In this document: one piece after another, positions 1-64,000 of the stretch | Layout of the letters: every line of letters starts with the position of its first letter | Position numbering within the stretch: position 1 is the stretch's first letter | From: Escherichia phage moha | Sequence record: MN850590.1 | Direction: 5' to 3' (one strand) | DNA length: 64,000 bases | Position numbers and translations under genes: made by a program | The notes under the pieces: generated by a model | Databases searched by the model: none | What the model was told of the DNA's origin: nothing | The model's input: only the letters and a program-made list of their open reading frames with translations

Positions 1-1755
1 AATGCTAATAAAGATTCTCGTGTTTTTCCAACTCAACGGGACCTTATGGCTGGTATTGTGTCTAAACACATTGCCAAAAATATGGTCCCGTCTTTTATTA
101 TGAAAGCGCATGAAAGCGGAATTATCCATTTCCACGATATTGATTATTCCCCTGCTCTTCCGTTTACTAATTGCTGTTTAGTCGATTTAAAGGGGATGCT
201 TGAGAACGGATTTAAATTAGGCAATGCTCAAATTGAAACGCCTAAATCGATTGGTGTTGCTACTGCAATTATGGCACAAATTACTGCACAAGTTGCTTCC
301 CATCAATACGGCGGAACGACTTTTGCTAATGTAGATAAAGTACTTTCTCCTTATGTTAAACGCACCTATGCAAAACATATTGAGGATGCAGAAAAATGGC
401 AAATCGCTGATGCGTTGAATTATGCTCAATCTAAAACAGAAAAAGATGTATACGATGCATTCCAAGCTTATGAATATGAAGTAAATACTCTTTTTAGTTC
501 AAACGGGCAAACGCCTTTTGTAACAATTACATTTGGTACGGGAACTGACTGGACTGAACGAATGATTCAGAAAGCAATTCTGAAAAATCGTATTAAAGGT
601 CTTGGTCGTGATGGGATAACTCCTATTTTTCCTAAACTTGTTATGTTTGTTGAAGAAGGTGTTAATCTTTATAAAGATGATCCAAACTATGATATTAAAC
701 AACTTGCGTTAGAATGTGCAAGCAAAAGAATGTATCCTGACATTATTTCGGTTAAGAATAATAAAGCTATTACCGGCTCATCTATTCCTGTTTCTCCAAT
801 GGGTTGTCGTAGTTTCTTGAGCGTATGGAAAGATTCGACTGGTAATGAAATTCTTGATGGACGTAATAATCTTGGTGTTGTAACACTGAATCTTCCTCGT
901 ATCGCATTAGATTCTTATATTGGAACCCAGTTCAATGAACAGAAATTTGTTGAATTATTCAATGAACGAATGGATTTATGTTTTGAAGCATTGATGTGCA
1001 GAATTAGTTCCTTAAAAGGAGTTAAAGCGACTGTTGCTCCTATTCTTTACCAAGAAGGTGCATTCGGGGTTCGTCTTAAACCTGATGACGACATAATTGA
1101 GTTATTTAAAAACGGTAGAAGTTCAGTGTCTTTAGGGTACATTGGTATTCACGAATTGAATATTCTTGTCGGTCGTGATATTGGGCAAGAAATTTTAACT
1201 AAAATGAATGCTCATCTTAAGCAGTGGACCGAAAGAACTGGATTTGCTTTTAGTTTATATTCTACTCCTGCTGAAAACCTTTGTTATCGCTTCTGTAAAC
1301 TCGATACAGAAAAATATGGAAGCGTAAAAGATGTTACTGATAAAGGCTGGTACACTAATAGTTTCCATGTTTCAGTAGAAGAAAATATTACTCCGTTTGA
1401 AAAGATTTCTCGTGAAGCGCCATATCATTTCATTGCGACAGGTGGTCACATTTCTTACGTTGAACTTCCTGATATGAAAAATAACCTAAAAGGTCTTGAG
1501 GCCGTGTGGGATTATGCTGCACAACATTTAGATTATTTTGGTGTTAATATGCCAGTAGATAAATGTTTTACATGCGGAAGTACCCATGAAATGACTCCTA
1601 CTGAAAACGGATTTGTTTGTTCTATTTGTGGAGAAACTGATCCTAAAAAGATGAACACAATAAGAAGAACATGCGGATATCTTGGAACTCCTAGCGTTGT
1701 TCCATGGAATTTAGGTAAAATGAAAGAAATGGTAAAACGAGTAAAACATGCATAG
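1..1755 (+). CDS. nrdD: Anaerobic ribonucleoside-triphosphate reductase NrdD (5' end outside window)
   Basis: Frame open to window edge; C-terminal glycyl-radical motif RRTCGYLG and Cys cluster CFTCGS...CSICGE; followed by nrdG as in T4. Confidence 0.9.
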   Translation, partial: NANKDSRVFPTQRDLMAGIVSKHIAKNMVPSFIMKAHESGIIHFHDIDYSPALPFTNCCLVDLKGMLENGFKLGNAQIETPKSIGVATAIMAQITAQVASHQYGGTTFANVDKVLSPYVKRTYAKHIEDAEKWQIADALNYAQSKTEKDVYDAFQAYEYEVNTLFSSNGQTPFVTITFGTGTDWTERMIQKAILKNRIKGLGRDGITPIFPKLVMFVEEGVNLYKDDPNYDIKQLALECASKRMYPDIISVKNNKAITGSSIPVSPMGCRSFLSVWKDSTGNEILDGRNNLGVVTLNLPRIALDSYIGTQFNEQKFVELFNERMDLCFEALMCRISSLKGVKATVAPILYQEGAFGVRLKPDDDIIELFKNGRSSVSLGYIGIHELNILVGRDIGQEILTKMNAHLKQWTERTGFAFSLYSTPAENLCYRFCKLDTEKYGSVKDVTDKGWYTNSFHVSVEENITPFEKISREAPYHFIATGGHISYVELPDMKNNLKGLEAVWDYAAQHLDYFGVNMPVDKCFTCGSTHEMTPTENGFVCSICGETDPKKMNTIRRTCGYLGTPSVVPWNLGKMKEMVKRVKHA

Positions 1756-2578
1756 GTATTATATAATTTATAAAATAACAAATATAATTAATTCAAAGGA
1801 ATATATCGGTGCGCATAGCACCGATAACATAAATGACGGTTATATGGGGTCAGGAACATTGATTCGTGCCGCTTTATTAAAATATGGTAGAAAAAATTTT
1901 AATAAAGAAATTTTACATGTTTTTGATAATGAAAAACAAATGTATGATAAAGAAGCTGAACTTGTAACCGAAGAGTATTGTCTAAAAGAAAATACATATA
2001 ATATTAAACCTGGTGGAAAAGGTGGAACTGCCTATGAACAGACACTTGAACATCGCCGTAAAAATAGTTTAGCAAATAAAGGTAAAAAGAGAACAGAAGA
2101 AACTAAAATAGCTATTTCACGTGCTTTAAAGAAATATAAACGTACGCCAGAGCATCAAGCAAATTTAAATAAAGCCGTAAGCATAGCTATGAAGCGAAAA
2201 GATGTTAGAAGTAAATTAGCTGGAGAGCGGTCTGAGAAAGATAAATTATCTATATCAAACGGTGTTAAAAAATATTACAATTCTTTGAGTGAAGAAGAAC
2301 GCGAACTTCATCGCAAGCGAATTATTGAAGGTAAAAAGAATTCTCCCATGTCATTGGAATCTAGACAAAAGCTTTCAAAAGCTTTAAAAGGGCTTCAAGT
2401 TGGTTCAAAAAATCCAATGTATGGAAAAATTTCTCCAACTAGCAAAACCGTTTCAGTTGACGGTATTAAATATGATTCAATTAAAAAGTGCTCAAATGCC
2501 ATAAAAGTTTCTAGACATCTTATACTAAAACGCTGTAATTCTACTGATGAAGCTTGGAAAAATTGGATATTATTATGA
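1748..2578 (+). CDS. Free-standing GIY-YIG family homing endonuclease
   Basis: N-terminal YIIYKITN...KEYIGAHS motif block, lysine-rich C-terminal half; overlaps nrdD stop (8 nt) and nrdG start (ATGA). Confidence 0.7.
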   Translation: MHRYYIIYKITNIINSKEYIGAHSTDNINDGYMGSGTLIRAALLKYGRKNFNKEILHVFDNEKQMYDKEAELVTEEYCLKENTYNIKPGGKGGTAYEQTLEHRRKNSLANKGKKRTEETKIAISRALKKYKRTPEHQANLNKAVSIAMKRKDVRSKLAGERSEKDKLSISNGVKKYYNSLSEEERELHRKRIIEGKKNSPMSLESRQKLSKALKGLQVGSKNPMYGKISPTSKTVSVDGIKYDSIKKCSNAIKVSRHLILKRCNSTDEAWKNWILL

Positions 2579-3045
2579 ATTATGATAGATTTTATCCTTG
2601 CGATTTTGTGAATGGCCCTGGTTGCAGGGTCGTTCTTTTCGTTACAGGTTGTTTGCATAAATGCGAAGGGTGTTATAATAAATCAACATGGAATGCTAGA
2701 AATGGTATTCCATTCACCGGAGAGACACTAGAACAATTAATTGAATGTTTGAATAATGATTATATAGAAGGATTGACTATAACCGGAGGTGACCCTCTCT
2801 ATCCTGATAACAGAGATGTGATTCACTCTGTGGTTCAAACTATTAAAAATCTTTATCCCAATAAAAGCATTTGGCTGTGGACAGGATATAAGTTTGAAGA
2901 TATTAAACAGCTAGAAATGCTTAAATATGTTGATGTTATTATTGATGGGAAGTATGAGAAAAATCTTCCGACTAAAAAGCTGTGGCGAGGATCAGATAAT
3001 CAGCGACTTTGGTCAAATACCGATGGGGTGTGGAAACATGATTAA
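2575..3045 (+). CDS. nrdG: Anaerobic RNR activating protein NrdG
   Basis: YPCDFVNGPG and CLHKCEGCYN (CxxxCxxC) motifs; ATG at 2575 preferred over TTG at 2554. Confidence 0.9.
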   Translation: MNYDRFYPCDFVNGPGCRVVLFVTGCLHKCEGCYNKSTWNARNGIPFTGETLEQLIECLNNDYIEGLTITGGDPLYPDNRDVIHSVVQTIKNLYPNKSIWLWTGYKFEDIKQLEMLKYVDVIIDGKYEKNLPTKKLWRGSDNQRLWSNTDGVWKHD

Positions 3046-3155
3046 ATTGAATTACATTATGGATACTATAAATGATATGATTTTTCGTTTTGGTCCAGAA
3101 TTTTATTCGCAATATAGTTTAATGATTATCAATGCTTAGTTAATTAAGGGTAAAT

Positions 3156-3371
3156 ATGTACAAATTTCGTAAAGGTTTAGCTGATTTTCTTACAACTGTA
3201 ACGTTCTTTTTGTTTATGGCAGTTGGAGCTATTTTTCTTATTCCTTTTACTGGTGTATTTTTCGTGATTAGTTTAATTTCTCCAGAAAAGGGTTTATCCT
3301 CCAGCGAATTCAATGAACGTTTGGACAAAATTACTAATAAACTGAATTCTGTTCTTGATAAAAAGGCTTAA
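3156..3371 (+). CDS. Hypothetical small membrane protein
   Basis: 71-aa ORF with one hydrophobic helix, AAGGG RBS. Confidence 0.45.
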   Translation: MYKFRKGLADFLTTVTFFLFMAVGAIFLIPFTGVFFVISLISPEKGLSSSEFNERLDKITNKLNSVLDKKA

Positions 3372-3373
3372 TT

Positions 3374-3691
3374 ATGATTAGTTTTGAGCGGTATGTAGTA
3401 GAGAGTTGGAATGGTTTTGATATGTTCGGTAATGACTATTATTTCTATGAATGTAGTCTGAACCCAAGCTTCTGGGCTGGACGTGAACAAGACCTCGAAG
3501 AAATCAACGCCCGTGCCGATTTGTTAGGTGAACTGCCTACGGTTTATTTTACCTTTGATGAATCCGGCTTCGTTATCCAGGTTTATTTTCCTGAAGAAAA
3601 CTCTGGTGAGGATTCTGTTAATCCTCCTTATTGGGCTTACCAAGGAATTATTTCTCGTGGAACAAAACTCGAACTTAAAGAACAAGATTGA
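3374..3691 (+). CDS. Hypothetical acidic protein
   Basis: 105-aa ORF, start overlaps upstream stop. Confidence 0.5.
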   Translation: MISFERYVVESWNGFDMFGNDYYFYECSLNPSFWAGREQDLEEINARADLLGELPTVYFTFDESGFVIQVYFPEENSGEDSVNPPYWAYQGIISRGTKLELKEQD

Positions 3692-3980
3692 AATTTATGG
3701 CATCCCTGAAGAAGTTGGACGTTGTCCAGGATGTTATACTGTTACAAAACTTTTAAAGGAGCTCAATGCTCCTTATACATTTTATAAAGTCCTCACTAAT
3801 AATGGTAAGATTGAATATGACCGTCCTTTAATCGTATCTCTTGCTAAACGTGCAGGATTCACTTCACTTAATATTCGTTATCCTGTCATATTTTTAAATG
3901 ATAAGAAACAAAAGAATATTGCAGAGTTTAAAAAGTCCTTGATTTCATTAGGATATGACTCTGATATCATAGAAGATTGA
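3657..3980 (+). CDS. nrdH: Glutaredoxin/NrdH-like redoxin
   Basis: CPGCY active-site motif after predicted beta-strand IEIYG; no in-frame ATG, probable GTG start at 3657 preceded by AAGGA; terminator follows. Confidence 0.55.
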   Translation: MEQNSNLKNKIEIYGIPEEVGRCPGCYTVTKLLKELNAPYTFYKVLTNNGKIEYDRPLIVSLAKRAGFTSLNIRYPVIFLNDKKQKNIAEFKKSLISLGYDSDIIED

Positions 3981-4003
3981 CCAGGTGCCGCCTGGTCTTC
4001 TTT
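3979..4003 (+). terminator. Intrinsic terminator after nrdH-like gene
   Basis: GACCAGG-tgccg-CCTGGTC stem followed by TTCTTTA. Confidence 0.5.
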
Positions 4004-4148
4004 ATCTCATTTCTAATATAATCCATTGGAATCTTCACTTCACTATCTCCTTGTGCCCCTCTCAAATCAAAAAAATATTTTCATAAAACAGTTTACATCC
4101 TCGATAGATATGTTAAGATTAACACCATCTACCGCAGAGGAAAATAAA

Positions 4149-4331
4149 ATGACAATTGAAGATAAAGAAATTAAGGTTGACCAGTACTATTCTGTCAATG
4201 GTAATGCCATACAGATAACCAGAGTTTCAAGCCTGGATGTTTGGTACCGTTCAATCAAATATCCAGAAATTGGTGAAATGCTTTGTGACCGTGGTATCTT
4301 CTGTTCAATTGCGAAGGAAATTAAGTCATGA
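4149..4331 (+). CDS. Hypothetical protein
   Basis: Internal ATG with AGAGGA RBS in ORF 4026-4331. Confidence 0.35.
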   Translation: MTIEDKEIKVDQYYSVNGNAIQITRVSSLDVWYRSIKYPEIGEMLCDRGIFCSIAKEIKS

Positions 4332-4576
4332 TTAGTTTAGATTCAAAGAAAGTTGTTCTAACCCTTAAAGTTAATGACGAGCGTCCGATATTCATTACCA
4401 TTTCCGATTTGAACGTTGAAATTGCTAATGGCGTTCGTACTTATCAAGCAAATAAAACTCATTGGGATTATATCCCGATGTTGACGCTTACTCAGCGTTT
4501 AGAATCAATCGGTCTTAAAGACCTTTCAGTAAGTGAAGTGAATTTTATCAAACGCGTTGTATCAATCAACCTCTGA
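4328..4576 (+). CDS. Hypothetical protein
   Basis: 82-aa ORF, ATGA overlap with upstream gene. Confidence 0.5.
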   Translation: MISLDSKKVVLTLKVNDERPIFITISDLNVEIANGVRTYQANKTHWDYIPMLTLTQRLESIGLKDLSVSEVNFIKRVVSINL

Positions 4577-4583
4577 GGTACTT

Positions 4584-4877
4584 ATGGGTAAAACATATCG
4601 TCGTAAAGATTTGAAAGTTCGCGATTACGACTATTTTGGTAAGCGTAAAGCTCCTGACGGTGTTAGCCACAAAGACATGGTTGAAAACATCTTCCGCTCA
4701 GATAAATGGAAACGTATGAAAGGCGTTGATTCTGAAGTCAAGAATGAAATGAATCGACAACTCCGCAAAGAAGTTCGTAAGTTGAAAAAAGATGTTTACA
4801 GTAAAGAAGAGTATGATTATAATACTTCTCATACTGAAGCCAAACGTAAAGCTAACGAATGTTATCGTTACAGTTGA
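4584..4877 (+). CDS. Hypothetical basic protein
   Basis: ATG at 4584 after GAGG RBS; Lys/Arg-rich. Confidence 0.5.
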   Translation: MGKTYRRKDLKVRDYDYFGKRKAPDGVSHKDMVENIFRSDKWKRMKGVDSEVKNEMNRQLRKEVRKLKKDVYSKEEYDYNTSHTEAKRKANECYRYS

Positions 4878-4884
4878 GGAAATT

Positions 4885-5019
4885 ATGAATATCAAACGAA
4901 TGCTTTTTAAGCAGGGATTATATACTTTAAATGTTAATCCAAAGGGTGATACAACTAAATGGTCTGTAAATGACTGGATTAAGTTCATCGATGAAAATGG
5001 GGCCTGGAACACAAAATGA
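4885..5019 (+). CDS. Hypothetical small protein
   Basis: ATG after GAGGAAA RBS; short, weak. Confidence 0.25.
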   Translation: MNIKRMLFKQGLYTLNVNPKGDTTKWSVNDWIKFIDENGAWNTK

Positions 5020-5216
5020 ATCCTGAATCTATGTTATCGCAAAAGCTTCGTGAAGAACGTGCCGAATTCTTTGCCAATATGAAACTCAACGGTGTTGAGG
5101 ACGAAGACTTCTTACGCTGGTTCTGGATTTACAAATACAAAGAATGCCAGCACGCTGTACTACTGACTTGTGCAGTTATGTACGAAGGCTGGAAAGGCGC
5201 TAAAAAGTTCGGTTAA
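5016..5216 (+). CDS. Hypothetical protein
   Basis: 66-aa ORF. Confidence 0.45.
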   Translation: MNPESMLSQKLREERAEFFANMKLNGVEDEDFLRWFWIYKYKECQHAVLLTCAVMYEGWKGAKKFG

Positions 5217-5225
5217 TAATGTACA

Positions 5226-5259
5226 ACGATAGGAAGACATGTTATTATCTTCCTATCGT
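5226..5259 (+). promoter_or_regulatory. Perfect 12-bp inverted repeat hairpin
   Basis: ACGATAGGAAGA-10 nt-TCTTCCTATCGT; loop contains TTATTA; no clear U-tract. Confidence 0.4.
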
Positions 5260-5279
5260 CTTAAAATGAGGAAAATATC

Positions 5280-5519
5280 ATGGCCCAAGAATTAGATTTT
5301 ATCAAATTCAAAAAACACCTCGACGTTAAAATTGGGGATTCAATTGTTAGGATTGAGTATGACATTTTAACAGATGCTATTACTGTTAGTTGTGATGGAA
5401 ATAGTTTCAGCTTCGATACAACCGAAAACAAATACCCAATCTATAAAGGCATCTTTGATATGGGTGTTGATATTACTCCACGTGATACAAATTACTTACT
5501 TTTCATGCTTAAAAAATAG
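5280..5519 (+). CDS. Hypothetical protein
   Basis: 79-aa ORF, GAGGAAAA RBS. Confidence 0.55.
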   Translation: MAQELDFIKFKKHLDVKIGDSIVRIEYDILTDAITVSCDGNSFSFDTTENKYPIYKGIFDMGVDITPRDTNYLLFMLKK

Positions 5520-5555
5520 TATACAAACTCTTGAGAGATGAGTATAATTCTCTCG
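5518..5555 (+). promoter_or_regulatory. Early-type promoter with IR around the -10 (copy 1 of a duplicated 30-mer)
   Basis: GTATACAAACTCTTGAGAGATGAGTATAAT; -10 TATAAT at 5543-5548 between GAGAGA/TCTCTC arms. Confidence 0.45.
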
Positions 5556-5585
5556 TTGGATAATAAAATAACCGAGGAAAATAAT

Positions 5586-5918
5586 ATGTCTACTAAAATC
5601 AAAAACGTAGTTAATTCTTTCGCTTTCGATAAAGTTGTTGCTCTTCTGGAATCTGGCAATATTGTTACTCCTCAAGTTCTTGATGCGTGGGAATTCCGTC
5701 TTTATGAAATCATGCAAAAACACGACCAGAAAATTGGACGTAATTCTATTCGTGAAATTCTAGTACAATATATTCTTTCTGAATTTGACGTTGCTGCATT
5801 TGGTGTTGAATCTAAAGCTTATCAGAAACATGAAATCTCTGAAAAGACTATCCGTCGTATGAAAAATCAACGTAAGAAAAAATTCGTTGACCTTAAAATT
5901 GTTAAGGCGGTAAAATGA
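5586..5918 (+). CDS. Hypothetical protein
   Basis: ATG at 5586 with GAGGAAAA RBS downstream of promoter-like element. Confidence 0.5.
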   Translation: MSTKIKNVVNSFAFDKVVALLESGNIVTPQVLDAWEFRLYEIMQKHDQKIGRNSIREILVQYILSEFDVAAFGVESKAYQKHEISEKTIRRMKNQRKKKFVDLKIVKAVK

Positions 5919-6142
5919 GCGTATTAACAGAAACTTTGATTAATGACCTGCATCTAGCTGGTTACGAAGTTGGTACAAATAGTCTAGGTCTTCCTCAGAT
6001 TGAAGGTCCTGGATTTATTCTAGAATACGAATTCAAACAATGGTGGTTATATGCTACGGTTGACGATGCGTTGAATATTGATTTCGTTGACCAATTTGAT
6101 TCGCTGGATGCTGCTCTTGAAGCAGCAAAGGAACTAGAATGA
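5915..6142 (+). CDS. Hypothetical acidic protein
   Basis: 75-aa ORF, overlapping stop/start. Confidence 0.5.
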   Translation: MSVLTETLINDLHLAGYEVGTNSLGLPQIEGPGFILEYEFKQWWLYATVDDALNIDFVDQFDSLDAALEAAKELE

Positions 6143-6408
6143 AATTAACTCGAATCAGTATAACTGAAGAAAAGCTGGGCGAATTTTATGTTGACGAATA
6201 CATGAAAGTCACGTATTTTCCATTCGTTAAAGGTGTTGGTTTTTGGGAAACTCATGTATCTCAATTAAACGAAGGCGACTATAACGAAACACATGAGAAC
6301 TTTTTAGATTTTCTTTATAATGCCGGTCTTACTGAGCTTTATATCGATATCCATGAGTTCAAACGTTTAATGGAAAAAGTGTTTCAGGCTTATTGTTTGC
6401 TCCGATAG
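6139..6408 (+). CDS. Hypothetical protein
   Basis: 89-aa ORF, overlapping stop/start. Confidence 0.5.
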   Translation: MKLTRISITEEKLGEFYVDEYMKVTYFPFVKGVGFWETHVSQLNEGDYNETHENFLDFLYNAGLTELYIDIHEFKRLMEKVFQAYCLLR

Positions 6409-6415
6409 TATCTCG

Positions 6416-6459
6416 TGCTTTAAGATAGGTCTCTAAATATTATGATATAATAGACCTAT
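6416..6459 (+). promoter_or_regulatory. Promoter-like element upstream of gene 55
   Basis: TGCTTTA at 6416-6422, TATAAT at 6446-6451 inside 8-bp IR ATAGGTCT/AGACCTAT. Confidence 0.35.
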
Positions 6460-6480
6460 GAATTGAGCCAAGAGGTACTT

Positions 6481-7038
6481 ATGACTGAACAAAAACCTAA
6501 AAATAACTATGTGAATAATAAAGAGCTTCTCGCCGCTATAATCGAGTGGAAAAAGGAGCTCTTAAATAATAAAGACCCAAACAAAATTATTCGTCAGAAT
6601 GATACCATCGGTTTAGCAATTATGCTTATCGCCGAAGGCCTGTCCAAACGTTTCAACTTTTCAGGATATACCCAGTCTTGGAAGCAGGAGATGATTGCAG
6701 ATGGGATTGAAGCCTCTATTAAGGGACTTCATAATTTCGACGAAACTAAGTACAATAACCCACATGCATACATAACTCGAGCTTGTTTTAATGCTTTTGT
6801 CCAACGTATCAAAAAAGAACGTAAGGAAGTTGCAAAGAAATATAGTTACTTCGTTCATAATGTCTACGACAGTCATGACGATGATATGGTAGCGTTGGTA
6901 GATGAAACGTTTATTCAAGACATCTACGATAAAATGACGCATTATGAAGAATCCGCTTATAAAGCTCCTGGGGCTGAAAAGAAGGAAGTTGTTAGCGATT
7001 CGCCTAGTTTGGATTTTTTATATGAGGATGACAATTGA
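6481..7038 (+). CDS. 55: Late-transcription sigma factor gp55
   Basis: Near-identity to T4 gp55 as I recall it ([58 protein letters not shown]); ATG 6481 with AGAGG RBS. Confidence 0.9.
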
Positions 7039-7237
7039 CATCTCTAACTACTTAGAAGAACCTTTTGACGAAGCAATCCCTTATTTGGTAAAACTGTTGG
7101 GTCGTGAATTTAAAATTAATTTTGACATCGACCCTTTGAACCCACATGACGTGTCATTTTCGATAAACGGGACTCCAGTTGAATATGAGTTCTGTATTGA
7201 AGAGGATGGACGTTTTTATTTTAATTTAATGAGATAA
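7022..7237 (+). CDS. Hypothetical protein
   Basis: Internal ATG overlapping gene 55 stop. Confidence 0.35.
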
Positions 7238-7238
7238 T

Positions 7239-7562
7239 ATGACTACCGAGATTATTGAAAATAAAGAAGCAGAAGATGCAGTAGCTAAAATGCTAAAAGA
7301 AATCCAAAAGAAAAATGAAGCTGAAGCACGTAAAAAATCCGAAAAGATTCTTAAAAAGAATCGTTTTGAACTAAACCGTCTTTATGCTCATGCTCAAGAA
7401 GCAGCAATTCAAAACAACTTCGAAGCTTACGAATATGCTATTAAGAAATCTCGGGATATTCTACGACAACCATACAATGACAAGTTAATTAAAATCCAGT
7501 GGGTTACTACTCGTCAGGCTATTGAGGACATCATTAATGGCGCTAGTTCAAACAAAGTTTAA
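7239..7562 (+). CDS. Hypothetical Lys/Glu-rich protein
   Basis: 107-aa ORF. Confidence 0.5.
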   Translation: MTTEIIENKEAEDAVAKMLKEIQKKNEAEARKKSEKILKKNRFELNRLYAHAQEAAIQNNFEAYEYAIKKSRDILRQPYNDKLIKIQWVTTRQAIEDIINGASSNKV

Positions 7563-7743
7563 ACGTCTGAAGCTGAACGCAGGGTTCACCCTTAAATTGG
7601 GAGGTCCTCTTTGTGTTAAAATTTCTGAAAAGGAATATCACGACGGTTCTATTACAGAAATTTGTCCGCCTATTGTAAAGGCAGACCCAAAACAACTCGT
7701 ATGGGTTGATTCATTTCAAGTTAAGAAATGGTGGAAACGATGA
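7537..7743 (+). CDS. Hypothetical protein
   Basis: Internal ATG in ORF 7522-7743. Confidence 0.3.
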   Translation: MALVQTKFKRLKLNAGFTLKLGGPLCVKISEKEYHDGSITEICPPIVKADPKQLVWVDSFQVKKWWKR

Positions 7744-7782
7744 GAGAAATCGATTTAGGTATTTTCTGAGAGGTGCTTATGC

Positions 7783-7956
7783 ATGACGAACATCCCGACT
7801 TCTGAAAATTTCGATAAAATCCGTAAAGGCAAAGCAGAAAGAATGAGACGTTTTAAAGAGTCTTATGATAAAGCTAAAGCCGAAGGAACTATTACGTACA
7901 AGCCCATTCGATTTAAAAGTTCAAATGAGCCTCTGTACGGTGTACTATGTGGATAG
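7783..7956 (+). CDS. Hypothetical small protein (57 aa, below ORF-track cutoff)
   Basis: ATG 7783 after GAGAGGTG; stop directly followed by strong terminator. Confidence 0.3.
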   Translation: MTNIPTSENFDKIRKGKAERMRRFKESYDKAKAEGTITYKPIRFKSSNEPLYGVLCG

Positions 7957-7981
7957 GAACTCTTCGGAGTTCCTTTTTTGC
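7957..7981 (+). terminator. Intrinsic terminator
   Basis: GGAACTC-TTCG-GAGTTCC followed by TTTTTT. Confidence 0.8.
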
Positions 7982-8025
7982 TTTATAAACGGATGATAGA
8001 ATGAATTAACTAATGAGGAAATAAT

Positions 8026-9045
8026 ATGAAAATTTTGCACTTAGGCGACTTCCATATCGGAGTCAAACAAGACGACCCATGGGTTCAAGATATTCAACGT
8101 GATGGTATTCGACAAGCAATTGAATACTCTAAGAAACACGGGATTAAAACTTGGATTCAGTACGGTGATTGGTTTGACGTCCGTAAAGCAATAACACATC
8201 GTACAATGGAATTCAATCGTGAAATCGTTGATATGATTTCTAAAGCAGGCATTCACGTTCATGTCACGATAGGAAATCATGACATGGCGTTTAAGAATAC
8301 AATAACACCTAACACTGTTTCTGAATTGTTAACTCAATTTGAAAACTTTACTATTTACGAGCATCCAACTACTGTAGATTTTGACGGATGTCTGATTGAT
8401 ATCGTTCCATGGATGTGTGAAGAAAATACAGGTGAAATCTTAGAGCACATCAAGACTTCTTCCGCAGCGTATTGTGTTGGGCACTGGGAACTGAATGGCT
8501 TTTATTTCTATAAAGGAATGAAGTCTCATGGGCTTGAACCTGATTTCTTAAAGACCTATAAACAAGTCTGGTCCGGCCACTTCCACACAATCTCTGAAGC
8601 TGCTAACGTCAAATATATTGGGACACCATGGACACTTACTGCAGGTGATGAGAACGACCCGCGCGGATTCTGGGTATTTGACACTGATGTTGAACGTATG
8701 GAATTTATTCCTAATGAAACAACATGGCATCGACGAATCACTTATCCGTTTAAAGGCAAAATCAATTATTCTGATTATACTAATCTAGCCTTACGTGTTA
8801 TAGTATCAGAAATTGATTCAGAGTTGACTAAGTTTGAATCTGAACTTGAAAAAGTAGTTCACTCTCTTCGCATGGTTTCTAAAGTTGATAACAGTGTTGA
8901 ATCTGATGACGACCAGGAAATCGAGATTAAATCACTTCAAGATATCATTAAAGAATATATTGACGCGATTCCAGATATCTCAGACGAAGACAGAGAAGCG
9001 CTGGTCAAATATTCCAACGAACTTTATATTGAGGCAACACAATGA
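8026..9045 (+). CDS. 47: Recombination nuclease subunit gp47 (Mre11-like)
   Basis: Calcineurin-like phosphoesterase motifs LHLGDFH, GDWFD, GNHD; followed by gp46. Confidence 0.9.
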   Translation: MKILHLGDFHIGVKQDDPWVQDIQRDGIRQAIEYSKKHGIKTWIQYGDWFDVRKAITHRTMEFNREIVDMISKAGIHVHVTIGNHDMAFKNTITPNTVSELLTQFENFTIYEHPTTVDFDGCLIDIVPWMCEENTGEILEHIKTSSAAYCVGHWELNGFYFYKGMKSHGLEPDFLKTYKQVWSGHFHTISEAANVKYIGTPWTLTAGDENDPRGFWVFDTDVERMEFIPNETTWHRRITYPFKGKINYSDYTNLALRVIVSEIDSELTKFESELEKVVHSLRMVSKVDNSVESDDDQEIEIKSLQDIIKEYIDAIPDISDEDREALVKYSNELYIEATQ

Positions 9046-9299
9046 CTTTAGATGAATTTAACAATGCTGGGCTCGGGCTTGAAGTTGAAATAGACGTTAA
9101 AGATGATGATGGATTCGAGAACACCATCAAGTATTGGATTGAGCCAATACGCGTTGAAGGCGATGAAGTTAAAGCAGTTCATGTCTGCACCGACTGGGCT
9201 ATTGAATTTAGCTTTAATATAATGGACAACGATACTCCCGGCTCTATTCTTAAAATGGCTGAAGCATGTATTGAGGATGCGTATAATGACGAAGACTGA
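9042..9299 (+). CDS. Hypothetical acidic protein
   Basis: 85-aa ORF. Confidence 0.5.
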   Translation: MTLDEFNNAGLGLEVEIDVKDDDGFENTIKYWIEPIRVEGDEVKAVHVCTDWAIEFSFNIMDNDTPGSILKMAEACIEDAYNDED

Positions 9300-9525
9300 T
9301 TATGAAATCCATCGTCATGAATTTAGTATTGGTGACGGTTATATTGGTATCGTTGAATGGACTGAGAATTACGAGGAATCAACTCCTCGTTTCTTTGGAA
9401 CAATGTATGTTACTTGCGAGTATGCACCAGGTGTTGTTATGTATGCAGAACTAGATGAATATTTTGCTGATAGAGATGACATGTTAAAATATGTAGAGGA
9501 CTTCATTCGAAGAGAATACATATGA
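9286..9525 (+). CDS. Hypothetical protein
   Basis: ATG 9286 in ORF 9271-9525. Confidence 0.45.
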   Translation: MTKTDYEIHRHEFSIGDGYIGIVEWTENYEESTPRFFGTMYVTCEYAPGVVMYAELDEYFADRDDMLKYVEDFIRREYI

Positions 9526-11210
9526 AATCATTTAAATTAAATCGTGTTCGTTATCAAAACATCATGTCGGTAGGTGGGAATCCTATCGATATCCAATTAG
9601 ATAAAGTCCAAAAGACCTTAATCACCGGTAAAAATGGCGGTGGTAAATCTACGATGTTAGAAGCCATTACTTTCGGACTTTTCGGTAAACCATTTCGTGA
9701 TGTTAAGAAAGGACAAATCATTAATAGCACGAACAAGAAAGAGCTCTTAGTTGAGCTTTGGATGGAATTCGATGATAAAAAATACTTCATTAGACGCGGC
9801 CAAAAGCCCAATATTTTCGAAATCTCCGTTGACGGTGTTCGTCTCGATGAATCTGCCAGCAGTCGTGACTTCCAAGAAGAATTTGAACGTAGCATCGGAA
9901 TGTCATACGCGTCTTTTAAACAAATCGTTGTGCTTGGGACGGCAGGGTATACCCCTTTCATGGCTCTTAGCACCCCTGCTCGTAGAAAACTTGTCGAAGA
10001 CCTTTTAGAAGTCGGCACACTCGCTGAAATGGATAAAATCAATAAGTCTCAAGTTCGAGAACTTAATTCCCAGGGACAAGTTCTCGATGCTAAGAAAGAT
10101 GGTGTTATCCAACAAATTAAGATTTATAACGAGAATATCGAACGTCAAAAGAAATTATCTGGTGATAATGTAGCGCGTCTACAGAATATGTATGACGACC
10201 TAGCCAAAGAAGCTCGTTCATTAAAAGCAGAAATCGAAGAAGCTAATGAGCGACTACTTAATATCGTTCTTGATGAAGACCCTACTGAGGCATTCAACAA
10301 GATAGGACAAGAAGCATTCTTGATTAAATCTAAAATCGACTCATATAACAAAGTTATTAAGATGTATCATGACGGTGGCACATGTCCTACTTGTGCATCA
10401 CAGTTGCACCAGGGTGATCCTATTGTCTCTAAGATTACCGATAAGCTTCACGAATGTAATCACTCATTCGAACAACTTACATGTCACAGAGATAATCTGA
10501 GTGTCCTAGTGGACGAATACAGAGCCAATGTTAAGACTAAACAGGACCTTGCATCTGATATTCGTACCAAGAAACAAGCAATGATTGCCACTATTGATAA
10601 AGCTAAGAAAGTTAAAGCTGCAATAGAGCAAGCCTCAGCAGAATTTATCGACCATGCCGATGAGATAGCTTTGCTTCAAAAAGAACTTGATAAAATCATT
10701 AAAACAAAATCAGATATCGTTCTTGAAAAATACCATCGTGGTATTATCACAGATATGTTAAAAGATTCTGGTATTAAAGGTGCTATCATTAAAAAATATG
10801 TGCCTCTGTTCAACAAGCAGATTAACCATTATCTTAAAATCATGGAAGCTGATTACGTGTTTTCTATTGATGAAGAATTCAATGAATCTATAAAATCACG
10901 TGGTCGTGAAGATTTTAGTTATGCTTCATTTAGTCAAGGTGAAAAAGCACGCATTGATATCGCGTTGTTGTTTACATGGCGAGATATTGCTGAAAAGGTC
11001 TCTGGTGTTAAAATCAACACTCTGATTCTTGATGAGGTTTTTGATGGGGCAGTTGATTCTGAAGCTGTTAAGGCTATAGATACCATTCTTGGAAGTTTAC
11101 AAAATACTAACGTGTTCATTATTTCTCATAGGGACCATGACCCTCAACGTTATGGACAACATTTGCAAATGAGCAAAGTTGGACGATTTACTGTAATGAC
11201 TGTTTCATAA
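9522..11210 (+). CDS. 46: Recombination ATPase subunit gp46 (Rad50/SbcC-like)
   Basis: Walker A GKNGGGKST, coiled-coil middle with CPTC zinc hook, signature/Walker B region LILDEVFD. Confidence 0.9.
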   Translation: MKSFKLNRVRYQNIMSVGGNPIDIQLDKVQKTLITGKNGGGKSTMLEAITFGLFGKPFRDVKKGQIINSTNKKELLVELWMEFDDKKYFIRRGQKPNIFEISVDGVRLDESASSRDFQEEFERSIGMSYASFKQIVVLGTAGYTPFMALSTPARRKLVEDLLEVGTLAEMDKINKSQVRELNSQGQVLDAKKDGVIQQIKIYNENIERQKKLSGDNVARLQNMYDDLAKEARSLKAEIEEANERLLNIVLDEDPTEAFNKIGQEAFLIKSKIDSYNKVIKMYHDGGTCPTCASQLHQGDPIVSKITDKLHECNHSFEQLTCHRDNLSVLVDEYRANVKTKQDLASDIRTKKQAMIATIDKAKKVKAAIEQASAEFIDHADEIALLQKELDKIIKTKSDIVLEKYHRGIITDMLKDSGIKGAIIKKYVPLFNKQINHYLKIMEADYVFSIDEEFNESIKSRGREDFSYASFSQGEKARIDIALLFTWRDIAEKVSGVKINTLILDEVFDGAVDSEAVKAIDTILGSLQNTNVFIISHRDHDPQRYGQHLQMSKVGRFTVMTVS

Positions 11211-11252
11211 ACGCTTTAACACGATGTGGTTATAATGACCACATCAAATTAA

Positions 11253-11453
11253 ATGGAGAACAACATGGAGTATTCAACTGGACAACATCTTCTCGTTGTC
11301 CCTGAAATTAAAAAATATGTTTTGACCAATACGTTTTCAGGTGAAGAACATATTGTCACTGAACAAATGCTCAAATCTGCTTTTAAAGATGAGTATAATA
11401 AAATAATGTCTAATCGCAATTCCGCATGGACAGTTACCGACTTCTACGAATAA
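11253..11453 (+). CDS. Hypothetical protein
   Basis: 66-aa ORF. Confidence 0.4.
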   Translation: MENNMEYSTGQHLLVVPEIKKYVLTNTFSGEEHIVTEQMLKSAFKDEYNKIMSNRNSAWTVTDFYE

Positions 11454-11465
11454 GAGAGAAATAAT

Positions 11466-11882
11466 ATGTTTACTACTGCTAAAGGTTTTACCGCTGCTGA
11501 TCTGAAAGTTACTTCTATCCGTACTGACGCTAACCCACATAACCATAATCGTGTTCGTAAAGCATGGGTCCTGCATTGTGATGACGCAAGTGCTAAAAAA
11601 CTCCAATCTTTGCCACAAGAAACTCGTTTTATGATTTATGGTTTTATTGATAACGATGTATCTGATATGTGGATTCATCTGATGCGTAAGCACTATAAAG
11701 ATTCTATTGAAGCTGGCGGAAAAATCGTTCTTGATAAAGACGGTTCTGAGCGTCTGGAAGATTTCTACTGTGTTGATGCCGACGAACAACTAATTGCCGC
11801 TGGTGAAATTGTTGCTTCTAAAATTCCAGAATATATTGAATCACTGCCTGAAGCTATTAAAAAGCAGATGGTTGCTGCATAA
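11466..11882 (+). CDS. Hypothetical protein (position of T4 rpbA/45.x)
   Basis: 138-aa ORF; identity not recognised. Confidence 0.5.
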   Translation: MFTTAKGFTAADLKVTSIRTDANPHNHNRVRKAWVLHCDDASAKKLQSLPQETRFMIYGFIDNDVSDMWIHLMRKHYKDSIEAGGKIVLDKDGSERLEDFYCVDADEQLIAAGEIVASKIPEYIESLPEAIKKQMVAA

Positions 11883-11924
11883 TAAATTTGTTATAAACTT
11901 TGAATTGTCTTGAAAGGAAATAAA

Positions 11925-12611
11925 ATGAAACTGTCTAAAGATACTATCGCTATTCTGAAAAACTTTGCCTCTATTAACTCCGGCATTCTGCTGAGTCAAG
12001 GTAAATTTATTATGACTCGTGCAGTTAATGGCACCACTTATGCGGAAGCAAATATCTCTGATGAAATTGATTTTGACGTAGCACTTTATGATTTGAATAG
12101 CTTCTTAAGCATTTTGAGTCTAGTGTCCGATGATGCTGAAATTTCAATGCACACCGATGGCAATATTAAAATTGCAGATACACGTTCCACAGTTTATTGG
12201 CCTGCCGCTGACAAGAGCACCATTGTTTTTCCTAATAAGCCAATTCAATTCCCAGTGGCTTCTGTGATTACTGAAATTAAAGCTGAAGACCTTCAACAAT
12301 TGCTTCGAGTTTCACGTGGTCTTCAGATTGATACAATTGCTATTACAAATAAAGATGGTAAAATTGTTATCAATGGCTATAATAAAGTTGAAGATTCTGG
12401 GCTAACTCGTCCTAAGTATTCTTTGACTCTTACCGATTATGATGGTTCTAACAATTTTAACTTCGTAATCAATATGGCTAATATGAAAATCCAGCCAGGT
12501 AACTATAAAGTAATGTTGTGGGGAGCTGGTGATAAAGTTGCAGCCAAGTTTGAAAGCTCTCAAGTAAGTTATGTTATTGCGATGGAAGCCGATTCTACTC
12601 ACGACTTCTAA
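11925..12611 (+). CDS. 45: Sliding clamp gp45
   Basis: 228 aa, same length as T4 gp45 and T4-like sequence as recalled; ATG 11925 preferred over TTG 11910. Confidence 0.85.
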   Translation: MKLSKDTIAILKNFASINSGILLSQGKFIMTRAVNGTTYAEANISDEIDFDVALYDLNSFLSILSLVSDDAEISMHTDGNIKIADTRSTVYWPAADKSTIVFPNKPIQFPVASVITEIKAEDLQQLLRVSRGLQIDTIAITNKDGKIVINGYNKVEDSGLTRPKYSLTLTDYDGSNNFNFVINMANMKIQPGNYKVMLWGAGDKVAAKFESSQVSYVIAMEADSTHDF

Positions 12612-12643
12612 GTCAAAGCTTTACGTTTATTGTGATACGATTA

Positions 12644-12661
12644 TGGAGGAGAAATCCTCCA
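12644..12661 (+). promoter_or_regulatory. Hairpin upstream of gene 44 RBS
   Basis: TGGAGGA-GAAA-TCCTCCA stem-loop 25 nt before ATG. Confidence 0.35.
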
Positions 12662-12686
12662 GTTTAATGATAATGAGGAAAATTAC

Positions 12687-13649
12687 ATGATTACTATCAA
12701 TTCCAAAGAACACATTCTAGAACAGAAATATCGTCCTTCTTCCATTGACGAATGTATTCTGCCTGCGTATGACCATGAAACATTCAAGTCTTTAGTATCT
12801 AAAGGAAAACTTCCTCATATTATTTTGCACTCTCCTTCTCCTGGTACCGGTAAAACAACCGTAGCAAAAGCATTATGTAATGATATCAATGCCGAAATGA
12901 TGTTCGTCAACGGTTCTGATTGTAAGATTGATTTTGTGCGGGGTCCGTTAACCGCATTCGCTCGTTCAGTCTCAATGGAAGGCAAGCCTAAAGTTATTGT
13001 TATTGATGAATTTGACCGTAGTGGCCTCGCCGAATCACAACGTCACCTTCGTACGTTTATGGAAGAATTCTCTAGTAACTGCTCTATTGTTATTACTGCT
13101 AACAACATCGATGGAATTATTGAACCATTACGTAGTCGTTGTCGAGTTATCGAATTCGGACGTCCAACCGAAGAAGATAAAATCTCGATGATGAAGAAAA
13201 TGATTCATCGTATGGTTGAAATCTGTAAGAATGAAAATATCGAAATCGCTGATATGAAAGTTGTTGCAGCTCTGGTTAAAAAGAACTTCCCAGACTTTCG
13301 TCGCACAATTGGTCAATTAGACCAGTACTCGTCTAAAGGTGTTCTTGATGCGGGTATTTTGTCTATCGTAACTAATGACCGTGGCACAGTCTCTGATGTT
13401 ATCGAAGCAATGAAGAACAAAGATATCAAACAGCTTCGTGCATTAGCTCCAAAATATGCTGCAGATTATTCATGGTTCATCGATAAATTAGTTTCAGAAT
13501 GTTATGACCAAGTTGCACCTGGTAAAAGTATTATTTCGCTTTACGAAATTGCAGGCGAAAATAATAAGTTTCATGGACTAGCAAGTAATATTGAATTACA
13601 TGTTATGTATATGCTTCTTCAACTGACCTGCGAACTGACTTGGAAATAA
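12687..13649 (+). CDS. 44: Clamp loader large subunit gp44 (AAA+)
   Basis: Walker [11 protein letters not shown], Walker [12 protein letters not shown]-like motif. Confidence 0.9.
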
Positions 13650-13650
13650 T

Positions 13651-14214
13651 ATGAACTTATTCGATGATGACGTCCAGCTTAACGAGCACCAAATTGCATG
13701 GAAGTCTAATGACGCTGATGCGATTCAAAAATGTGCTGATATGTTTAAAGAAAAACCTGAGAATGAATTCTTTAAAATCATTAATGCTATTAATGAAAAG
13801 AAATCTATGTCAATTGCTCAGGTCGACTACTCAAAATTTATGGTTGAGAACTCGTTATCCCAGTTCCCAGAATGTATGCCAGCTGTTTACATGATGAACT
13901 TAGTCGGTTCTGAATTAAGCGATGAAGCGCACTTCAACTATATGATGGCGGCAATTCCGCGTGGTCGTCGATTCTCTAAATGGGCTAAACTAGTCGAAGA
14001 CACTTCAGAGTTACTAGTTATCAAACTGTTGATGAAACATTACACAATCAACATGAATGATGCTACTGAGTATAAGCGGCTCCTTGAAAAAAATAACAAG
14101 TTGCCAATAGTCCTTAAAGAACTGAAGGCCATGGTCACTGATGAGTTTCTCAAAGAAGTTACAAAAAATGTGAAAGAACAAAAACAATTTAAAAAATTAG
14201 CATTGGAATGGTAA
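13651..14214 (+). CDS. 62: Clamp loader small subunit gp62
   Basis: Size (187 aa) and position between 44 and regA. Confidence 0.7.
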
Positions 14215-14216
14215 AA

Positions 14217-14585
14217 ATGATTGAAATTAAATTGAAGAACCCTGAAGATTTTCTGAAAGTCAAAGAGACTTTGACCCGTATGGGCATCGCTAATAACAAG
14301 GATAAAGTTCTTTATCAGTCCTGTCATATCCTCCAAAAGCAAGGTAAGTACTATATTGTCCACTTTAAAGAAATGTTGCGTATGGATGGACGTCAGGTTG
14401 ATATTGATGGTGAAGACTATCAGCGTCGTGATTCGATTGCTCAGTTGCTTGAAGACTGGGGCTTGATTGTTATTGAAGACTCTGCTCGTGAAGATCTGTT
14501 TAGCCTGACTAATAACTTCCGTGTTATCTCTTTTAAACAGAAAGATGACTGGACTTTGAAAGCAAAATATACAATTGGTAATTAA
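14217..14585 (+). CDS. regA: Translational repressor RegA
   Basis: 122 aa, T4 RegA-like sequence as recalled (LKVKETLTRMGIANNKDKVLYQSCHIL); position before gene 43. Confidence 0.85.
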   Translation: MIEIKLKNPEDFLKVKETLTRMGIANNKDKVLYQSCHILQKQGKYYIVHFKEMLRMDGRQVDIDGEDYQRRDSIAQLLEDWGLIVIEDSAREDLFSLTNNFRVISFKQKDDWTLKAKYTIGN

Positions 14586-14589
14586 AGCA

Positions 14590-14611
14590 ATGGGACTTCG
14601 GTCCCATTTGG
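14590..14611 (+). terminator. Hairpin after regA (weak terminator or gene 43 leader structure)
   Basis: ATGGGAC-TTCG-GTCCCAT followed by TTGG. Confidence 0.4.
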
Positions 14612-14666
14612 AGTATAATAAGTTCATCAACAAACAAAAGACAATAACTCGTCTAAAGGAAATTAA

Positions 14667-17378
14667 ATGAAAGAATTTTACTTAACGGTTGAACAGATTG
14701 GTGATTCAATTTTTGAACGTTACATCGATTCTAATGGCCGTGAACGTACTCGTGAAGTAGAATATAAACCATCACTGTTTGCTCATTGTCCAGAAAGTCA
14801 GGCTACGAAATATTTCGATATCTACGGTAAGCCGTGTACTCGTAAGTTGTTCGCCAATATGCGTGATGCCTCCCAATGGATTAAACGCATGGAAGATATC
14901 GGTCTTGAAGCATTAGGTATGGACGATTTCAAATTGGCGTATTTGTCTGACACTTATAACTATGAAATCAAATACGACCATACAAAAATTCGTGTGGCTA
15001 ACTTCGACATCGAAGTAACATCTCCAGATGGGTTCCCTGAGCCGTCACAAGCAAAACATCCGATTGATGCTATCACCCATTATGACTCAATTGACGACAG
15101 GTTCTACGTATTTGATCTATTGAATTCTCCATATGGTAATGTAGAAGAATGGTCTATTGAAATCGCTGCTAAGCTTCAAGAACAAGGCGGTGATGAAGTT
15201 CCATCCGAAATTATCGATAAAATCATTTATATGCCGTTCGATAACGAAAAAGAATTGTTGATGGAATATCTCAACTTCTGGCAACAGAAAACTCCTGTCA
15301 TTTTGACTGGATGGAACGTTGAGTCATTTGATATTCCATATGTGTATAACCGAATCAAGAATATTTTTGGCGAATCTACTGCGAAACGTTTATCACCACA
15401 TCGTAAAACTCGTGTTAAAGTTATCGAAAACATGTATGGTTCTCGTGAAATCATTACATTGTTCGGTATCTCTGTTCTTGATTACATTGACCTTTACAAA
15501 AAATTCTCTTTTACCAATCAACCGTCGTATTCTCTGGATTACATTTCAGAATTTGAATTGAACGTTGGTAAACTGAAATATGACGGCCCTATTTCTAAGC
15601 TTCGTGAAAGCAATCACCAACGATATATTTCTTATAACATTATCGACGTGTATCGTGTATTGCAAATTGATGCTAAGCGTCAGTTCATCAACTTGAGTTT
15701 GGACATGGGTTATTATGCTAAGATACAGATTCAATCTGTGTTTAGCCCAATTAAAACATGGGATGCTATTATTTTTAATAGCCTTAAAGAGCAGAACAAG
15801 GTGATTCCACAAGGTCGTTCTCACCCTGTTCAACCTTATCCTGGCGCTTTTGTTAAGGAACCTATTCCAAATCGATACAAATATGTAATGAGTTTCGACC
15901 TTACATCTCTGTATCCAAGTATTATTCGCCAAGTGAATATTAGCCCAGAAACAATAGCAGGAACGTTTAAAGTAGCTCCATTGCATGATTATATTAACGC
16001 AATCGCTGAACGTCCTTCTGATGTGTACAGTTGTTCTCCTAACGGCATGATGTATTATAAAGACCGTGACGGTGTTGTTCCAACTGAAATCACTAAGGTC
16101 TTTAATCAACGTAAAGAACATAAAGGTTATATGCTTGCGGCTCAACGTAATGGTGAAATAATTAAAGAGGCACTGCATAATCCTAATCTTTCTGTTGACG
16201 AACCATTAGATGTTGATTATCGTTTCGACTTCAGTGATGAGATTAAAGAAAAGATTAAAAAGTTGTCTGCTAAATCTCTTAATGAAATGTTGTTTAGAGC
16301 TCAACGTACTGAAGTTGCAGGTATGACTGCACAGATTAACCGTAAATTGCTTATCAACTCACTTTATGGTGCACTTGGCAACGTTTGGTTCCGTTATTAT
16401 GATTTGCGTAATGCTACTGCAATCACAACATTCGGTCAAATGGCTTTACAGTGGATTGAACGTAAAGTTAATGAATATCTGAATGAAGTTTGTGGTACAG
16501 AAGGTGAAGCTTTCGTTCTTTATGGTGATACAGACTCTATTTACGTATCTGCTGATAAAATTATCGATAAGGTTGGTGAATCTAAATTCCGTGATACCAA
16601 CCATTGGGTAGACTTCTTAGATAAGTTCGCACGTGAACGTATGGAACCGGCTATTGATAGAGGTTTCCGTGAAATGTGTGAATACATGAACAATAAACAA
16701 CACTTAATGTTCATGGACCGAGAAGCTATCGCTGGTCCTCCGCTCGGTTCTAAAGGTATTGGTGGATTCTGGACTGGTAAGAAACGTTATGCATTAAACG
16801 TTTGGGATATGGAAGGTACTCGTTACGCTGAGCCTAAACTCAAAATCATGGGTCTAGAGACTCAGAAATCTTCGACTCCTAAAGCAGTACAGAAAGCTCT
16901 TAAAGAATGTATTCGTCGTATGCTTCAAGAAGGTGAAGAATCATTACAAGAATATTTTAAAGAGTTTGAAAAAGAATTCCGTCAATTGAATTATATTAGC
17001 ATCGCGTCGGTATCTTCTGCGAATAACATTGCTAAATATGACGTTGGTGGATTCCCTGGTCCTAAATGTCCGTTCCATATTCGTGGAATTCTGACGTATA
17101 ACCGGGCTATCAAAGGTAATATTGATGCTCCACAAGTTGTAGAAGGTGAAAAAGTATATGTTCTGCCTTTACGTGAAGGAAACCCATTCGGTGATAAATG
17201 TATCGCATGGCCTTCTGGTACTGAAATCACAGATTTAATTAAAGACGACGTACTTCATTGGATGGACTACACTGTTCTCCTTGAGAAGACATTTATTAAA
17301 CCACTTGAAGGATTCACATCAGCAGCGAAACTCGATTACGAGAAGAAAGCATCTCTGTTCGATATGTTCGATTTTTGA
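14667..17378 (+). CDS. 43: DNA polymerase gp43 (family B), RB69-type
   Basis: 903 aa; sequence matches RB69 gp43 as recalled from structural literature; exo motif FDIE, pol motifs DxxSLYPS and YGDTDS. Confidence 0.97.
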   Translation: MKEFYLTVEQIGDSIFERYIDSNGRERTREVEYKPSLFAHCPESQATKYFDIYGKPCTRKLFANMRDASQWIKRMEDIGLEALGMDDFKLAYLSDTYNYEIKYDHTKIRVANFDIEVTSPDGFPEPSQAKHPIDAITHYDSIDDRFYVFDLLNSPYGNVEEWSIEIAAKLQEQGGDEVPSEIIDKIIYMPFDNEKELLMEYLNFWQQKTPVILTGWNVESFDIPYVYNRIKNIFGESTAKRLSPHRKTRVKVIENMYGSREIITLFGISVLDYIDLYKKFSFTNQPSYSLDYISEFELNVGKLKYDGPISKLRESNHQRYISYNIIDVYRVLQIDAKRQFINLSLDMGYYAKIQIQSVFSPIKTWDAIIFNSLKEQNKVIPQGRSHPVQPYPGAFVKEPIPNRYKYVMSFDLTSLYPSIIRQVNISPETIAGTFKVAPLHDYINAIAERPSDVYSCSPNGMMYYKDRDGVVPTEITKVFNQRKEHKGYMLAAQRNGEIIKEALHNPNLSVDEPLDVDYRFDFSDEIKEKIKKLSAKSLNEMLFRAQRTEVAGMTAQINRKLLINSLYGALGNVWFRYYDLRNATAITTFGQMALQWIERKVNEYLNEVCGTEGEAFVLYGDTDSIYVSADKIIDKVGESKFRDTNHWVDFLDKFARERMEPAIDRGFREMCEYMNNKQHLMFMDREAIAGPPLGSKGIGGFWTGKKRYALNVWDMEGTRYAEPKLKIMGLETQKSSTPKAVQKALKECIRRMLQEGEESLQEYFKEFEKEFRQLNYISIASVSSANNIAKYDVGGFPGPKCPFHIRGILTYNRAIKGNIDAPQVVEGEKVYVLPLREGNPFGDKCIAWPSGTEITDLIKDDVLHWMDYTVLLEKTFIKPLEGFTSAAKLDYEKKASLFDMFDF

Positions 17379-17418
17379 TATAATACCATGGACGGTAAAC
17401 TAATTAAATGAGAGAAAT

Positions 17419-18054
17419 ATGAAAACTACTCCTATTACTATCGCTATTGACGCAATCGTAAAACAAGCTTCTTCTTTGGCTACTATGGCCAAAGTAATTA
17501 GTCAAAACCCTGCTCGTTATAATGCTATTCTAGAAACTCTTCGACGCCCAGGACTTAGCAATTATGAAAGCCGAGTAATTATTACAGGTGTTGGTAAGAA
17601 TGCTAATATTGCAACTAAAGCTTCTGAGACATTTGCTTCACTCGGTATCCCAAGTATGTACTTGAACACCGGGCATTATTCTCACGGTGATGCAGGATTC
17701 ATTGCGCCTAATGATGTGTTGATTCATATTAGTCGTTCTGGTAAGACCGAAGAAATGATAGGTGTTGCTAAACATCTTCGTATGATTCGTCCGAACGTCA
17801 AACAGATTCTGTTGCATTGTAACCCAGACATTCCACAAGAAAATGAAGCCCTTTTTGATTACTCTTTCTGTACAGGCATCGCAGTAGAGGTTGACGAGAA
17901 CTCTTTAGCTCCGACTATGTCTACTACATTGTTGTTAGCGCTTATCGATACGTTTGCTATCAACCTTTCGTCTGAGCGTGGATTTACCTCTAATGACTTC
18001 CTTAAGTTCCACCCTGGTGGTGCACTAGGTGCCATGTTACGAGGCGAACAATGA
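17419..18054 (+). CDS. SIS-domain sugar-phosphate isomerase (KdsD/GutQ-like arabinose-5-phosphate isomerase, no CBS domains)
   Basis: ITGVGKNANIA, HISRSGKTEE, LAPTMSTT, HPGGALG blocks co-linear with KdsD SIS domain. Confidence 0.8.
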   Translation: MKTTPITIAIDAIVKQASSLATMAKVISQNPARYNAILETLRRPGLSNYESRVIITGVGKNANIATKASETFASLGIPSMYLNTGHYSHGDAGFIAPNDVLIHISRSGKTEEMIGVAKHLRMIRPNVKQILLHCNPDIPQENEALFDYSFCTGIAVEVDENSLAPTMSTTLLLALIDTFAINLSSERGFTSNDFLKFHPGGALGAMLRGEQ

Positions 18055-18194
18055 AAGCAATAACAATAGGACTTTTACTATTGATGCTTGTCATGACTAT
18101 CTACTGGAGCTTAACAGCTCCAGTAATGATTCCAACACTTGTAATTGGATGGATTATGATTGGACTACAAGCAAAGTATGAATGCTTTAACTAG
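18051..18194 (+). CDS. Hypothetical 47-aa hydrophobic peptide
   Basis: ATGA overlap with SIS gene stop; hydrophobic throughout; below ORF-track cutoff. Confidence 0.25.
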   Translation: MKAITIGLLLLMLVMTIYWSLTAPVMIPTLVIGWIMIGLQAKYECFN

Positions 18195-18207
18195 AATAGT
18201 GTACAAT
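18183..18207 (+). promoter_or_regulatory. MotA-dependent middle promoter upstream of nucleotidyltransferase-kinase gene
   Basis: MotA box TGCTTTA (18183-18189), 12-nt spacer, -10 TACAAT (18202-18207). Confidence 0.55.
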
Positions 18208-18235
18208 ACTCCTACTTACCAATGAGGACTTCAAC

Positions 18236-19921
18236 ATGAAAAAAGCTGTTATTCTTGGTGCTGGATTGGCAACTCGTTTATATCCAATAACGCATCATAT
18301 TCCTAAGGTGCTTGTTAACTATAAACAAGACACTATTCTGAGCAATTTGTATACAATTTATTCTGACCTTGGCGCAGATGAAATTATTGTAGTAGTTCAT
18401 TCAAAATTTGCTGAAACTGTTCGAGCTTATTGTGAGCAAGAAGGGTTCAATGTGACTATTCGTACAGTTGATGAAGCGTATGGATCTGCTTATGCTCTTG
18501 CTAAATTACACAAAGATTTAGACGGCCATAATGTAATTGTTAACTGGTGTGATATTATTCCTGATTTTGGTTCATGGTCTTGGAATGTTAACGCAATCTA
18601 TGTTAAAGGTGACGAATGTCGATATAATTTCGACGGTGAAAATATCACTAACGTAGGTTCAACAGGTGGTAATGTTGTAGGAATTTATCAGTTCAAAGAC
18701 TGGGAATTCTATATGGGTTCTACTGATGAAGAAATTCATGAATACTGCAAAGGACGTGATTTCGTAGAATTCCTTTACGCCAGCGCATTCAATAAATCAG
18801 AGCTTATGAATCTAATTGATTTAGGTGATATGCCTAAACTTGAAAAGGCTCATGAAGTTCGTGAACTTAATCGTAGTTTTAATGCAGTTGAAATTGGTGA
18901 AGAAACTGTAACTAAATTCGCATTGACCGAACAGGGTCGAGCTCTTCAGAAAGATGAGATTTCATGGTATCTTAAAGTGAAATCGGATTCAGTTCCTCAG
19001 TTAGTTTCTGTTAATGAAAATAACTTTGAAATGGAACGCATTAAAGGTAAGCCGGCATTTGAATATATTAAATCCAAATCAAGTCTTGCTCGTCCACAAA
19101 TTGTTGATGCAATTTTAGATGCACTGAAATTCAGCACAGACACTTATTTTGTAAGTCCTGAAACTGTTCGTCGTGATTTCACTAAAGAATTCTATACGAA
19201 AGTTATTGATCGTTGTGAAAGCATTCAACCATTGATTGATTCATTTGGTAAAATCACGCATGTGAACTACACTAAGATTGGACGTCTGAAGCCAATGCTG
19301 AAACAAGCTTTAGAACACCTTATTCGTTATCATAACCGTTCTCAGGGGCAGTACTCTGTTATTCACGGTGACCCGAACTTCAGTAATACTATGATTACTG
19401 ATAACGGCGAAGTCAAGTTTATCGACCCTCGTGGATATTTTGGCGAAACCAAGATTTACGGGCCAAAATTGTATGATGAAGCTAAAGTGCTTTATGCTGT
19501 TTCAGGTTATGATGAATTCAATGCTAATCCGACCTGGGGACAGTTTACTATTGATGAAACAACTTGTAATGTGACTATTAACATCAATCCATTAGTTTAC
19601 AAATATGGAAAGATGAGTTCGTTTAACGAGTATCATCATTTGGCAGTGGCAATTATCTGGATTGCATTAGGTGGTTATTTCAAGAATAATCCACTTAAAG
19701 CGGTAGCCGCATATTATAAAGGTATGGAACTTCTGACTAAGCAATTACGTAACATGGGCCGTGTACTTCAGGACGGCTCTATTAGTTATGACGTAGCAGA
19801 ACCTGTAACGGCTACTCTGATTACAAAAAATCCTGGTAAATGGGTACTAACTGATAAAGAAACTGGTGTTTCCTATCGTCCAATCGGTGGCGATATCACT
19901 CATCAATGGGAACGAATCTAA
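18236..19921 (+). CDS. Bifunctional sugar-1-phosphate nucleotidyltransferase / APH-fold sugar kinase
   Basis: N-terminal AVILGAGLATRL nucleotidyltransferase motif; C-terminal HGDPNFSN (HxDxxxxN) and IDPRG kinase motifs. Confidence 0.7.
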   Translation: MKKAVILGAGLATRLYPITHHIPKVLVNYKQDTILSNLYTIYSDLGADEIIVVVHSKFAETVRAYCEQEGFNVTIRTVDEAYGSAYALAKLHKDLDGHNVIVNWCDIIPDFGSWSWNVNAIYVKGDECRYNFDGENITNVGSTGGNVVGIYQFKDWEFYMGSTDEEIHEYCKGRDFVEFLYASAFNKSELMNLIDLGDMPKLEKAHEVRELNRSFNAVEIGEETVTKFALTEQGRALQKDEISWYLKVKSDSVPQLVSVNENNFEMERIKGKPAFEYIKSKSSLARPQIVDAILDALKFSTDTYFVSPETVRRDFTKEFYTKVIDRCESIQPLIDSFGKITHVNYTKIGRLKPMLKQALEHLIRYHNRSQGQYSVIHGDPNFSNTMITDNGEVKFIDPRGYFGETKIYGPKLYDEAKVLYAVSGYDEFNANPTWGQFTIDETTCNVTININPLVYKYGKMSSFNEYHHLAVAIIWIALGGYFKNNPLKAVAAYYKGMELLTKQLRNMGRVLQDGSISYDVAEPVTATLITKNPGKWVLTDKETGVSYRPIGGDITHQWERI

Positions 19922-20307
19922 TGCCCCGTGTAGAAAACATGCTTAATCTTTGTTTTGATGTCGATGATTGCATCACGGAATGGAATAACAATCGTGATTA
20001 CGTGAACTTCAAACCAGACGTCGAAATGGTGTCTGCCATTAATGCCCTGTATGATGCAGGGCATACCATAACGCTTTACACTGCTCGTGGTATGAAGTCA
20101 GTAGGTCCTGGTCGTATAGCAATTGACATTCTCCCAAGTCTGATTCAGAACTTGGAAAACATTGGTTTGAAGTACCATAATTTGCTAACACATAAACCAG
20201 TATATGATTGGATTATCGACGACAAAGCTATGCGTCCTGATGAATTCAAAGCTCTTATGAATAAAGGCGAATTCGAAACATTTAAATCATATAAACCAAA
20301 TCTATAA
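19921..20307 (+). CDS. HAD-superfamily phosphatase (small, KdsC/GmhB-like)
   Basis: Motif I FDVDDCIT, motif IV IIDDK; ATG 19921 overlaps upstream stop (alternative ATG 19906). Confidence 0.6.
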   Translation: MPRVENMLNLCFDVDDCITEWNNNRDYVNFKPDVEMVSAINALYDAGHTITLYTARGMKSVGPGRIAIDILPSLIQNLENIGLKYHNLLTHKPVYDWIIDDKAMRPDEFKALMNKGEFETFKSYKPNL

Positions 20308-20364
20308 TAATTTAAGTAAGACCTGCAAAAACCATCGCATCAATTAACGTGAGATGCAAAAAAA

Positions 20365-21525
20365 ATGAATACTTTTAAAATCGGAACGAATTTTGATTTA
20401 GCTCTTCTTGATAAAATCGTAGAGCTCAATAAAACCTATCCTAATAGCTTGATAAACGAAGTATATGGCTCTACAAGAGAAATGGCTTTTGTAGCAGCCA
20501 GACCTGATTTTAGGCTTCCTGACGTTGACAAAAAGATGTTAGAAGACTACGTTAAACGTTGTAACGAATTAGGTATTTGCTTTAACTATACACTCAACAC
20601 GATAAATCCTGGTTCAAAAAGAGAACTAGTTGAGTGGAAGAAGAAAGCTATTCAGGATTATGTTCAGTATCTTTGGTCAATAGGCGTATGGCGTATTACT
20701 ATCGCTAACCCTGTTGTTATGGAAATTGTTCGTGAAGTCAATAAAGATATTGAGATTGAAGTTTCAACAATTCTACATGTCGATGCTGTAACTCAAATAA
20801 AATACTTGCATGACCAATATAACATCAAAAAGGTCTGTTGCGGAATTCATAAGAACCGTTCAGTTTCTTTCCTGAAGCGTGCAGCAGAGTTTTGCAATAA
20901 GAACAATATAATATTTGAAGTTCTTGTAAATGAGTTCTGTTCTAATGCTGGTAAAGGGTATACAACACATTGTAGCTATCGTGACTCTTGCTATATTTTC
21001 CATAGTACTGATGTTACCGCTGATGATGCTAAATCCTTAAATGGATATCCAATGCAACACTGCATTAAAGCTCGTGATACAGACCCATTTAACTGGCTGA
21101 GAACTCGTTTTGTTCGTCCTCAAGATTTGAAACTTTATAATGATATTGGTATCACTCAATTCAAAGTTTCAGGACGTACAGGTAGCACAGACTACATTTT
21201 GAAAGTTCTTGAAGCATACGCTTCTGAAAAGTTTGAAGGTAATTTGTTAGAACTGTGGAAGCCTTTAGAGACTATTTTCACTCTTGAAAACGAAACTGAG
21301 TTTTCACATACAGTAAATATTGAAACCTCTTTGTTAGATGGCTTTTTAGAAAAAAGGTGGTTCAGACATCCAGATTTCGATTGTGCTAATGAAATCTGCG
21401 GGACGACGTGTACATATTGTGAAAGATATTATAAACGTCAATTATCTAAAAACGGGTTAGCAGAAAACTCTATATCTATTATTGATATAACTAACTCTGA
21501 TGACGCTTTGAGGTACCCGGAATGA
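20365..21525 (+). CDS. Cys-rich putative Fe-S enzyme (family unassigned; U32-like or radical-SAM-like)
   Basis: 386 aa; CX3CX2C (CGTTCTYC) near C-terminus plus internal Cys cluster EFCSNAGKGYTTHCSYRDSC. Confidence 0.55.
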   Translation: MNTFKIGTNFDLALLDKIVELNKTYPNSLINEVYGSTREMAFVAARPDFRLPDVDKKMLEDYVKRCNELGICFNYTLNTINPGSKRELVEWKKKAIQDYVQYLWSIGVWRITIANPVVMEIVREVNKDIEIEVSTILHVDAVTQIKYLHDQYNIKKVCCGIHKNRSVSFLKRAAEFCNKNNIIFEVLVNEFCSNAGKGYTTHCSYRDSCYIFHSTDVTADDAKSLNGYPMQHCIKARDTDPFNWLRTRFVRPQDLKLYNDIGITQFKVSGRTGSTDYILKVLEAYASEKFEGNLLELWKPLETIFTLENETEFSHTVNIETSLLDGFLEKRWFRHPDFDCANEICGTTCTYCERYYKRQLSKNGLAENSISIIDITNSDDALRYPE

Positions 21526-21761
21526 TTTCTAGAAAAACTTTTAACCACCAACTTAATGAAGAGATTTTGACTATGAAACTGAACACTAATGAACAAATTC
21601 TTAAAAAGGCCCTGATGGGCCTTTTTGAAACTAAAGCGGCTAAAGTGATTAAAGAACCTGTTCAATTAGAATACTACGCTGATGCATTTCTTCATAGTGT
21701 TCTTGGAAGTATCGATGCCGAAGCTTTACGTTATATCAATATTGCCAAGAAATTCAAATAA
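21522..21761 (+). CDS. Hypothetical protein
   Basis: 79-aa ORF overlapping upstream stop. Confidence 0.4.
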   Translation: MISRKTFNHQLNEEILTMKLNTNEQILKKALMGLFETKAAKVIKEPVQLEYYADAFLHSVLGSIDAEALRYINIAKKFK

Positions 21762-21802
21762 GCTTTACGAATTGAGTATATAATAATTGTATTGAGGTAA
21801 AC

Positions 21803-22519
21803 ATGGGAAAACATAACACAATGAAATATATCAAAGCCGCAGATTTTCAAACCGCATTTAAAGCAGTCAATCGTGAAATTTTAGAAAACCCGGAATTCGT
21901 AACTGATTCTCGTATTGGACGTTGTAATGAAATTGGGTCTATGACAGTAGTTGTTGACACTCCATCATCATTCAAAATGACCGACCCACGTATTAACCGC
22001 ATCTCTTATGAATATGCCGAAGACTTCTGGAAGTTTATGATTTCTGGTGGTACCAACGCAGAAGAAGCGTTTAAGGCATATCCTAATGTCGCTAAATTTA
22101 TTTCTAAACCAAAATCAGATGTTTTGCCGGCGAACTTCAACACTTTCTATGGTCCTCGCATTGCGGCTCAATTACCAGCTCTTCTAAAAGAACTTAAAGA
22201 GAAGCCTAACTCTCGAAGAGTTGTGTTCCAAATTCTAGAAAGTTCTGATCAGGCTTTGCTTGATTCGGACGAAACGCTTGAATATCCATGTACTGACTCA
22301 GTGACTTATTATATTCGTGATGGTAAGCTTTATACCCACTGTCATATGCGTTCTCAGAACTGTGCTGTTGTTATGCAGTTGGATTTTTATCTCCAAGGAA
22401 AATTACTTCATTATATCGCTAACGAATGTGGTGTAGAAGTTGGTGATTATACTCATACCATGGTAAGTGCCCATGTGTTTGAACGTGATTTTGATTATGT
22501 TAAAGGATTCCTTGACTAA
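21803..22519 (+). CDS. 42: ThyA-fold pyrimidine hydroxymethylase (dCMP hydroxymethylase-like)
   Basis: Candidate nucleophile Cys in EYPCTDSV and HMRSQN block typical of thymidylate synthase/dCMP hydroxymethylase family; position of T4 gene 42. Confidence 0.7.
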   Translation: MGKHNTMKYIKAADFQTAFKAVNREILENPEFVTDSRIGRCNEIGSMTVVVDTPSSFKMTDPRINRISYEYAEDFWKFMISGGTNAEEAFKAYPNVAKFISKPKSDVLPANFNTFYGPRIAAQLPALLKELKEKPNSRRVVFQILESSDQALLDSDETLEYPCTDSVTYYIRDGKLYTHCHMRSQNCAVVMQLDFYLQGKLLHYIANECGVEVGDYTHTMVSAHVFERDFDYVKGFLD

Positions 22520-23418
22520 TGGCTATTTTCCGCGTACCTATCTTGAGTATGCGGTCTTATGAAACTGGACAGTATGCTATCCTTAAGGATGGCAACTTCC
22601 AACTTCATTTGCACCGTGCTAATCCAGGTGATGTGATTACATATCCACGTAATGCATCTGATATTAAAGAATGTGAACGTCTTTTCCCAGAATTTAAGTT
22701 TGTTCCATTATGGTATAAAGATAACGCGTATAACACTCGTAAATATTTCTGGTCTGAAAATGAATTTGTGGTTGATTCATTAATTGCTTATTATGATTGT
22801 GATTTTCTAATCACAGATATCACTGGATATGATGGTGCTTTTGATGTAGAATTCAATTTCAATATCACTGCAGACCCTAATAAACCACGTTTTTATATTG
22901 ACGAATTCTTAAAAACTGATATGTTGTCGGTTAATCGTTCACTTCAAACTACTGTGTTGAATGAACGTCAAAAAGAAGTGCTGGTTAACGCAGGTGCAAA
23001 TGGTAATAAGATTATCGTAACGCAGAAAGTTATACGTCCTTCCATCATGCAGCGTCTTGTAGGTGATTTGGCTCCTATTCATCTAGATGGTATTTTTCAT
23101 CCATTTCGAATTAGTGACCCATGCTATCGTTTTGAACAAGTGGTTGAATGTGCAATTCAATTAGGTCAACCGCTTTATATAACCGATCCAAATAATAGCT
23201 TCGACAGAAATAAGTATCCTGAAGAAGCGTTGATTCGAATTTTTAAACCAACTAAAACTGAGTACTATCAAATTCTTAAAGGACGTCCGAAGATTCAATA
23301 TTTCGAAAATCCTGAAGAAGTATTCCATCCAGGTCTTGGTGAGTTCATCTACTTTAATGCTTTAATTTCTTCGCCGTATAATATACCTAAATACGAAGAT
23401 GTCGTAATCGAGGAATAA
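22519..23418 (+). CDS. Hypothetical protein in the beta-gt slot (candidate DNA-modification enzyme)
   Basis: 299-aa ORF, no recognised motifs; lies where T4 has beta-glucosyltransferase. Confidence 0.55.
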   Translation: MAIFRVPILSMRSYETGQYAILKDGNFQLHLHRANPGDVITYPRNASDIKECERLFPEFKFVPLWYKDNAYNTRKYFWSENEFVVDSLIAYYDCDFLITDITGYDGAFDVEFNFNITADPNKPRFYIDEFLKTDMLSVNRSLQTTVLNERQKEVLVNAGANGNKIIVTQKVIRPSIMQRLVGDLAPIHLDGIFHPFRISDPCYRFEQVVECAIQLGQPLYITDPNNSFDRNKYPEEALIRIFKPTKTEYYQILKGRPKIQYFENPEEVFHPGLGEFIYFNALISSPYNIPKYEDVVIEE

Positions 23419-23419
23419 A

Positions 23420-23968
23420 ATGGCTAAAATTATTTTAGTAGACGGCCCAGATAATGCTGGTAAAACAACTTTCATTAATGACATAATGGAAATTAGTGAA
23501 AGATATGTAAAGATTGATTTCCCTAAACGAACAGTTGATGGACGTTTCGATGTTAAGTCTCGAAATGAAGTTGGCTGTTTCGAAACGATGTTGAATTATT
23601 TAGACCCTACTAAGATTTATCTGTTAGACCGTGGATATATTAGTAACTGGGTTTATGGACGTATTCGACAAGATGCGGACTCGGTTCTTGATGTTTATGA
23701 ACAGGATTATGTTCGTCTTTGCCAAAACCATGATGTGTTCACAATTATTTTAACACGTAACGAAATGACTGAAAGTTTTGAAGACGACCTTATTACTTTG
23801 TCTTCATTCGGTTTTAATACAGTCATTTCACATTTTGAAGAGTTTGCAATTCATAACAAAATCCAAACGTATCAATTACTTAATCATGATGGTGCTAACA
23901 AAGTTATAGGATTTAATGCAAGCGAACGTAATGATTTGATTACAGAAATCATCAAATGGGCTCGTTAA
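23420..23968 (+). CDS. P-loop nucleoside-monophosphate kinase-like protein (Tmk-like)
   Basis: Walker A DGPDNAGKTT; LDRGY...YG resembles thymidylate kinase DRY/lid region. Confidence 0.6.
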   Translation: MAKIILVDGPDNAGKTTFINDIMEISERYVKIDFPKRTVDGRFDVKSRNEVGCFETMLNYLDPTKIYLLDRGYISNWVYGRIRQDADSVLDVYEQDYVRLCQNHDVFTIILTRNEMTESFEDDLITLSSFGFNTVISHFEEFAIHNKIQTYQLLNHDGANKVIGFNASERNDLITEIIKWAR

Positions 23969-24066
23969 GAGCCATTTAAAGTTTTAAATGCTGTATAACC
24001 CTTAGTATATAATCATTTTATCTTTTAAACATGAGTAAAATATAATGATGCCTATGGAAAAATACA

Positions 24067-25239
24067 ATGTCTGATTTAAAATCTCGTCTGATTAAAGCTT
24101 CTACTTCTAAAATGACTGCAGACTTGACTAAGTCTAAGCTGTTTAATAATCGCGATGAAGTCCCTACTCGTATTCCGATGTTGAATATTGCATTAGGTGG
24201 TGCACTGAATGCAGGGTTGCAATCAGGCTTAACTATTTTTGCTGCACCTTCTAAACATTTTAAAACATTGTTTGGACTAACTATGGTTGCAGCGTATATG
24301 AAGAAATATAAAGATGCAATCTGTTTGTTTTATGACTCAGAATTCGGTGCTTCAGAATCTTATTTTCGTTCAATGGGTGTTGATTTAGACCGTGTAGTTC
24401 ATACTCCGATTCAATCTGTCGAACAACTTAAAGTTGATATGACTAATCAGCTTGACGCTATTGAACGCGGTGATAAAGTTATTATCTTTATTGACTCGAT
24501 TGGTAATACTGCATCTAAGAAAGAAACCGAAGATGCATTGAACGAGAAAGTTGTAGGTGATATGTCTCGTGCTAAGGCACTTAAATCTCTGTTCCGCATT
24601 GTGACCCCGTATCTGACTATTAAAGATATTCCGTGTGTTGCAATTAACCATACAGCAATGGAAATCGGCGGATTGTATCCTAAAGAGATTATGGGTGGTG
24701 GTACAGGTATTCTTTATTCTGCCAACACAGTGTTTTTTATCTCTAAACGTCAGGTTAAAGAAGGTACAGAATTGACCGGTTATGACTTCACGTTGAAAGC
24801 AGAAAAATCTCGCACAGTTAAAGAGAAATCTACTTTCCCGATCACGGTTAATTTTGATGGCGGTATTGACCCATTCAGTGGCTTGTTAGAAATGGCAACT
24901 GAAATTGGTTTTGTGGTTAAGCCTAAAGCCGGTTGGTATGCTCGCGAATTCCTTGACGAAGAAACAGGTGAAATGATTCGTGAAGAAAAATCATGGCGTG
25001 CTAAAGCTACTGATTGTGTAGAATTCTGGGGACCTTTGTTTAAACACAAACCTTTCCGAGATGCAATTGAAACTAAATATAAACTAGGTGCTATCTCTTC
25101 TATTAAAGAAGTTGATGACGCTGTTAATGACCTTATTAATTGCAAAGCAACAACTAAAGTTCCGGTTAAAACTTCTGATGCTCCGTCTGCAGCAGATATA
25201 GAAAACGACCTTGACGAAATGGAAGATTTCGATGAATAA
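24067..25239 (+). CDS. uvsX: Recombinase UvsX (RecA-like)
   Basis: T4 UvsX-like N-terminus MSDLKSRLIKASTSK as recalled; Walker A GPSKHFKT. Confidence 0.95.
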   Translation: MSDLKSRLIKASTSKMTADLTKSKLFNNRDEVPTRIPMLNIALGGALNAGLQSGLTIFAAPSKHFKTLFGLTMVAAYMKKYKDAICLFYDSEFGASESYFRSMGVDLDRVVHTPIQSVEQLKVDMTNQLDAIERGDKVIIFIDSIGNTASKKETEDALNEKVVGDMSRAKALKSLFRIVTPYLTIKDIPCVAINHTAMEIGGLYPKEIMGGGTGILYSANTVFFISKRQVKEGTELTGYDFTLKAEKSRTVKEKSTFPITVNFDGGIDPFSGLLEMATEIGFVVKPKAGWYAREFLDEETGEMIREEKSWRAKATDCVEFWGPLFKHKPFRDAIETKYKLGAISSIKEVDDAVNDLINCKATTKVPVKTSDAPSAADIENDLDEMEDFDE

Positions 25240-25573
25240 TCTCGATGATTTAAATCTAGAAATCGTTGATGAATCCCCTTCTTCGGAAGGGGAGGACATT
25301 CGCAAAGAACGAGTGTTTAATGAATCTCTTAAAATTATCCGTTCAGCAATGGAAAATGTCATTCAAGAGATTCTGATTACACTTGAAGACGGTTCCCATC
25401 ATATAGTCTATATTACAAAACTAGATTGGGTTGATGGTAAAATCGTAATGGACTTTGCAGTTCTTGACCAGGACAGAAAAGCAGAACTTGCACCACATGT
25501 TGAAAAATGTGTTACAATGCAAGTACAACAAGCTTTTAATGAACGAACCAAGAAAAAATTTAAATTCTTTTAA
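25232..25573 (+). CDS. 40: Hypothetical protein at gene 40 position
   Basis: 113 aa, ATGA-type overlap with uvsX stop; identity by position only. Confidence 0.45.
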   Translation: MNNLDDLNLEIVDESPSSEGEDIRKERVFNESLKIIRSAMENVIQEILITLEDGSHHIVYITKLDWVDGKIVMDFAVLDQDRKAELAPHVEKCVTMQVQQAFNERTKKKFKFF

Positions 25574-25582
25574 GGAGTTATC

Positions 25583-27025
25583 GTGGTAGAAATTATTTTG
25601 TCTCATCTAGTATACGACCAGGCTTATTTTTCTAAGGTCTGGCCTTATATGGATTCTGAGTATTTTGAGCGTGGACCGGCAAAAAACGTCTTTAAAATTA
25701 TAAAGAGCCACGTTAACGAATATAATGCAATGCCATCTATCAATGCATTAAAGGTGGCTTTAGATAACAGTTCTTTAACTGAAGCCGAATATAAAGGAAC
25801 TTCAGACCTAATTGAAAAATTGGCTGATACTCCTGAAGACCACGAATGGTTGGTTAAAGAAACTGAGAAATATGTCCAGCAAAAAGCGATGTATAATGCT
25901 ACATCCAAAATCATTGAGATTCAGTCTAATGCTGAACTACCTCCAGAACAACGTAACAAGAAAATGCCTGATGTAGGAGCTATTCCTGATATTATGCGTC
26001 AAGCACTTTCAATTTCGTTTGATAGTTATGTTGGACATGACTGGATGGAAGACTACGAAGCACGCTGGCTTTCTTATCTAAATAAAGCACGTAAGGTCCC
26101 GTTCAAATTAAACATTCTGAATAAAATCACTAAAGGTGGTGCTGAAACCGGTACACTGAATGTTTTAATGGCCGGTGTTAACGTTGGTAAATCTTTAGGC
26201 CTTTGTTCACTTGCTGCAGATTATCTTCAAACAGGTCATAATGTTCTTTATATTTCTATGGAAATGGCTGAAGAAGTTTGTGCTAAGCGTATAGATGCAA
26301 ACATGCTTGACGTATCACTCGATGATATCGATGATGGTAACGTATCTTATGCTGAATATAAAGCCAAGATGGAAAAATGGCGTTCAAAATCCACATTAGG
26401 ACGTTTAGTAGTTAAACAGTATCCTACTGGTGGAGCTAACGCTAATACATTTCGTGCATTGCTTAATGAGTTAAAACTTAAGAAGAACTTTGTGCCATCT
26501 GTAATCATGGTTGATTACTTAGGTATTTGTGGGTCTTGTCGTATCAGAGTTTACACTGAAAATAGCTACACATTAGTTAAAGCTATTGCAGAAGAACTTC
26601 GTGCATTAGCAGTAGAATCTGAAACAGTTCTATGGACTGCAGCTCAAGTAGGACGTGCAGCATGGGATGCTTCAGACATGAACATGAGTGATATCGCAGA
26701 ATCAGCAGGTTTACCAGCAACGGCAGATTTCATGTTGGCCGTAATTGAAACCGAAGAACTTGCACAAGCTGAACAACAACTTATCAAACAAATAAAATCA
26801 CGATATGGTGATAAGAATAAGTGGAATAAATTCCTGATGGGTGTACGTAAAGGCAATCAGAAATGGGTTGAGATTGAGCAAGAAGGCATGAACACACCTA
26901 ACACAGTAAATGAAAACGCAGGTGCTCAGATGCGTCAGGCAGAGGTGAATCGTACGGAACGCGTAGGTAAAGCCAAAGCAACACGTGCTGACCTAGATAG
27001 CTTAGCCAACGAGTTAAAATTTTAA
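25583..27025 (+). CDS. 41: Replicative DNA helicase gp41 (DnaB-like)
   Basis: Walker A GVNVGKSLG, RecA-fold C-terminal domain; GTG start after TAAGGAG. Confidence 0.9.
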   Translation: MVEIILSHLVYDQAYFSKVWPYMDSEYFERGPAKNVFKIIKSHVNEYNAMPSINALKVALDNSSLTEAEYKGTSDLIEKLADTPEDHEWLVKETEKYVQQKAMYNATSKIIEIQSNAELPPEQRNKKMPDVGAIPDIMRQALSISFDSYVGHDWMEDYEARWLSYLNKARKVPFKLNILNKITKGGAETGTLNVLMAGVNVGKSLGLCSLAADYLQTGHNVLYISMEMAEEVCAKRIDANMLDVSLDDIDDGNVSYAEYKAKMEKWRSKSTLGRLVVKQYPTGGANANTFRALLNELKLKKNFVPSVIMVDYLGICGSCRIRVYTENSYTLVKAIAEELRALAVESETVLWTAAQVGRAAWDASDMNMSDIAESAGLPATADFMLAVIETEELAQAEQQLIKQIKSRYGDKNKWNKFLMGVRKGNQKWVEIEQEGMNTPNTVNENAGAQMRQAEVNRTERVGKAKATRADLDSLANELKF

Positions 27026-27030
27026 TAAAA

Positions 27031-27052
27031 AGGAGACTTCGGTCTCCTTTCG
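27031..27052 (+). terminator. Intrinsic terminator after gene 41
   Basis: GGAGAC-TTCG-GTCTCC followed by TTTCGTGGTTT. Confidence 0.65.
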
Positions 27053-27054
27053 TG

Positions 27055-27084
27055 GTTTACATCTTCCTCTAGGCATGATATGAT
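27055..27084 (+). promoter_or_regulatory. Early-type promoter
   Basis: -35 GTTTAC (27055-27060), -10 TATGAT. Confidence 0.45.
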
Positions 27085-27113
27085 GTACTTACACAAACCA
27101 AGAGGAAAACATT

Positions 27114-27488
27114 ATGAATATGTCTCAAGCAATTTTTACTGCAATCACCGAAAACACAACTGTTGAAGTAGTTTCTCCACTGGCAACCTACGTTATTCTT
27201 GCTCCTAAAACTATTGTATCTCGTATGGAAAACACAGGCAAACGTATCGTACAAATAGTTGGAGCTGGAAATCAAAAACTTGATTATCTACGAACCATCA
27301 AAGCTTACGAACATTTCCAACTCGAAAAAGGTTCTCCTATCCAGGTAGAACTCGTAAATGGTGATATCGTTCGAGCAATGTTCCATCATTTCTATGCATT
27401 GAATGACCCATCTAAAGCGGTTCGTTTAATTGCATACGACGCAAACCAAAACGAAATCAACGCAGATGTATCTAAATTACGTTTTTAA
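27114..27488 (+). CDS. Hypothetical protein
   Basis: 124-aa ORF. Confidence 0.5.
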   Translation: MNMSQAIFTAITENTTVEVVSPLATYVILAPKTIVSRMENTGKRIVQIVGAGNQKLDYLRTIKAYEHFQLEKGSPIQVELVNGDIVRAMFHHFYALNDPSKAVRLIAYDANQNEINADVSKLRF

Positions 27489-27536
27489 GTTTACTTCTCC
27501 AGTAGTTGTGTTATTATAGATCTATCAACTACTGGA
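27488..27536 (+). promoter_or_regulatory. Early-type promoter embedded in 12-bp inverted repeat that includes the downstream SD
   Basis: -35 GTTTAC 27488-27493, -10 TATTAT 27511-27516; arms CTCCAGTAGTTG (27496-27507) and CAACTACTGGAG (27525-27536). Confidence 0.55.
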
Positions 27537-27543
27537 GAACAAA

Positions 27544-27861
27544 ATGAAAACCATCGATTGTAAAGCAGAATTTAAGATTTTTTATCAAGGTTCAAGTAGT
27601 TCAGCTAACATCGAAAACATGCTTTGTCCTCCTGAAGAAACAGGAGTTCTGTCTGAAACTGGACGTAAGAAAAACTTGGATCGTGTATTCTTTACTGAAG
27701 ATATCGGTTTAGCAAAGATTTATGCAGGACGAGCAGCACGCTCTTATGGAGGTGAACCACGTCTCTATCGAGTAATTTCTCCGGTAGATGTAGTTCAAAT
27801 GAATGATACTAAAGGCGCTACAGTTTATCACGCTGAATGGGCCTTTTGCGAGGAAATATGA
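27544..27861 (+). CDS. Hypothetical protein
   Basis: 105-aa ORF with GGAG RBS. Confidence 0.5.
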   Translation: MKTIDCKAEFKIFYQGSSSSANIENMLCPPEETGVLSETGRKKNLDRVFFTEDIGLAKIYAGRAARSYGGEPRLYRVISPVDVVQMNDTKGATVYHAEWAFCEEI

Positions 27862-28049
27862 GCAAATTAACTAAAGTTACTTTTATCGGTTGGTTTAAAA
27901 GCGGTGAGATGTTCACTAAAGATATGATGTTATCAGGTGATCGCGAAGAAATCGAGTGGGTTACGGTACAACTTGCTGAAGTAAACAAAACATTAGTTAA
28001 AGCATTTATTAATGACGAGAAAGTTTTTGAAGCTGATTTCAGAGGATAA
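27858..28049 (+). CDS. Hypothetical protein
   Basis: ATG 27858 after GAGG, overlapping upstream stop. Confidence 0.4.
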   Translation: MSKLTKVTFIGWFKSGEMFTKDMMLSGDREEIEWVTVQLAEVNKTLVKAFINDEKVFEADFRG

Positions 28050-28050
28050 T

Positions 28051-28263
28051 ATGTATTCAACTGTGTTTAAACCATCAACATATGAATTTGCATCAACTAC
28101 ACAATGGAAAGCTCTTATTCTGGAAGGATGGGAACTAATGATGGACTGTGAAGCATCTGAAAAGTTTCCACACGGCAAAGTGGACTTCGTTAAATTTGCT
28201 GTACGTCCGACTAAACGACAGATTCGTCAAGAAAAACGCAAATTTCGAAAAAGTTTAAAATAG
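28051..28263 (+). CDS. Hypothetical protein
   Basis: ATG 28051 after AGAGGA. Confidence 0.4.
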   Translation: MYSTVFKPSTYEFASTTQWKALILEGWELMMDCEASEKFPHGKVDFVKFAVRPTKRQIRQEKRKFRKSLK

Positions 28264-28265
28264 CC

Positions 28266-28295
28266 GTTTACAAGCACCACATACTGTGTTACTAT
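28266..28295 (+). promoter_or_regulatory. Early-type promoter
   Basis: -35 GTTTAC, -10 TACTAT. Confidence 0.45.
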
Positions 28296-28323
28296 CTTTC
28301 TATCAACTACAGAGGAAATTGAA

Positions 28324-28692
28324 ATGAAAAAATTAATCGCTTTAGCAATGGTATTTGGATTAACCGGATGTGGTGCCCATGGCTTTATCCCTAATAATGT
28401 CGGCCAATTGATTTACAATCCTAATGTTAAACAATATGAACAACCTAAAGTTGAAGTGGAAGACCCGGTTACTGTAGGTAATCGAATGATTCAAGCTGAT
28501 GCCCATGCTCAACGTTATCGTGACTCTGATACTGTAGCATTGTCAAAAGAACAACGCGTTAAAGAACATTGCTTACAGGCTACTGAAATCGCATTCATTC
28601 GCTATGTTGAAACAACTGGCAAAGAGCCTACCCAGAAACAAATCGCGAATAACTACGTCCAGTGTATTGAACGTTTAAACAAATTTAATTAA
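28324..28692 (+). CDS. Predicted lipoprotein
   Basis: Signal peptide with lipobox LTGC. Confidence 0.55.
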   Translation: MKKLIALAMVFGLTGCGAHGFIPNNVGQLIYNPNVKQYEQPKVEVEDPVTVGNRMIQADAHAQRYRDSDTVALSKEQRVKEHCLQATEIAFIRYVETTGKEPTQKQIANNYVQCIERLNKFN

Positions 28693-28695
28693 TTG

Positions 28696-28725
28696 GTTTA
28701 CACCAAAGTTAAAACAAGATACTAT
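28696..28725 (+). promoter_or_regulatory. Early-type promoter
   Basis: -35 GTTTAC, -10 TACTAT. Confidence 0.45.
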
Positions 28726-28753
28726 AAACATAACAAATCAAGAGGAAATTAAC

Positions 28754-29002
28754 ATGGAATTATTCGTAGCTAGTTCAGTAGCAGTTTTAATCGCAGGTAT
28801 TGGTTCAATCATCATTTACATGTTGCCTTGGGTAATCGCACTTATTCGTGGCACAAAAAGCACAACAGCAATCTTCTTTGTATCTTTACTCTTTAACTGG
28901 ACGATGATTGGTTGGATTGGAACTTTAATTTGGTCTATCGTTGCCGAAAAGAAATCTGCTCAGCAGCCTCAACAAGTAATTATTATTCGCGAAAAAGAAT
29001 AA
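28754..29002 (+). CDS. Small two-helix membrane protein (superinfection-immunity Imm-like candidate)
   Basis: 82 aa, two hydrophobic helices (LPWVIALIRG...NWTMIGWIGTLIW). Confidence 0.4.
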   Translation: MELFVASSVAVLIAGIGSIIIYMLPWVIALIRGTKSTTAIFFVSLLFNWTMIGWIGTLIWSIVAEKKSAQQPQQVIIIREKE

Positions 29003-29006
29003 ACTT

Positions 29007-29041
29007 GTTTACATTATAGATGGACTATAGTATAGTAGTCC
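29007..29041 (+). promoter_or_regulatory. Early-type promoter with short IR
   Basis: -35 GTTTAC 29007-29012, -10 TATAGT; GGACTA/TAGTCC arms. Confidence 0.45.
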
Positions 29042-29065
29042 TATCAAATCAACTAAGGAGTTAAA

Positions 29066-29359
29066 ATGAAAAAGTTATCATTGGCAGCAATCTTACTTGC
29101 AGTATCATGTGCACCGGCTCCAGTTACGGCAGGTTATGATAAAGACCTCTGTGAGTGGTCAATGACTGCAAATCAAGAAGATGTTGAACAACAAATCTTC
29201 TCTGATATCATGAACATCACTAAACGAGACCGTCCTAATATGGTTAATAAAGTTGTTGAACAACTTAAGTCTGGCGGTGTCATGCAGTACAACTATGTTT
29301 TGTATTGTGACCCTAATTTCGATAACAAAGATATCGTAACCGAAATCACAGGTGAATAA
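29066..29359 (+). CDS. sp: Periplasmic Spackle-like protein
   Basis: 97 aa with signal peptide; GYDKDLCEWSMTA and GGVMQYNYVLYCD blocks match T4 Spackle as recalled; located between 41 and 61. Confidence 0.6.
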   Translation: MKKLSLAAILLAVSCAPAPVTAGYDKDLCEWSMTANQEDVEQQIFSDIMNITKRDRPNMVNKVVEQLKSGGVMQYNYVLYCDPNFDNKDIVTEITGE

Positions 29360-29360
29360 T

Positions 29361-30011
29361 ATGATTTATTATATGCACAAAAATGCGCCATTTAAATATG
29401 GTAAATTTCCTAATGCACAATGTTATAATATAACGCCGAATGAAAATAATAACGGATACCATCTCGGTGTAATTTTTGTAATTGTTAAAGATAACGAAAT
29501 CGTTGCCTGGGCAGATTTTAAAGGTACAACATATGATGTTAATCCTGTGCCTTTCACATATTACAATATAATGGATTTGGCATATGATTATAATTGGTTT
29601 AATCATGACACGTTGGCTCATATTGAAGGTGTAGGATTTGACATCTCTTATTCTAGCTATTCATTATGTCCTATGAGCCGAGCTCACGGTAAAGATGTAT
29701 CATATCTTTCAATTCGGAAACGTGTAAACTTCAAACGTAGTACAGAGTATGTTGGTGGACTCTTTGTTAAAGATAATAAAATAACCCGTATTAGTTATCC
29801 TCTAAGTGTAGGCCAAAAAGATGTTGATGTTGATTTGGACTTAACTGAAAATAACATTAATCGTATTGCTTCTGTATATTTTGATATCGATGAAAAAATT
29901 GTAGTGTGTGGATATGAATTACCACCTGAAGAAAAGGCTGAAGCAATTGAAGTCGAATTAGAAATTTCTGTTGATGACCAAATATTTAATGCATTTATGA
30001 ATCGAGGTTAA
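29361..30011 (+). CDS. Hypothetical protein
   Basis: ATG 29361 after upstream stop. Confidence 0.5.
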   Translation: MIYYMHKNAPFKYGKFPNAQCYNITPNENNNGYHLGVIFVIVKDNEIVAWADFKGTTYDVNPVPFTYYNIMDLAYDYNWFNHDTLAHIEGVGFDISYSSYSLCPMSRAHGKDVSYLSIRKRVNFKRSTEYVGGLFVKDNKITRISYPLSVGQKDVDVDLDLTENNINRIASVYFDIDEKIVVCGYELPPEEKAEAIEVELEISVDDQIFNAFMNRG

Positions 30012-30012
30012 A

Positions 30013-30210
30013 ATGACTACTGCAATTTGCACTGGTTCTAAAATTAGTGTTTTTACAAGTTTTGAAGATTATGAAGTTGTTTCAAAACACCAATGCCATA
30101 TTAGCGTAAAAGCTAATGACGGTGTAATTTGGAATATTCCACAGTATGAAGGCACTACATATGAAGTCACAGATATAAATGGTGACAAAGCAATCTTTGT
30201 AATTGATTAA
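30013..30210 (+). CDS. Hypothetical protein
   Basis: 65-aa ORF. Confidence 0.45.
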   Translation: MTTAICTGSKISVFTSFEDYEVVSKHQCHISVKANDGVIWNIPQYEGTTYEVTDINGDKAIFVID

Positions 30211-30229
30211 ATATACTCAGGAGGTACCT

Positions 30230-30697
30230 ATGGGTATTATTAACACTGCGATAGATTCTGTTTACGCATATAAGTTTATTCGACTAATGCAAAAACCTTT
30301 TACCGAATGGAAAGCATACGAAGCCAAAATCATCGATGAACGTGGAAGTGTTCTTAAACGTCCTTCCACTCCTGAAGAGAAAGCGGCTTATACACCTTTT
30401 CATGCTTCAGTTCGTTCAATGAAGCGAATGATGAACACTGTTCCAGGTCTTAATGGAATGGCATCAATGATGTCTGCTTGGAGTGCTGTAGCTTCACGCT
30501 ATAACATTACGGAAGAACAACAGAAAGAAATATTTAAAGAGCTCCCTTTATTTGAGGATATGGTTGCTGGTGATTCAGGCGACAGTCCTCAAGCTATTGC
30601 ATCAGGAACAACTACAGGTGCAGTCGTAAATAAAGGTCCAGAACAAATTCCTTCCAAGAAAAGAAAGCGAATTAAAGTAAATATTAATAAGTTGTGA
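30230..30697 (+). CDS. Hypothetical protein
   Basis: ATG 30230 after AGGAGG. Confidence 0.5.
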   Translation: MGIINTAIDSVYAYKFIRLMQKPFTEWKAYEAKIIDERGSVLKRPSTPEEKAAYTPFHASVRSMKRMMNTVPGLNGMASMMSAWSAVASRYNITEEQQKEIFKELPLFEDMVAGDSGDSPQAIASGTTTGAVVNKGPEQIPSKKRKRIKVNINKL

Positions 30698-30736
30698 TAT
30701 GATGGCCTTATTAATTTAAGGCCTCTGGAGAATACT

Positions 30737-31759
30737 ATGGCTGAATGGATAGATAATGAATTTGCTTATCGTGCGTTTTCTCACCTACCTCGTTTTAGAC
30801 AAATTAATAATTCAAGCACATTTAAATTAACATTTCGTTGTCCAGTTTGTGGCGACTCTCAGACAGATGCAATGAAAGCTCGCGGATGGTATTACGGTGG
30901 TACTCCTGGTAATGTACATTGCTATAACTGTCAATACCACAATACAATTTCCGGATACTTAAAAGAGTATGATGAAGAGCTTTATCGCGAATATCTAATG
31001 GAAGTTCGTAAAGAAAAAGCTAGAATGGAACCAAAGATTGAAAAGGTTCCTGAACATAAACCAGAACCGGAGAAAAAGACTATAAATTCTTTGCCGTCTT
31101 GTTCTCGTCTGGACAAGTTGCCTGAAGAGCATCCTATTGTGAAATATGTTAAGTCTCGGTGTATTCCTAAAGAATCATGGAACAGATTATGGTTCACATT
31201 AGAATGGCCCAAATTGGTCAACAAGATTCAACCTGGTACGTATAAGAAAGAGATTCCCGAACCACGTTTAGTTATTCCTATTTTTAATAAAGATGGGAAG
31301 GCCGAGTCATTCCAAGGACGTGCACTTCGTAAAGATGCTCCTCAGAAATATATCACTATTAAAGCGTTTGAGTCTGCAACAAAAATTTATGGTGTTGAAC
31401 GTGTTAAGGAAGGGGACGTCTGGGTAATGGAAGGCCCTATTGATAGTTTATTCATACCCAATGCAATCGCTATTACAGGCGGCTCAATAGATTTAGATGT
31501 GGTACCATTTAAAGAACGTCGGGTATGGGTAATGGATAATGAACCTAGGCATCCAGATACTATAGCTCGCATGAAGCGATTAGTTGATGCAGGCGAACGT
31601 GTCATGTTCTGGGACCGAGCTCCATGGAGATCAAAGGATGTGAATGATATGGTAATGAAAGAAAATGCAACACCACAAGAAATTTTAGAATATATGAAAC
31701 AGAATATTTCAAGTGGGTTGCATGCTAAAATGAGATTATCTCGTTATTCGAAGATTTAA
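30737..31759 (+). CDS. 61: DNA primase gp61
   Basis: N-terminal zinc ribbon CPVCGDS...CYNC; Toprim-like C-terminal part; 340 aa. Confidence 0.85.
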   Translation: MAEWIDNEFAYRAFSHLPRFRQINNSSTFKLTFRCPVCGDSQTDAMKARGWYYGGTPGNVHCYNCQYHNTISGYLKEYDEELYREYLMEVRKEKARMEPKIEKVPEHKPEPEKKTINSLPSCSRLDKLPEEHPIVKYVKSRCIPKESWNRLWFTLEWPKLVNKIQPGTYKKEIPEPRLVIPIFNKDGKAESFQGRALRKDAPQKYITIKAFESATKIYGVERVKEGDVWVMEGPIDSLFIPNAIAITGGSIDLDVVPFKERRVWVMDNEPRHPDTIARMKRLVDAGERVMFWDRAPWRSKDVNDMVMKENATPQEILEYMKQNISSGLHAKMRLSRYSKI

Positions 31760-31953
31760 ACAAGTCCTATAATAGCAAAGGCCAAATCAACTACAGTATC
31801 CAATGGAACAGAAGGAACTATAATACCATGGGCAACTAACAATGGTGCAATCCCGAAGTTCCATGAAATAATGCCACCTACAACTATTGCAGCGATAGCA
31901 GTTTTCTTTTTATTGCCTTTAATAGCGTTGATTAACGATGGAAGTTTAAACAT
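31756..31953 (-). CDS. Hypothetical small membrane protein (antisense orientation to surrounding early genes)
   Basis: 65 aa, two hydrophobic segments; GGAG RBS 7 nt upstream on - strand. Confidence 0.4.
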   Translation of the reverse strand: MFKLPSLINAIKGNKKKTAIAAIVVGGIISWNFGIAPLLVAHGIIVPSVPLDTVVDLAFAIIGLV

Positions 31954-32041
31954 AATATCTCCTTAGTTACCTATTATTTATTACGCTTTATAAAATTAAT
32001 GTTAGAATTAACTCTCTTATACTGAATTGAAAGGAAAAATA

Positions 32042-32563
32042 ATGGCACACTTTAACGAATGTTCACAACTTATTTCTGGTGTTGATAAAGCAGAAGAAGC
32101 TTATTTTAATGCTCTGATTCACGAAGATAAAGACCCACTGCAGGTAATGCTTGATATGCAGAAATCTTTACAGGTTCGTCTGGCAAATGACAAGCCTGAA
32201 CATAACAAACATCCTGATGAATTGGTCACTGCTGGCGATGTTGTTGATTGGCTGCGTAATCAGAAAGATTATATTGATGATGAATTCCGTGAACTGCTGA
32301 CTTCACTTGGTGGTATGAGCAATGGTGAAAAAGCCGCTAGCTCTGTATGGAAGCCATGGAAAGCACAACATGCTGAATATCGAAATCGTCGTATCGATGA
32401 ACTGTCTCCTGAAGACCAGCTTGAAATTAAATTTGAAATGATTGATATTCTGCACTTCGTTCTGAACATGTTCCAAGGTCTGGGTCTTTCTGCTGAAGAA
32501 ATCTTTAAACTGTATTATCTGAAGAATGCTGAAAACTTTGCTCGTCAAGACCGAGGTTATTAA
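32042..32563 (+). CDS. 56: dCTP pyrophosphatase gp56 (MazG-like)
   Basis: All-alpha MazG-like sequence with acidic block EDQLEIKFEMIDILHF; position after gene 61. Confidence 0.7.
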   Translation: MAHFNECSQLISGVDKAEEAYFNALIHEDKDPLQVMLDMQKSLQVRLANDKPEHNKHPDELVTAGDVVDWLRNQKDYIDDEFRELLTSLGGMSNGEKAASSVWKPWKAQHAEYRNRRIDELSPEDQLEIKFEMIDILHFVLNMFQGLGLSAEEIFKLYYLKNAENFARQDRGY

Positions 32564-32736
32564 TGGCTCGTTTAAATAAACGTCAGCTTAAGAAAGCTCA
32601 TAAGAAACGTATTGACCAACTATTTAAAAATGATAACAGTGAGCTTATTTGTAAGCTCCTGTCTAATCAGCTTCAGCATGTTAGTCAATTATCAGACCAT
32701 CTACATATGGTTGATTGGGTTGCAAATGAAACTTGA
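32563..32736 (+). CDS. Hypothetical small basic protein (57 aa)
   Basis: taATG overlap with gp56 stop; below ORF-track cutoff. Confidence 0.3.
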   Translation: MARLNKRQLKKAHKKRIDQLFKNDNSELICKLLSNQLQHVSQLSDHLHMVDWVANET

Positions 32737-32950
32737 TTTTTATGCATGGCAAAAAGCCGGGAGACCGGCTAATAAAGCATTCGGCTCTGATGGATATAAT
32801 ACTAGACTCCACTGGAAATTTAATACTCCAGATGATTATTCTCCGGTAATAATTAACGGTGATGTTGTTATATTAGCTAAATTCGGATATTTTATTGTCC
32901 CGAAGAAATTCATTATAAATACACCTGTAATTAAACAACAAAGGAGTTAA
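32726..32950 (+). CDS. Hypothetical protein
   Basis: Internal ATG in ORF 32612-32950. Confidence 0.35.
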   Translation: MKLDFYAWQKAGRPANKAFGSDGYNTRLHWKFNTPDDYSPVIINGDVVILAKFGYFIVPKKFIINTPVIKQQRS

Positions 32951-32952
32951 TT

Positions 32953-33189
32953 ATGGGTGGTTATGTAAACATCAAAACCTTTACGCATCCTGCTGGTGAA
33001 GGTAAAGAAGTTAAAGGTATGGAAGTTTCTGTGCCGTTTGAGATTTATTCAAACGAACATCGGATTGCAGATTCTCATTATCAGACCTTTCCTTCTGAAA
33101 AGGCGGCATATTCTACTGTAGTTTCTGATGCAGCTGACTGGAAAACTAAGAATGCTGCAATGTTTACCCCTACACCAGTAAGTGGTTAA
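32953..33189 (+). CDS. Hypothetical protein
   Basis: 78-aa ORF with AGGAG RBS; terminator follows. Confidence 0.5.
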   Translation: MGGYVNIKTFTHPAGEGKEVKGMEVSVPFEIYSNEHRIADSHYQTFPSEKAAYSTVVSDAADWKTKNAAMFTPTPVSG

Positions 33190-33198
33190 ATAATTTAA

Positions 33199-33224
33199 GG
33201 AATCCTTCGGGATTCCTTTTTTTT
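33199..33224 (+). terminator. Intrinsic terminator
   Basis: GGAATCC-TTCG-GGATTCC followed by TTTTTTTT. Confidence 0.8.
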
Positions 33225-33233
33225 GTTTCTACA

Positions 33234-33263
33234 GTTTACAACCGCTAAAAACTGTGTTAAGAT
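33234..33263 (+). promoter_or_regulatory. Early-type promoter
   Basis: -35 GTTTAC, -10 TAAGAT. Confidence 0.4.
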
Positions 33264-33291
33264 ATTCTTACTTACTCAAGAGGAGAACAAT

Positions 33292-33519
33292 ATGTTAAAT
33301 CGTTGGATTAAACCTAATAACACATTAGGTGCTTTGATTGCTCAAGAAGTTTCGTTGAAATACGGTCTTGGATATTACGATGATGTAGTCGTACACTCAT
33401 TCATGATGGATGGCGAAGACGTCAAATTTAATGCCGAAATCCGTTGGGATGATGGTGGTGTTCGTTTTGTTCGAGGAACAATTAATGCTTACGATACTGA
33501 AGAAGTTGTTTGCTGTTAA
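33292..33519 (+). CDS. Hypothetical protein
   Basis: ATG 33292 after AGAGGAG. Confidence 0.45.
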   Translation: MLNRWIKPNNTLGALIAQEVSLKYGLGYYDDVVVHSFMMDGEDVKFNAEIRWDDGGVRFVRGTINAYDTEEVVCC

Positions 33520-33532
33520 GCCAGGCGAAGGT

Positions 33533-33733
33533 ATGATGCCTATTCCTGATACACACGAAAAAAGTTGGGAATATATCGGTGACGGAATGATGGAAGAAGT
33601 TGTTCGTCCAAAAACAAAACAGGTTAATGCTTCAAGCTCTTCCGATTATAATCATTCATACGTATCGTCTTGGCCTGGTGATTCCGGGTCAAGTTATTCT
33701 GATTGTGGTTCAAGCTCAGGGAGCTGCGAATGA
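33533..33733 (+). CDS. Hypothetical Ser-rich protein
   Basis: Internal ATG in ORF 33410-33733. Confidence 0.35.
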   Translation: MMPIPDTHEKSWEYIGDGMMEEVVRPKTKQVNASSSSDYNHSYVSSWPGDSGSSYSDCGSSSGSCE

Positions 33734-33909
33734 ACAAGATAGTTAAATGGTTTAAAAGCTGGGACGATGGTGTCGGTCCAGAAGATTGGCTGGATGTTCT
33801 TGAAGAGAATATGGCTAAAGAATTCCAGAAACATGAAGAAAAGCTCGTCGAAGATGAAGGCGAACGTATTGTAAAACTTTATATGGGTGAACCATCGAGG
33901 AAATTATAA
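33730..33909 (+). CDS. Hypothetical protein
   Basis: ATGA overlap. Confidence 0.35.
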   Translation: MNKIVKWFKSWDDGVGPEDWLDVLEENMAKEFQKHEEKLVEDEGERIVKLYMGEPSRKL

Positions 33910-34373
33910 TGGATGCTATGTTATTTAAAATGTATTTGCTTGAAGCCAAGTCGTTTAAACATATACCAGTAGAAGATAAGACTCCACTAGAAATAGCTAT
34001 TCTCATTAACAAAAGTCTAAATAATCCGCAATATATCGTAGAAGAATTCTGCAAATTGCAGATTCCTAAAGGTTACAAAATTCGTGTAGAGCGAGTTGGA
34101 GCTATTACTCGTTCTAAAAATTCTCCGTTTAGTCTTGAAGAAGGCATAAAGGACTTAGGTTATGAATCTACGGAAAATGCCGTTTATGCGAATCCTGAAA
34201 AGCGTTTAGACTTGTTTGAAAAGCGAGACCACAAGTATTTTGCCAAAAAATACTTTATTACATCATTAGCAGATTTAATCCATTTGCAACGAGCTATTTG
34301 GAAATTTTTTAAGACAAAAGGTGTAGCACTAGAAACATTCTCTGAACCTGCTAGTTTTTATTTAGGTGAATAA
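33909..34373 (+). CDS. Hypothetical protein
   Basis: 154-aa ORF. Confidence 0.5.
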   Translation: MDAMLFKMYLLEAKSFKHIPVEDKTPLEIAILINKSLNNPQYIVEEFCKLQIPKGYKIRVERVGAITRSKNSPFSLEEGIKDLGYESTENAVYANPEKRLDLFEKRDHKYFAKKYFITSLADLIHLQRAIWKFFKTKGVALETFSEPASFYLGE

Positions 34374-34374
34374 T

Positions 34375-34554
34375 ATGGACCTTATGAGTATGTTTGACGA
34401 GCCTGAAGTTGAGGCTCCTAAAGTGCATCGTAGTGAACTTGTTGATGAACTAGATAGTATTATACAGCGTCATGGATTTAGTTTACCATTAGATGTCCTG
34501 AAAGACCTCGCCTCTTATTATGATGACCCTCCACCATGGAGTCCTTGGAAATGA
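34375..34554 (+). CDS. Hypothetical acidic protein
   Basis: ATG 34375. Confidence 0.4.
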   Translation: MDLMSMFDEPEVEAPKVHRSELVDELDSIIQRHGFSLPLDVLKDLASYYDDPPPWSPWK

Positions 34555-34715
34555 AAGAGAAATTGAAAGAGAAATTCTTACTAGAAATCAAGGAAAAAGA
34601 CTTTGAGACATGGTATCGAATGGTGAAAGGGTTGACATTGCTTTTTAAAGCATCCTTATTCATGTTAGAACAACCTGGTCCTGATGGTCCTTTAGTAGGA
34701 AAGCTTAAAAAGTAG
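34551..34715 (+). CDS. Hypothetical small protein (54 aa)
   Basis: ATGA overlap; below ORF-track cutoff. Confidence 0.25.
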   Translation: MKEKLKEKFLLEIKEKDFETWYRMVKGLTLLFKASLFMLEQPGPDGPLVGKLKK

Positions 34716-34743
34716 TTTACATTCCCTCCTCTCGTGTTATGAT
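34715..34743 (+). promoter_or_regulatory. Early-type promoter upstream of ModB-like gene
   Basis: -35 GTTTAC 34715-34720, 17-bp spacer, -10 TATGAT. Confidence 0.45.
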
Positions 34744-34770
34744 AGGCTTATCTTTAAATGGAGGTCTATC

Positions 34771-35352
34771 ATGACATGTCAATCTGAACTTCAAGAACGT
34801 GAATACCTAACAAATCTGATTGATAGCAAATTCACCCGCCAAGAACAAAACATTCTCTGGGCTTGCACCGATTCTAAGGAAGACCCGGATTTCCACTATG
34901 AATTAGACCATCTTGTTCGTAAGCATATGACTTCTACAGTACCAGTAGAACTCTACCGTGGTGTAACTCCAGAAGAAGTAGAACGTCTTTCACTTCTTTC
35001 TGTTGGATGCCATTGGTCTCCTGGACGAGTAACATCGTTCACAACTGATTTCAGTACAGCTCGTCAATTCTCTGGGAGATGGGAATATCAGACGTACACT
35101 ATTCTTAGTCTCAGGAATGCTCCATTCATTTTTGATTACTACCAAAACATGATTAACATTGTACTCGCCGGAAAGAACCCTAAGCATGTTATGGAAGAAA
35201 AGCGTGTTGACGTCTTAGATATGATTGAATCCGAACAAGAGTACATGGTCTCAGGTATCTCTAGATTTGAGATTGTGGAAATTGAAGACTTAGAATATGA
35301 CCCTTTATCTCGATTATACAAAATCATTCATTTGAAAATGTTGAATTTTTAG
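34771..35352 (+). CDS. ADP-ribosyltransferase-like protein (ModB-like, paralog 1)
   Basis: R-S-E pattern: LYRG, S/T-rich block FTTDFSTA, acidic EQEYMV; paralogous to next gene. Confidence 0.55.
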   Translation: MTCQSELQEREYLTNLIDSKFTRQEQNILWACTDSKEDPDFHYELDHLVRKHMTSTVPVELYRGVTPEEVERLSLLSVGCHWSPGRVTSFTTDFSTARQFSGRWEYQTYTILSLRNAPFIFDYYQNMINIVLAGKNPKHVMEEKRVDVLDMIESEQEYMVSGISRFEIVEIEDLEYDPLSRLYKIIHLKMLNF

Positions 35353-35410
35353 TGTACAAACTCTTCCAATGATGATACTATTACCTTTATCAACCACAGG
35401 AGAAACCTAA

Positions 35411-36019
35411 ATGTTTATGCCGTATAACGAGTGTGAAATTGAAGAAATGGTTCGTCGTGCTCAAAACCCCGAATATCAAGATGTATTGCAGTACGAAATT
35501 GATAGTCAATTCAGCGACATTGAACAAAGTGTACTGTGGCAGTGTATGGAAAACAAGCCAGACTGTATTCAACAGGAGTTAAGTTCAATCGTTCGTAGAA
35601 ATTGGACGTCTTCTGTTCCTGAGACAATGTATCGTGGAATCTCTAAGAAAACTATGGCCACACTTGATGATAAAGGCATTGGTAGTATTATTAAATTTGA
35701 CAGAGTAATGAGCTTCAGCCCAGTGTTCGGTGTAGCACGTAACTTTGCTTCGTATAATTTTTACGGAACATTTAATATGTTCTGCATCAAAGATGCACCA
35801 TTTGCTTTCAACTTCCGTGAACATATGCTTAACATGATTCTGGCTGCGCCATCTTGTGAGTTCAATGGAGCTTTCCCTGAAGCGACAAGACGGTCTAATG
35901 CTAGACTTATATCCGACGAATGTGAATTTATGCTCCCTATAGGGACTACACTGCGTGTAGATTCTATTATTCAGGATGGACGTTATACAATCTGGAATCT
36001 GTCTATTGTCAGTTACTGA
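35411..36019 (+). CDS. ADP-ribosyltransferase-like protein (ModA-like, paralog 2)
   Basis: MYRG, MSFSPVF, DECEFML pattern; paralogous to previous gene. Confidence 0.55.
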   Translation: MFMPYNECEIEEMVRRAQNPEYQDVLQYEIDSQFSDIEQSVLWQCMENKPDCIQQELSSIVRRNWTSSVPETMYRGISKKTMATLDDKGIGSIIKFDRVMSFSPVFGVARNFASYNFYGTFNMFCIKDAPFAFNFREHMLNMILAAPSCEFNGAFPEATRRSNARLISDECEFMLPIGTTLRVDSIIQDGRYTIWNLSIVSY

Positions 36020-36172
36020 CTGAATTGGAATAACCGAATGGAACTCAGAACCATTATAACACATAAAAAATTAAAGCATTTTACGAAAAAAGAGTGTACA
36101 CTACCTGAGGGCATGATATTATAAGCTTATCAGCTAAATGACCTTAACGTCCGTAAGACAGAGGAAAATATT

Positions 36173-36919
36173 ATGTTATCAAATAATAAAATTAACAAAA
36201 TCAATCGTCGTCTTGACCACACCAGAGCTTCTGCGAAGAGACGCTCTAAGGATTTTAACTTAGACTTTAATTACCTTAAAAACATTCTTGATCAAAAGGT
36301 CTGCGCTTACTCAGGTGAATCTTTTAATAACTCTGTTGAAGGTGAGAAATTATCCTTAGAACGTTTTAATAATGATATAGGCTACATTAAAGGTAATGTT
36401 ATCCCAGTTAAGAAAAAATATAACACGGCTCGTTCTGATTTAACACTAGAAGAACTTATTGAGAAACGTGACGCTGTTGCAAGACGTATTGCTAATCCTT
36501 CTGCCCGTAAAGTAGAGAAACTTAATCTCGACGAGAAGAAATGGGCCCAAATTAAAAAGGTTTACGGTACTATTTTAAAAATCCGAGCAAAACGTGAAAA
36601 TCGTGTTAAGCATATGGCGAACATGATGAAAAATCAACCTTTATCTAACGAATCTAAACTTAGAATTGTTGCTTTGAAAGCACGCATTAATGGCTCACAT
36701 CAAGCAGAAGGCCATGAACTTACTAAACTCAACGTTCTTCTTAAAGGCTCTGACTGGAAAACTAAAACTAAATTAACTGACGCTGAATCGCTTTTCGATA
36801 CATATGATAAAGTTATCCAAGGTCTGCAACGTTTTGAAAAGATTGGTTTCATTGGTAAATTAAAATTGAAACGTGGCTTACCACTTAGCGCATCATTATT
36901 CCAACTGATTAAAGGTTAA
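36173..36919 (+). CDS. Hypothetical basic protein (position of T4 srd)
   Basis: 248-aa ORF; identity by position only. Confidence 0.5.
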   Translation: MLSNNKINKINRRLDHTRASAKRRSKDFNLDFNYLKNILDQKVCAYSGESFNNSVEGEKLSLERFNNDIGYIKGNVIPVKKKYNTARSDLTLEELIEKRDAVARRIANPSARKVEKLNLDEKKWAQIKKVYGTILKIRAKRENRVKHMANMMKNQPLSNESKLRIVALKARINGSHQAEGHELTKLNVLLKGSDWKTKTKLTDAESLFDTYDKVIQGLQRFEKIGFIGKLKLKRGLPLSASLFQLIKG

Positions 36920-36921
36920 TT

Positions 36922-37233
36922 ATGGTTTATGTATATGCAATAGTTTATCGAGATATGGAAGGATTTACTGTCCCGGTTCCACTTGATGAGCATCGTCCTG
37001 CAGTATTTTTTAGAAAGGATATTGCAGATAAAGTTTTCGATACTTTGAAAACACAGTATAAAACAGATTTAAAAATGGGAGTTCTAAGAATGGTCGAAAC
37101 TCCGCGTAAGTTCTGGTTTAATAAGCTTGAAATGAAACACGTTAAACTAGATGCGGAGACGCAAAGATTGTATCAACGAATCCTAGACACAGGCCGTATT
37201 GTTAGTATTCCAATTGCAGGGACTTTACGATGA
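36922..37233 (+). CDS. Hypothetical protein (dda.1 position)
   Basis: 103-aa ORF. Confidence 0.5.
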   Translation: MVYVYAIVYRDMEGFTVPVPLDEHRPAVFFRKDIADKVFDTLKTQYKTDLKMGVLRMVETPRKFWFNKLEMKHVKLDAETQRLYQRILDTGRIVSIPIAGTLR

Positions 37234-38543
37234 CATTTGATGATTTGACTGAAGGCCAGAAAAACGCCTTCAACGTTGTTATGGAAGCTATTAAAGAAAA
37301 GAAACATCATGTAACTATTAATGGACCGGCTGGTACAGGTAAAACAACACTTACTAGATTTATTGTTGAAGCTCTTATTTCTTCAGGAGAATCAGGTATT
37401 ATTTTAGCAGCCCCTACACATGCTGCTAAAAAGGTTCTAAGCAAACTTGCTGGTCAAGAAGCATCGACTATTCATAGCATTCTTAAAATCAACCCAACTA
37501 CATACGAAGAAAACGTATTGTTTGAACAGAAAAAGGTTCCCGACTTAGCCTTGTGTCGTGTACTGTTATTTGATGAAGCGTCAATGTGCGACCGTTCTCT
37601 GTTTAAAATAATGTTAGCTAGTATCCCTAAATGGTGTACAGTAATTGGAATCGGCGACAGATGCCAGATTCGTCCGGTAGACCCAGGCGAATCAACTGCG
37701 TATCTAAGTCCTTTCTTCACTCACAAAGACTTCGTGCAATGCAACCTTACAGAAGTTAAACGTAGCAATGCACCAATTATTGATGTTGCGACTGATATTC
37801 GTAATGGCAAATGGATTTATGATAAAGTAGTTGATGGGCACGGTGTTCATGGATATACAGACCTTAAATCGTATATGATGAACTATTTTAACGTCGTTAA
37901 AACTCCTGAAGACCTTTTCGAAAATCGAATGATGGCATTCACAAATAAGTCGGTGGATAAGTTAAATTCAATTATTCGCCGAAAACTTCTTGAAACAGAA
38001 AAACCATTTATTAAAGACGAAGTCATTGTTCTACAAGAGCCGTTTACTAAGACGTACAAGCTAGATGGTAAAAATATGACCGAAATGCTTTTCAATAACG
38101 GGCAATTCGTTCGTATTCGAGATGCTGTAGAAACGTCTACATTCGTTAAAGCACGTGGTGTTTCAGGCGAATATATGATACGATACTGGAATCTTACAGT
38201 AGAAACATATGGTGATGATGAAGAATACATCCGCGAGGATATAAAGGTTATTTCTTCTGAAGAAGAGCTTTATAAATTCAATTTGTTTTTGGCTAAGACC
38301 GCAGAAACATACAAATTCTGGAATAAAGGTGGTAAAGCCCCATGGAGCGAATTCTGGGATGCTAAACGCATGTTCACTAAGGTGAAGGCACTACCTGTAT
38401 CAACCTTCCATAAGGCCCAGGGTATATCTGTTGACACGGCCTTTGTTTATACACCGTGTATCCATTATGCCGATTCAGAATTAGCCAAACAATTACTATA
38501 TGTCGGCACTACTCGTGGTCGTTTTGACGTCCATTTTATTTGA
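37230..38543 (+). CDS. dda: SF1 DNA helicase Dda
   Basis: Walker A INGPAGTGKTT, Walker B LLFDEASM; 437 aa. Confidence 0.85.
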   Translation: MTFDDLTEGQKNAFNVVMEAIKEKKHHVTINGPAGTGKTTLTRFIVEALISSGESGIILAAPTHAAKKVLSKLAGQEASTIHSILKINPTTYEENVLFEQKKVPDLALCRVLLFDEASMCDRSLFKIMLASIPKWCTVIGIGDRCQIRPVDPGESTAYLSPFFTHKDFVQCNLTEVKRSNAPIIDVATDIRNGKWIYDKVVDGHGVHGYTDLKSYMMNYFNVVKTPEDLFENRMMAFTNKSVDKLNSIIRRKLLETEKPFIKDEVIVLQEPFTKTYKLDGKNMTEMLFNNGQFVRIRDAVETSTFVKARGVSGEYMIRYWNLTVETYGDDEEYIREDIKVISSEEELYKFNLFLAKTAETYKFWNKGGKAPWSEFWDAKRMFTKVKALPVSTFHKAQGISVDTAFVYTPCIHYADSELAKQLLYVGTTRGRFDVHFI

Positions 38544-38552
38544 GAGAAAATT

Positions 38553-39230
38553 ATGAGCACTGATGTTATTATAGATTTTGAAACATTCGGCAATACATCA
38601 AAAGCGGCTGTTATTGACCTTGCGGTTATTGCATATAATTCGGACCCTGAAGTTGTTGAAACATTTGAAGAACTTGTTCAACGAGGTAAGCGAATTAAAT
38701 TTAATTTAGCTTCTCAAAAAGGGAAGCGAGTTTTCGCTAAATCAACTATGAAATGGTGGAAAGAACAATCGGCTGAAGCGCGTAAAAACTTGGCCCCGTC
38801 TGAAGACGATGTCACTACGCTTGAAGGCATTAAAATCTTTTTAGATTATTGTCGAGCTAATAAAGTTGACCAATGGAAATCACAGATGTGGTGCCGTGGT
38901 ATGAGCTTTGACTTCCCGATCTTGGTCGATTTGATTCGTGACCTCTATCGTGATGAAGGTGTTCTTGAACCAGATATTGATACTGATAAATTAGAACCTG
39001 TTAAATTCTGGGCTCAACGTGATATTCGTACGGCAATCGAAGCTTACTCGTTGACACGAGGATTAAGTATGTGTCCATTACCGATGGGTACGCTAAAAGG
39101 ATTCGTTGCTCATGATAGTATTCATGATTGTGCTAAAGATATTTTGATGTTAAAATATGCTCAGCGTTATGCGCTTGGCCTTGAAGATGTCCCTGAGAAT
39201 CCTGACCCGTTAAGTGTAAAACAGCGATAA
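38553..39230 (+). CDS. dexA: Exonuclease A (DEDD-type)
   Basis: N-terminal IIDFETFG exo motif; 225 aa; position after dda. Confidence 0.7.
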   Translation: MSTDVIIDFETFGNTSKAAVIDLAVIAYNSDPEVVETFEELVQRGKRIKFNLASQKGKRVFAKSTMKWWKEQSAEARKNLAPSEDDVTTLEGIKIFLDYCRANKVDQWKSQMWCRGMSFDFPILVDLIRDLYRDEGVLEPDIDTDKLEPVKFWAQRDIRTAIEAYSLTRGLSMCPLPMGTLKGFVAHDSIHDCAKDILMLKYAQRYALGLEDVPENPDPLSVKQR

Positions 39231-39235
39231 AATCA

Positions 39236-39265
39236 GTTTACAACCAAGGATGGTTGGAGTATAAT
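39236..39265 (+). promoter_or_regulatory. Early-type promoter (copy 1 of duplicated unit)
   Basis: -35 GTTTAC, -10 TATAAT; CCAAGGATGGTTGGAGTATAATG. Confidence 0.5.
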
Positions 39266-39296
39266 GAATCTATCTTAACCAAACAGGAAAAACATT

Positions 39297-39791
39297 ATGA
39301 ATATCAATACTACGGCTACTTACATCCTGAAAGACGAAAAACAAATCAACTGGTACGGTGCTTCAGTGCGAGCTTATGAAAAGTTTTGTGAAATTTTAGG
39401 TGCCACTCAAGGTAATAGTTTCACTATTGTTAACTTCATCAAACAAGCTGAAGGCCCTTGGTTATTCTTAGAAATTAAAAATTCACACGGTACAATTTCT
39501 ACTACCGCCATTCCAAGCACCGACTTTGAACTGTTGATTGAAGAAGTAGAACCTGTTAAAGACATCTGTATTGATACGGATATCGCTTGTATGTACGGTA
39601 CTCTGATTAAGCCTATTGAGCCTACTGATTTGCTGTGTAAATATGTTTCAATTCGACGCCCATTCGCTGGTCCAGTAAATGGATGGGTAACTGATCAGTG
39701 GATTGAAGACGGTGTTGAACTTCTGAACGTTGTTCATGCAGGTGATTTTAGTGTAGTTCCACGTAGTGCTGTGGTTAATATTCTAAATTAA
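39297..39791 (+). CDS. Hypothetical protein, tandem paralog family member A
   Basis: C-terminal block WVTDQWIEDGVELLNVVHAGDFSVVP shared with next two genes. Confidence 0.5.
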   Translation: MNINTTATYILKDEKQINWYGASVRAYEKFCEILGATQGNSFTIVNFIKQAEGPWLFLEIKNSHGTISTTAIPSTDFELLIEEVEPVKDICIDTDIACMYGTLIKPIEPTDLLCKYVSIRRPFAGPVNGWVTDQWIEDGVELLNVVHAGDFSVVPRSAVVNILN

Positions 39792-39793
39792 TG

Positions 39794-39823
39794 TTGTACA
39801 TCCAAGGATGGATGGAGTATAGT
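39794..39823 (+). promoter_or_regulatory. Early-type promoter (copy 2 of duplicated unit)
   Basis: CCAAGGATGGATGGAGTATAGTG nearly identical to 39242-39264. Confidence 0.45.
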
Positions 39824-39851
39824 GAATTCAATTTAAACAAAGAGAGAAATT

Positions 39852-40316
39852 ATGATTACTATTGGTGAAATTAAGCGTGTATCGACAGCGTCTCGTTCTA
39901 AAGCTGCAGGAAAGCTGGTTGAAGTAGTAGGACTTCGTACTAATGGCATGGGCCGTATTAAAGAAGTTAAAGTTCGAATCATTCCTAGTTCTGGAAAAAC
40001 TGAAACTCAGTTCGCCTATGTAAGTCCTAAATTCTTGGAAACTCGTGTAAGTGCCCACTTTGCTTCAAGCGATATCGTTGAGCCTACTACACAGTTCAAA
40101 TGGGCCTTATGTAAAGGTGTTGAATTCCAGACTGATAAAGAATTTGACTTCATCGATGAATACGGTTATCCAAGCAAAACTGATACTATGTGTGGCTTCA
40201 TTAGCGACCAATGGGTTGAAGATGGTAAAAAGCTATACAATATTGTATTCTTAGGTGACTTCCGAGTTGTTGAAGAATCTGAAATCACTCGCTATGTGTC
40301 TCCTCGTAAAGCTTAA
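39852..40316 (+). CDS. Hypothetical protein, tandem paralog family member B
   Basis: ASRSKAAGKLVEV and FISDQWVEDGKKLYNIVFLGDFRVV blocks. Confidence 0.5.
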   Translation: MITIGEIKRVSTASRSKAAGKLVEVVGLRTNGMGRIKEVKVRIIPSSGKTETQFAYVSPKFLETRVSAHFASSDIVEPTTQFKWALCKGVEFQTDKEFDFIDEYGYPSKTDTMCGFISDQWVEDGKKLYNIVFLGDFRVVEESEITRYVSPRKA

Positions 40317-40325
40317 GGAATTATT

Positions 40326-40745
40326 ATGAATATTGTAAATCTCTCTACAGGTGATTACGTACACGTATCGGATGCTTCTCGCTCTAAAGTTGCCGGGAAG
40401 TTGGTTGAAGTTCTTTCTGTGAGTGATCCGGTTTTTGGACGTAACGAAGTTAAAGTTCGTGACGCCGATGGTAACATTGGTTACGTCTCAAGCCAGTTCA
40501 TTGAACCAGAAGAAAAAGCGTTCAAATGGAAACTGTGCAGGTCAGTTTTAGTTGTAAAAGATCATGAATTTACTATTGCTGCCGCAACTGATGGGTCTCC
40601 ATGGACAACGAATCAAGTCGCTGGTTTTATTTCAGACCAATGGGTTGAAGATGGTGTTAAGCTTTATAACATCGTTTTCGCCGGACAGTTCATGGTAGTT
40701 CCTGAATTCCAAATCAAAGGATATAGCCAAGCATCTTTTGCATAA
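40326..40745 (+). CDS. Hypothetical protein, tandem paralog family member C
   Basis: ASRSKVAGKLVEV and FISDQWVEDGVKLYNIVFAGQFMVVP blocks. Confidence 0.5.
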   Translation: MNIVNLSTGDYVHVSDASRSKVAGKLVEVLSVSDPVFGRNEVKVRDADGNIGYVSSQFIEPEEKAFKWKLCRSVLVVKDHEFTIAAATDGSPWTTNQVAGFISDQWVEDGVKLYNIVFAGQFMVVPEFQIKGYSQASFA

Positions 40746-40749
40746 AGTA

Positions 40750-40798
40750 GTTTACTTCTCCTCTGGTTTTGATATTATAACCATATCAACCAGAGGAG
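40750..40798 (+). promoter_or_regulatory. Early-type promoter embedded in 11-bp inverted repeat that includes the downstream SD
   Basis: -35 GTTTAC 40750-40755, -10 TATTAT 40773-40778; arms CTCCTCTGGTT (40758-40768) and AACCAGAGGAG (40788-40798). Confidence 0.55.
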
Positions 40799-40804
40799 AA
40801 TAAT

Positions 40805-41329
40805 ATGTTAGTTTACCGCGTAGAACGTAGTTTTTGTACTCAACGTGAATCATTACCCGGAATTGCTATCGAAGACGGTAAAGCCGTCAGAATTTGGGAA
40901 ACCTCTTGGAATAAAGAACCTCGCTCGCCGTACGGTTGGTCGGGTACCGACAACTCTGAAGAAACATGGGAGTTCCTTGATAAACACGGAATACTCTCAG
41001 GTAACTTCTACCATCACGGCGACAACTATAATGTCCCTAATCGTCCTACAGTAAATGAAGACAAACTCCTTGAACAAAATATCTTAAGATACTATAGAAT
41101 TGAGCACACATTTGAATTGAGTGAAGATTGGGCTCAAGGGTTCTATTTTGGATTTGAAAGTGTTGACGCGGTTTATACATGGTTTGATGACCAGGTGGAT
41201 GTTGAACTCTTGAAAGCTAAAGGATACTACATCGCGGTCTATGAAGCACCTGATTTCATACTCGGAAGTTGTCAATTAATGTTCAGACGTTCATTAGCAG
41301 AACAAGTTGATTTTATTTTGCTAAAATGA
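40805..41329 (+). CDS. Hypothetical protein
   Basis: 174-aa ORF with GAGGAG RBS. Confidence 0.5.
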   Translation: MLVYRVERSFCTQRESLPGIAIEDGKAVRIWETSWNKEPRSPYGWSGTDNSEETWEFLDKHGILSGNFYHHGDNYNVPNRPTVNEDKLLEQNILRYYRIEHTFELSEDWAQGFYFGFESVDAVYTWFDDQVDVELLKAKGYYIAVYEAPDFILGSCQLMFRRSLAEQVDFILLK

Positions 41330-41386
41330 TGTACAACAACTATGGTCTATGATACTATAGACCTATCAAAACAAGAGGAGAATATT

Positions 41387-41614
41387 ATGAAACGTCAAAT
41401 CATTAAAAACGTAACTACTGATTCAAACATCGATGAGTTTGAAGATGTTCTGTTTAATCCTGATTTAGTTGTTGTACAGAAAAACTGGACTGAATTTTTA
41501 TGCTACACTGAAGTGGTTTACGTTTACGAAAAACTCGGCGATGAAATGCCTATCTATGGTATCTTCCGTGAAATCACTGAAAATGGTACAACTTATTGGA
41601 AGGAAACTTACTAA
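41387..41614 (+). CDS. Hypothetical protein
   Basis: ATG 41387 after AGAGGAG. Confidence 0.45.
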
Positions 41615-42027
41615 TGGCTAATAAATTCCGCGTTAACTCACGGTACCAATTTAAAGATAAACGTGCCCAAGAAGAGTTTATTAAAGACCACACTGATAAT
41701 GGGATTTATGCACGACGTCTTGGCATGGAACCATTTAAAGTATTAGATGTTGACCATCTTGGTCGTCCTACTAAAATTGTGACATCTACCGGCATGGTTG
41801 GATACGCAACAGGCGGTGATATCCTTGATGAAAACTTTATCTGGCTCTCCACGAATGAAGCAGAATTCTTTGACGAAGTTGGAAATCCATATCAAGCGTC
41901 CGAAGAGCAAGATTCTGGTGAACTTGATGAATTGTCTGAATTTCCGGTGATGACGATTACTATCGAAAATAACGACCAGGCATGGTCTTTGTATCAAATG
42001 TTGAAAGCTCACTTTAAGGAACAATAA
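41614..42027 (+). CDS. Hypothetical acidic protein
   Basis: taATG overlap. Confidence 0.45.
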
Positions 42028-42206
42028 TGCCGTTATACGACTATAAATGTCAATCTGAAGATTGTGGTCATGAATATGAAAAAATTAAAAGAATTTCTGA
42101 ACGAGAAAACGATGTTTGCCCTGAATGTCATCGTCTGTCTACTCGTCGGGTTTCTGCTCCTAAACATGTGAACGGTGGTTTTTACGACTTACTTAAGAAG
42201 GGTTAA
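42027..42206 (+). CDS. Small zinc-ribbon protein (FmdB-like, 59 aa)
   Basis: CQSEDCGH...CPECH four-Cys ribbon; below ORF-track cutoff. Confidence 0.4.
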   Translation: MPLYDYKCQSEDCGHEYEKIKRISERENDVCPECHRLSTRRVSAPKHVNGGFYDLLKKG

Positions 42207-42208
42207 TT

Positions 42209-42631
42209 ATGGCTTTTAAAGGTTTTGAAGTTGGTAAGAAATATCGTATTATTAAAGGACAGGAAGATAATTTCTTGAGAATTCTTAATACGACTGGTAA
42301 ACGTCTTAACACTACTCTGCATACAGTTTTATTATCAAGAGATTTTATTGTAGAAGAGATGATTGGTTATGGTGTTTCAATGATTGCCGCTGAAACCGAT
42401 GGACCTGGACGTACAATCATTAGTATGCAAGGTGATATTCTAATTTACGGTGCAGAATTTAAATTCTTTGAAGAAGTTCCTGAATCAGATACAGCCGTAG
42501 ATTTCAAAAAAGGCTCTATAGAATTTGTTGATGGTTCGGTGATCGTATCAGGTGATGTGGTCATTACAGTTAAAAGTGAACAAGGGCGTTTGGCTGCAAT
42601 TGATGCACTTCAGAAAATTAAATTTAAATAA
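42209..42631 (+). CDS. Hypothetical protein
   Basis: 140-aa ORF; terminator follows. Confidence 0.5.
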   Translation: MAFKGFEVGKKYRIIKGQEDNFLRILNTTGKRLNTTLHTVLLSRDFIVEEMIGYGVSMIAAETDGPGRTIISMQGDILIYGAEFKFFEEVPESDTAVDFKKGSIEFVDGSVIVSGDVVITVKSEQGRLAAIDALQKIKFK

Positions 42632-42648
42632 GGGCTTCGGCCCTTTTT
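42632..42648 (+). terminator. Intrinsic terminator
   Basis: GGGC-TTCG-GCCC followed by TTTTT. Confidence 0.7.
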
Positions 42649-42672
42649 GCTTTAGATTTCGGATGATAGAAT
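42648..42672 (+). promoter_or_regulatory. MotA-dependent middle promoter upstream of gene 39
   Basis: TGCTTTA (42648-42654), 12-nt spacer, -10 TAGAAT (42667-42672). Confidence 0.5.
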
Positions 42673-42694
42673 ACCTTCATAACGAGGAGACAAC

Positions 42695-44512
42695 ATGATT
42701 AAAAATGAAATTAAGGTATTGTCAGATGTAGAACATATTAAGAAACGTAGTGGTATGTATATTGGTTCTTCTGCTAAAGAAGCACATGAGCGTTTTTTGT
42801 TTGGTAAATATCAACAAGTTGAATATGTTCCTGGTCTGGTTAAATTAATCGATGAGATTATTGACAACTCGGTTGATGAATCTATTCGTACATCATTTAA
42901 GTTTGCAAATAAAATTGATGTGCAAATTAAAAATAATCAAGTTTCGGTGGAAGATAACGGACGTGGTATTCCTCAAGGTTTAGTTACCGACCAAACAGGT
43001 GAACAAATTCCTGGGCCTGTAGCAGCCTGGACTATTCCAAAGGCTGGTGGTAACTTTGGTGATGATTCTGAACGCAAGACTGGTGGTATGAACGGCGTCG
43101 GGAGTAGTTTAACTAATATCTTCTCTACGTTGTTTACAGGCATCACGTCAGATGGCGAAAATGAAATCACTGTTAATTGTTCAAACGGAATGGAAAACAA
43201 ATCATGGTCTTCTAAGAAATCTAAATGTAAAGGCACTAAAGTAATCTTCACTCCTGATTTCTCTTCATTTGAAGAGCATAATTTATCTCAAATTTATTTA
43301 GATATTACTTTAGACAGACTTCAAACATTGGCAGTCGTTTATCCTGATATCAAGTTCACATTTAATGGTAAAAAGGTTGATGGTAATTTTAAACGATTTG
43401 CTAAACAATTTGGTGAAGATAACATCATTCAAGAAAATGATAAAGTCTCTATAGCATTCACAACATCACCAGATGGCTTCCGTCATTTAACTTATGTGAA
43501 TAACATCCATACTAAAAATGGTGGTCATCATGTTGAATGTGTAATGGATGATATCTGCGAACATCTTTTGCCCGGTATTAAAAAGAAATATAAGGGTATT
43601 GAAGTCACTAAAGCTCGTGTTAAAGAATGTCTCACAATGTTGATGTTTATTAGAGACATGAGCAACATGCGTTTTGATTCTCAGACTAAAGAACGTTTAA
43701 CGTCAACGTATGGTGATATTCGTAATCATATCCAATTAGATGCTAAGAAAATTGCTCAGGCACTTCTTAAAAACGAAGCCTTGATTATGCCTATTGTTGA
43801 AGCAGCATTAGCTCGTAAATTGGCAGCAGAAAAGGCTGCAGAAACTAAAGCAGCTAAAAAGGCAACTAAAGCTAAGGTTCATAAGCATATTAAAGCTAAC
43901 CAATGTGGTAAAGATGCAGATACGACATTGTTTTTAACAGAAGGTGATTCGGCAATTGGTTATCTCATTGATGTTCGTGACCGTGAACTACACGGCGGAT
44001 TCCCATTACGTGGTAAGGTGATGAATAGCTGGGGTATGTCATATGCTGATATGATGAAGAACAAAGAGCTCTTTGATATCTGTGCTATCACGGGTCTTAT
44101 TCTTGGTGAAAAGGCAGAGAATACGAACTATCGTAATATTGCAATTATGACCGATGCCGATCATGACGGTCTTGGAAGTATCTATCCGGCTTTGCTTGCT
44201 TTCTTTAGTAATTGGCCTGAATTGTTTGAACAAGGACGTATTCGCTTTGTTAAAACACCTGTAATTATTGCACAAATTGGCAAAGCTCAAAAATGGTTTT
44301 ATACTGTAGCTGAGTATGAAGAAGTTAAAGATACACTGCCTAAGCATAGTATTCGATACATCAAGGGATTAGGCTCCCTTGAAAAGTCAGAATATCGTGA
44401 AATGATTCAGAACCCTGTGTACGACGTAGTTAAACTTCCTGAAAATTGGAAAGAACTCTTTGAAATGTTGATGGGTGATGATTCAGAACTTCGTAAAGAA
44501 TGGATGTCCTAA
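42695..44512 (+). CDS. 39: DNA topoisomerase II large (ATPase, GyrB-like) subunit gp39, unsplit form
   Basis: GHKL ATPase motifs (IDNSVDE, EDNGRGIP), Toprim block; 605 aa single ORF. Confidence 0.9.
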   Translation: MIKNEIKVLSDVEHIKKRSGMYIGSSAKEAHERFLFGKYQQVEYVPGLVKLIDEIIDNSVDESIRTSFKFANKIDVQIKNNQVSVEDNGRGIPQGLVTDQTGEQIPGPVAAWTIPKAGGNFGDDSERKTGGMNGVGSSLTNIFSTLFTGITSDGENEITVNCSNGMENKSWSSKKSKCKGTKVIFTPDFSSFEEHNLSQIYLDITLDRLQTLAVVYPDIKFTFNGKKVDGNFKRFAKQFGEDNIIQENDKVSIAFTTSPDGFRHLTYVNNIHTKNGGHHVECVMDDICEHLLPGIKKKYKGIEVTKARVKECLTMLMFIRDMSNMRFDSQTKERLTSTYGDIRNHIQLDAKKIAQALLKNEALIMPIVEAALARKLAAEKAAETKAAKKATKAKVHKHIKANQCGKDADTTLFLTEGDSAIGYLIDVRDRELHGGFPLRGKVMNSWGMSYADMMKNKELFDICAITGLILGEKAENTNYRNIAIMTDADHDGLGSIYPALLAFFSNWPELFEQGRIRFVKTPVIIAQIGKAQKWFYTVAEYEEVKDTLPKHSIRYIKGLGSLEKSEYREMIQNPVYDVVKLPENWKELFEMLMGDDSELRKEWMS

Positions 44513-44536
44513 GCTCCTTCGGGAGCTTCATTTTAA
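44511..44536 (+). terminator. Intrinsic terminator after gene 39
   Basis: AAGCTCC-TTCG-GGAGCTT followed by CATTTTAATTTT. Confidence 0.65.
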
Positions 44537-44554
44537 TTTTAATAAGGCTTAATT

Positions 44555-45655
44555 ATGAAAGTTATGTTTATCCCATCTCGTGCAGTCCCATTTAACCCAG
44601 AACGTGTACAAGGTGGTCTTGAAGCAGTACATTTAAATGTGTTGAAATATCTTGTGTCCATCGGTGCCGATATTGATTATATTGGTTTTGATAATGACAC
44701 ATTTGGTGATTGGAAGGTTAATCATCATCCTGTTGGTCATCTGACTAAATTCAGTCTAGGTATGAGTTATACTATGGCTCGTAAGATTGTTGAACTAGCC
44801 GGCATCCATGAATACGATTTTGTTGTTACTATGGAACCGACTAAACTAACCGTTCAGGCAATTAAAGACGCAGGTCTCTCTAAAGTTCATAAGAATTTTA
44901 TGGCAACACCATTTGAACCGGTATCTCGTGGCATTGTTCAAATTTGGGACCAGACTATTCAAATTCATAAGAATGGTGGTAAGAGTTATGCTCCTACTAA
45001 AGCCTTCCGTGAATTTGAACGTAAATATTGTTATATGACTTCAGGTCTGACTGACAAAATTGATTATGATTATTGGCGAGCAAATCCTTTGTTTGAAGCC
45101 GAAGATTATCCGGTTATTTGTTTGACTGAAAAGCCAGAAGTTCTTCCGGCGACGGATCTGATTATTAGTGCACAACGTTATGACACTAAAATGCGTCGTA
45201 CTGATGTTGCTCTTGAAGCGATTAAAGCACTAGGCGAAAATGGTGCAGGATACTGTCCAAGCAAATGGGCGCCACCGGCTAAATATCCTGTTATTATTGA
45301 TGCTCCACACAGTGAAATTATGGAACGTCTTAAAACAGCTAAAGCACTTATTAATACGTGTCCTGACACAGGTACGGTAGAGAATAGTTCTATTGAAGCC
45401 ATCTCTAAAGGTGTCCCTGTAATCCAGTTAGTTTTTAAGGATTATCCTCATGCGACATTTGAATACGACCCAGATACTGTGCGTGTAGAAATTGATTCCT
45501 CTACTCCTAAGAAAGAAGTAGTTGCGCTTTACACAAAAGCTGTATTAGAATTCACTGACACATACGAAGCTCGAGTTAAACGTGCTGAAGCAGTATGGAA
45601 GAAGTATAACCGAGATGCAGTTGTTGCGATGTGGGATAAAATCTTCACAGCGTAA
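44555..45655 (+). CDS. GT-B fold glycosyltransferase (candidate DNA sugar transferase)
   Basis: N-terminal MKVMFIPS...GG.E.V and C-terminal ENSSIEAISKGVPVIQ resembling GT-B donor-binding E-x7-E region. Confidence 0.6.
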   Translation: MKVMFIPSRAVPFNPERVQGGLEAVHLNVLKYLVSIGADIDYIGFDNDTFGDWKVNHHPVGHLTKFSLGMSYTMARKIVELAGIHEYDFVVTMEPTKLTVQAIKDAGLSKVHKNFMATPFEPVSRGIVQIWDQTIQIHKNGGKSYAPTKAFREFERKYCYMTSGLTDKIDYDYWRANPLFEAEDYPVICLTEKPEVLPATDLIISAQRYDTKMRRTDVALEAIKALGENGAGYCPSKWAPPAKYPVIIDAPHSEIMERLKTAKALINTCPDTGTVENSSIEAISKGVPVIQLVFKDYPHATFEYDPDTVRVEIDSSTPKKEVVALYTKAVLEFTDTYEARVKRAEAVWKKYNRDAVVAMWDKIFTA

Positions 45656-45747
45656 ATCCTGAATAGCCTGAGGCACTATTACACATAAGATGATAGATTA
45701 TACGGTCTTTAGTAATAGTGCCCTAGGAATCTACTGAAGAGAATATT

Positions 45748-45948
45748 ATGAGAACATATAACGTGGACTTGGAACTTTTTGATAAAGCAGTGCTCCGGGA
45801 ATTCCGGCTTATCCAAAGATTTTTTGATATCGAATCAGCAGAGTCCTTTAAAGAACGCTTTAAAGAAATTCGATATAAAATACAAACCGATACAGCTACT
45901 AAAGAAGAACTTCTTGAAGTAGCAGAAATTTTTAAACGTAACTTGTGA
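45748..45948 (+). CDS. Hypothetical protein (rIIA.1 position)
   Basis: 66-aa ORF. Confidence 0.45.
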   Translation: MRTYNVDLELFDKAVLREFRLIQRFFDIESAESFKERFKEIRYKIQTDTATKEELLEVAEIFKRNL

Positions 45949-45960
45949 TGAGAGAAAAAT

Positions 45961-48174
45961 ATGATTATTGAAACGGCTAAAGAAACGATTATTGGTTCAG
46001 GCGGTAAGAGCACAGCATTCACTATTCAAGGCAATAGCAAAGTTTATAAGATTTTGTCTAATGACCTTTATACAAACAAAGAATTGGCTTGTGTACGTGA
46101 ATTAATCACAAACTGTATCGATGGACAAATTCTTAATGGTTGCACTGATAAGTTTATTGTTCAGGCTCCAGGTCGTTTAGACCCACGTTTTGTAGTTCGA
46201 GACTTTGGTCCTGGTATGAGTGATTTCACCATTCGAGGTAATGACGAAGAGCCAGGAATCTATAACTCATATTTTGCTTCAACTAAAACATCGAGTAACG
46301 ATTTCATTGGTGGATTCGGACTCGGCTCTAAAGCTCCATTAGCATATACCGATACGTTTAACCTTACGTCTTATCACAACGGTGAAGTTCGTGGTTACGT
46401 AATCTACCAAGATGACACTGGTCCACAGATTAAGCCAACCTTCGTAGATAAGATGGGTCCTGATGACCGGACCGGCGTTGAAGTAGTTGTACCGGTTAAC
46501 CCAGAAGATTTTGAAAAGTTCGCATCCGAAATTGCATATGTTATGCGTCCTCTAGGTGATATTGCAGAAGTTCGCGGTGTTAAAGATATCAAATACTTTC
46601 CTGAATTCGATGATGTTTATTTAGCCAAGGAAGCTCCATGGGGTGAACGTGGTAATATCATGGCTGTTTATGGTGGTATTGTATATCCAATCGGAAGTGT
46701 TATTAAAGAACAAACATGGATGATGACGCGATGCACTACAGCTTATATTAAATTCCCTATGGGTGAACTAGATGTAGCCCCGTCTCGTGAAGCATTGTCA
46801 TTTGATAAACGTACAGTAGCAAATATCCATAAACGCGTTGCAGAAATCGATGCTAAATTGTTCGCTGAAGATTCTAAGAAATGGATTGATTGTAAATACC
46901 CACGTCATGTGTTCCGTGAAATTGATTCTCTTGGCTATACCGCTCGTAAATACATGGAAAAGGCTGGGTCTAATATTGAATCACTGAAATACTCTAAAGA
47001 ACAACTAACTTATTCCGAGTTGTACAAACGTTTTAAAATGGGACCCGAATGGTGCAACCTTGGCGTTGTATATGATATCGTTTCAGACCCACGACTTCGT
47101 CGTATTCGTGAAAGCGGAAGCTCGTCTGCAACTATTTCAATTAATAGCCTGCTAGGTATTAGTCGTAAGCATATTGATATCGTTATTGACGATGTGAAAG
47201 GCCGCGTACCAATGATGCGTGCTCTGAACGATGCTTTGACTTCCACCGATGCATCAACACTCGTTGATAAGGTTCCTTCCGGATGGGGTAGTAGCGTATT
47301 ATTCATTAACCCGGAAGATGAAGTTGCAATGAAACTTCTGGAACGATTAAAGGTTATTTTCGCTGGTGATAGCCTTAAATTTTATAAGACCTCTGAAATT
47401 CTTGCATTAGTTAAACCATGGATTGAAGTTAAAGAACGTTCATCGCAGCCTCGTCCTAAATCCCCAAGTGCTCATCGGTTCTTTAAGAATGAAAACGATG
47501 TTTGGGTATCGGAAGATCTCTTTATTCCAGCGAGTGAAGCTGGTGAAATCCAAGGTTATGCTATAGTTCGTAATCGTTCTAATGCTGAATGTCTTGACGC
47601 AGATAAAGGTTGGTTGAACTATGACTCTAATTTCTTGACCCGTATTGCTGATTTGTCAGATATTAAAGAGTTCACTGTAGTCCGTCCACAGATTGCTAAG
47701 AAAGTTCGTAAACTTGGTGAAGTAGAATGCTTGTTCGAAAAATCAATTAATGACTATATTACGCTAATCGATAAAGTAGATTATGATGAGTATGTATCAC
47801 CAAGTCGTAGAGCACAGCCCTATCTAAACCATATTACTCGTAATGAAGAGCTTAACTTCCTTAGTAAGTATTTTAGCTCTAAGAACAAAGAAATCAGTAA
47901 AGATTTTGCAAAACTCTCCACAGTAAATAATCGCTGGGGATGGAATCGATTCGCAGGTGCTACTAATACAGACCTGAATAAGAAGTTAGAATTGTGTGCT
48001 AAAATTTTCGATAAGCTTAAAGATAATGCTTACGATAATGATGATAAAATGATTATTGAATTCGAAACCAATTATCATATTGTGTCAGAATACATGGGAC
48101 GACGTGGTACTCTTTCAAAAGAACAGGTCGCTCAAATCGTTAAATTCATGAAGGCCGTGGAAGCGGCCAAATAA
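45961..48174 (+). CDS. rIIA: rIIA protein
   Basis: 737 aa, N-terminal HATPase-like region; followed by rIIB; T4 synteny. Confidence 0.85.
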   Translation: MIIETAKETIIGSGGKSTAFTIQGNSKVYKILSNDLYTNKELACVRELITNCIDGQILNGCTDKFIVQAPGRLDPRFVVRDFGPGMSDFTIRGNDEEPGIYNSYFASTKTSSNDFIGGFGLGSKAPLAYTDTFNLTSYHNGEVRGYVIYQDDTGPQIKPTFVDKMGPDDRTGVEVVVPVNPEDFEKFASEIAYVMRPLGDIAEVRGVKDIKYFPEFDDVYLAKEAPWGERGNIMAVYGGIVYPIGSVIKEQTWMMTRCTTAYIKFPMGELDVAPSREALSFDKRTVANIHKRVAEIDAKLFAEDSKKWIDCKYPRHVFREIDSLGYTARKYMEKAGSNIESLKYSKEQLTYSELYKRFKMGPEWCNLGVVYDIVSDPRLRRIRESGSSSATISINSLLGISRKHIDIVIDDVKGRVPMMRALNDALTSTDASTLVDKVPSGWGSSVLFINPEDEVAMKLLERLKVIFAGDSLKFYKTSEILALVKPWIEVKERSSQPRPKSPSAHRFFKNENDVWVSEDLFIPASEAGEIQGYAIVRNRSNAECLDADKGWLNYDSNFLTRIADLSDIKEFTVVRPQIAKKVRKLGEVECLFEKSINDYITLIDKVDYDEYVSPSRRAQPYLNHITRNEELNFLSKYFSSKNKEISKDFAKLSTVNNRWGWNRFAGATNTDLNKKLELCAKIFDKLKDNAYDNDDKMIIEFETNYHIVSEYMGRRGTLSKEQVAQIVKFMKAVEAAK

Positions 48175-48183
48175 GGAAACATT

Positions 48184-49131
48184 ATGTACAATATCAAATG
48201 CTTGTCCCAAGAAGAACAGTTAGAAGCTTACGGCCTGGTTGAATCAGGCAAATGGACTCGTAAAGAAATTGCCGATTACTTCGACATTTCAACAGATACT
48301 CTTCGTAAGATTGTTAAGAATTTTAAAGCAGAAGGCGTTGTCCCTGAAGCAAACGATGCCTCTTATGTAATCGAAGAAGTTCCAGAAAATGATGAACCTA
48401 TTATCGGCGGCCATCGTCCTGAAATCGTATGGAACGCGTCATCTAAATTTATTTCAATTATTGAAGGACGCGTAGCATACAATGCGACTCCATCAAGTCA
48501 TGCAAATTTTGAAGAAATTAAAGCTAATCTGGTCGCAGGAAACCTTAGTAAAGCTGTCGAACTTATTAACATCAAGAAAGCTATTAGTAAGTTTGTTGAC
48601 GGTAATGTTGTTATTGAAGGTGGTAGTTTATTTTATCAAGGTATAGAAATTCGTTCAGGACTGGTTAATCGTATTATTGATTCCATGGAAAAAGGCGAAG
48701 ACTTTAAATTCTATCTGCCGTTCCTTGAAAACCTGTTAGAAAACCCAAGCGAAAAAGCTGTACAACGTTTATTCGACTTCTTGGTTGCAAACGATATTGA
48801 AATCACTGAAGATGGTCATTTCTATGCGTGGAAAGTAGTTCGTAAGGACTATTTAGACTGCTATAGTGGTACATTTGATAACTCCCCAGGTAAAGTTGTT
48901 TCAATGCCTCGTACTCGAGTTAACGACGATGATACTCAAACCTGTTCTCGCGGTCTCCACGTTTGTGCTAAATCTTATATTCGCCACTTTGGTTCAAGCT
49001 CAGATAAAGTTGTGAAAGTTAAAGTTCATCCACGTGATGTTGTATCCATCCCGGTTGACTATGGTGATGCTAAGATGCGTACATGTCGTTATGAAGTAAT
49101 TTCAGACGTTACTGAATTATTTGCAGAATAA
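48184..49131 (+). CDS. rIIB: rIIB protein
   Basis: 315 aa, N-terminus MYNIKCL as in T4 rIIB as recalled; strong terminator follows. Confidence 0.8.
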   Translation: MYNIKCLSQEEQLEAYGLVESGKWTRKEIADYFDISTDTLRKIVKNFKAEGVVPEANDASYVIEEVPENDEPIIGGHRPEIVWNASSKFISIIEGRVAYNATPSSHANFEEIKANLVAGNLSKAVELINIKKAISKFVDGNVVIEGGSLFYQGIEIRSGLVNRIIDSMEKGEDFKFYLPFLENLLENPSEKAVQRLFDFLVANDIEITEDGHFYAWKVVRKDYLDCYSGTFDNSPGKVVSMPRTRVNDDDTQTCSRGLHVCAKSYIRHFGSSSDKVVKVKVHPRDVVSIPVDYGDAKMRTCRYEVISDVTELFAE

Positions 49132-49136
49132 TAATT

Positions 49137-49159
49137 GGGGACTTCGGTCCCCTTTTTTC
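49137..49159 (+). terminator. Intrinsic terminator after rIIB
   Basis: GGGGAC-TTCG-GTCCCC followed by TTTTTTC. Confidence 0.8.
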
Positions 49160-49172
49160 TTTAGGGGTAATT

Positions 49173-49460
49173 ATGATTCATCCATTTGACGTATCAGAAT
49201 CCAAAATCGCTAATCTTCGTGGCCATCATAAATGTAAATCAGTGTATTGCGCTAAATTGGTAAAACACCCAGGTGATGCACACTATGGCTGGTTAGAATG
49301 TGACGAAGTTGTTATTGAAATCCCACCGGTAGATGCAGAATATCTTGAAGAAGGTGACCGCATTTATTTTGGCGAACTACACATTAGAGGTATCTATGGT
49401 AAAGACGAACTTGGGACTGTTGAGGCTGAAGAGTCTTCCGACATTTATCCTGTCGAATGA
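49173..49460 (+). CDS. Hypothetical protein
   Basis: 95-aa ORF. Confidence 0.5.
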   Translation: MIHPFDVSESKIANLRGHHKCKSVYCAKLVKHPGDAHYGWLECDEVVIEIPPVDAEYLEEGDRIYFGELHIRGIYGKDELGTVEAEESSDIYPVE

Positions 49461-49476
49461 GTTTTTGACTAGCGAA

Positions 49477-49953
49477 ATGAAGGTTAAGATCGCTGATACT
49501 GCTCGGTACTCGTTGAAACAAGATCCAGGTCAAATAAAAGAAGACGTTGTTCGACGTTGTAAGGTTGCAGTCTTTGCAGAGTATGTAGTAGCAAATTGGC
49601 TAGACGGATATGTTAATAAAGGTAATGAAGACGTAGAAGACCCGTACACGTATGCATGGGACGTTTTAGCTCATCCTAAGTACTGTGGTCTACGCGTAGA
49701 AGTAAAGACCCATCAGATGGATTCGAAATGGATTTCGGTTACCACAGGATACGGTGGTGATTATCCGGGTGGCAACGGAATAAACATAGGGCCCTTCCTT
49801 AATCATCGAGTCGCTGACTGTATTATTATATTGAATGTCAAAGAAACCTCACCTGACGTCTTCTCTTATTCTATAAAGTTTGTGGGAGACCATGAAGACC
49901 TAAAGAAAATCGTCCGCAAGAGCAACTACAACGGGTGGTATCTTCATCTTTAA
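49477..49953 (+). CDS. Hypothetical protein
   Basis: Internal ATG in ORF 49333-49953. Confidence 0.45.
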   Translation: MKVKIADTARYSLKQDPGQIKEDVVRRCKVAVFAEYVVANWLDGYVNKGNEDVEDPYTYAWDVLAHPKYCGLRVEVKTHQMDSKWISVTTGYGGDYPGGNGINIGPFLNHRVADCIIILNVKETSPDVFSYSIKFVGDHEDLKKIVRKSNYNGWYLHL

Positions 49954-49965
49954 TTTCATAAAAGT

Positions 49966-50001
49966 GTTTACAACTAAGTAGGACTATGATATATTAGTCC
50001 T
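49966..50001 (+). promoter_or_regulatory. Early-type promoter with IR
   Basis: -35 GTTTAC 49966-49971; AGGACTA/TAGTCCT arms flank the -10 region. Confidence 0.45.
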
Positions 50002-50021
50002 ATCTAAAAGAGGATAACATC

Positions 50022-50285
50022 ATGAAATTTAAATTTTTCTACGCAAAACATAAAGTAACAGGCGAATTTGTTTCAATGTACAACACTGCAGATGACGAAG
50101 GGATGATTTATACCCATTTGGGTCTATCTCATTGGGACTCAGACGTGCCTTATATGTCATCTGAAGCCGAAATAACTCGTTTAGTTAACGGACATATGAA
50201 CGACCATTTTAGTGTTATTCTTTCTAAAGACCTTAAAGAGGTTATCAACAAAGGATATATGGAACTTGCGGAAGTTGAGATATGA
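50022..50285 (+). CDS. Hypothetical protein
   Basis: 87-aa ORF with AGAGGA RBS. Confidence 0.5.
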   Translation: MKFKFFYAKHKVTGEFVSMYNTADDEGMIYTHLGLSHWDSDVPYMSSEAEITRLVNGHMNDHFSVILSKDLKEVINKGYMELAEVEI

Positions 50286-50474
50286 GCTCTAAAATGTGGA
50301 TCGGAATATGGTTGCTTAGTATCCCTATGATTTGTATAATATTTTCAATTGCATTGAGGTACTTATGAAAAATGCACTTATTGTATTAAGAACAATTTGT
50401 GATACGGGTTTTTACATTGCATGTTCGTTCACTGGAACATGGATGGCTTTAACATATTTTAATGTAATTTAATT

Positions 50475-50512
50475 GTTTACATCACGGTAGGATTATGGTA
50501 TAGTAGTCCTAC
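50475..50512 (+). promoter_or_regulatory. Early-type promoter with IR
   Basis: -35 GTTTAC 50475-50480, -10 TATAGT; GTAGGA/TCCTAC arms. Confidence 0.45.
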
Positions 50513-50532
50513 TGAAACATGAGGAACACAAA

Positions 50533-50733
50533 ATGGCTAAGCTTTTTAAAGATGTTGAAATTGGTGAAAAATTTGTTCTGAATAATGGTCAGCAGCTTAT
50601 TCGTGTAGCTTCTATCGCCGGACAAACTCATAACTGTATCGCCCCAACGTGTTGGACTCGATTCTTTATTGAAGATGACACTGAATGTTTAACTGTTGAA
50701 GAGCTTTTTGAACGTTCTGATATGACCGAATAA
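50533..50733 (+). CDS. Hypothetical protein
   Basis: 66-aa ORF with GAGGAA RBS. Confidence 0.45.
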   Translation: MAKLFKDVEIGEKFVLNNGQQLIRVASIAGQTHNCIAPTCWTRFFIEDDTECLTVEELFERSDMTE

Positions 50734-50737
50734 AATT

Positions 50738-50771
50738 GTACAAACTCTTGAGAGCAGAGTATAATGCTCTC
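50738..50771 (+). promoter_or_regulatory. Early-type promoter with IR (copy 2 of duplicated 30-mer)
   Basis: TGTACAAACTCTTGAGAGCAGAGTATAAT; -10 TATAAT 50760-50765 between GAGAGCA/TGCTCTC arms. Confidence 0.45.
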
Positions 50772-50809
50772 ATGGATTACAAAAACATTAATCAATTGAG
50801 GAAATTAGC

Positions 50810-51256
50810 ATGTCCAAATATTTAACTCGTAAAGACCTTCTGGCAGTTGGCGGTGAAGTTGTTGCAGTAGTTCGTAATGGCGAATACGGTTCTGAAGTTT
50901 CTAAAGAGTTTCGTTCTCGTGAAGGTTTTTACTTCTTCGTTAAAGGTTCATCTGATTGGCGACAAGTAGCAGCACGATTCTTTGTAGGACGTCAACGTTC
51001 TAAACAAGGGTTGGATGCAATTCTTTCTCACATTCGTCAAGGCCGTTCGCAACTAGCCCGTACCATGGGCACTAACAATATTGAATATGATGTAATCTTT
51101 GTTGCAGCTAAGAACATGAAACCACTGACCACTGGTTATGGTAAAGGTCAATTGGCTCTGGCATTCACTCGCAATCATACATCAGAATATCAAACACTCA
51201 CCGAAATGAACCGTCTTCTGGCCGATAATTTCAAATTCATTCTGCAGAGTTACTAA
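50810..51256 (+). CDS. Hypothetical protein, possibly Ndd-like
   Basis: 148 aa; position between rIIB and 52; Ndd assignment from weak recollection only. Confidence 0.4.
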
Positions 51257-51308
51257 TTTATACGGACCTATTAAGTTGGGCCTTTAATTTATTTTTGAGG
51301 TAATTAAA

Positions 51309-51455
51309 ATGGTAGCATGGATTATTGCATTGCTGTGTTGGTCGTTTTTATTCGTTAACACTTTAGTTACGGGCGAAACAACAGTATTTCAACAGGCCGT
51401 ATCACAAGGTACCTTAGCGGTCTTAGCTCTTATTAACGTGTTAAAAGGCGAGTAA
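51309..51455 (+). CDS. Hypothetical 48-aa hydrophobic peptide
   Basis: Single TM-like segment; below ORF-track cutoff. Confidence 0.3.
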   Translation: MVAWIIALLCWSFLFVNTLVTGETTVFQQAVSQGTLAVLALINVLKGE

Positions 51456-51595
51456 TGATTAAGAAAATCTTAGCAGGAGCCTTCGGGCTCTTGTTGTTGC
51501 TTACGGTTCTGTACTACGGTGTGATGTTTGGACTAATCCAAGTAGTGCTTTTCATTTCAGATGTTATAATGGTTATTCGTTCATTAATATGGTGA
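51455..51595 (+). CDS. Hypothetical 46-aa hydrophobic peptide
   Basis: taATG overlap with previous; hydrophobic. Confidence 0.3.
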   Translation: MIKKILAGAFGLLLLLTVLYYGVMFGLIQVVLFISDVIMVIRSLIW

Positions 51596-51599
51596 AAAT

Positions 51600-52925
51600 A
51601 TGCAATTGAATTCTCGTAATCTAAAAAGTATTATTGATAACGAAGCCTTAGCATATGCGATGTACACCGTTGAAAACCGTGCAATCCCAAACATGATTGA
51701 TGGATTTAAGCCGGTTCAACGTTTTGTGGTCCATCGTGCGTTAGATTTGGCTCGTGGTAATAAAGAAAAATTTCATAAACTTGCGTCAATTGCAGGCGGT
51801 GTTGCAGATTTAGGTTATCACCATGGTGAATCTTCTGCACAAGATGCAGGTGCATTGATGGCTAACACATGGAACAACAACTATCCACTGTTAGATGGCC
51901 AAGGCAACTTTGGTTCTAGAACAGTCCAAAAAGCTGCAGCATCTCGTTATATTTTTGCTCGTGTAAGTAAAAATTTCTATAACGTATATAAAGATACTGA
52001 ATATGCTCCAGCTCATGAAGATAAAGAACACATTCCACCAAAATTTTATCTTCCTATTATTCCGACAGTTCTTTTGAATGGCGTCTCTGGTATTGCAACC
52101 GGTTACGCAACAAATATTCTGCCTCATAGTTTTAAATCAGTCAAAAAGGCTGTATTACAAGCTCTTCAAGGTAAAAATGTCACTAAGCCAAAAGTTGAAT
52201 TCCCGGAATTCCATGGCGAAGTACATGAAGTTGATGGGCGTTATGAGATTCACGGAACATATAAGTTCACATCTCGCACTCAAATGCAGATAACTGAAAT
52301 CCCATATAAATTCGACCGTGAAACGTATGTGAGTAAGGTTCTTGACCCATTAGAAGATAAAGGTCTAATCTCATGGGAAGATGATTGTGGTGAACACGGC
52401 TTTGGGTTTAAGGTGAAGTTCCGTAAAGAGTACTCGCTTCCAGATGACGAAGAGCTACGTCATGAAAAAATCATGAAAGATTTTAGTCTCATCGAACGTC
52501 GTTCACAAAACATCACAGTGATTAATGAAAAGGGTAAATTAGCGGTCTACGATAATGTAGTAGACTTAATCAAAGATTTTGTTGAAGTCCGTAAGACTTA
52601 CGTTCAGAAACGTATTGACAACAAAATCCTTGAATCTGAAAAAGCATTTAAACTGGCTTTTGCTAAGGCGCACTTCATCAAAAAAGTTATCAACGGTGAA
52701 ATTGTGATTCAGGGCAAGACTCGTAAAGCTTTGACTGAAGAGCTAGCACAAATCGAAATGTATAAAGAACATGTCGATAAACTGGTAGGTCTTAACATCT
52801 TCCATATCACTTCCGACGAAGCACGTAAACTAGCAGAAGAAGCTAAAGCTAAGAAAGAAGAAAATGAGTATTGGAAGTCTACTGATGTTGTGACAGAGTA
52901 CACTAAAGACTTGGAGGCACTTTGA
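51600..52925 (+). CDS. 52: DNA topoisomerase II medium (GyrA-like) subunit gp52
   Basis: 441 aa; GyrA-like N-terminal block RAIPNMIDGFKPVQR; T4 synteny. Confidence 0.9.
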   Translation: MQLNSRNLKSIIDNEALAYAMYTVENRAIPNMIDGFKPVQRFVVHRALDLARGNKEKFHKLASIAGGVADLGYHHGESSAQDAGALMANTWNNNYPLLDGQGNFGSRTVQKAAASRYIFARVSKNFYNVYKDTEYAPAHEDKEHIPPKFYLPIIPTVLLNGVSGIATGYATNILPHSFKSVKKAVLQALQGKNVTKPKVEFPEFHGEVHEVDGRYEIHGTYKFTSRTQMQITEIPYKFDRETYVSKVLDPLEDKGLISWEDDCGEHGFGFKVKFRKEYSLPDDEELRHEKIMKDFSLIERRSQNITVINEKGKLAVYDNVVDLIKDFVEVRKTYVQKRIDNKILESEKAFKLAFAKAHFIKKVINGEIVIQGKTRKALTEELAQIEMYKEHVDKLVGLNIFHITSDEARKLAEEAKAKKEENEYWKSTDVVTEYTKDLEAL

Positions 52926-53002
52926 GTGCCCTAGCCTTAGGATTTCTCGGTGCAATAGCTGTACTAGTGATTTGGCTGTATTGGTTGGACAAACATGATT
53001 AG

Positions 53003-53022
53003 GGAGCTTCGGCTCCTTTTTT
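53003..53022 (+). terminator. Intrinsic terminator after gene 52
   Basis: GGAGC-TTCG-GCTCC followed by TTTTTT. Confidence 0.75.
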
Positions 53023-53043
53023 GTGCATTTTTCTCACAAAACA

Positions 53044-53072
53044 GTTTACATGTGCTTCAAACATGATATTAT
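53044..53072 (+). promoter_or_regulatory. Early-type promoter upstream of motA
   Basis: -35 GTTTAC 53044-53049, 17-bp spacer, -10 TATTAT. Confidence 0.5.
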
Positions 53073-53111
53073 AGACCTATCAAAACAAAACAACCAAATT
53101 GGAGAAATAAA

Positions 53112-53744
53112 ATGTCTAAAGTTACTTACATCATCAAAGCTTCTGAAAACGCTCTGAATGAAAAAACTGCTGCAATAATGGTTTATATCATTAAGAACAA
53201 CTTCACCACTGCTGCCAATGTCCGTGAAGCTCTGGAAGCGGAATACAATGCATCAGTTGTTAACTCTAACATTGGTGTATTGATTAAGAAAGGTTTAGTC
53301 GAAAAATCCGGTGATGGACTTATAGCAACAGGCGAAGCAATGGATATTATCCAAAAAGCTGCAGACCTATTTGCTCAAGAAAATGCTCCAGAACTTCTTC
53401 AGAAACGTAACACCAGAAAAGCACGTGGAGTTACTCCTGAAATGCATGAACTAGCAAACTTTGTTTTTGAAAATATTAAAGATAAAGTTGAAGTTAAAGA
53501 AATTGGTGAAAACCGTAGTAACTTAGAAGTTCGATTTGCAAAACGAGTTCTAGGTATTCGTCAGATCGAAATTCGTCGAGATGGCGCTCTTAGAATCTTT
53601 GCATACAACATGTCAGAAACTGAATCAAAACTGTTTACTTCTCTTGAAAATGATGTTAAGATTAAGATCGGTGGTAAATATACTTACATTGACTTCCCTA
53701 ATGTGTCCAAAGAAATCATTACCCTTGTAACTAACGTACTGTGA
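53112..53744 (+). CDS. motA: Middle-transcription activator MotA
   Basis: 210 aa; N-terminus MSKVTYIIKAS and NIGVLIKKGLVEKSGDGLI block as in T4 MotA as recalled. Confidence 0.8.
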   Translation: MSKVTYIIKASENALNEKTAAIMVYIIKNNFTTAANVREALEAEYNASVVNSNIGVLIKKGLVEKSGDGLIATGEAMDIIQKAADLFAQENAPELLQKRNTRKARGVTPEMHELANFVFENIKDKVEVKEIGENRSNLEVRFAKRVLGIRQIEIRRDGALRIFAYNMSETESKLFTSLENDVKIKIGGKYTYIDFPNVSKEIITLVTNVL

Positions 53745-53754
53745 GGAATACATA

Positions 53755-54084
53755 ATGAATAAGCTGAATATTATTAACGAACTTCGTAAATGTGCAGAAC
53801 CTACTCAGGAAGGATGGGATATTTGGTACCACGGGGCTTATTTAGGGACAATTGTAAAGATTAAAGCAGGCCAATATACGGTTATTCGTGAAAATAATGA
53901 CGCGCCATTTGGCCTTCGTAAAAACTACATGGCCGCGATCAGTTCATTTGTTGATGCAGCTTATGAAATCTATAAAGAAGATTATAAAGAATATCAGCAG
54001 TCACAACCGGTTATTCGTTCAATTGGTGTTAACAAAGCTCAGCAGAAAACTTTGTGGCAACGTATTAAAGGATGGTTTAAATGA
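53755..54084 (+). CDS. Hypothetical protein
   Basis: 109-aa ORF. Confidence 0.5.
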
Positions 54085-54542
54085 AAACTTTTAAAGAACG
54101 TTTAGCTCTGTTAGATAAAGCTTTGTCGCGTGAGACTCCGGAAAGTCTGGCTGCTAAATTAGCTTCTTACGGTGGTGAATATACAGAACAAAATGTTTTA
54201 GATGAAGTTCCTGAAATCTGTTGGCAGACTCTGTATTGGGATGAAAACCAAAAGTATCAACGACGAATTGTCTGCGCAGCCAACCGTTTTAAATTAAAAG
54301 ATGGACGAACTCTTATTATTCCAGGTGCTCGTCATTATTCTAAAGATATGGCAGAAGTTTTAGATGTAGTTAAACCTCAATTAGTTACTCAACAAGTTTG
54401 TGATGATGACCAAGGGTTTATTGACCAGTATAGTAATTATTGGACACGTGAAGAAGCAATGATTATTGCAACTTACGCTGGACAAGTACGTATTGAACGT
54501 GGTGGTAATGAAAAAGAACTTTACTCTGAGGACCTTTACTAA
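54081..54542 (+). CDS. Hypothetical protein
   Basis: 153-aa ORF. Confidence 0.5.
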
Positions 54543-54823
54543 TGAATCTTAAACAACTCCAGATTGATGCTATTGAAGCCCACATTAATCATATCAAACG
54601 CCTGAATGCTATGATGGAAGAAAATTATGGTATGTATGCTAATCAGCCTGGTTGGGATGCTTTAGACCATCCTTATTTGGTTAATTTATGTAAAGGTGAT
54701 ACGTTAGCAATTATTCGTGATGGGTTAAAACCTTTCTTGCGCGACATGTATATTAAAATGAACGAAGAAATTATTAGCTCGTTTCAATATCAATTAAGGA
54801 AATTAGACGATGAGAATAATTGA
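54542..54823 (+). CDS. Hypothetical protein
   Basis: 93-aa ORF. Confidence 0.5.
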   Translation: MNLKQLQIDAIEAHINHIKRLNAMMEENYGMYANQPGWDALDHPYLVNLCKGDTLAIIRDGLKPFLRDMYIKMNEEIISSFQYQLRKLDDENN

Positions 54824-55034
54824 TTCTAAAGCAGATTATTTTAATTCTGTTAATGATAAGAATAAAGCTTTAATTCGTCACTTTATTACTGAGATGGGAT
54901 ATACTGACTCTAAAGATTTGAAAGAGCACATTATCGAATGTTCTGTGGCTAAAAAGTTTTCTTTCACAGACAAATGTTTAAATGAGGTTATAAATCATTA
55001 TGAACAATCTTGTAGCAAAACACGATTTCAATAA
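54810..55034 (+). CDS. Hypothetical protein
   Basis: 74-aa ORF. Confidence 0.4.
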   Translation: MRIIDSKADYFNSVNDKNKALIRHFITEMGYTDSKDLKEHIIECSVAKKFSFTDKCLNEVINHYEQSCSKTRFQ

Positions 55035-55108
55035 GGCTTCTGTCCATAAGGACAAAAAGAAATCAGAACTTCAATCTAAACGTAAACAAAAACATAAGGG
55101 TAAAGACT

Positions 55109-55408
55109 ATGCTTACTAAAATCAAAGAAAATCCTGCCACTGAACTTGTTATTCGATGTGAAGAACTTGCAGAGCTTTATCAGGTTAACCGAGAAGTGTG
55201 TCGTAGTGTTATCGTAGATATGGAAGATGAAGTCTGTTCTCGTATTCCTTTTAGTGTCGATTTCAATCACATGAAGCCCGGTGAAATCACTATCGTCTTT
55301 GGTTCTGACTATACTGAAGAACGGGCTCTTAACGTCCTAGAATATGAAATGTCGTTTTTCGACATACAGGACTATATTGATAGTTATAAGGAACGATATG
55401 AGTCATAA
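55109..55408 (+). CDS. Hypothetical acidic protein
   Basis: 99-aa ORF. Confidence 0.45.
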   Translation: MLTKIKENPATELVIRCEELAELYQVNREVCRSVIVDMEDEVCSRIPFSVDFNHMKPGEITIVFGSDYTEERALNVLEYEMSFFDIQDYIDSYKERYES

Positions 55409-55559
55409 TCTTCAGAACGTAGTAGAGGCCGAACGTGAGCGTGAGGCTTTAGTCTATAATGAACTATTAGTTCAATTCTTGGTCTTACACTCGTATGAAC
55501 AGGAAGACTATACCAATTACGTTAAAAGCGTAGAAAAAGCCGTTTACAATCAACACTGA
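55398..55559 (+). CDS. Hypothetical small protein
   Basis: Internal ATG in ORF 55344-55559. Confidence 0.3.
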   Translation: MSHNLQNVVEAEREREALVYNELLVQFLVLHSYEQEDYTNYVKSVEKAVYNQH

Positions 55560-55605
55560 TAATGGTACTATATCCATATCAACTAAGTGGAATGAATAAA
55601 ACGTT

Positions 55606-55878
55606 ATGAATAAAGATATTGAAATCGTACGTGAAATTATTACTATTGCTTCTATTTTGATTAAATTCTCTAGGGAAGATATTGTTGAAGACCGAGCAAG
55701 TTTCATCGGATTCTTGAATGAGATTGGAATTAAAAAAGATGGTCGGCAGCTAAATCAGAATTCGTTCAGAAAACTAATTACAAATTTAACTGCCGAAGAA
55801 AAGAAAACACTGATTAGTGAATTCAATGAAGGTTTTGAAAATATTTATCGTCATTTAGCGATGTATTCTAACAACTAA
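55606..55878 (+). CDS. asiA: Anti-sigma-70 factor AsiA
   Basis: 90 aa; near-identity to T4 AsiA as recalled (VREIITIASILIKFSREDIVE...FNEGFE). Confidence 0.9.
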   Translation: MNKDIEIVREIITIASILIKFSREDIVEDRASFIGFLNEIGIKKDGRQLNQNSFRKLITNLTAEEKKTLISEFNEGFENIYRHLAMYSNN

Positions 55879-56538
55879 TTATTTAGCCCTTCCTAGTATT
55901 CGGACCGCTTGGTTGCATATAGCCGCTAAGCGATCTTCCTCAAGTATATTATTCCCCTTATACCAATACATCGTCACAGTTCCAGCATAGATGTTATCCA
56001 AATTAAAGTATGGACAACTATACATATAAGAAAGTTCGGCAGTCTTAGATTTTGTAGGCAAAAATGCAAATTCTGATTTAGATGAGAAATGACGGCCACT
56101 TAAATGAATTATATATTCATTGGCCGTTTTATCCACCGGGAATCCGCCAAGGGACTTTTCAGAAATTGTGCTAGGTAGTTTGCCTTCATAAGCTATAAGG
56201 TCGACAAAATAATTTAAGTTTTTAGGTCTGAAAGAATACACAGCACTAAAATCTGCACCAGATGAGATATGAACTATTTGCAGTTGTTCTAGAGCCGCAG
56301 ATTCAAAACGTAAAGCTCGTTCTTTTTGGATTATTTCAGTATAAGTATCATACTTAGCTCTTACATAATAATCCAGCAAAATACTTCCTTTGTACCATAT
56401 TAGTGCCATTAGGAACAAAAGAATAATTACCGCTACTCGGGACATTAAAACCTTTCCAGTAGCGTTATCTTTGAAAATACGATCTAGCAACCCAAATAGA
56501 ATATCACTAGGCGAAAATGACACTTTTGGTGTTGCCAT
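55879..56538 (-). CDS. t: Holin T
   Basis: 219 aa; T4 holin-like (SFSPSDILFG..LDRIFKDNATGKV; single TM; YMYSCPYFNLDNIYAG). Confidence 0.9.
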   Translation of the reverse strand: MATPKVSFSPSDILFGLLDRIFKDNATGKVLMSRVAVIILLFLMALIWYKGSILLDYYVRAKYDTYTEIIQKERALRFESAALEQLQIVHISSGADFSAVYSFRPKNLNYFVDLIAYEGKLPSTISEKSLGGFPVDKTANEYIIHLSGRHFSSKSEFAFLPTKSKTAELSYMYSCPYFNLDNIYAGTVTMYWYKGNNILEEDRLAAICNQAVRILGRAK

Positions 56539-56547
56539 AATACCTCC

Positions 56548-57099
56548 TTACTTAAAGATATTTATAATCGCTTTGATAATAGATTTGTTTTCAAGGTCAG
56601 GGAATTTAGGGAATTCACCGCCAAGATGTTCATGTTTTTCTAAAAGGGCAAAGAATTTTTTGAGCTCTTTAAATTTTCGTTTTTCTTCTCTATTAGCAAC
56701 CTCTGCGTCAATAAGAGAACTTAAAACACTGAATAATTTATAGAGTTCATGAATTTTCTTATCACGTTGAACTACGCGTTTATATGCTTCATCTTCCTTC
56801 CACCCGTCACCGGTCCAAATGTCAAATTCACCAGGTTCTTCTGTAGTAACATTTTGAAGAGCACCTGGAGTGTCAATAACAATTTTTTGCTTATCATAAG
56901 TCCATACTGTTTTTCCACGATGGTCTTCAACATACACCCATTCTTGTTCGCGTTCATCAAATAAAACAGCATAGCCTTCTTTAGGGTCTAAAGGTTTTTT
57001 AGATGTCGAGTGAGCTGGAAGACCCATACCTTTAATCGGTTTGTAATTTTCTTCTTTGTAAAATTCTTTAGTGTCAAAATAATAATGATATATTTTCAT
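56548..57099 (-). CDS. 38: Tail-fibre assembly protein gp38 (T4-type, 183 aa)
   Basis: N-terminus MKIYHYYFDTKEFYKEENYKP as in T4 gp38 as recalled. Confidence 0.85.
   Translation of the reverse strand: MKIYHYYFDTKEFYKEENYKPIKGMGLPAHSTSKKPLDPKEGYAVLFDEREQEWVYVEDHRGKTVWTYDKQKIVIDTPGALQNVTTEEPGEFDIWTGDGWKEDEAYKRVVQRDKKIHELYKLFSVLSSLIDAEVANREEKRKFKELKKFFALLEKHEHLGGEFPKFPDLENKSIIKAIINIFK
56559..56566 (-). promoter_or_regulatory. T4-type late promoter for gene t
   Basis: TATAAATA on - strand inside the 3' end of gene 38, followed by AAGGAGG RBS and ATG of t. Confidence 0.6.
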
Positions 57100-57126
57100 A
57101 TTTAGAAGGGGCCGAAGCCCCTCTCC
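57100..57126 (-). promoter_or_regulatory. Split Shine-Dalgarno hairpin in gene 38 translation initiation region
   Basis: On - strand RNA: GGAGAG, then GGGGC-UUCG-GCCCC hairpin, then UUCUAAAUAUG; hairpin would bring SD near AUG. Confidence 0.5.
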
Positions 57127-60100
57127 TTATGCTAAACGAACGATATAGTTAAAAGCAACGTTTTTAACTGTGTTTTCTGTATTTCCTGTGGCATTTACAG
57201 TTATTGTATGTCCATGGGAACCAATCGCTACCGAATGAGAGTGGGCACCAATACCTACAGTATGTGTATGGGCACCGATACCCACAGTATGAGCATGGTT
57301 ACCTGTGGTACTTGTAGTTCCTGACCAACTATGGGTGTGGGCACCATCTGAAGAAGTTTTGGCCATATTCGACGATGCAGTAGCACCGCTCACGGTTGCA
57401 GTGAATTTAGCGTTGCCGTTTGGACCCGCACTATTGTATCCATCATAGAATATGCTAGTGGGTATGCCGCCTTGTACCTGAGGACCTGAACGCGCGTGTT
57501 GGTGCGCACCAGCGGAACTAGTATTACCACTCACTGTATGGCTATGGTTGCCAGTGGTATTACTGGTCTTAGTACCATAATCAAAGCTTGAAGTCGTTTT
57601 GCTACCGTAATCAAAACTAGAAGTGGTCTTAGTACCCAAATCTGTGCTTGATGCACTTGCACTATGGCTATGTGACTTAACACCGTCTGCTTCTGTACTC
57701 AATACATCACGCCCAGATGGTTTACCCTTAATAGTTTGCCCACGCATATCAGGAATAGTACCTGTTGGATACGCTGCCGCTAGTTTAGGATATGCAGACT
57801 TATCAAAGGTTTGACCTTCCATTAAAGCGAACCCGGCTGGAACTGAATCACTTGGCCATGGAATCGGAGCACCGACTGGATAAGGTATTTGAGCATCAGA
57901 ATACATCATATACACTTGACCAACGAGATGACCAGCGGGTAATTCTGTTACTGGTGTTTGATATCCACCATTAAGTCCAATTACCGAAATATAACGGGTA
58001 TTTTCTGTGGCGTCATATTCAACTATAAGTTTGTCTGCATAAGTCCCAGCATACAGATAAACGTCATAATCATCACCGGAGGTATTAATTGTTGCTATAT
58101 TAGTAAATCCATTACCCGTGCGCCCCCATAAAGTGGCGTTAATACCTTTAGGATTGTTATTACTGGTACGAAGAACTACTTCAGTAATTGTAGCCTGTTC
58201 TGGTGAATTGGCATTATATCCATTACCACCTATAATCTTAAATTGGACGGTAGAAACTGATTGTGGCATAGTTACAGTAGCAAATTTATACCATCCTGCA
58301 GTTGAACTACCGGACCAAGTTCCGACCTTAACTCTACGTTCTAAAGTTGTGTTCAGGTTAGCAAAATTACCAGAACCACCTGTGATGTTACCATCGGTTC
58401 CAATCTGGGTTGAACCTATTCTAAGAGGTTTAGCTATATCAACCGTATCAGAGTTTAATGCAATACCATGGGAGTAGGTGTAACTATGCATACGAACGAC
58501 GTTTCCGCCATCGCCAATACCCAAATACCATTTTGTGACATCTGCTTTACGTCCTTGGATGAAGTTAGAAGACTCTTGTGTTGGAGCATTTATTCTAATA
58601 GCATCTGATGCTGTATTTATTGTTATACGCTGACCTGCTGTAGTACCGGATGCTTCTACTTTAAATCTACCGCCACCGATATCTACATCATGATCCATGG
58701 AAACTTTACCATTACTTAATGCAATATAGAACGGACGTAAATTAGAAATACCACCTGTTTCACCAGCGTTCTGCGGAGTTGGAATAATATAAAGCTTATC
58801 TTCAGAACGACGGAAAATAGCACCATATTCGGCATTCCAAATTCTTAATGCATCTGCTGTTCCACCAAATTTAGCTTGTCCGTTTACAGATAATCCATTA
58901 TTTGCAACTAAACTTGATTCACTAACAATAGAACCGGCCGATATAATACCACCACCCACACGTAAAGCGCCGGAAATTCTAAATTGGAGAGAACCGACAG
59001 TTTCAGAACCTGTTGGAGCTAAACGTTGAGAATAAAAATGATAGCCCTGGCCGTCATACAATTCAAATACGGTTTCACGATTACCGGCAGTGGAGTCGAA
59101 TGCATTACCCCAAGCTTTCATAGTTAAATAACTTTTATTTTGTCCTGCACGGGACCCGGCATTCCACTGGATAGTTCTCGAGCCATCAACTTTGCTAGGG
59201 GCGCCAAATTTAAGTCCTGCAGTATTATTAGAACTATTTAAAAATAATTCGTTGTCCAATTTAACAGGTTGGATAGAAGAAATAGTGCCATCAGCATAAA
59301 ACTGTACATTATTAGAGCCAGTTACCAATTTCAAAATACCCGGGTTAATTTCCATACCTTCCTGTGTATTAATGTTGGTTTGGCCTTTACCACGGAAATA
59401 ATGGGAAAATTTACCGCCAGAATTATATCCAATGTGGGTTTGACCATCACCTGCATTGTTTGTATCAGCCTGGGTTTGAACCGATAAAAGCGCGGCGTTG
59501 ATTCCAGGCATGGTCCAGGTTCCGCCTTGGTCTTCTGAGCGTCCAAATAACGCTTTACGAGTACTACGGAAACTGTCAGGTGTAATAGAAGCAACAGAAT
59601 TCCAATTACCTACTAAATCATAAACGCCTTGCTTAATATATTTTAAACCAGTTGCAGCATCGCCCAAAGCAATATATCTTTCTCCCATTGGAGTAGGAGA
59701 GCCGTAGTTGTTAGTATTTTCGTCAGCAGTAATTGTGCCAATAGCAAGTGAACGACGTAATACCATTGCTCCATCATTACGAAGACCCATTAATTTAGTA
59801 GTAAGTGTATTTCCGGTCCACCAAGAAATTTCATCATTCTTACCAGTTTGAGCTGAAGCGATTTCATGGTAAATGGTTCCACCTGATTTAGCTCGAACTT
59901 TACGAAGATAGTTTATACCATTTTCTTCACCTGTTCCAGGATAAACATATTGAACTAATGACTGCGAATCGTATTGTCCAAATGCTTTTGTGTCTAAAAC
60001 AATGGTTTTCGTATTAACTTGTGGAGCAGAAACTATACCATTAGCGGAGTTAATATTGCCTGACGCAGAAATATTACCTTTGCTGACAAATAAATCACCA

Positions 60101-60618
60101 GTGTCAACTTGGAAATTACCATTACGATTAAAAGTCCAATATTTCGAATCCCCAGTTTCATCAATATAATGGAACTTAAAACTGCCTTCAGCAACCAATG
60201 TACCCGCTGAAAACGTACCATCTTTATAACGTTGCTTAATGAGTGGATGATATTCTGAAATAGAAGTAGTTGAACTTAAATCTGTAAAGATAGGAGCTTT
60301 ATTTAGGTGTTGATTTGCCCACGCGCCATTACCAGCTGTTTTAGGTAAAAATTCAATATATTTTCCTGCATAAACAAACTGATTTCCATTGAGATTATAT
60401 GTGCCGTTTTGTAAATAATCACCATTTTGAGTTACATTACCGTTAATATCCCCGCCCTTAGCAAAGCCTAGGCTAATAATATTACCGAGGTCATCTTTAG
60501 TAAAAAGAGTTCGATCTTTTAAGTTTATCGCTAATTCGCCTTCGGCTAATTGTGCTGCAGTAGGATTAACTCCTGCCACTTTGCTTCTTTTAAATTGTAT
60601 CTGTTTTAATGTAGCCAT
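57127..60618 (-). CDS. 37: Long tail fibre distal subunit gp37
   Basis: 1163 aa; C-terminal His-x-His repeat region ([24 protein letters not shown]); T4 synteny. Confidence 0.9.
57180..57330 (-). repeat. His-x-His repeat-encoding segment of gene 37
   Basis: Repeated GGCACC(A/G)ATACC...ATG(G/A)GTATG units encoding GxHxHxV repeats. Confidence 0.6.
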
Positions 60619-60626
60619 AAGTCCTC

Positions 60627-61289
60627 TTAATAATAGCCGAAATCTTGAACAGAATCTTTAATTACAATCTGGTCGAAACGAGGAACATGATTAGCCTCAG
60701 ACGCCGGATTCTGTGAGAAAAAGTTTGGTGCTGTTAAAGTACCAGTCATGGTATCGCCTTTACGCAATACACGAGAATTTGCGTTATCCGTAACAATATT
60801 TATTCGTCCATCAACATAATCTTTTCTTGTGAGATCATTTGCTGCAACCGGAGCAGTAGCGTTAGAACGGACAGGACCAATTGCATAAAAACCGCCCTTA
60901 GTGCTGATATCACCGGTACGAGCGTTAATTACAACAGTTCGGTCTGCTGAACCTTGTGATGACTTAAAACCAATACCATTCCACGAAACGATGTCAATAT
61001 TTGCCATATCAAAAGTAGCTGCATCACCGTTACCTGGATAAACACCACACTGTTGACTACTACCTACAGTAGGAACATGTACTCCTCCATTAAATCGAAC
61101 AGTTGCAGCGTAAGTACCACCATTAGCTTTAGAAACGAAATCGTTATCAGCCGCTTGTGGTTTATTATATTCTGAATAGAGTTTAAACGTTTTATACAGG
61201 ACGTCATCACCTGCTGGCATTAAAGGGAAATTACCTTGATGCCATATGACAGCACCGCCAGTTGTACTACCAGCTTTTAAATCGGCCAT
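60627..61289 (-). CDS. 36: Long tail fibre hinge protein gp36
   Basis: 220 aa, position between 35 and 37; TATAAATA late promoter upstream. Confidence 0.8.
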
Positions 61290-61313
61290 AGTTGTCTCCT
61301 TATATGTATACCA

Positions 61314-61321
61314 TATTTATA
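61314..61321 (-). promoter_or_regulatory. T4-type late promoter for gene 36
   Basis: TATAAATA on - strand about 25 nt upstream of gene 36 ATG with AAGGAGA RBS. Confidence 0.6.
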
Positions 61322-61346
61322 CAAAAATGGGAGACCGAAGTCTCCC
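61319..61346 (-). terminator. Intrinsic terminator after gene 35
   Basis: GGGAGAC-UUCG-GUCUCCC followed by AUUUUUGU on - strand RNA. Confidence 0.6.
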
Positions 61347-61351
61347 TAAAT

Positions 61352-62479
61352 TTATTCTGATGCTTCTTTAAATTCTTGTCCAAATACCTTACCAGTATCA
61401 GTTGAAGATTGAGTAGGTAGTGTCATTATGTCTGGGGCACTTAAAGATTCTGAAACATAATTTACACGAATACCATTTATACCAAACTCCGCAGGTTTTG
61501 AAACGCTTCCATTGCATGATACTTCAGTTAATATAACGTTTCTTAATCCACCTTGCCCGACTGGAGCTGTACGATAACAATAAATCGTGAACCCGTCAGC
61601 ACCAGCAGGAATTTCTATGTAGTCTTCATATATCTTCCATTCACCTGCGGCCCCATCAAAGTTTGTATCCTTAAATGAAATAGGTGAAGTAGAAGGAGAT
61701 TTAAAGAAACGAATAGAAAGTCGTGTCGTCCCTTGTGCTAACAAATCGGCATCTGCCATTAGTTGGAATTTCATATAAAGGAAATCTCCAGGCTTCAATT
61801 TATACCCAGCGAGAGGTGTAATAATGGACGGTGTAGGCATCCTTTTAATTTCATTATTAGTACCTCCAACGGCAGATAAAAATGTGTCTGACGATTCATA
61901 CGTACGACTAGGGAAGCCGGTAGCACCAATATCATCTATAGTGTCGTACACAACATCAAGTGGTGTACTATAGTCGGTTGAAGTTTTCTTATTACTATAC
62001 TTAATATGTTCTAGTGCTATAGCATTCTTACCAGAAATATAAAATGCAGAATAAGAAATGTCCACTATATTTAAAACTTGTTGAGCTAATGGAATAACAG
62101 AACTCCCAGCTTTAGTAAACCATGTGAGAACTTCTGGTGGAAAGTTTGTTTTAGAGTTAGTAACAAGAGCAAATATAAAATTTGAAGCATATGTGTCCAT
62201 GTAAGTAACAAATGCACTTGACGTGGCGTCGTTTTCAGTAGAGAAATTATATGTCTTAGATTCAACTACTGCACCCGTTGTAGGATTTATTACACGAACG
62301 TTTAATCCAACGGAAAAAACCTGGGACCCAAGTGGATTATCCTGGAACTTAATATAAGCAGGAGATGTTGATAGCGGACAAGAGCCCGCTATGCTTAATT
62401 TAAATCGTACTGAATTGCTTTCCGATAAAAATGGCGTTTGGACGTATCCTTGTCCAAACTTAGCCATAAATTTTTCCAT
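61352..62479 (-). CDS. 35: Long tail fibre hinge protein gp35
   Basis: 375 aa, position between 34 and 36. Confidence 0.8.
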   Translation of the reverse strand: MEKFMAKFGQGYVQTPFLSESNSVRFKLSIAGSCPLSTSPAYIKFQDNPLGSQVFSVGLNVRVINPTTGAVVESKTYNFSTENDATSSAFVTYMDTYASNFIFALVTNSKTNFPPEVLTWFTKAGSSVIPLAQQVLNIVDISYSAFYISGKNAIALEHIKYSNKKTSTDYSTPLDVVYDTIDDIGATGFPSRTYESSDTFLSAVGGTNNEIKRMPTPSIITPLAGYKLKPGDFLYMKFQLMADADLLAQGTTRLSIRFFKSPSTSPISFKDTNFDGAAGEWKIYEDYIEIPAGADGFTIYCYRTAPVGQGGLRNVILTEVSCNGSVSKPAEFGINGIRVNYVSESLSAPDIMTLPTQSSTDTGKVFGQEFKEASE

Positions 62480-62487
62480 AATACCTC

Positions 62488-64000
62488 TTATTCAATCCAC
62501 TCGAATTTAACAGATTTATTCACAGGGTCCGGAATAATGCGGACGTTACCAATCCTTAAGAAATCCCTTATTGTCAAGTTTCCGATTGTTGCATTATCAG
62601 AAGGTAAAGCACCAATATCAGATGGCTGAGGAGGGTTACCCCCATCAAATACTTGAACAAAACTTGACCAAGAATTTTTAGTTTTCTGCCATGTACGAGT
62701 CCAACGGGTTGTACGTGCTTCTGGGGTTGTTGGATAAGTAATCCAATCTTGGTAAAGTGAATCAAGTGTGTTACCAAACTGAGTCAGTGTACCAGGAGAT
62801 TTAACTTCTTCGCCACGTTCTAAGTATGGAAGCCCAGTCACTTCATTAGTTTTTTCAACCATTTTAAAATAACCTGGGAACTGGTTATAAGTGGCTGAAT
62901 CGTTAATATCAATTGACCAGAATCCTACATTATCAGATGTTGGCGCACGGGTATATAAATCGGATGTTTTAGTACCCTGAGAACGAATTCTTGAGTTAAC
63001 AGTCAAACCGCCAGAATTTATAGTAGCACCTTTGGCAATGATTAAGCTTTCACCAATCGTAACTTGACCGGATTGATTATTAATTGATAATGGACGTAAT
63101 CCATTAAATCCACCGGTCTGATCACCAGATGCAGTAAGCATAAAATATGTGCTGCCGCCATCATTGCGAATAAAGAATCCGTAATCACCACTAATTGCTC
63201 TGAAAGCATTTGCAGACTTGCTAATGAATTCGCCATTGGCTGTAACTGAACGTCCAAATGTTGCAATGCCATTCGCATTTAACGTGCCTGAAGCGTTAAC
63301 ATTTATTGGCATCAAAGTACCATTAATGCTAAACGTTATATTCCCAGCTTTATTACGTTGAGAATAAAAGTGATTAGATGTTTCATCACCAACTTCAAAT
63401 ACAGTAGAACGTGTTGTATCTGAACCACCACCACCAAATTCATTTCCCCAAACTCTGATAGTCATCGTCTGTGCTGGGTTAGTTCCAGTTTGAGGTCCTT
63501 TCTCAAAAATCAGACGAGTTGCCGTTCCAGTATTAGAAATAGTTAATGTACTATTTGCCGAAACTGAACCACCAAACGTAGCAGTACTAGTTGATACAAG
63601 AGGGGCACTCAGATTCGTTTGTTGGGTTAAGGTTAGTGAACCATTAACCGTCTGTGCAATGTCCCTACGAATGAACTGAGATGAATCTAGGCCATCTAAT
63701 AAATTACTATCTACGGCTTTAGCTTTCAATGGCAAATAGTTAGCAAGTACACGGTTTAATTCATATGGTGATACTGCATAGCTATTTTTCTCATATGATT
63801 CTAAAGGTTGTGTTGAACCAACTGTATCATTACCAACAAATGTAATAGAACCGGATGAAGTTTTAACGAATCCACGAATCGCCGTAGTAGCAGCCCATGT
63901 TGGTTCAGACTGGACAATCCATTTTAAATTCTTAGGAGATACAGCAGTATTAGCAGAAGTTCCTGTTACAGTTTCAGCCTGAGTAGCAACCTTAATTACG
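62488..64000 (-). CDS. 34: Long tail fibre proximal subunit gp34 (C-terminal part; N-terminus outside window)
   Basis: Frame open to window edge with no stop; Gly/Ser/Thr/Asn-rich fibre composition; T4 synteny. Confidence 0.8.
   Translation of the reverse strand, partial: VIKVATQAETVTGTSANTAVSPKNLKWIVQSEPTWAATTAIRGFVKTSSGSITFVGNDTVGSTQPLESYEKNSYAVSPYELNRVLANYLPLKAKAVDSNLLDGLDSSQFIRRDIAQTVNGSLTLTQQTNLSAPLVSTSTATFGGSVSANSTLTISNTGTATRLIFEKGPQTGTNPAQTMTIRVWGNEFGGGGSDTTRSTVFEVGDETSNHFYSQRNKAGNITFSINGTLMPINVNASGTLNANGIATFGRSVTANGEFISKSANAFRAISGDYGFFIRNDGGSTYFMLTASGDQTGGFNGLRPLSINNQSGQVTIGESLIIAKGATINSGGLTVNSRIRSQGTKTSDLYTRAPTSDNVGFWSIDINDSATYNQFPGYFKMVEKTNEVTGLPYLERGEEVKSPGTLTQFGNTLDSLYQDWITYPTTPEARTTRWTRTWQKTKNSWSSFVQVFDGGNPPQPSDIGALPSDNATIGNLTIRDFLRIGNVRIIPDPVNKSVKFEWIE

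Follow-up and report, generated by a model that had tools for sequence, protein, structure and literature searches.

The gene considered here, segH, was reportedly named by Sandegren, Nord and Sjoberg (Nucleic Acids Res 2005), with GenBank deposits AY262137–AY262139 for phages RB3, T6 and LZ2. In some relatives of T4 this GIY-YIG gene is present in place of mobC between nrdD and nrdG, as stated in two papers citing that work (bioRxiv 10.1101/2022.08.31.505936; PMC2988022), where site-specific cleavage by SegH and biased inheritance are credited to Sandegren et al. 2005. PMC2988022 describes many free-standing endonuclease genes of T4 as promoter-less and as overlapping the upstream ORF, and gives the lifestyle of T4 SegF, SegG and SegE as that of a promoter-less or overlapping cassette, whose product cleaves a neighbouring gene in phages lacking the endonuclease, so that markers on the flanks are co-converted.

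The DNA analysed here is a stretch of 64,000 nucleotides of Escherichia phage moha (sequence record MN850590.1), referred to below as the window. It carries an ORF between nrdD and nrdG which can be taken with high confidence to be the segH of T-even-type phages at its usual site, presumably homing by way of cleavage of segH-less genomes. As a discovery the ORF has little weight, given that segH was already named, assayed and annotated from 2005 onwards and that the present copy encodes the RB3 reference protein without change. What the analysis offers is a modest refinement, in that boundaries of the mobile block are defined and recognition sites are predicted for the SegH family and possibly for MobC.

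The segH locus of phage moha

The SegH protein of the window showed no differences over 276 amino acids (0/276, 100% identity) to SegH of RB3 (AY262138.2; ABI48949.1) and was also 100% identical in PP01 and N2, with the RB3, PP01 and N2 genes differing by 2–3 nt, while six of the 276 residues differed in T6 SegH (ABI48947.1). Two synonymous bases, T at 2059 and G at 2392, are private to the window copy. The ORF is annotated as segH in the database entries of PP01, T6, RB3, LZ2 and KM16. It was matched by PHROG 314 ('homing endonuclease', E = 2.4e-60), the best NCBIfam match was TIGR01453 ('group I intron endonuclease', E = 3e-13, 50.2 bits, under the 56.05-bit cut-off), and 546 homologues were detected at E ≤ 1e-5. 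These matches, together with one to NUMOD3 (see below), exclude a chance ORF. The initial annotation had described a free-standing GIY-YIG homing endonuclease between nrdD and nrdG, a description upheld by the motif alignment, an I-TevI-like fold and the identity to RB3 SegH. The overlaps that it claimed on both sides were borne out by reading of the sequence: the segH ATG lies at 1748–1750 and the TAG stop of nrdD at 1753–1755, giving an overlap of 8 nt, and the nrdG ATG (2575–2577) and the segH TGA (2576–2578) share the sequence ATGA.

Table 1. Positions of the features of the nrdD–segH–nrdG locus within the window.
Feature	Position	Strand	Basis
nrdD, anaerobic ribonucleotide reductase large subunit, 5' end beyond window edge	1–1755	+	Pfam, T2 alignment
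Glycyl-radical motif codons (RRTCGYLG), last stretch in common with segH-less alleles	1663–1686	+	Sequence reading
Recoded nrdD tail, candidate SegH target/immunity region	1687–1755	+	Fixed differences, codon changes
10-mer CATGCATAGG, with the start codon of segH (M-H-R) and the stop of nrdD	1747–1756	+	
segH CDS, free-standing GIY-YIG homing endonuclease, 276 aa	1748–2578	+	ATG start
GIY-YIG catalytic domain, ~aa 1–92	1748–2023	+	Family alignment, profile, Foldseek, model
Long helical linker with NUMOD3-type repeats, ~aa 99–215	2042–2392	+	Pfam, model
C-terminal I-TevI-like helix-turn-helix DNA-binding domain, ~aa 226–275	2423–2572	+	Pfam (sub-cut-off), Foldseek
nrdG, activase	2575–3045	+	Pfam Fer4_12, E = 7e-49

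The frame of nrdD is open from base 1 of the window and its product was matched by the Pfam families NRDD (E = 2.9e-166) and Gly_radical (E = 6e-25). It aligned without gaps to residues 22–604 of the intron-less T2 NrdD with 98% identity, and the nrdG of the window is identical to that of T2 from its ATG onward. The absence of an intron from nrdD had been deduced from continuity through the glycyl-radical motif. The absence itself holds, as the T4-type intron site (window ~469–473) is uninterrupted and a Rfam scan of the whole window detected no intron and no other RNA family; the reason given does not, for the motif is the wrong place to look, the intron site lying ~1.2 kb upstream of it. In phage N2 this site carries an insertion of ~1,040 nt. 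It should also be noted that the reference to essential genes was too strong, given that the anaerobic reductase genes of T4 are dispensable for growth in aerobic laboratory culture.

Simple pattern scans of the + strand over bases 1–2578 found no sigma-70-like promoter, no late promoter (TATAAATA) and no MotA-box promoter, and segH appears to be without a promoter of its own. It would most likely be read from the nrdD transcript and translated at a low level by re-initiation at the 8-nt overlap. The overlaps, along with weak Shine-Dalgarno-like sequences, suggest that segH may be translationally coupled to its neighbours, and the ATGA shared by segH and nrdG would largely restore the ancestral ATGA coupling of nrdD and nrdG.

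Extent of the mobile block and the recoded nrdD tail

Among ~667–670 close relatives, defined as records with at least 90% identical flanks, segH was present in 69–72. The ORF is thus found in only about 70 of some 670 relatives, and most of those without it, T2 and RB69 being examples of segH-less phages of this kind, have an empty junction, a clean site at which nrdG follows nrdD with nothing between them but a shared ATGA. The copies of segH are 99–100% identical among themselves, whereas their flanks form a mosaic of 85–100% identity; diversity is 0.002–0.011 inside segH versus ~0.04 in the flanks. Near identity of the copies despite mosaic flanks suggests recent spread. In the Moonvirus KM16 the gene has 92% nucleotide identity to the window copy, with flanks of 60–78%. 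The proposal of a mobile insertion therefore stands, given the sporadic presence of the ORF, the empty junctions of relatives and an insert far more conserved than its surroundings.

The extent of the insertion has to be revised, however: the mobile block (~1651/1687 to 2574) is wider than the ORF and takes in a recoded tail of 22 codons of nrdD. Its right boundary coincides with the ATG of nrdG, as no fixed differences occur beyond that point and identity to KM16 drops at 2575. On the left, the block 1651–2574 of KM16 is 91–94% identical to the window, and its first part (1651–1686) reaches 94% versus 71% just upstream, which places the glycyl-radical codons inside the co-transferred tract. 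In KM16 this tract reaches into nrdD and not into nrdG.

All 23 informative fixed differences between phages with and without segH lie at 1688–1743. The tail encodes TPSVVPWNLGKMKEMVKRVKHA before the stop codon in the window, versus NPNERGFNLGKNKEIMHRVKHQ in segH-less phages, with 11 of 22 amino acids altered. Its diversity is 0.000 among segH-carrying phages and its divergence from segH-less phages 0.41. The last 24 codons of nrdD hold 11 nonsynonymous and 7 synonymous changes, whereas the 100 codons before them have 0 and 11, respectively. The tail was confined to ~80 segH-linked records, with no occurrence outside such alleles among 50,697 records, where the next best match had 75% identity with the conserved motif included. 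A tblastn search detected no donor lineage for it, and none of the ~72 genomes with segH had the ancestral tail.

The 10-mer at 1747–1756 (CATGCATAGG) exactly matches the codons for (I)MHR in ancestral nrdD, read in another frame. It is also the exact joint in hybrid phages, for example SHFML-11 and ELT1, which combine a segH-type nrdD tail with mobC and a mobC-type nrdG. By a rough estimate, such agreement of the start of segH with codons of ancestral nrdD would arise by chance in ~1% of cases.

The position of all informative fixed differences at 1688–1743, the entry of the tract into nrdD only, the placement of 47–48% identical relatives directly 3' of nrdD where nrdG is not adjacent and the occurrence of the same tail pattern in one such relative make the 3' end of nrdD the candidate region for SegH targeting or immunity. 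Such a target would comprise the glycyl-radical motif and the tail, and the recoded tail would be either a protected variant of it or a stretch that is obligatorily co-converted. The endonuclease-less alleles of two genera encode RGFN.GKNKE.MHR after the motif. It is put forward tentatively, as somewhat short of probable, that the 61-nt recoded tail (1687–1747) is a functional, cleavage-resistant part of the element and that the SegH family recognises nrdD just after the glycyl-radical motif. If so, every copy of segH would carry a rewritten, cleavage-resistant nrdD target and segH would have acquired its start codon from the M-H-R codons of nrdD. MobC would then mirror SegH by using the 5' third of nrdG, and the SHFML-11 and ELT1 hybrids would be resistant to both endonucleases.

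The divergence of the tail could also be mere foreign sequence brought in with segH. The tail would then be a piece of nrdD from an unsampled donor, unrelated to SegH specificity and kept linked because 40% divergence blocks recombination, with the target lying elsewhere; this is possible, if on the doubtful side. The high divergence would suffice to explain the linkage, the change of half of the amino acids goes beyond synonymous recoding, and the tail ends (...VKRVKH) like ordinary NrdD tails. The abstract of Sandegren et al. 2005 is moreover said to report that SegH cleaves the DNA of its own phage as well as that of segH-less phages. In that case the recoded tail would not confer full immunity, and SegH may instead target a sequence present in either allele, such as the codons of the glycyl-radical motif. 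Against a foreign origin without function stands the restriction of the tail to segH-linked alleles in the records searched, as does the 47%-identical family member, where the nrdD tail has diverged independently in the corresponding position. Furthermore, the endonuclease-less tails of two genera (RGFN.GKNKE.MHR.KHQ) are more alike than either is to its own endonuclease-carrying allele.

The moving unit consists of the 22 recoded nrdD codons and segH, from ~1651/1687 to 2574, and ends at the nrdG ATG. By analogy with the characterised Seg enzymes, SegH would cut a segH-less genome near the nrdD/nrdG junction in a mixed infection. Repair of the break by recombination on a segH-carrying template would then transfer segH, along with markers close to it, to the recipient.

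Domain organization and catalytic residues of SegH

In a family alignment of 36 sequences, residues Y8, Y19, G21, E69 and N85 were invariant. The GIY and YIG positions of SegH are I7-Y8 and Y19-I20-G21, with I20 invariant or nearly so, and they lie on two beta-strands (aa 4–12 and 18–25) of an AlphaFold model (pLDDT 86.6 overall, 94–98 in the N-terminal domain) with the spacing of 10–11 residues seen in the superfamily. In a profile alignment N85 aligns to N90 of I-TevI and E69 falls within one residue of E75, leaving a register uncertainty of one residue for the Glu. The catalytic residues expected of a GIY-YIG enzyme (GIY, YIG, Glu and Asn) are thus present on alignment, and invariant in the 36 sequences. 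No invariant Arg was found in the same alignment. Compared with the SegH profile, the stretch of I-TevI with R27 is inserted sequence, and R40 of SegH is Q in KM16. Where I-TevI has the R27 helix, the SegH model has a loop (aa 26–36) in which D30, Y32 and G34-S35-G36 are invariant. An alignable counterpart of R27 is likewise not identifiable across the SegE-like subfamily (PF19835), to which active T4 Seg enzymes belong according to Table 1 of PMC2988022.

A Foldseek search with the SegH model gave the catalytic and DNA-binding domains of I-TevI as its four best matches, with 1MK0 and 1LN0 for the catalytic domain (probability 0.99–1.00, target-normalised TM-score 0.59–0.64) and 1I3J for the C-terminal domain (probability 0.96). 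The catalytic domain of I-TevI was also the only PDB match for the profile of the family alignment. The E-values of these structural and profile matches are modest (5e-3 and 0.02), and I-TevI was reached only with the family profile, a single-sequence PDB search with SegH giving noise. Pfam NUMOD3 matched aa 200–228 with 33.8 bits (cut-off 20.4), I-TevI_DNA-bd was detected under its cut-off (E = 3e-4), and the GIY-YIG models of Pfam matched weakly, SegE_GIY-YIG likewise under its cut-off (E = 0.0024). Seven helices are present in the model between aa 100 and 213.

A segH that no longer homes, and persists as a decaying or domesticated remnant because its deletion would disturb nrdG expression, is very unlikely. 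Broken copies do exist, as in phage sutha, where the ORF ends at aa 31 because of a 4-nt insertion; no canonical Arg can be recognised in SegH, and T4 has defunct endonuclease genes such as I-TevIII (PMC2790892). However, the ORF of the window is intact and its product is that of RB3, PP01 and N2, the dN/dS of segH versus KM16 is 0.16, and near-identical copies amid mosaic flanks argue for recent spread. The lack of the Arg is a trait of the SegE-like subfamily as a whole, the active T4 Seg enzymes included (PMC2988022, Table 1).

An identity of the ORF as the endonuclease of a group I intron, or as some other mobile element such as a transposon or an HNH gene of the mobC type, can be dismissed, although TIGR01453 is its best NCBIfam match and some relatives have it annotated as an intron endonuclease: the window has no Rfam intron, the ORF overlaps both neighbouring CDSs and leaves no space for a non-coding RNA core, neither nrdD nor nrdG needs splicing to be complete, the insert was found to have no flanking terminal repeats, direct or inverted, and SegH has no HNH family match in Pfam, NCBIfam or PHROGs and is unrelated in sequence to T4 MobC.

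A perfect 9-bp hairpin (TATCGGTGC-GCATA-GCACCGATA) was observed on the + strand at 1804–1826, over the YIG codons; its membership in the segH system is uncertain. The fold of 1735–1850, around this hairpin, had a z-score of −2.6. KM16 has no substitution at 1767–1827, and the 4-nt insertion of sutha lies directly after the hairpin.

Comparison with other endonuclease systems

The closest systems are the segH copies of RB3, T6 and LZ2, which are this very gene, found at this locus with identical overlaps (8 nt and ATGA); nothing of substance differs in the window copy. I-TevI of the T4 td intron (1MK0, 1LN0, 1I3J) has its two-domain layout in common with SegH and aligns with it at the GIY, YIG, Glu and Asn positions. 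SegH differs in being free-standing whereas I-TevI is intron-encoded, in its much longer helical NUMOD3 linker and in having a loop instead of the R27 helix.

SegF, SegG and SegE of T4 are free-standing GIY-YIG homing endonucleases that belong with SegH in family and lifestyle, with insertion sites and target genes (56, 32 and uvsW) different from those of SegH. The DNA similarity of T4 segB to segH covers the N-terminal ~260 nt only, at ~68%. A Seg-like endonuclease of GAP161-like and Slopekvirus-like phages of Cronobacter, Klebsiella and Enterobacter is 47–48% identical to SegH over its full length, and its gene also lies directly 3' of nrdD with a diverged tail. In a pair of Klebsiella phages with and without this gene, the tail divergence starts inside the glycyl-radical codons and has an exact downstream boundary. 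Whereas segH overlaps nrdD, the gene of these phages is set apart from nrdD by ~50 nt with a hairpin, and nrdG is six genes away.

MobC of T4 is a free-standing HNH protein whose gene occupies the same nrdD/nrdG site as segH and overlaps both neighbours; Table 1 of PMC2988022 lists its activity and target as unknown. Like segH, mobC goes together with a hyper-diverged stretch in an adjacent gene, this being the 5' third of nrdG for mobC and the nrdD tail for segH. Two competing endonuclease genes share this site, each associated with a rewritten segment of a different neighbour, a picture which could help to explain why T4-like phages are locally mosaic near their anaerobic reductase genes.

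The nrdD–nrdG locus and the identity of the inserted gene

The initial annotation had placed a free-standing GIY-YIG homing endonuclease gene between nrdD and nrdG, overlapping the nrdD stop by 8 nt and the nrdG start as ATGA, and both overlaps were reproduced exactly in the sequence. The identities of nrdD (NRDD, E = 2.9e-166; Gly_radical, E = 6e-25) and nrdG (Fer4_12, E = 7e-49) are secure.

Coordinates of features at the nrdD–nrdG locus (window positions)
Feature	Position	Remarks
nrdD (T4-like phage)	1–1755	TAG at 1753–1755; frame open from base 1, 5' part outside the window
T4-type group I intron site in nrdD	~469–473	uninterrupted
Recoded nrdD tail	1687–1747	
segH ORF	1748–2578	ATG 1748 to TGA 2578; 276 codons
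Hairpin over the YIG codons	1804–1826	perfect 9-bp stem, 5-nt loop
nrdG	from 2575	start ATG 2575
Terminator-like hairpin, then T-run	2610–2635	+ strand, within nrdG 5' part
Sigma-70-like promoter match	2652–2679	10/12, extended −10; + strand, within nrdG 5' part

Searches against 50,697 phage records placed the window among Tequatrovirus-type phages. The ORF is annotated as segH in PP01, T6, RB3 and LZ2 and as SegH in the Moonvirus KM16, the reference sequences of the gene being the partial GenBank records AY262137–AY262139 ("NrdD, SegH, NrdG" of T6, RB3 and LZ2). The window protein shows no differences from that of RB3, PP01 and N2 and six from that of T6. The ORF is a textbook element already named segH; the earlier observation was correct and its interpretation essentially right.

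SegH matched PHROG 314 ("homing endonuclease", E = 2.4e-60) and exceeded the Pfam cut-off for NUMOD3, with a match to TIGR01453 (E = 3e-13, 50.2 bits) under the 56.05-bit cut-off of that model. Y8 (GIY), Y19 and G21 (YIG), E69 and N85 are invariant in a 36-member family alignment, and the PDB hits of its profile were confined to the I-TevI catalytic domain (E = 0.02–0.03). The four top Foldseek matches to the AlphaFold2 model (mean pLDDT 86.6; 94–98 for residues 1–90) were to the I-TevI catalytic domain (1MK0, 1LN0; probability 0.99–1.00) and DNA-binding domain (1I3J; 0.96), and an extended helical linker bearing NUMOD3-type repeats (about aa 99–215) joins the two domains. No equivalent of the I-TevI arginine R27 was found in the family alignment, profile or model; whereas I-TevI carries R27 on a helix, SegH has a loop at aa 26–36 with invariant D30, Y32 and G34-S35-G36. 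This looks like a trait of a SegE-like subfamily rather than a defect of the window copy.

The in-window NrdD aligned without gaps to residues 22–604 of the intron-less T2 NrdD, and Rfam detected no RNA families anywhere in the 64-kb window. The T4-type nrdD intron carries I-TevII. Phage N2 has ~1,040 extra bases at the equivalent site, and the intron is present in N2, F2, ELT1 and G8, some of which also possess segH. As the two co-occur in only some relatives, these mobile elements of the operon assort independently. It should also be noted that the sequence of the hairpin and promoter match within nrdG is conserved in T2 and RB69.

Distribution, mobility and expression of segH

The gene is present in 69–72 of ~667 records whose flanks share ≥90% identity with the window. 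Nearly all other records sampled (T2, RB69, G8, RB51, slur04, AV110, ECO07P3 and IME340) have an empty junction, with an ATGA overlap between the nrdD stop and the nrdG start. In nine segH-bearing phages, nucleotide diversity is 0.002–0.011 in segH versus ~0.04 in the flanks, which form a mosaic of 85–100% identity. These clean junctions, the conserved insert and its mosaic flanks bear out the proposal of a mobile insertion. No flanking repeats were found around the insert. The KM16 copy shares 91.7% nucleotide identity with the window, lying in a block (1651–2574) of 91–94% identity against 60–78% in its flanks, and the dN/dS of 0.16 between the two copies indicates purifying selection. The copy of phage sutha is decaying, broken by a 4-nt insertion (ATAA) at the equivalent of window 1828, directly after the YIG hairpin, whose frameshift ends the ORF at aa 31.

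Simple pattern scans of the + strand upstream of segH gave no promoter-like match of the sigma-70, late or MotA-box kind, a result that fits the promoter-less, overlapping cassettes of T4 free-standing endonuclease genes (PMC2988022). Only weak Shine-Dalgarno-like sequences precede the two start codons: GAG six nt 5' of the segH ATG and GGA seven nt 5' of the nrdG ATG. The ATGA between segH and nrdG reproduces the ancestral overlap of nrdD with nrdG, and translational coupling via overlapping stop and start codons is plausible. The region 1735–1850 folds with z = −2.6, and KM16 has zero substitutions at 1767–1827, though its segH is 8% diverged overall. By analogy with internal structures in other T4 endonuclease genes, the YIG hairpin might regulate segH expression.

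The recoded nrdD tail

The insert is larger than the ORF and also takes in the nrdD tail, which the initial annotation had not seen. The last 22 nrdD codons read TPSVVPWNLGKMKEMVKRVKHA before the stop in the window versus NPNERGFNLGKNKEIMHRVKHQ in T2, RB69 and T4. Comparison of nine segH-bearing with eight empty-site phages over 1400–3000 gave 25 fixed differences, 23 of them at 1688–1743 and two (2573–2574) being alignment edges at the junction, with none in 1400–1686 or 2575–3000. Within the recoded tail, segH-bearing phages have a diversity of 0.000 and diverge from empty-site phages by 0.41. Every segH-bearing record has this tail, and elsewhere among the 50,697 records it occurs only in about eight with mobC replacing segH, and in no other lineage. 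The block shared with KM16 starts at ~1651, inside the glycyl-radical codons, and ends exactly at the nrdG ATG. The segH start, ATG CAT AGG (M-H-R; 1747–1756), is identical to the ancestral nrdD M-H-R codons of EIMHRVKHQ-stop but out of frame with nrdD; a chance match is roughly estimated at ~1%, and capture from nrdD is a possible origin of this start codon. In the Mosigvirus FL18 (L010:1909–3400) nrdD is almost wholly missing, and a 222-aa Seg-like ORF after gene 49 ends in frame with the recoded tail (TPSVVPWNLGKMKEMVKRVKHA), followed by intact segH and nrdG.

An independent replicate came from the nearest distant SegH relatives (47–48% identity), which also lie directly 3' of nrdD. Their carriers are ~175-kb phage contigs and numerous GAP161-like and Slopekvirus-like phages of Cronobacter, Klebsiella and Enterobacter, and nrdG there is six genes away. 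Between one endonuclease-bearing contig (L013) and endonuclease-less KMI10, with flanks 99–100% identical, the nrdD tail diverges from within the glycyl-radical codons, with an exact downstream boundary. Endonuclease-less tails are alike in both genera (RGFN.GKNKE.MHR.KHQ), and in endonuclease-linked tails of both RGF becomes xP(W/M) and GKNKE becomes GK(M/Q)KE. Klebsiella-type phages (L013:3948–4001, L016:363–417) have ~50 nt between nrdD and the SegH-like gene, containing a GC-rich hairpin (GCGCCTTCAAT...ATTGAGGGCGC) ending ~5 nt 5' of the start codon, possibly a terminator or translational control element, which is absent in the T-even arrangement.

Candidate targets of SegH and MobC

Co-conversion must always include the tract from cut to gene, and co-transfer is restricted to the nrdD side; SegH would therefore be expected to cut endonuclease-less genomes within the nrdD 3' end, the recoded tail being a putative protective variant of its target. 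As the main alternative, the tail could be no more than foreign sequence brought in with segH, its linkage persisting because divergence is too high for recombination. SegH reportedly cleaves close to its own locus and homes in mixed infections. It is also said to cleave the DNA of its own phage, which would favour a foreign tail, or alternatively a target within the glycyl-radical codons common to both alleles.

T4 carries mobC (HNH family, "target unknown") at the segH site (PMC2988022 Table 1). In some T4 relatives the GIY-YIG gene segH takes the place of mobC between nrdD and nrdG (PMC2988022; bioRxiv 10.1101/2022.08.31.505936), both publications citing Sandegren, Nord and Sjoberg (2005). 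In the mobC phages T4, SHFML-11 and ELT1 the 5' third of nrdG (equivalent to 2575–2874) is hyper-diverged, differing by 41–47% from empty-site and segH-bearing phages over 2675–2874 before returning to 99% identity; codons 1–33 contain 11 synonymous changes and one nonsynonymous change. About eight records, including SHFML-11 (L008:2500–2640) and ELT1 (L009), are hybrids with the segH-type recoded tail followed by mobC and mobC-type nrdG. They switch exactly at the 10-mer CATGCATAGG and keep the ancestral GTTAAACACCAATGA out of frame 3' of it, so that R-V-K-H is encoded twice. In mobC phages, the nrdG divergence forms a mirror image of the nrdD tail recoding linked to segH, pointing to nrdG as a candidate for recognition by MobC. 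The recoded-tail pattern and this mirror image are modest, testable refinements to a known element.

What the first reader, a model, noticed from the sequence alone, without database searches (positions are those of the whole stretch)
3374..3980. NrdH-like redoxin has no in-frame ATG; probable GTG start overlapping the upstream gene
The CPGCY redoxin domain begins about 10 codons after an in-frame GTG at 3657 with an AAGGA RBS, 35 nt inside the end of ORF 3374-3691. The in-frame ATG at 3528 would add about 50 non-homologous residues. This is either a GTG start with coupling or a programmed frameshift fusing the two ORFs.
Basis: seen in the sequence. Interest (0 to 1): 0.4.

Follow-up and report, generated by a model that had tools for sequence, protein, structure and literature searches.

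The report
Phage glutaredoxin gene with GTG start
This is the T4-type phage glutaredoxin gene nrdH, which starts at a GTG codon lying inside the end of the gene before it; the T4 reference genome and most related phage records already annotate it this way, so the finding is ordinary.

Summary
The window is a T4-like coliphage (99% identical to JK45, APCEc01 and PhAPEC2). The region reads nrdD, homing endonuclease, nrdG, 55.8, a 105-aa gene of the RB69ORF082c family (3374-3691), nrdH (3657-3980), then a terminator.

**What checks out.** One detail is wrong: 3528 is GTG, not ATG. The only upstream in-frame ATG is at 3558.

**Why GTG 3657 is the start.**
- T4 nrdH itself is annotated with a homologous GTG (AAGGAAT...GTG.AACAAAA).
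- In six lineages the nrdH frame opens only 6-30 nt before that GTG, and GTG is the only ATG/GTG/TTG available.
- Upstream of 3657, 28 of 33 substitutions fall on the third codon position of the upstream gene, which is the second position of the nrdH frame.
- GTG 3657 has the best Shine-Dalgarno pairing of the ATG/GTG/TTG candidates, and its surroundings are unstructured.

**Why not a frameshift.** A fusion would need a +1 shift. There is no conserved slip site, the upstream stop codon moves between lineages, the one apparent fusion is a superseded assembly, and NrdH stands alone in T4.

**Verdict.** Already known, low interest.

The parts
3156..3371 (+). Gene 55.8 homolog (71-aa predicted membrane protein), immediately upstream of the ORF pair
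   Evidence: ORF list. phrog_1930, E 1.9e-35. Annotated gp55.8 in PhAPEC2 and RB51.
3374..3691 (+). RB69ORF082c-family gene, 105 aa, function unknown. Its last 12 codons carry the nrdH ribosome-binding site and start codon.
   Evidence: phrog_2749, E 1.1e-49, no Pfam hit. 526 phage records by tblastn. Substitutions fall on its third codon position, 28 of 33. Homologs are 88-105 aa.
3642..3646 (+). Shine-Dalgarno AAGGA for nrdH, encoded by the Gln-Gly codons of the upstream gene
   Evidence: Sequence. Duplex energy -5.4 kcal/mol with the 16S 3' end. Conserved as AAGGA(A/G) or GAAGGTGG in all ORF082c-bearing lineages.
3657..3659 (+). GTG initiation codon of nrdH. It spans the Arg-Gly codons (cGT Gga) of the upstream gene.
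   Evidence: Homologous GTG is the annotated T4 nrdH start. It is the only possible ATG/GTG/TTG start in RZ, SHP1, L008 and T4/T2. It is the annotated start in JK45, APCEc01 and RB51.
3657..3691 (+). 35-nt dual-coding overlap of ORF082c (frame 2) and nrdH (frame 0)
   Evidence: Only one substitution against Tequatrovirus relatives (3683 C>T). It is synonymous in nrdH and creates TAA in ORF082c.
3657..3980 (+). nrdH: 107-aa T4-type glutaredoxin-fold protein (stop TGA at 3978-3980)
   Evidence: 86-87% identical to T4 NrdH. phrog_22 thioredoxin domain. AlphaFold model pLDDT 81.6. Foldseek top hits are glutaredoxins, with T4 glutaredoxin at TM 0.81.
3723..3734 (+). CPGC active-site motif (codons 23-26)
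   Evidence: Translation. C23, G25 and C26 are invariant in 15 homologs. The motif sits at the start of helix 24-35 in the model.
3979..4007 (+). Intrinsic terminator-like hairpin plus T-tract directly after the nrdH stop, marking the end of the nrdD-nrdG-55.8-ORF082c-nrdH transcription unit
   Evidence: Terminator scan. Annotated as a terminator in PhAPEC2.
3528..3656 (+). Open but non-coding stretch of the nrdH frame (GTG 3528, TTG 3555, ATG 3558, GTG 3606). These are the rejected alternative starts.
   Evidence: Differences from relatives fall on the second codon position of this frame. The frame is closed 6-30 nt before the GTG in RZ, L008 and SHP1. SD pairing is weak, +0.3 to -2.4 kcal/mol.

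Best explanation
Window 3657-3980 is the phage gene nrdH. It encodes a T4-type glutaredoxin-fold protein with a CPGC active site and is a paralog of T4 glutaredoxin NrdC. It is the last gene of the anaerobic ribonucleotide reductase transcription unit.

Translation starts at GUG 3657. A 30S subunit binds the AAGGA Shine-Dalgarno at 3642-3646. Both signals lie inside the last 12 codons of the preceding gene (RB69ORF082c family, 3374-3691), so the two genes overlap by 35 nt in different frames.

The start is GUG rather than AUG because it is written across the conserved Ser-Arg/Cys-Gly codons (cGT Gga or tGT Ggg) of the upstream protein's C-terminal motif. An AUG there would change that motif.

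Ribosomes finishing the upstream gene pass over the nrdH start and terminate 17-32 nt downstream. They may therefore enhance nrdH initiation by coupling or re-initiation, but this step is inferred. T4 and T2 lack the upstream gene yet keep the same AAGGAAT...GTG.AACAAAA start, most simply as a relic of this arrangement.

Shown here: gene identities, the homologous GTG, exclusion of longer forms by relatives, and the fold. Inferred: the actual N-terminus in vivo, coupling, and the direction of the T4 indel.
For: - **Existing annotation.** T4 nrdH (NP_049686, 102 aa) starts at GTG preceded by AAGGAAT. The window aligns to it as AAGGAAT..GTG[G/A]AACAAAA[C/T] plus a 15-nt insert. JK45, APCEc01 and RB51 annotate the start at the equivalent of 3657.
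- **Longer forms excluded.** In RZ, IMG/VR L008, SHP1, T4 and T2 the nrdH frame opens 6-30 nt before the GTG, and GTG is the sole ATG/GTG/TTG. Two further metagenomic lineages show the same SD plus GTG.
- **Substitution pattern against Tequatrovirus relatives.** In 3374-3656, 28 of 33 differences fall on the third position of the ORF082c frame, which is the second position of the nrdH frame. The overlap has 1 difference. In 3692-3980, 40 of 60 fall on the third position of the nrdH frame.
- **Ribosome binding.** SD pairing is -5.4 kcal/mol at 3657, against -2.4 at ATG 3558 and +0.3 at GTG 3528.
- **Accessibility.** Region 3625-3725 folds no better than shuffles (z = +1.46).
- **N-terminus position.** Distant genera without ORF082c start with ATG right at M(K)IEIYG. 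So the N-terminus lies 1-10 residues before beta-1 everywhere.
- **Fold.** Model residues 1-7 are disordered, beta-1 is 11-15, and the fold is glutaredoxin.
Against: - There is no direct protein or ribosome data for this phage or for T4 NrdH's N-terminus, and I found none in the paper library.
- The 10-nt SD-to-start spacer is on the long side.
- Conservation of the GTG and of the first codons (E/D-Q-N) inside the overlap could partly reflect selection on the upstream protein rather than on nrdH.
- The frame stays open upstream in the window itself, so a minor longer isoform cannot be formally excluded.
- One public record (PhAPEC2) annotates the ATG-3558 form.
Confidence: 0.9

Rival explanations
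1. nrdH starts further upstream in the same frame, at ATG 3558 (140 aa, as annotated in PhAPEC2) or GTG 3528 (150 aa). This would give a hydrophobic N-terminal extension encoded entirely within ORF082c.
For: The frame is open from 3528, and an ATG exists at 3558. PhAPEC2 annotates that start. Some records label the whole region only 'glutaredoxin' (H117 and H118).
Against: - Substitutions in 3374-3656 hit the second codon position of this frame in 28 of 33 cases, so the extension is not conserved as protein.
- In-frame stops lie 6-30 nt before the GTG in RZ, L008, SHP1 and T4.
- SD pairing is only -2.4 and +0.3 kcal/mol.
- No homolog has such an extension.
Confidence: 0.03
2. A programmed +1 (or -2) ribosomal frameshift near the end of ORF082c fuses it to the redoxin, giving a protein of about 200 aa.
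For: The two ORFs overlap by 35 nt and an SD-like AAGGA lies upstream, as in some recoding sites. Frame-2 AAA codons at 3665 and 3677 could in principle re-pair.
Against: - A -1 shift cannot reach the nrdH frame.
- There is no CUU-UGA-C type site, no homopolymer of 5 or more, and no X XXY YYZ heptamer.
- The ORF082c stop is TGA or TAA and sits 17 to 32 nt after the GTG in different lineages.
- ORF082c homologs are all 88-105 aa, apart from one spurious repeat protein, and none carries a Grx domain.
- The single long 'fusion' in the databases (P0013) joins gp55.8, not ORF082c. It comes from a superseded record version.
- NrdH is free-standing in T4/T2 and in many genera.
- No Rfam element was found.
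Confidence: 0.01
3. Initiation or re-initiation occurs at a non-canonical codon closer to the fold (AUU 3687 or 3693) after termination of ORF082c at 3689-3691. The GTG would be conserved only because of the upstream protein.
For: The ORF082c stop (TGA 3689-3691) overlaps the ATT GAA ATT codons at the start of beta-1. The GTG and SD are dual-coded, so their conservation is not independent evidence in overlap-bearing phages.
Against: - No SD is available for these codons (-0.9 kcal/mol).
- T4/T2 have no upstream overlapping gene yet keep GTG-AAA-CAA-AAT. There GTG is the only start-type codon, and the one variant seen (AAT to AAC) is synonymous.
- The ORF082c stop position is not fixed relative to the IEIYG codons.
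Confidence: 0.04

Closest known systems
Bacteriophage T4 nrdH (NP_049686, 'NrdH glutaredoxin')
   Same: 86-87% amino-acid identity over residues 8-107. Same position after nrdD-nrdG-55.8 and before 55.6. Same CPGC motif. Same GTG start with an AAGGAAT Shine-Dalgarno and the same first codons (x-Q-N).
   Different: T4 has no ORF082c gene, so its nrdH does not overlap an upstream gene and follows the 55.8 stop by 2 nt. The window protein has 5 extra N-terminal residues (SNLKN) and a 10-nt rather than 6-nt SD spacer.
nrdH of RB51, AR1, JK45 and APCEc01 (ORF082c-bearing Tequatrovirus and Mosigvirus records)
   Same: Identical architecture: ORF082c overlapping nrdH, with the GTG start annotated at the equivalent of 3657.
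   Different: The overlap is 29 nt in RB51-type phages, where 3683 C>T makes an earlier TAA, against 35 nt here. The nrdH body is only 79% identical in DNA while ORF082c is 98% identical.
T4 glutaredoxin/thioredoxin NrdC (PDB 1ABA, 1AAZ)
   Same: Closest solved structure by sequence (E 0.01, residues 12-83 aligned to 3-73) and by fold (TM 0.81, rmsd 2.2 A). CxxC lies after beta-1, and the conserved Pro precedes beta-3.
   Different: Only 17-20% identity. The active site is CPGC, where NrdC has CVYC. The window protein has a C-terminal extension of about 20 residues and an N-terminal tail of about 9. The genomic neighbourhood is different (class III rather than class Ia RNR genes).
Bacterial NrdH-redoxin (E. 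coli NrdH, PDB 1H75; class Ib RNR electron donor)
   Same: Small glutaredoxin-fold CxxC protein encoded next to ribonucleotide reductase genes. It shares the gene name.
   Different: No sequence-level hit (PDB phmmer or NCBIfam at E<=1). It ranks only 19th in the fold search. The window has CPGC; from my own knowledge, bacterial NrdH has CVQC. The neighbours are nrdDG rather than nrdIEF.
Overlapping-gene translational coupling in T4-type and other phage operons
   Same: The downstream SD and start codon are embedded in the 3' end of the upstream ORF on one polycistronic mRNA.
   Different: The 35-nt overlap is longer than the common ATGA or TAATG 1-4-nt overlaps. Coupling itself was not tested, and the start region looks accessible on its own.

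Membership tests
T4-type NrdH (Tevenvirinae nrdH gene family, phrog_22) | High sequence similarity to T4 NrdH across the whole protein | tested here: met
   tblastn gives 86% identity to T4/T2 over residues 8-107, with 1351 phage records matching. phrog_22, E 1.2e-15.
T4-type NrdH (Tevenvirinae nrdH gene family, phrog_22) | Synteny: downstream of nrdD-nrdG-55.8 and upstream of 55.6...55 | tested here: met
   Window ORFs and Pfam hits. T4 map. JK45, RB51 and PhAPEC2 maps.
Glutaredoxin / thioredoxin-fold thiol-disulfide oxidoreductases (Pfam PF00462) | CxxC motif at the N-terminus of helix 1, directly after beta-1 | tested here: met
   CPGC at residues 23-26. The model has beta-1 at 11-15 and a helix at 24-35. 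C23 and C26 are invariant in 15 homologs.
Glutaredoxin / thioredoxin-fold thiol-disulfide oxidoreductases (Pfam PF00462) | Conserved (cis-)proline before beta-3 | tested here: met
   R74-Y75-P76 is invariant. P76 aligns with the Pro of 'TMPQVF' in T4 glutaredoxin 1ABA. Strand 77-80 follows it in the model. The cis conformation itself is not testable here.
Glutaredoxin / thioredoxin-fold thiol-disulfide oxidoreductases (Pfam PF00462) | Score above Pfam's gathering threshold | tested here: not met
   21.0 bits against a cut-off of 22.9. Relative P0027 passes with 26.1 bits. This is a divergent member by sequence.
Glutaredoxin / thioredoxin-fold thiol-disulfide oxidoreductases (Pfam PF00462) | Glutaredoxin three-dimensional fold | tested here: met
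   The AlphaFold model has pLDDT 81.6. The top 20 Foldseek PDB hits are glutaredoxins or glutaredoxin-like redoxins. T4 glutaredoxin gives TM 0.81 and rmsd 2.2 A.
Glutaredoxin / thioredoxin-fold thiol-disulfide oxidoreductases (Pfam PF00462) | Glutathione- or reductase-dependent disulfide reductase activity | not testable with these tools
   Only the T4 record's note 'has glutaredoxin activity'. No primary paper was found in the library.
Bacterial NrdH-redoxin (class Ib RNR reductant, TIGR02194) | Match to the NrdH family model or to solved NrdH sequences | tested here: not met
   NCBIfam gives no GlrX_NrdH hit at E<=1, only YruB at 13.6 bits. PDB phmmer at E<=1 finds T4 glutaredoxin but no NrdH.
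Bacterial NrdH-redoxin (class Ib RNR reductant, TIGR02194) | Genomic association with nrdI-nrdE-nrdF | tested here: not met
   The neighbours are the class III genes nrdD and nrdG.
Programmed +1 ribosomal frameshift (prfB type) | Conserved slippery codon next to a poorly decoded or stop codon, with an SD about 3 nt upstream | tested here: not met
   No such motif in 3528-3691. AAGGA lies 10 nt before the GTG and 42 nt before the stop. The stop position and identity vary between lineages.
Programmed +1 ribosomal frameshift (prfB type) | Downstream ORF lacks its own start, and in-frame fused versions exist in relatives | tested here: not met
   The downstream ORF has a conserved SD plus GTG. No ORF082c-Grx fusions were found. 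NrdH stands alone in T4.
Translationally coupled overlapping gene pair | Downstream SD and start codon lie inside the upstream ORF on the same strand, with no intervening terminator or promoter | tested here: met
   Sequence. No good promoter or terminator between 3374 and 3657. The only strong terminator is at 3979-3997.
Translationally coupled overlapping gene pair | Downstream translation depends on upstream translation | not testable with these tools
   This needs a premature-stop mutant of ORF082c. The start region is unstructured, so dependence is not predicted from RNA folding.

The most novel reading that the evidence does not exclude
The nrdH ribosome-binding site and GUG are hard-wired into the conserved C-terminal motif (W-x-Y-Q/E-G-x-I-S/T-R/C-G) of the unknown-function ORF082c protein across at least five genera. 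This could mean obligatory coupled, fixed-ratio synthesis because ORF082c is a functional partner of the phage redoxin, for example a substrate, adaptor or regulator linked to anaerobic nucleotide reduction. On this reading the weak GUG start is a selected expression-setting device rather than a by-product of the overlap.
Probability: 0.12. Interest if true: 0.35.

Novelty: already known. Interest (0 to 1): 0.08.

Why it matters
It matters little beyond annotation hygiene.

- It confirms that the 107-aa GTG-started form is the right gene model.
- Records that use the upstream ATG (for example the 140-aa PhAPEC2 product), or that drop ORF082c, are probably mis-annotated.
- It offers a tidy explanation for why T4 nrdH carries a GTG start: a start codon written across Arg/Cys-Gly codons of a neighbouring gene that T4 itself no longer has.
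- The biological roles of T4-type NrdH and of ORF082c remain unknown. This analysis does not open a new route to them.

Tried and rejected
- **Frameshift scan.** Slippery-site, homopolymer and heptamer scan of 3528-3691 and an Rfam scan of 3000-4300: nothing supporting recoding.
- **Natural fusions.** A word-index search and a full HMMER search of 1.84 billion representatives with ORF082c found only 88-105-aa proteins, plus one spurious 802-aa low-complexity repeat protein (P0007).
- **A lead that failed.** The NrdH search returned a 173-aa 'glutaredoxin' (P0013, UFV-AREG1) that looked like a gp55.8::NrdH fusion. The current GenBank version KX009778.4 has three separate genes with new protein ids. 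I therefore treat P0013 as an artefact of an earlier assembly. A tblastn with the junction peptide was uninformative because pieces were joined across ORF082c.
- **Function of ORF082c.** No hits in Pfam, NCBIfam or PADLOC. The PHROG has unknown function. The profile against PDB gave nothing. The single-sequence AlphaFold model was too poor to search (pLDDT 51).
- **Sequestering hairpin.** I tested whether a hairpin hides the nrdH start and would enforce coupling. The region is less structured than shuffles.
- **Literature.** I found no paper on the T4 NrdH N-terminus or on initiation-site profiling of T4. The T4 genome review is not held.
- **IMG/VR scan.** It returned only 9 close loci, so diversity was sampled from GenBank phage records instead.

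Full report
**What the window is**

The 1-kb region around the finding is 99% identical to T4-like coliphages such as JK45, APCEc01 and PhAPEC2, and 656 phage records match it at megablast level. ORF listing and Pfam scans give the following gene order:

- nrdD (46-1755)
- a NUMOD3 / I-TevI-type homing endonuclease ORF (1748-2578)
- nrdG (2575-3045)
- a gp55.8 homolog (3156-3371)
- a 105-aa ORF (3374-3691)
- the redoxin ORF, ending at 3980
- further on, the late sigma factor gp55

This matches the T4 map nrdD-mobC-nrdG-55.8-nrdH-55.6...55. The one difference is that T4 has no gene between 55.8 and nrdH.

**Checking the observation**

- GTG at 3657-3659.
- AAGGA at 3642-3646, with a 10-nt spacer.
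- The stop of the upstream ORF at 3689-3691, giving a 35-nt overlap.
- CPGC at codons 23-26.

The structured domain begins at about codon 10-11. Residues 12-83 align to residues 3-73 of T4 glutaredoxin. In the AlphaFold model residues 1-7 are disordered and beta-1 spans 11-15.

One detail is wrong. Position 3528 is GTG, not ATG. The only upstream in-frame ATG is at 3558, so 'no in-frame ATG' is imprecise.

The upstream ORF is in frame 2 and the redoxin in frame 0. A fusion would therefore need a +1 or -2 shift, not a -1 shift.

**Existing annotation**

- T4 nrdH (NP_049686, 102 aa) starts at a GTG: aaggaatagttGTGaaacaaaataagattgaagtctatgg.
- The window reads aaggaattatttctcGTGgaacaaaactcgaacttaaagaacaagattgaaatttatgg. 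The SD, the GTG and the following AACAAAA are homologous, with a 15-nt (5-codon) insert.
- JK45, APCEc01 and RB51 annotate nrdH from the equivalent of 3657 (324 nt, overlapping the upstream ORF).
- PhAPEC2 uses the ATG at 3558.

**Comparative test of the start**

I collected 31 related loci and compared the nrdH junction in 28 plus the window in one script; two more were read by eye.

- **Conservation.** Every lineage that carries the upstream gene has the same arrangement. These are Mosigvirus, RB51-type Tequatrovirus, Gaprivervirus, Dhakavirus, Kanagawavirus and two metagenomic lineages. Each has an in-frame GTG 17-22 codons before the CxxC, preceded 8-10 nt upstream by AAGGA(A/G) or GAAGGTGG.
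- **Longer forms excluded.** In RZ and IMG/VR locus L008 the nrdH frame opens only 6 nt before the GTG. In SHP1 it opens 30 nt before, and in T4/T2 9 nt before. In each of these GTG is the only ATG/GTG/TTG available, so longer forms are impossible there.
- **Distant genera.** Genera without the upstream gene use ATG directly at M(K)IEIYG. These are Jiaodavirus, Krischvirus, Slopekvirus, Pseudotevenvirus, Gelderlandvirus, Lazarusvirus and phage Ursula.

**Substitution pattern**

The comparison is against Tequatrovirus relatives that share the arrangement.

| Region | Differences | Where they fall |
|---|---|---|
| 3374-3656 | 33 | 28 on the third position of the upstream ORF's frame, which is the second position of the nrdH frame |
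| 3657-3691 (overlap) | 1 | 3683 C>T, synonymous in nrdH, creates an earlier TAA in the upstream ORF |
| 3692-3980 | 60 | 40 on the third position of the nrdH frame |

Frame 0 is therefore coding only from about 3657 onward.

**Initiation signals**

Among in-frame ATG/GTG/TTG codons, 3657 has the best anti-SD pairing:

- GTG 3657: -5.4 kcal/mol, in the top 7% of background positions.
- ATG 3558: -2.4 kcal/mol.
- GTG 3528: +0.3 kcal/mol.

Region 3625-3725 folds less stably than 191 of 200 shuffles (z = +1.46). The start is therefore accessible rather than sequestered. A terminator-like hairpin with a T-tract follows the nrdH stop at 3979-3997 (annotated in PhAPEC2).

**Why GTG**

The upstream protein family has a conserved C-terminal motif, W-x-Y-Q/E-G-x-I-S/T-R/C-G. 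The Gln/Glu-Gly codons spell the SD. The Arg/Cys-Gly codons (cGT Gga or tGT Ggg) spell the GTG. An ATG at that place would change the motif.

T4 and T2 lack the upstream gene but retain the AAGGAAT...GTG.AACAAAA module directly after 55.8. The simplest explanation is that this module is left over from the overlapping arrangement. This is an inference, and the direction of the indel was not established.

**Frameshift hypothesis**

- Region 3528-3691 has no prfB-like site, no homopolymer of 5 or more, and no X XXY YYZ heptamer. There is no Rfam hit.
- The upstream stop is TGA or TAA and lies 17 to 32 nt after the GTG in different lineages.
- Homologs of the upstream protein are 88-105 aa in both protein searches. 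The sole exception, P0007, is a spurious low-complexity repeat protein.
- One 173-aa 'glutaredoxin' (P0013, UFV-AREG1) looked like a gp55.8::NrdH fusion. The current record version has three separate genes, so it is an artefact of an earlier assembly.
- NrdH is free-standing in T4/T2 and in many genera.

The frameshift reading is rejected.

**What the proteins are**

*NrdH.*
- It matches phrog_22, 'thioredoxin domain'.
- It scores just below Pfam's glutaredoxin cut-off, 21.0 against 22.9 bits.
- Its closest solved relative is T4 glutaredoxin NrdC, both by sequence and by fold (TM 0.81, rmsd 2.2 A).
- It does not match the bacterial NrdH-redoxin family model or solved NrdH sequences. E. coli NrdH ranks 19th in the fold search.
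- 'NrdH' here is therefore the T4 gene name, not membership of the class Ib NrdH-redoxin family.

*The upstream gene.* It belongs to phrog_2749 (unknown function) and has no Pfam, NCBIfam, PADLOC or PDB relatives. The single-sequence structure model was too poor to use.

**Verdict**

The GTG-start reading is correct. Coupling is plausible but untested. The frameshift is not supported. The feature is already represented in the T4 reference annotation and in most related records, so this is an ordinary, known gene arrangement of low interest.

Noticed in passing
window 3374-3980, compared with RB51 (L006): Sharp mosaic boundary at the gene overlap. The upstream gene differs from RB51 at 5 of 283 nt (98% identity). 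nrdH differs at 60 of 289 nt (79%). This suggests a recombination breakpoint at or near the shared AAGGAAT...GTG module.
   Followed up: partly
L004 (T4) 2100-2130 and L005 (T2), compared with window 3640-3700: T4 and T2 lack the ORF082c gene but keep AAGGAAT, GTG and AACAAAA directly after the 55.8 stop. Their GTG start looks like a relic of the overlapping arrangement. The window has 5 extra codons (SNLKN) after Q-N.
   Followed up: partly
P0013 (UniRef A0A173GA59, phage UFV-AREG1); L029 2829-3653: A 173-aa 'glutaredoxin' in the protein databases is a gp55.8::NrdH fusion that skips ORF082c. The current GenBank version KX009778.4 has three separate genes, so the fusion is a stale product of an earlier assembly.
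   Followed up: yes
L003 (PhAPEC2, KF562341) 759-1181, equal to window 3558-3980; also H117 and H118: Some public records start nrdH at the upstream ATG (140 aa) or annotate only a 'glutaredoxin' over the ORF082c region. By the comparative evidence here these are probably mis-annotations.
   Followed up: partly
window 1748-2578 (+): A 276-aa free-standing homing-endonuclease-like ORF sits between nrdD and nrdG and overlaps both ends. It has a NUMOD3 motif and an I-TevI DNA-binding domain. JK45 has no gene there (its nrdD and nrdG overlap), and T4 has the HNH endonuclease mobC at the same junction.
   Followed up: partly
window 3374-3691; alignment A2: The ORF082c family is small. A search of 1.84 billion representatives gave 6 hits, one of them a spurious repeat protein, and the rest are 88-105 aa. 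It has invariant F4, W12, D16, F24, L29 and F61 and a conserved C-terminal W-x-Y-Q/E-G-x-I-S-R/C-G. No function or structural relative was found.
   Followed up: partly
window 3756-3774 (+): A terminator-like hairpin AAGGAGCTCAATGCTCCTT lies inside the nrdH coding region (codons K-E-L-N-A-P). The same sequence is present in T4 nrdH. It may be only a coding coincidence.
   Followed up: no
window 4092-4119 (+): Promoter-like TTTACA-16 nt-TAAGAT with a TG extension lies in the 170-nt gap after the nrdH terminator and ahead of the 55.6-like ORF. It resembles a T4 early promoter.
   Followed up: no
L008 (IMGVR_UViG_3300029310_000132) 1-60: A metagenomic contig carries a window-type nrdH (98% identity) but a Gaprivervirus-type junction (gtaatttcctGTGggtcaaaac) and a shorter N-terminus (MGQNLIEIYG). 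This is another sign of recombination at this junction.
   Followed up: no

Follow-up and report, generated by a model that had tools for sequence, protein, structure and literature searches.

The window analysed here, a 64-kb stretch of DNA that is 99.9% identical to Escherichia phage vB_EcoM_G53 and to other Mosigvirus (RB69-like T-even) genomes, has the + strand as its early-gene strand. Two near-identical elements of roughly 60 bp, hereafter copy 1 and copy 2, lie in intergenic sequence on this strand, and each precedes a gene (Table 1). The original prediction had placed a small unknown gene after each copy; a gene is indeed found there in both cases, but neither is unknown. Copy 1 is followed by the ortholog of T4 55.2, and copy 2 by ndd, which has denB upstream and gene 52 downstream. 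In T4, gp55.2 is made from an early transcript and inhibits topoisomerase I of E. coli (PMC4396842). Both downstream genes encode early proteins acting on the host nucleoid.

Other elements of similar build surround the two copies. A second, different cassette of promoter and hairpin lies to the left of the open reading frame (ORF) at 5280-5519, and the record of a relative annotates a terminator at its position. Two more early promoter and hairpin cassettes, which belong to another subfamily (D1), are found in the denB-ndd interval, where they form an array of three together with copy 2. The annotation 'direct repeat / StbAB site' of ATK47, which falls under the BLAST match, proved to be an unrelated 11-nt feature within ORF075c.

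Table 1. Positions of the genes and sequence elements at and around the two copies
Feature	Position	Strand	Sequence or remark	Basis
Cassette left of ORF 5280-5519	5220-5257	+	promoter and hairpin; -35 TGTACA 5220-5225	
Arms of this cassette	5228-5236 and 5249-5257	+	GATAGGAAG and CTTCCTATC, around TATTAT 5243-5248	sequence
ORF left of copy 1	5280-5519	+	79 aa; phrog_11314, RB69 ORF075c-like; a cassette on either side	
Copy 1, A-rich (UP-like) stretch	5511-5516	+	followed by TAG stop of upstream ORF, 5517-5519	sequence, ORF list
Copy 1, -35	5519-5525	+	GTATACA, hexamer TATACA 5520-5525	one mismatch to T4 early consensus GTTTACA
Copy 1, -10	5543-5548	+	TATAAT, 17-bp spacer; predicted start ~G5555	start from usual 7-nt distance
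Copy 1, hairpin	5532-5555	+	left arm (T)GAGAGA 5532-5538 in spacer, loop 5539-5548 with -10, right arm TCTCTC(G) 5549-5555	
Copy 1, candidate RegB site	5558-5568	+	GGATAATAAAA	11/11 to consensus GGA(G/U)RAYARAA
Copy 1, stop-to-ATG span	5517-5519 to 5586			
55.2 ortholog	5586-5918 (ATG to stop)	+	110 aa; Shine-Dalgarno (SD) GAGG 5574-5577	75% identical to T4 gp55.2
D1 cassettes, denB-ndd interval	49966-50007 and 50475-50516	+	early promoter and hairpin	repeat search
ORF left of copy 2	50533-50733	+	66 aa	ORF list
Copy 2, upstream part	50731-50735	+	TAA stop 50731-50733, A-rich 50732-50735	sequence
Copy 2, -35	50737-50742 (hexamer)	+	TTGTACA, hexamer TGTACA	two mismatches to consensus GTTTACA
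Copy 2, -10	50760-50765	+	TATAAT, 17-bp spacer; predicted start ~A50772	start predicted likewise
Copy 2, hairpin	50749-50772	+	8 bp: TGAGAGCA / TGCTCTCA, loop GAGTATAA (N8); -10 = loop plus closing pair	
Copy 2, RegB-like block	50774-50784	+	GGATTACAAAA	departs from T4 rules: U4, U5, C7
Copy 2, stop-to-ATG span	50731-50733 to 50810			
ndd	50810-51256	+	148 aa; SD GAGG 50798-50801	59% identical to T4 Ndd; phrog_1102 match

Two copies of a T4-type early promoter cassette

The sequence ACAAACTCTTGAGAGNNGAGTATAAT occurs exactly twice in the window, at 5523-5548 and 50740-50765, with a chance expectation of 0. Written with its variable positions, the 26-nt motif is ACAAACTCTTGAGAG(A/C)(T/A)GAGTATAAT; both copies are on the + strand, 24/26 positions are identical, and the spacing between them is 45,217 bp. 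These remain the only two matches when up to three mismatches are tolerated, and 100 dinucleotide-preserving shuffles contain none. The duplication of a near-identical element 45 kb apart, as originally predicted, is thus real; the coordinates given for it (5521-5548 and 50741-50765) do locate the copies, with starts that are off by 2 nt and 1 nt, respectively.

The likeness of the copies exceeds the motif, extending over 57 nt at 77% identity (repeat family D11). When the -10 hexamer is left out of the comparison, 27/35 aligned positions are common to the two, the second-highest value among the 171 promoter pairs of the window (mean 13.1, sd 5.1). Searching the window for further copies with a covariance model of the family returned high scores for the two copies alone (74 and 73.6 bits), other early promoters being among the weak matches and the next match scoring 19.3 bits. 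A half-match at 35344-35393, which has GTGTACAAACTCTT without a hairpin, was rejected. The exact motif is not common, with two copies in 64 kb and two to four per genome in relatives, and by this measure the observation stands. The broader class, early promoters with a hairpin around the -10 hexamer, is common in the window, numbering at least eight.

To collect relatives we scanned IMG/VR with the invariant flanks alone fixed (ACAAACTCTTG-N6-GAGTATAAT), which gave 32 matches in 31 loci. The sources are phiE142 (Mosigvirus), phages of the JS98/QL01/IME281/IME341 type (Dhakavirus) and of the VR5/VR20/VR25/VR26 type (Gaprivervirus), T4-like genomes and metagenomic contigs. A looser pattern, TACAAAC-N11-GAGTATAAT, added six true members; most of what it returned were chance hits from unrelated contigs, 51 with 0-5/7 arm pairs, and these served as a negative control. 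The cassette is present in two to four copies per genome in relatives, where it precedes at least eight different genes, and the same spacer and architecture are found at two to four loci per genome across four genera. Mosigvirus has a third copy, which is not part of the window; neither is the gene that follows it, phrog_1203.

Both copies have the sequence of a T4-type early promoter, which is defined by a GTTTAC-like -35 at -36 to -31, an A-rich stretch at -40 to -44 and a TATAAT-like -10 (PMC1524935), and the T4 orthologs of the downstream genes, 55.2 and ndd, are early. The combinations TATACA-17-TATAAT and TGTACA-17-TATAAT each agree with the sigma70 consensus at 10/12 positions, and the stop codon TAG immediately 5' of the -35 is kept in most members of the family. 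The + strand of the window carries about 15-19 T4-type early promoters, which accords with the prediction of 57 for RB69 (PMC1524935). In a T4-like record, the cassette element bears a promoter annotation. The prediction of a promoter element is thus borne out by the T4-type -35, the 17-bp spacer, the perfect TATAAT, the A-rich upstream sequence, the correct orientation and a T4 relative that is the motB early promoter. The suggestion of a shared regulatory site is correct if it is taken to mean a common promoter cassette and not a factor-specific operator. TTGAGA within the motif was considered as an alternative -35 and discarded, as it lies 6 nt from TATAAT with no suitable -10 at 16-18 nt downstream. 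By its sequence and by its homologue at T4 motB, the cassette should be where host sigma70 RNA polymerase starts immediate-early transcription, ~7 nt past the -10, which would give 55.2 and ndd promoters of their own.

Each copy very probably is an early-promoter/stem-loop cassette of the PeSL (promoter-early stem-loop) kind, the core of what would be a portable T-even 'gene-junction' cassette. The proposed order is the upstream stop codon, the A-rich UP-like stretch, the T4-type -35, the 17-bp spacer and TATAAT within an inverted repeat of 6-8 bp, followed by a GGA(U/G) and A-rich block, the Shine-Dalgarno sequence and ATG. The PeSLs of Arbiol et al. 2010 (PMC2839356) and Comeau et al. 2014 (PMC4122927) likewise comprise a stop codon, AT-rich sequence, a sigma70-like promoter, a stem-loop, SD and ATG, and their many dispersed copies lie next to indels and replacements in hyperplastic regions. 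In these studies the stem-loop is mostly placed between the -35 and -10 or overlaps the -10, and PeSLs are tied to indels in hyperplastic regions that include the ndd region of T4 and PST. All the PeSL features that can be read from sequence are found here: promoter, stem-loop, stop-to-ATG span, dispersal and nearby indels. As the element fits the published concept, it is of a kind already described in T4-like phages. It differs from the PeSLs of T4 and PST in that their stem-loops sit just upstream of the promoter, whereas the arms of the cassette bracket the -10; terminator activity and mini-circles were shown for RB49 and phi1 elements only. The PeSL papers include no RB69-type phages, no covariation analysis and no RegB link, and the RB69 promoter survey (PMC1524935) makes no mention of hairpins.

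An inverted repeat around the -10 hexamer

In copy 1 the repeat reads GAGAGA-N10-TCTCTC with a T.T mismatch at the closing position, and its predicted RNA fold (MFE -8.5 kcal/mol, z = -1.2) is the weakest of the family. The hairpin of copy 2 is predicted to be more stable (MFE -13.9 kcal/mol, z = -3.8), and the A:T versus C:G difference between the two stems is compensatory. We aligned 18 distinct versions from Mosigvirus, Dhakavirus, Gaprivervirus and T4-like genomes, chosen by the invariant flanks alone. Across the 8-pair stem 98.6% of cells are paired, as compared with 35-52% in controls with the partner column displaced by 1-3 columns, and double compensatory changes are seen in 4/8 stem pairs. 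Neither the observed pairing nor the covariation score was reached by any of 500 shuffles, a figure that overstates independence because the family sequences are phylogenetically related. The stems of the family include GAGAGA/TCTCTC, GAGAGC/GCTCTC, GGGACC/GGTCCC and GGGGTC/GACCCC; further compensated stems are GGGAGT/ACTCCC in ESCO47 and, from the looser IMG/VR scan, GAGGAC/GTCCTC and AGGAGC/GCTCCT. Compensation extends to other promoter subfamilies of the window (GGACTA/TAGTCC versus GGTCTA/TAGACC in D1), and the hairpin geometry is enriched among the early promoters of the window (Mann-Whitney p = 0.004 versus 3000 random 45-mers).

The non-Watson-Crick pairs have a strand preference. Those in the seven core pairs read, without exception, as G.U or U.G in the sense strand, with no A.C among them, and the sense fold is stabler than the antisense fold in 16/16 variants (mean -13.0 versus -10.3 kcal/mol). 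Since the core mismatches are all sense-strand G.U, selection probably acts on the hairpin in read-through RNA; the pattern argues for a sense-strand structure over a protein operator and over a symmetric cruciform. RNA from an upstream promoter would hold both arms and fold the hairpin, a structure shown by covariation whose function is proposed. The cassette's own transcript would start at the end of the right arm and could not fold it; because the predicted start falls there, the hairpin should be limited to transcripts that arrive from upstream. Most likely it would then mark where the upstream unit of transcription ends, by attenuation and/or by protecting the 3' end as a hairpin. Our estimate is that an RNA-level role of the hairpin stands at an even chance.

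A related arrangement is found at the T4 genes e, soc, 49 and I-TevI, where a late promoter lies inside a hairpin that hides the SD and only the internally started transcript is translatable. The cassette resembles these genes in having its promoter between the arms, so that read-through RNA would fold and its own RNA would not, and differs from them in that the SD lies outside the hairpin in both copies. Elsewhere in the window, at the early promoters 27489 and 40750, the hairpin does hide the SD.

Like Rho-independent terminators, the hairpins come directly behind a stop codon where a transcription unit ends; unlike them, they have long loops (8-10 nt) and short stems and lack a U-tract. The stem is followed by GTTGGAT in copy 1 and by TGGATTA in copy 2, not the sequence of a Rho-independent terminator, and a terminator scan of both regions on either strand called neither copy as an intrinsic terminator. 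Curated Rfam covariance models gave no match at gathering score in the whole window.

Candidate RegB/S1 sites and the T4 counterparts

Directly 3' of the hairpin every family member has GGA(T/G) followed by an A-rich block. We propose this block as a site of the RegB/S1 endoribonuclease, where a cut, as shown in the T4 homologues, would separate or inactivate early mRNA. The strong RegB/S1 site has the consensus GG*AGRAYARAA (PMC3014915), and the target described by Durand et al. 2006 (PMC1702504) is an 11-nt GGA(G/U)RAYARAA, unpaired in an early-gene intergenic leader. Copy 1 agrees with this target in sequence; copy 2 deviates from it at positions 5 and 7, and no more than ~3 nt would separate the site from the predicted 5' end of the cassette's own RNA. 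Upstream of T4 55.2 stands a block identical to that of copy 1, with the sole GGAU in the 55.3/55.2 intergenic sequence of T4 analysed here; of the intergenic GGAU sites of T4, RegB is reported to cut just two, one of them at ORF 55.2 (PMC1702504). By analogy with T4, RegB may cleave the copy 1 site, a prediction that we regard as evenly poised. The C at position 7 of GGAUUACAAAA in copy 2 is not seen among cleaved T4 sites (PMC1702504), and cleavage of the copy 2 block is for this reason doubtful.

Predicted pairings at the RegB motif are weak and would be missing from the cassette's own transcript. In short folds the GGA of copy 2 is unpaired and G5558-G5559 of copy 1 pair with C5529-U5530; in longer folds the copy 1 motif lies in a weak downstream helix and the copy 2 motif is unpaired in the centroid. 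The window as a whole is weakly enriched in GGAKRAYARAA (4 matches versus 1.08 expected, with 4 reached in 2/100 shuffles) and in a looser RegB pattern (6 versus 3.06 expected). By synteny with T4, regB itself lies outside the window; the regB of RB69 is reported to be divergent, and cleavage of one GGAU has been reported for that phage.

The closest T4 counterpart is the cassette upstream of motB, TTTACAAACTCTTGggaccaGAGTATAATggtccc, in a stretch that reads TTTACAAACTCTTGggaccaGAGTATAATggtcccgtGGAGTATAAAA...ATG. Its structure, TTTACAAACTCTTG-GGACCA-GAGTATAAT-GGTCCC-gt-GGAGTATAAAA, is identical to ours in architecture and invariant blocks, while its stem sequence is unlike those of the window, with compensating changes. 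Promoter 5' ends (primer-extension stops ascribed to the motB promoter) and RegB cleavage have both been observed there (PMC1702504). The motB RNA is a standard RegB substrate (U5, U7, A9, A10; PMC1702504), and its substitutions fit GGAGTATAAAA, the sole GGAG in the right flank of the T4 cassette. The gene served is a different one: the motB-like genes of the window use another promoter subfamily (39236, 39797), and the cassette serves 55.2 and ndd.

At the T4 positions homologous to our two copies the promoter is not kept. The T4 55.3/55.2 intergenic sequence is GGGCTTCGGCCC-TTTTT-GGATAATAAAAT, with a canonical UUCG-tetraloop terminator at the position of copy 1; homology to T4 begins at window position 5556. 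Upstream of T4 ndd lies a hairpin, GGCCG-N12-CGGCC, followed by GGAGTAGAAAA, and its loop has only a decayed -10. Ahead of its 55.2 and ndd genes, T4 thus likewise pairs a hairpin with a RegB-type site, there with no promoter. That hairpin and RegB-type site are kept at the 55.2 and ndd junctions, promoter or not, supports an RNA-level role.

Several other readings of the two copies have to be weighed against this evidence. One holds that they are independent strong promoters that converged on the consensus, with their extra identity due to chance and with no common ancestry or exchange. The 15-19 or so early promoters of the window, all with -35 and -10 features, provide the setting for such convergence, but the identity of the copies resides mainly in the non-consensus spacer (AACTCTTGAGAG; AACTCTTG) and the arms. 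With no match in 100 shuffles, 27/35 common positions against a promoter-pair mean of 13.1, and the same spacer and architecture recurring at two to four loci per genome in four genera, we consider convergence extremely improbable. Very improbable, too, is that the inverted repeat is a duplex operator through which a dimeric phage or host repressor jointly shuts off the promoters. A palindromic repeat overlapping the -10 occupies a classic operator position, the stems are alike within a genome, and AsiA does not explain the shut-off of T4 early promoters. However, the arm sequence varies with complementarity kept, in at least ten stem types and with double changes in 4/8 pairs, which is the signature of a folded nucleic acid and not of a protein-contacted sequence. 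The strand-asymmetric mismatches, sense G.U and never A.C, and the unrelated stems in the other promoter subfamilies of the same genome also speak against an operator.

A third reading is a fold at the level of DNA. A cruciform or a non-template-strand hairpin, comparable to those of phage N4 and conjugative plasmid promoters, would show the -10 as a single-stranded loop and help opening; the -10 sits precisely within the loop, DNA hairpins too tolerate G.T pairs, and the asymmetry fits the non-template strand and RNA equally. Against this, stems of 6-8 bp with loops of 8-10 nt extrude poorly, a cruciform needs both strands and would have its antisense arm weakened by A.C mismatches, and the promoters are already close to the sigma70 consensus. 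The T4 ndd and 55.2 positions, moreover, keep a hairpin without a usable -10 in its loop (GGCCG-N12-CGGCC; GGGCTTCGGCCC-T5), and thus indicate an RNA-level role that is independent of the promoter; we rate a DNA-level function as quite improbable. The PeSL authors' own reading, by which the hairpin is a bona fide terminator and nothing else, with no link to RNA processing, appears unlikely but deserves more weight. One RB49 PeSL stem-loop cut downstream lacZ about as rrnB T1 did, the T4 tetraloop terminator sits at the homologous position of copy 1, and a relative's record has a terminator at the neighbouring cassette. On the other hand, no U-tract follows either copy, the terminator scan calls neither, the stems are short and that of copy 1 is weak, and in the T4 homologues experiments have defined the conserved GGA(G/U) and A-rich block just past the hairpin as a RegB site.

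Probable exchange between cassettes and a proposed partitioning of early RNA

Pairwise BLAST of the +/-1500-nt flanks around the cassettes bears on the suggestion that the element is a recombination hotspot. Between genomes, homology begins or ends at the cassette. Copy 1 is homologous to the Dhakavirus 55.2 loci from -11 to +395 only, and copy 2 to the Gaprivervirus and Dhakavirus ndd loci from -8 to +517 only. Two further loci (L024 and L029) are 95.8% identical from -1497 to +64 with different genes beyond, and another pair (L019 and L025) has a common stretch from -9 to +201 only. The ORF at 5280-5519 has no counterpart in Mosigvirus ESCO47, where a single cassette comes after a 55.3-like gene; the counterpart is cut to 8 codons in EP32a and absent in T4.

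Cassettes of one genome resemble each other more than their positional counterparts elsewhere: paralogous cassettes within a genome have 10-15/15 variable positions in common, as against 4-7/15 for cross-genus orthologs. The third Mosigvirus copy is a chimera, its stem that of copy 2 and its right flank that of copy 1; copy 1 of EP32a also bears the stem of copy 2. These comparisons point indirectly to gene conversion or exchange among the copies. Following the PeSL model, we suggest from comparative genomics that the presence of one and the same 45-75 bp cassette at several loci would let homologous recombination or gene conversion homogenise the copies and swap the genes that they flank. With homology blocks ending at the cassette, an adjoining ORF that is an indel and paralogs that look homogenised, the hotspot proposal gains comparative, though indirect, support.

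The gain or loss of ORF 5280-5519 by simple recombination of the cassettes on either side of it was considered and rejected. The two cassettes have only ~8 nt in common, and the deletion junction of EP32a is inside the ORF; not every event can therefore be cassette-by-cassette recombination. The breaks at cassettes could also partly reflect intergenic DNA as the place where viable junctions survive.

We tentatively suggest that the cassette works as a 'transcript insulator' with three functions in one: a single 40-nt sequence would serve as a sigma70 promoter in DNA and, in read-through RNA only, fold into a hairpin immediately 5' of a RegB/S1 cut site. The pairing of hairpin and cut site would then be a design conserved at the gene junctions of T-even phages. 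If this is true, RegB would trim polycistronic early RNA into upstream pieces with a 3' hairpin cap and downstream pieces that are quickly inactivated. The pairing of hairpin and RegB site is pointed out neither in the PeSL papers (PMC2839356, PMC4122927) nor in the RegB papers (PMC1702504, PMC3014915). The covariation with its sense-strand G.U asymmetry, and the hairpin that abuts an experimentally defined RegB site, possibly go beyond both sets of studies. What they add is modest: covariation evidence for a hairpin at the RNA level, and the coupling of that hairpin to a RegB site. Together they yield a testable model of how early polycistronic RNA may be partitioned.

For an RB69-like phage, the two cassettes would mean that two early genes directed at the host nucleoid get their own immediate-early promoters from one reusable junction module. 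The examples from Mosigvirus, Dhakavirus and Gaprivervirus enlarge the PeSL idea, in which T4-like genomes are reshuffled with promoter cassettes as their seams, and as predictable breakpoints such cassettes may serve as landmarks for the annotation and engineering of T-even phages.

Early-promoter subfamilies in the window

The early promoters of the window fall into several subfamilies, with near-identical cassettes within each. In likeness, the pair under study, the cassettes upstream of the 55.2 ortholog and ndd, ranks second among the window's promoters (27/35 positions), below the pair whose -10 elements end at 39265 and 39823 (28/35). Near-identical promoters precede the first two of three tandem MotB-like paralogs (39297-40745). 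The motB promoter itself belongs to the studied cassette family in T4 but not in the moha window. In one subfamily the stems are compensated (GGACTA/TAGTCC versus GGTCTA/TAGACC), and the stem GGATTA/TAGTCC in that subfamily has a U.G wobble on the sense strand. Most early promoters of the window carry a conserved (C/T)TATC(A)A block near the predicted start, ~4-10 nt past the -10, which may be linked to the C preference at -3 to -1 reported for RB69; the block is missing from both copies of the pair under study.

Coordinates of promoter features, MotB-like genes and T4 loci
Feature	Position	Detail
Subfamily, -10 ends	39265/39823	28/35 positions common to both
Subfamily, -10 ends	29036/41358/49995/50504	
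Subfamily, -10 ends	27517/40778	
Subfamily, -10 ends	28297/55573	
(C/T)TATC(A)A block, examples	29041-29047; 39270-39276; 53077-53083	
Tandem MotB-like paralogs	39297-39791; 39852-40316; 40326-40745	
Early promoter, 12-bp inverted repeat around -10	27489-27546	arms CTCCAGTAGTTG...CAACTACTGGAGaacaaaATG
Early promoter, 11-bp inverted repeat around -10	40750-40807	arms CTCCTCTGGTT...AACCAGAGGAGaataatATG
T4 hairpin and RegB-type site, ndd upstream region	L037 1041-1101	T4 165,990-166,100 region
T4 hairpin and RegB-type site, 55.2 upstream region	L036 486-540	

A further repeat lies at 57564-57651 (a 28-nt unit in three copies, 30-nt period, 75-82% identity); it is probably a 10-residue protein repeat of a late gene on the opposite strand.

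A cassette array and possible partial cassettes

Between denB and ndd, three successive promoter and hairpin cassettes (49966, 50475 and 50736; window 49966-50765), each followed by a small ORF, form a dense array; the authors describing PeSLs (promoter-early stem-loops) call this region hyperplastic in T4/PST. The early promoter at 35349-35395 has GTGTACAAACTCTT in common with the pair under study, a TACTAT -10 and no hairpin, and may be a half-related or decayed member of the family. Ahead of both ndd (GGCCG-N12-CGGCC-tt-GGAGTAGAAAA) and 55.2 (GGGCTTCGGCCC-T5-GGATAATAAAA), T4 retains a hairpin with a RegB-type site after it, and no early promoter is recognisable at either place; these elements look like 'half' cassettes.

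Predicted hairpins that include the SD

In the early promoters at 27489-27546 and 40750-40807, the inverted repeats around the -10 comprise 12 bp and 11 bp, with predicted hairpin MFEs of -20 and -23 kcal/mol, respectively, and differ from each other at numerous compensated positions. In both, the right arm includes the GGAG that forms the SD for the gene downstream (phrog_2110 and phrog_1106, respectively). On this predicted folding, the SD would be hidden in read-through RNA and free in the promoter's own transcript.
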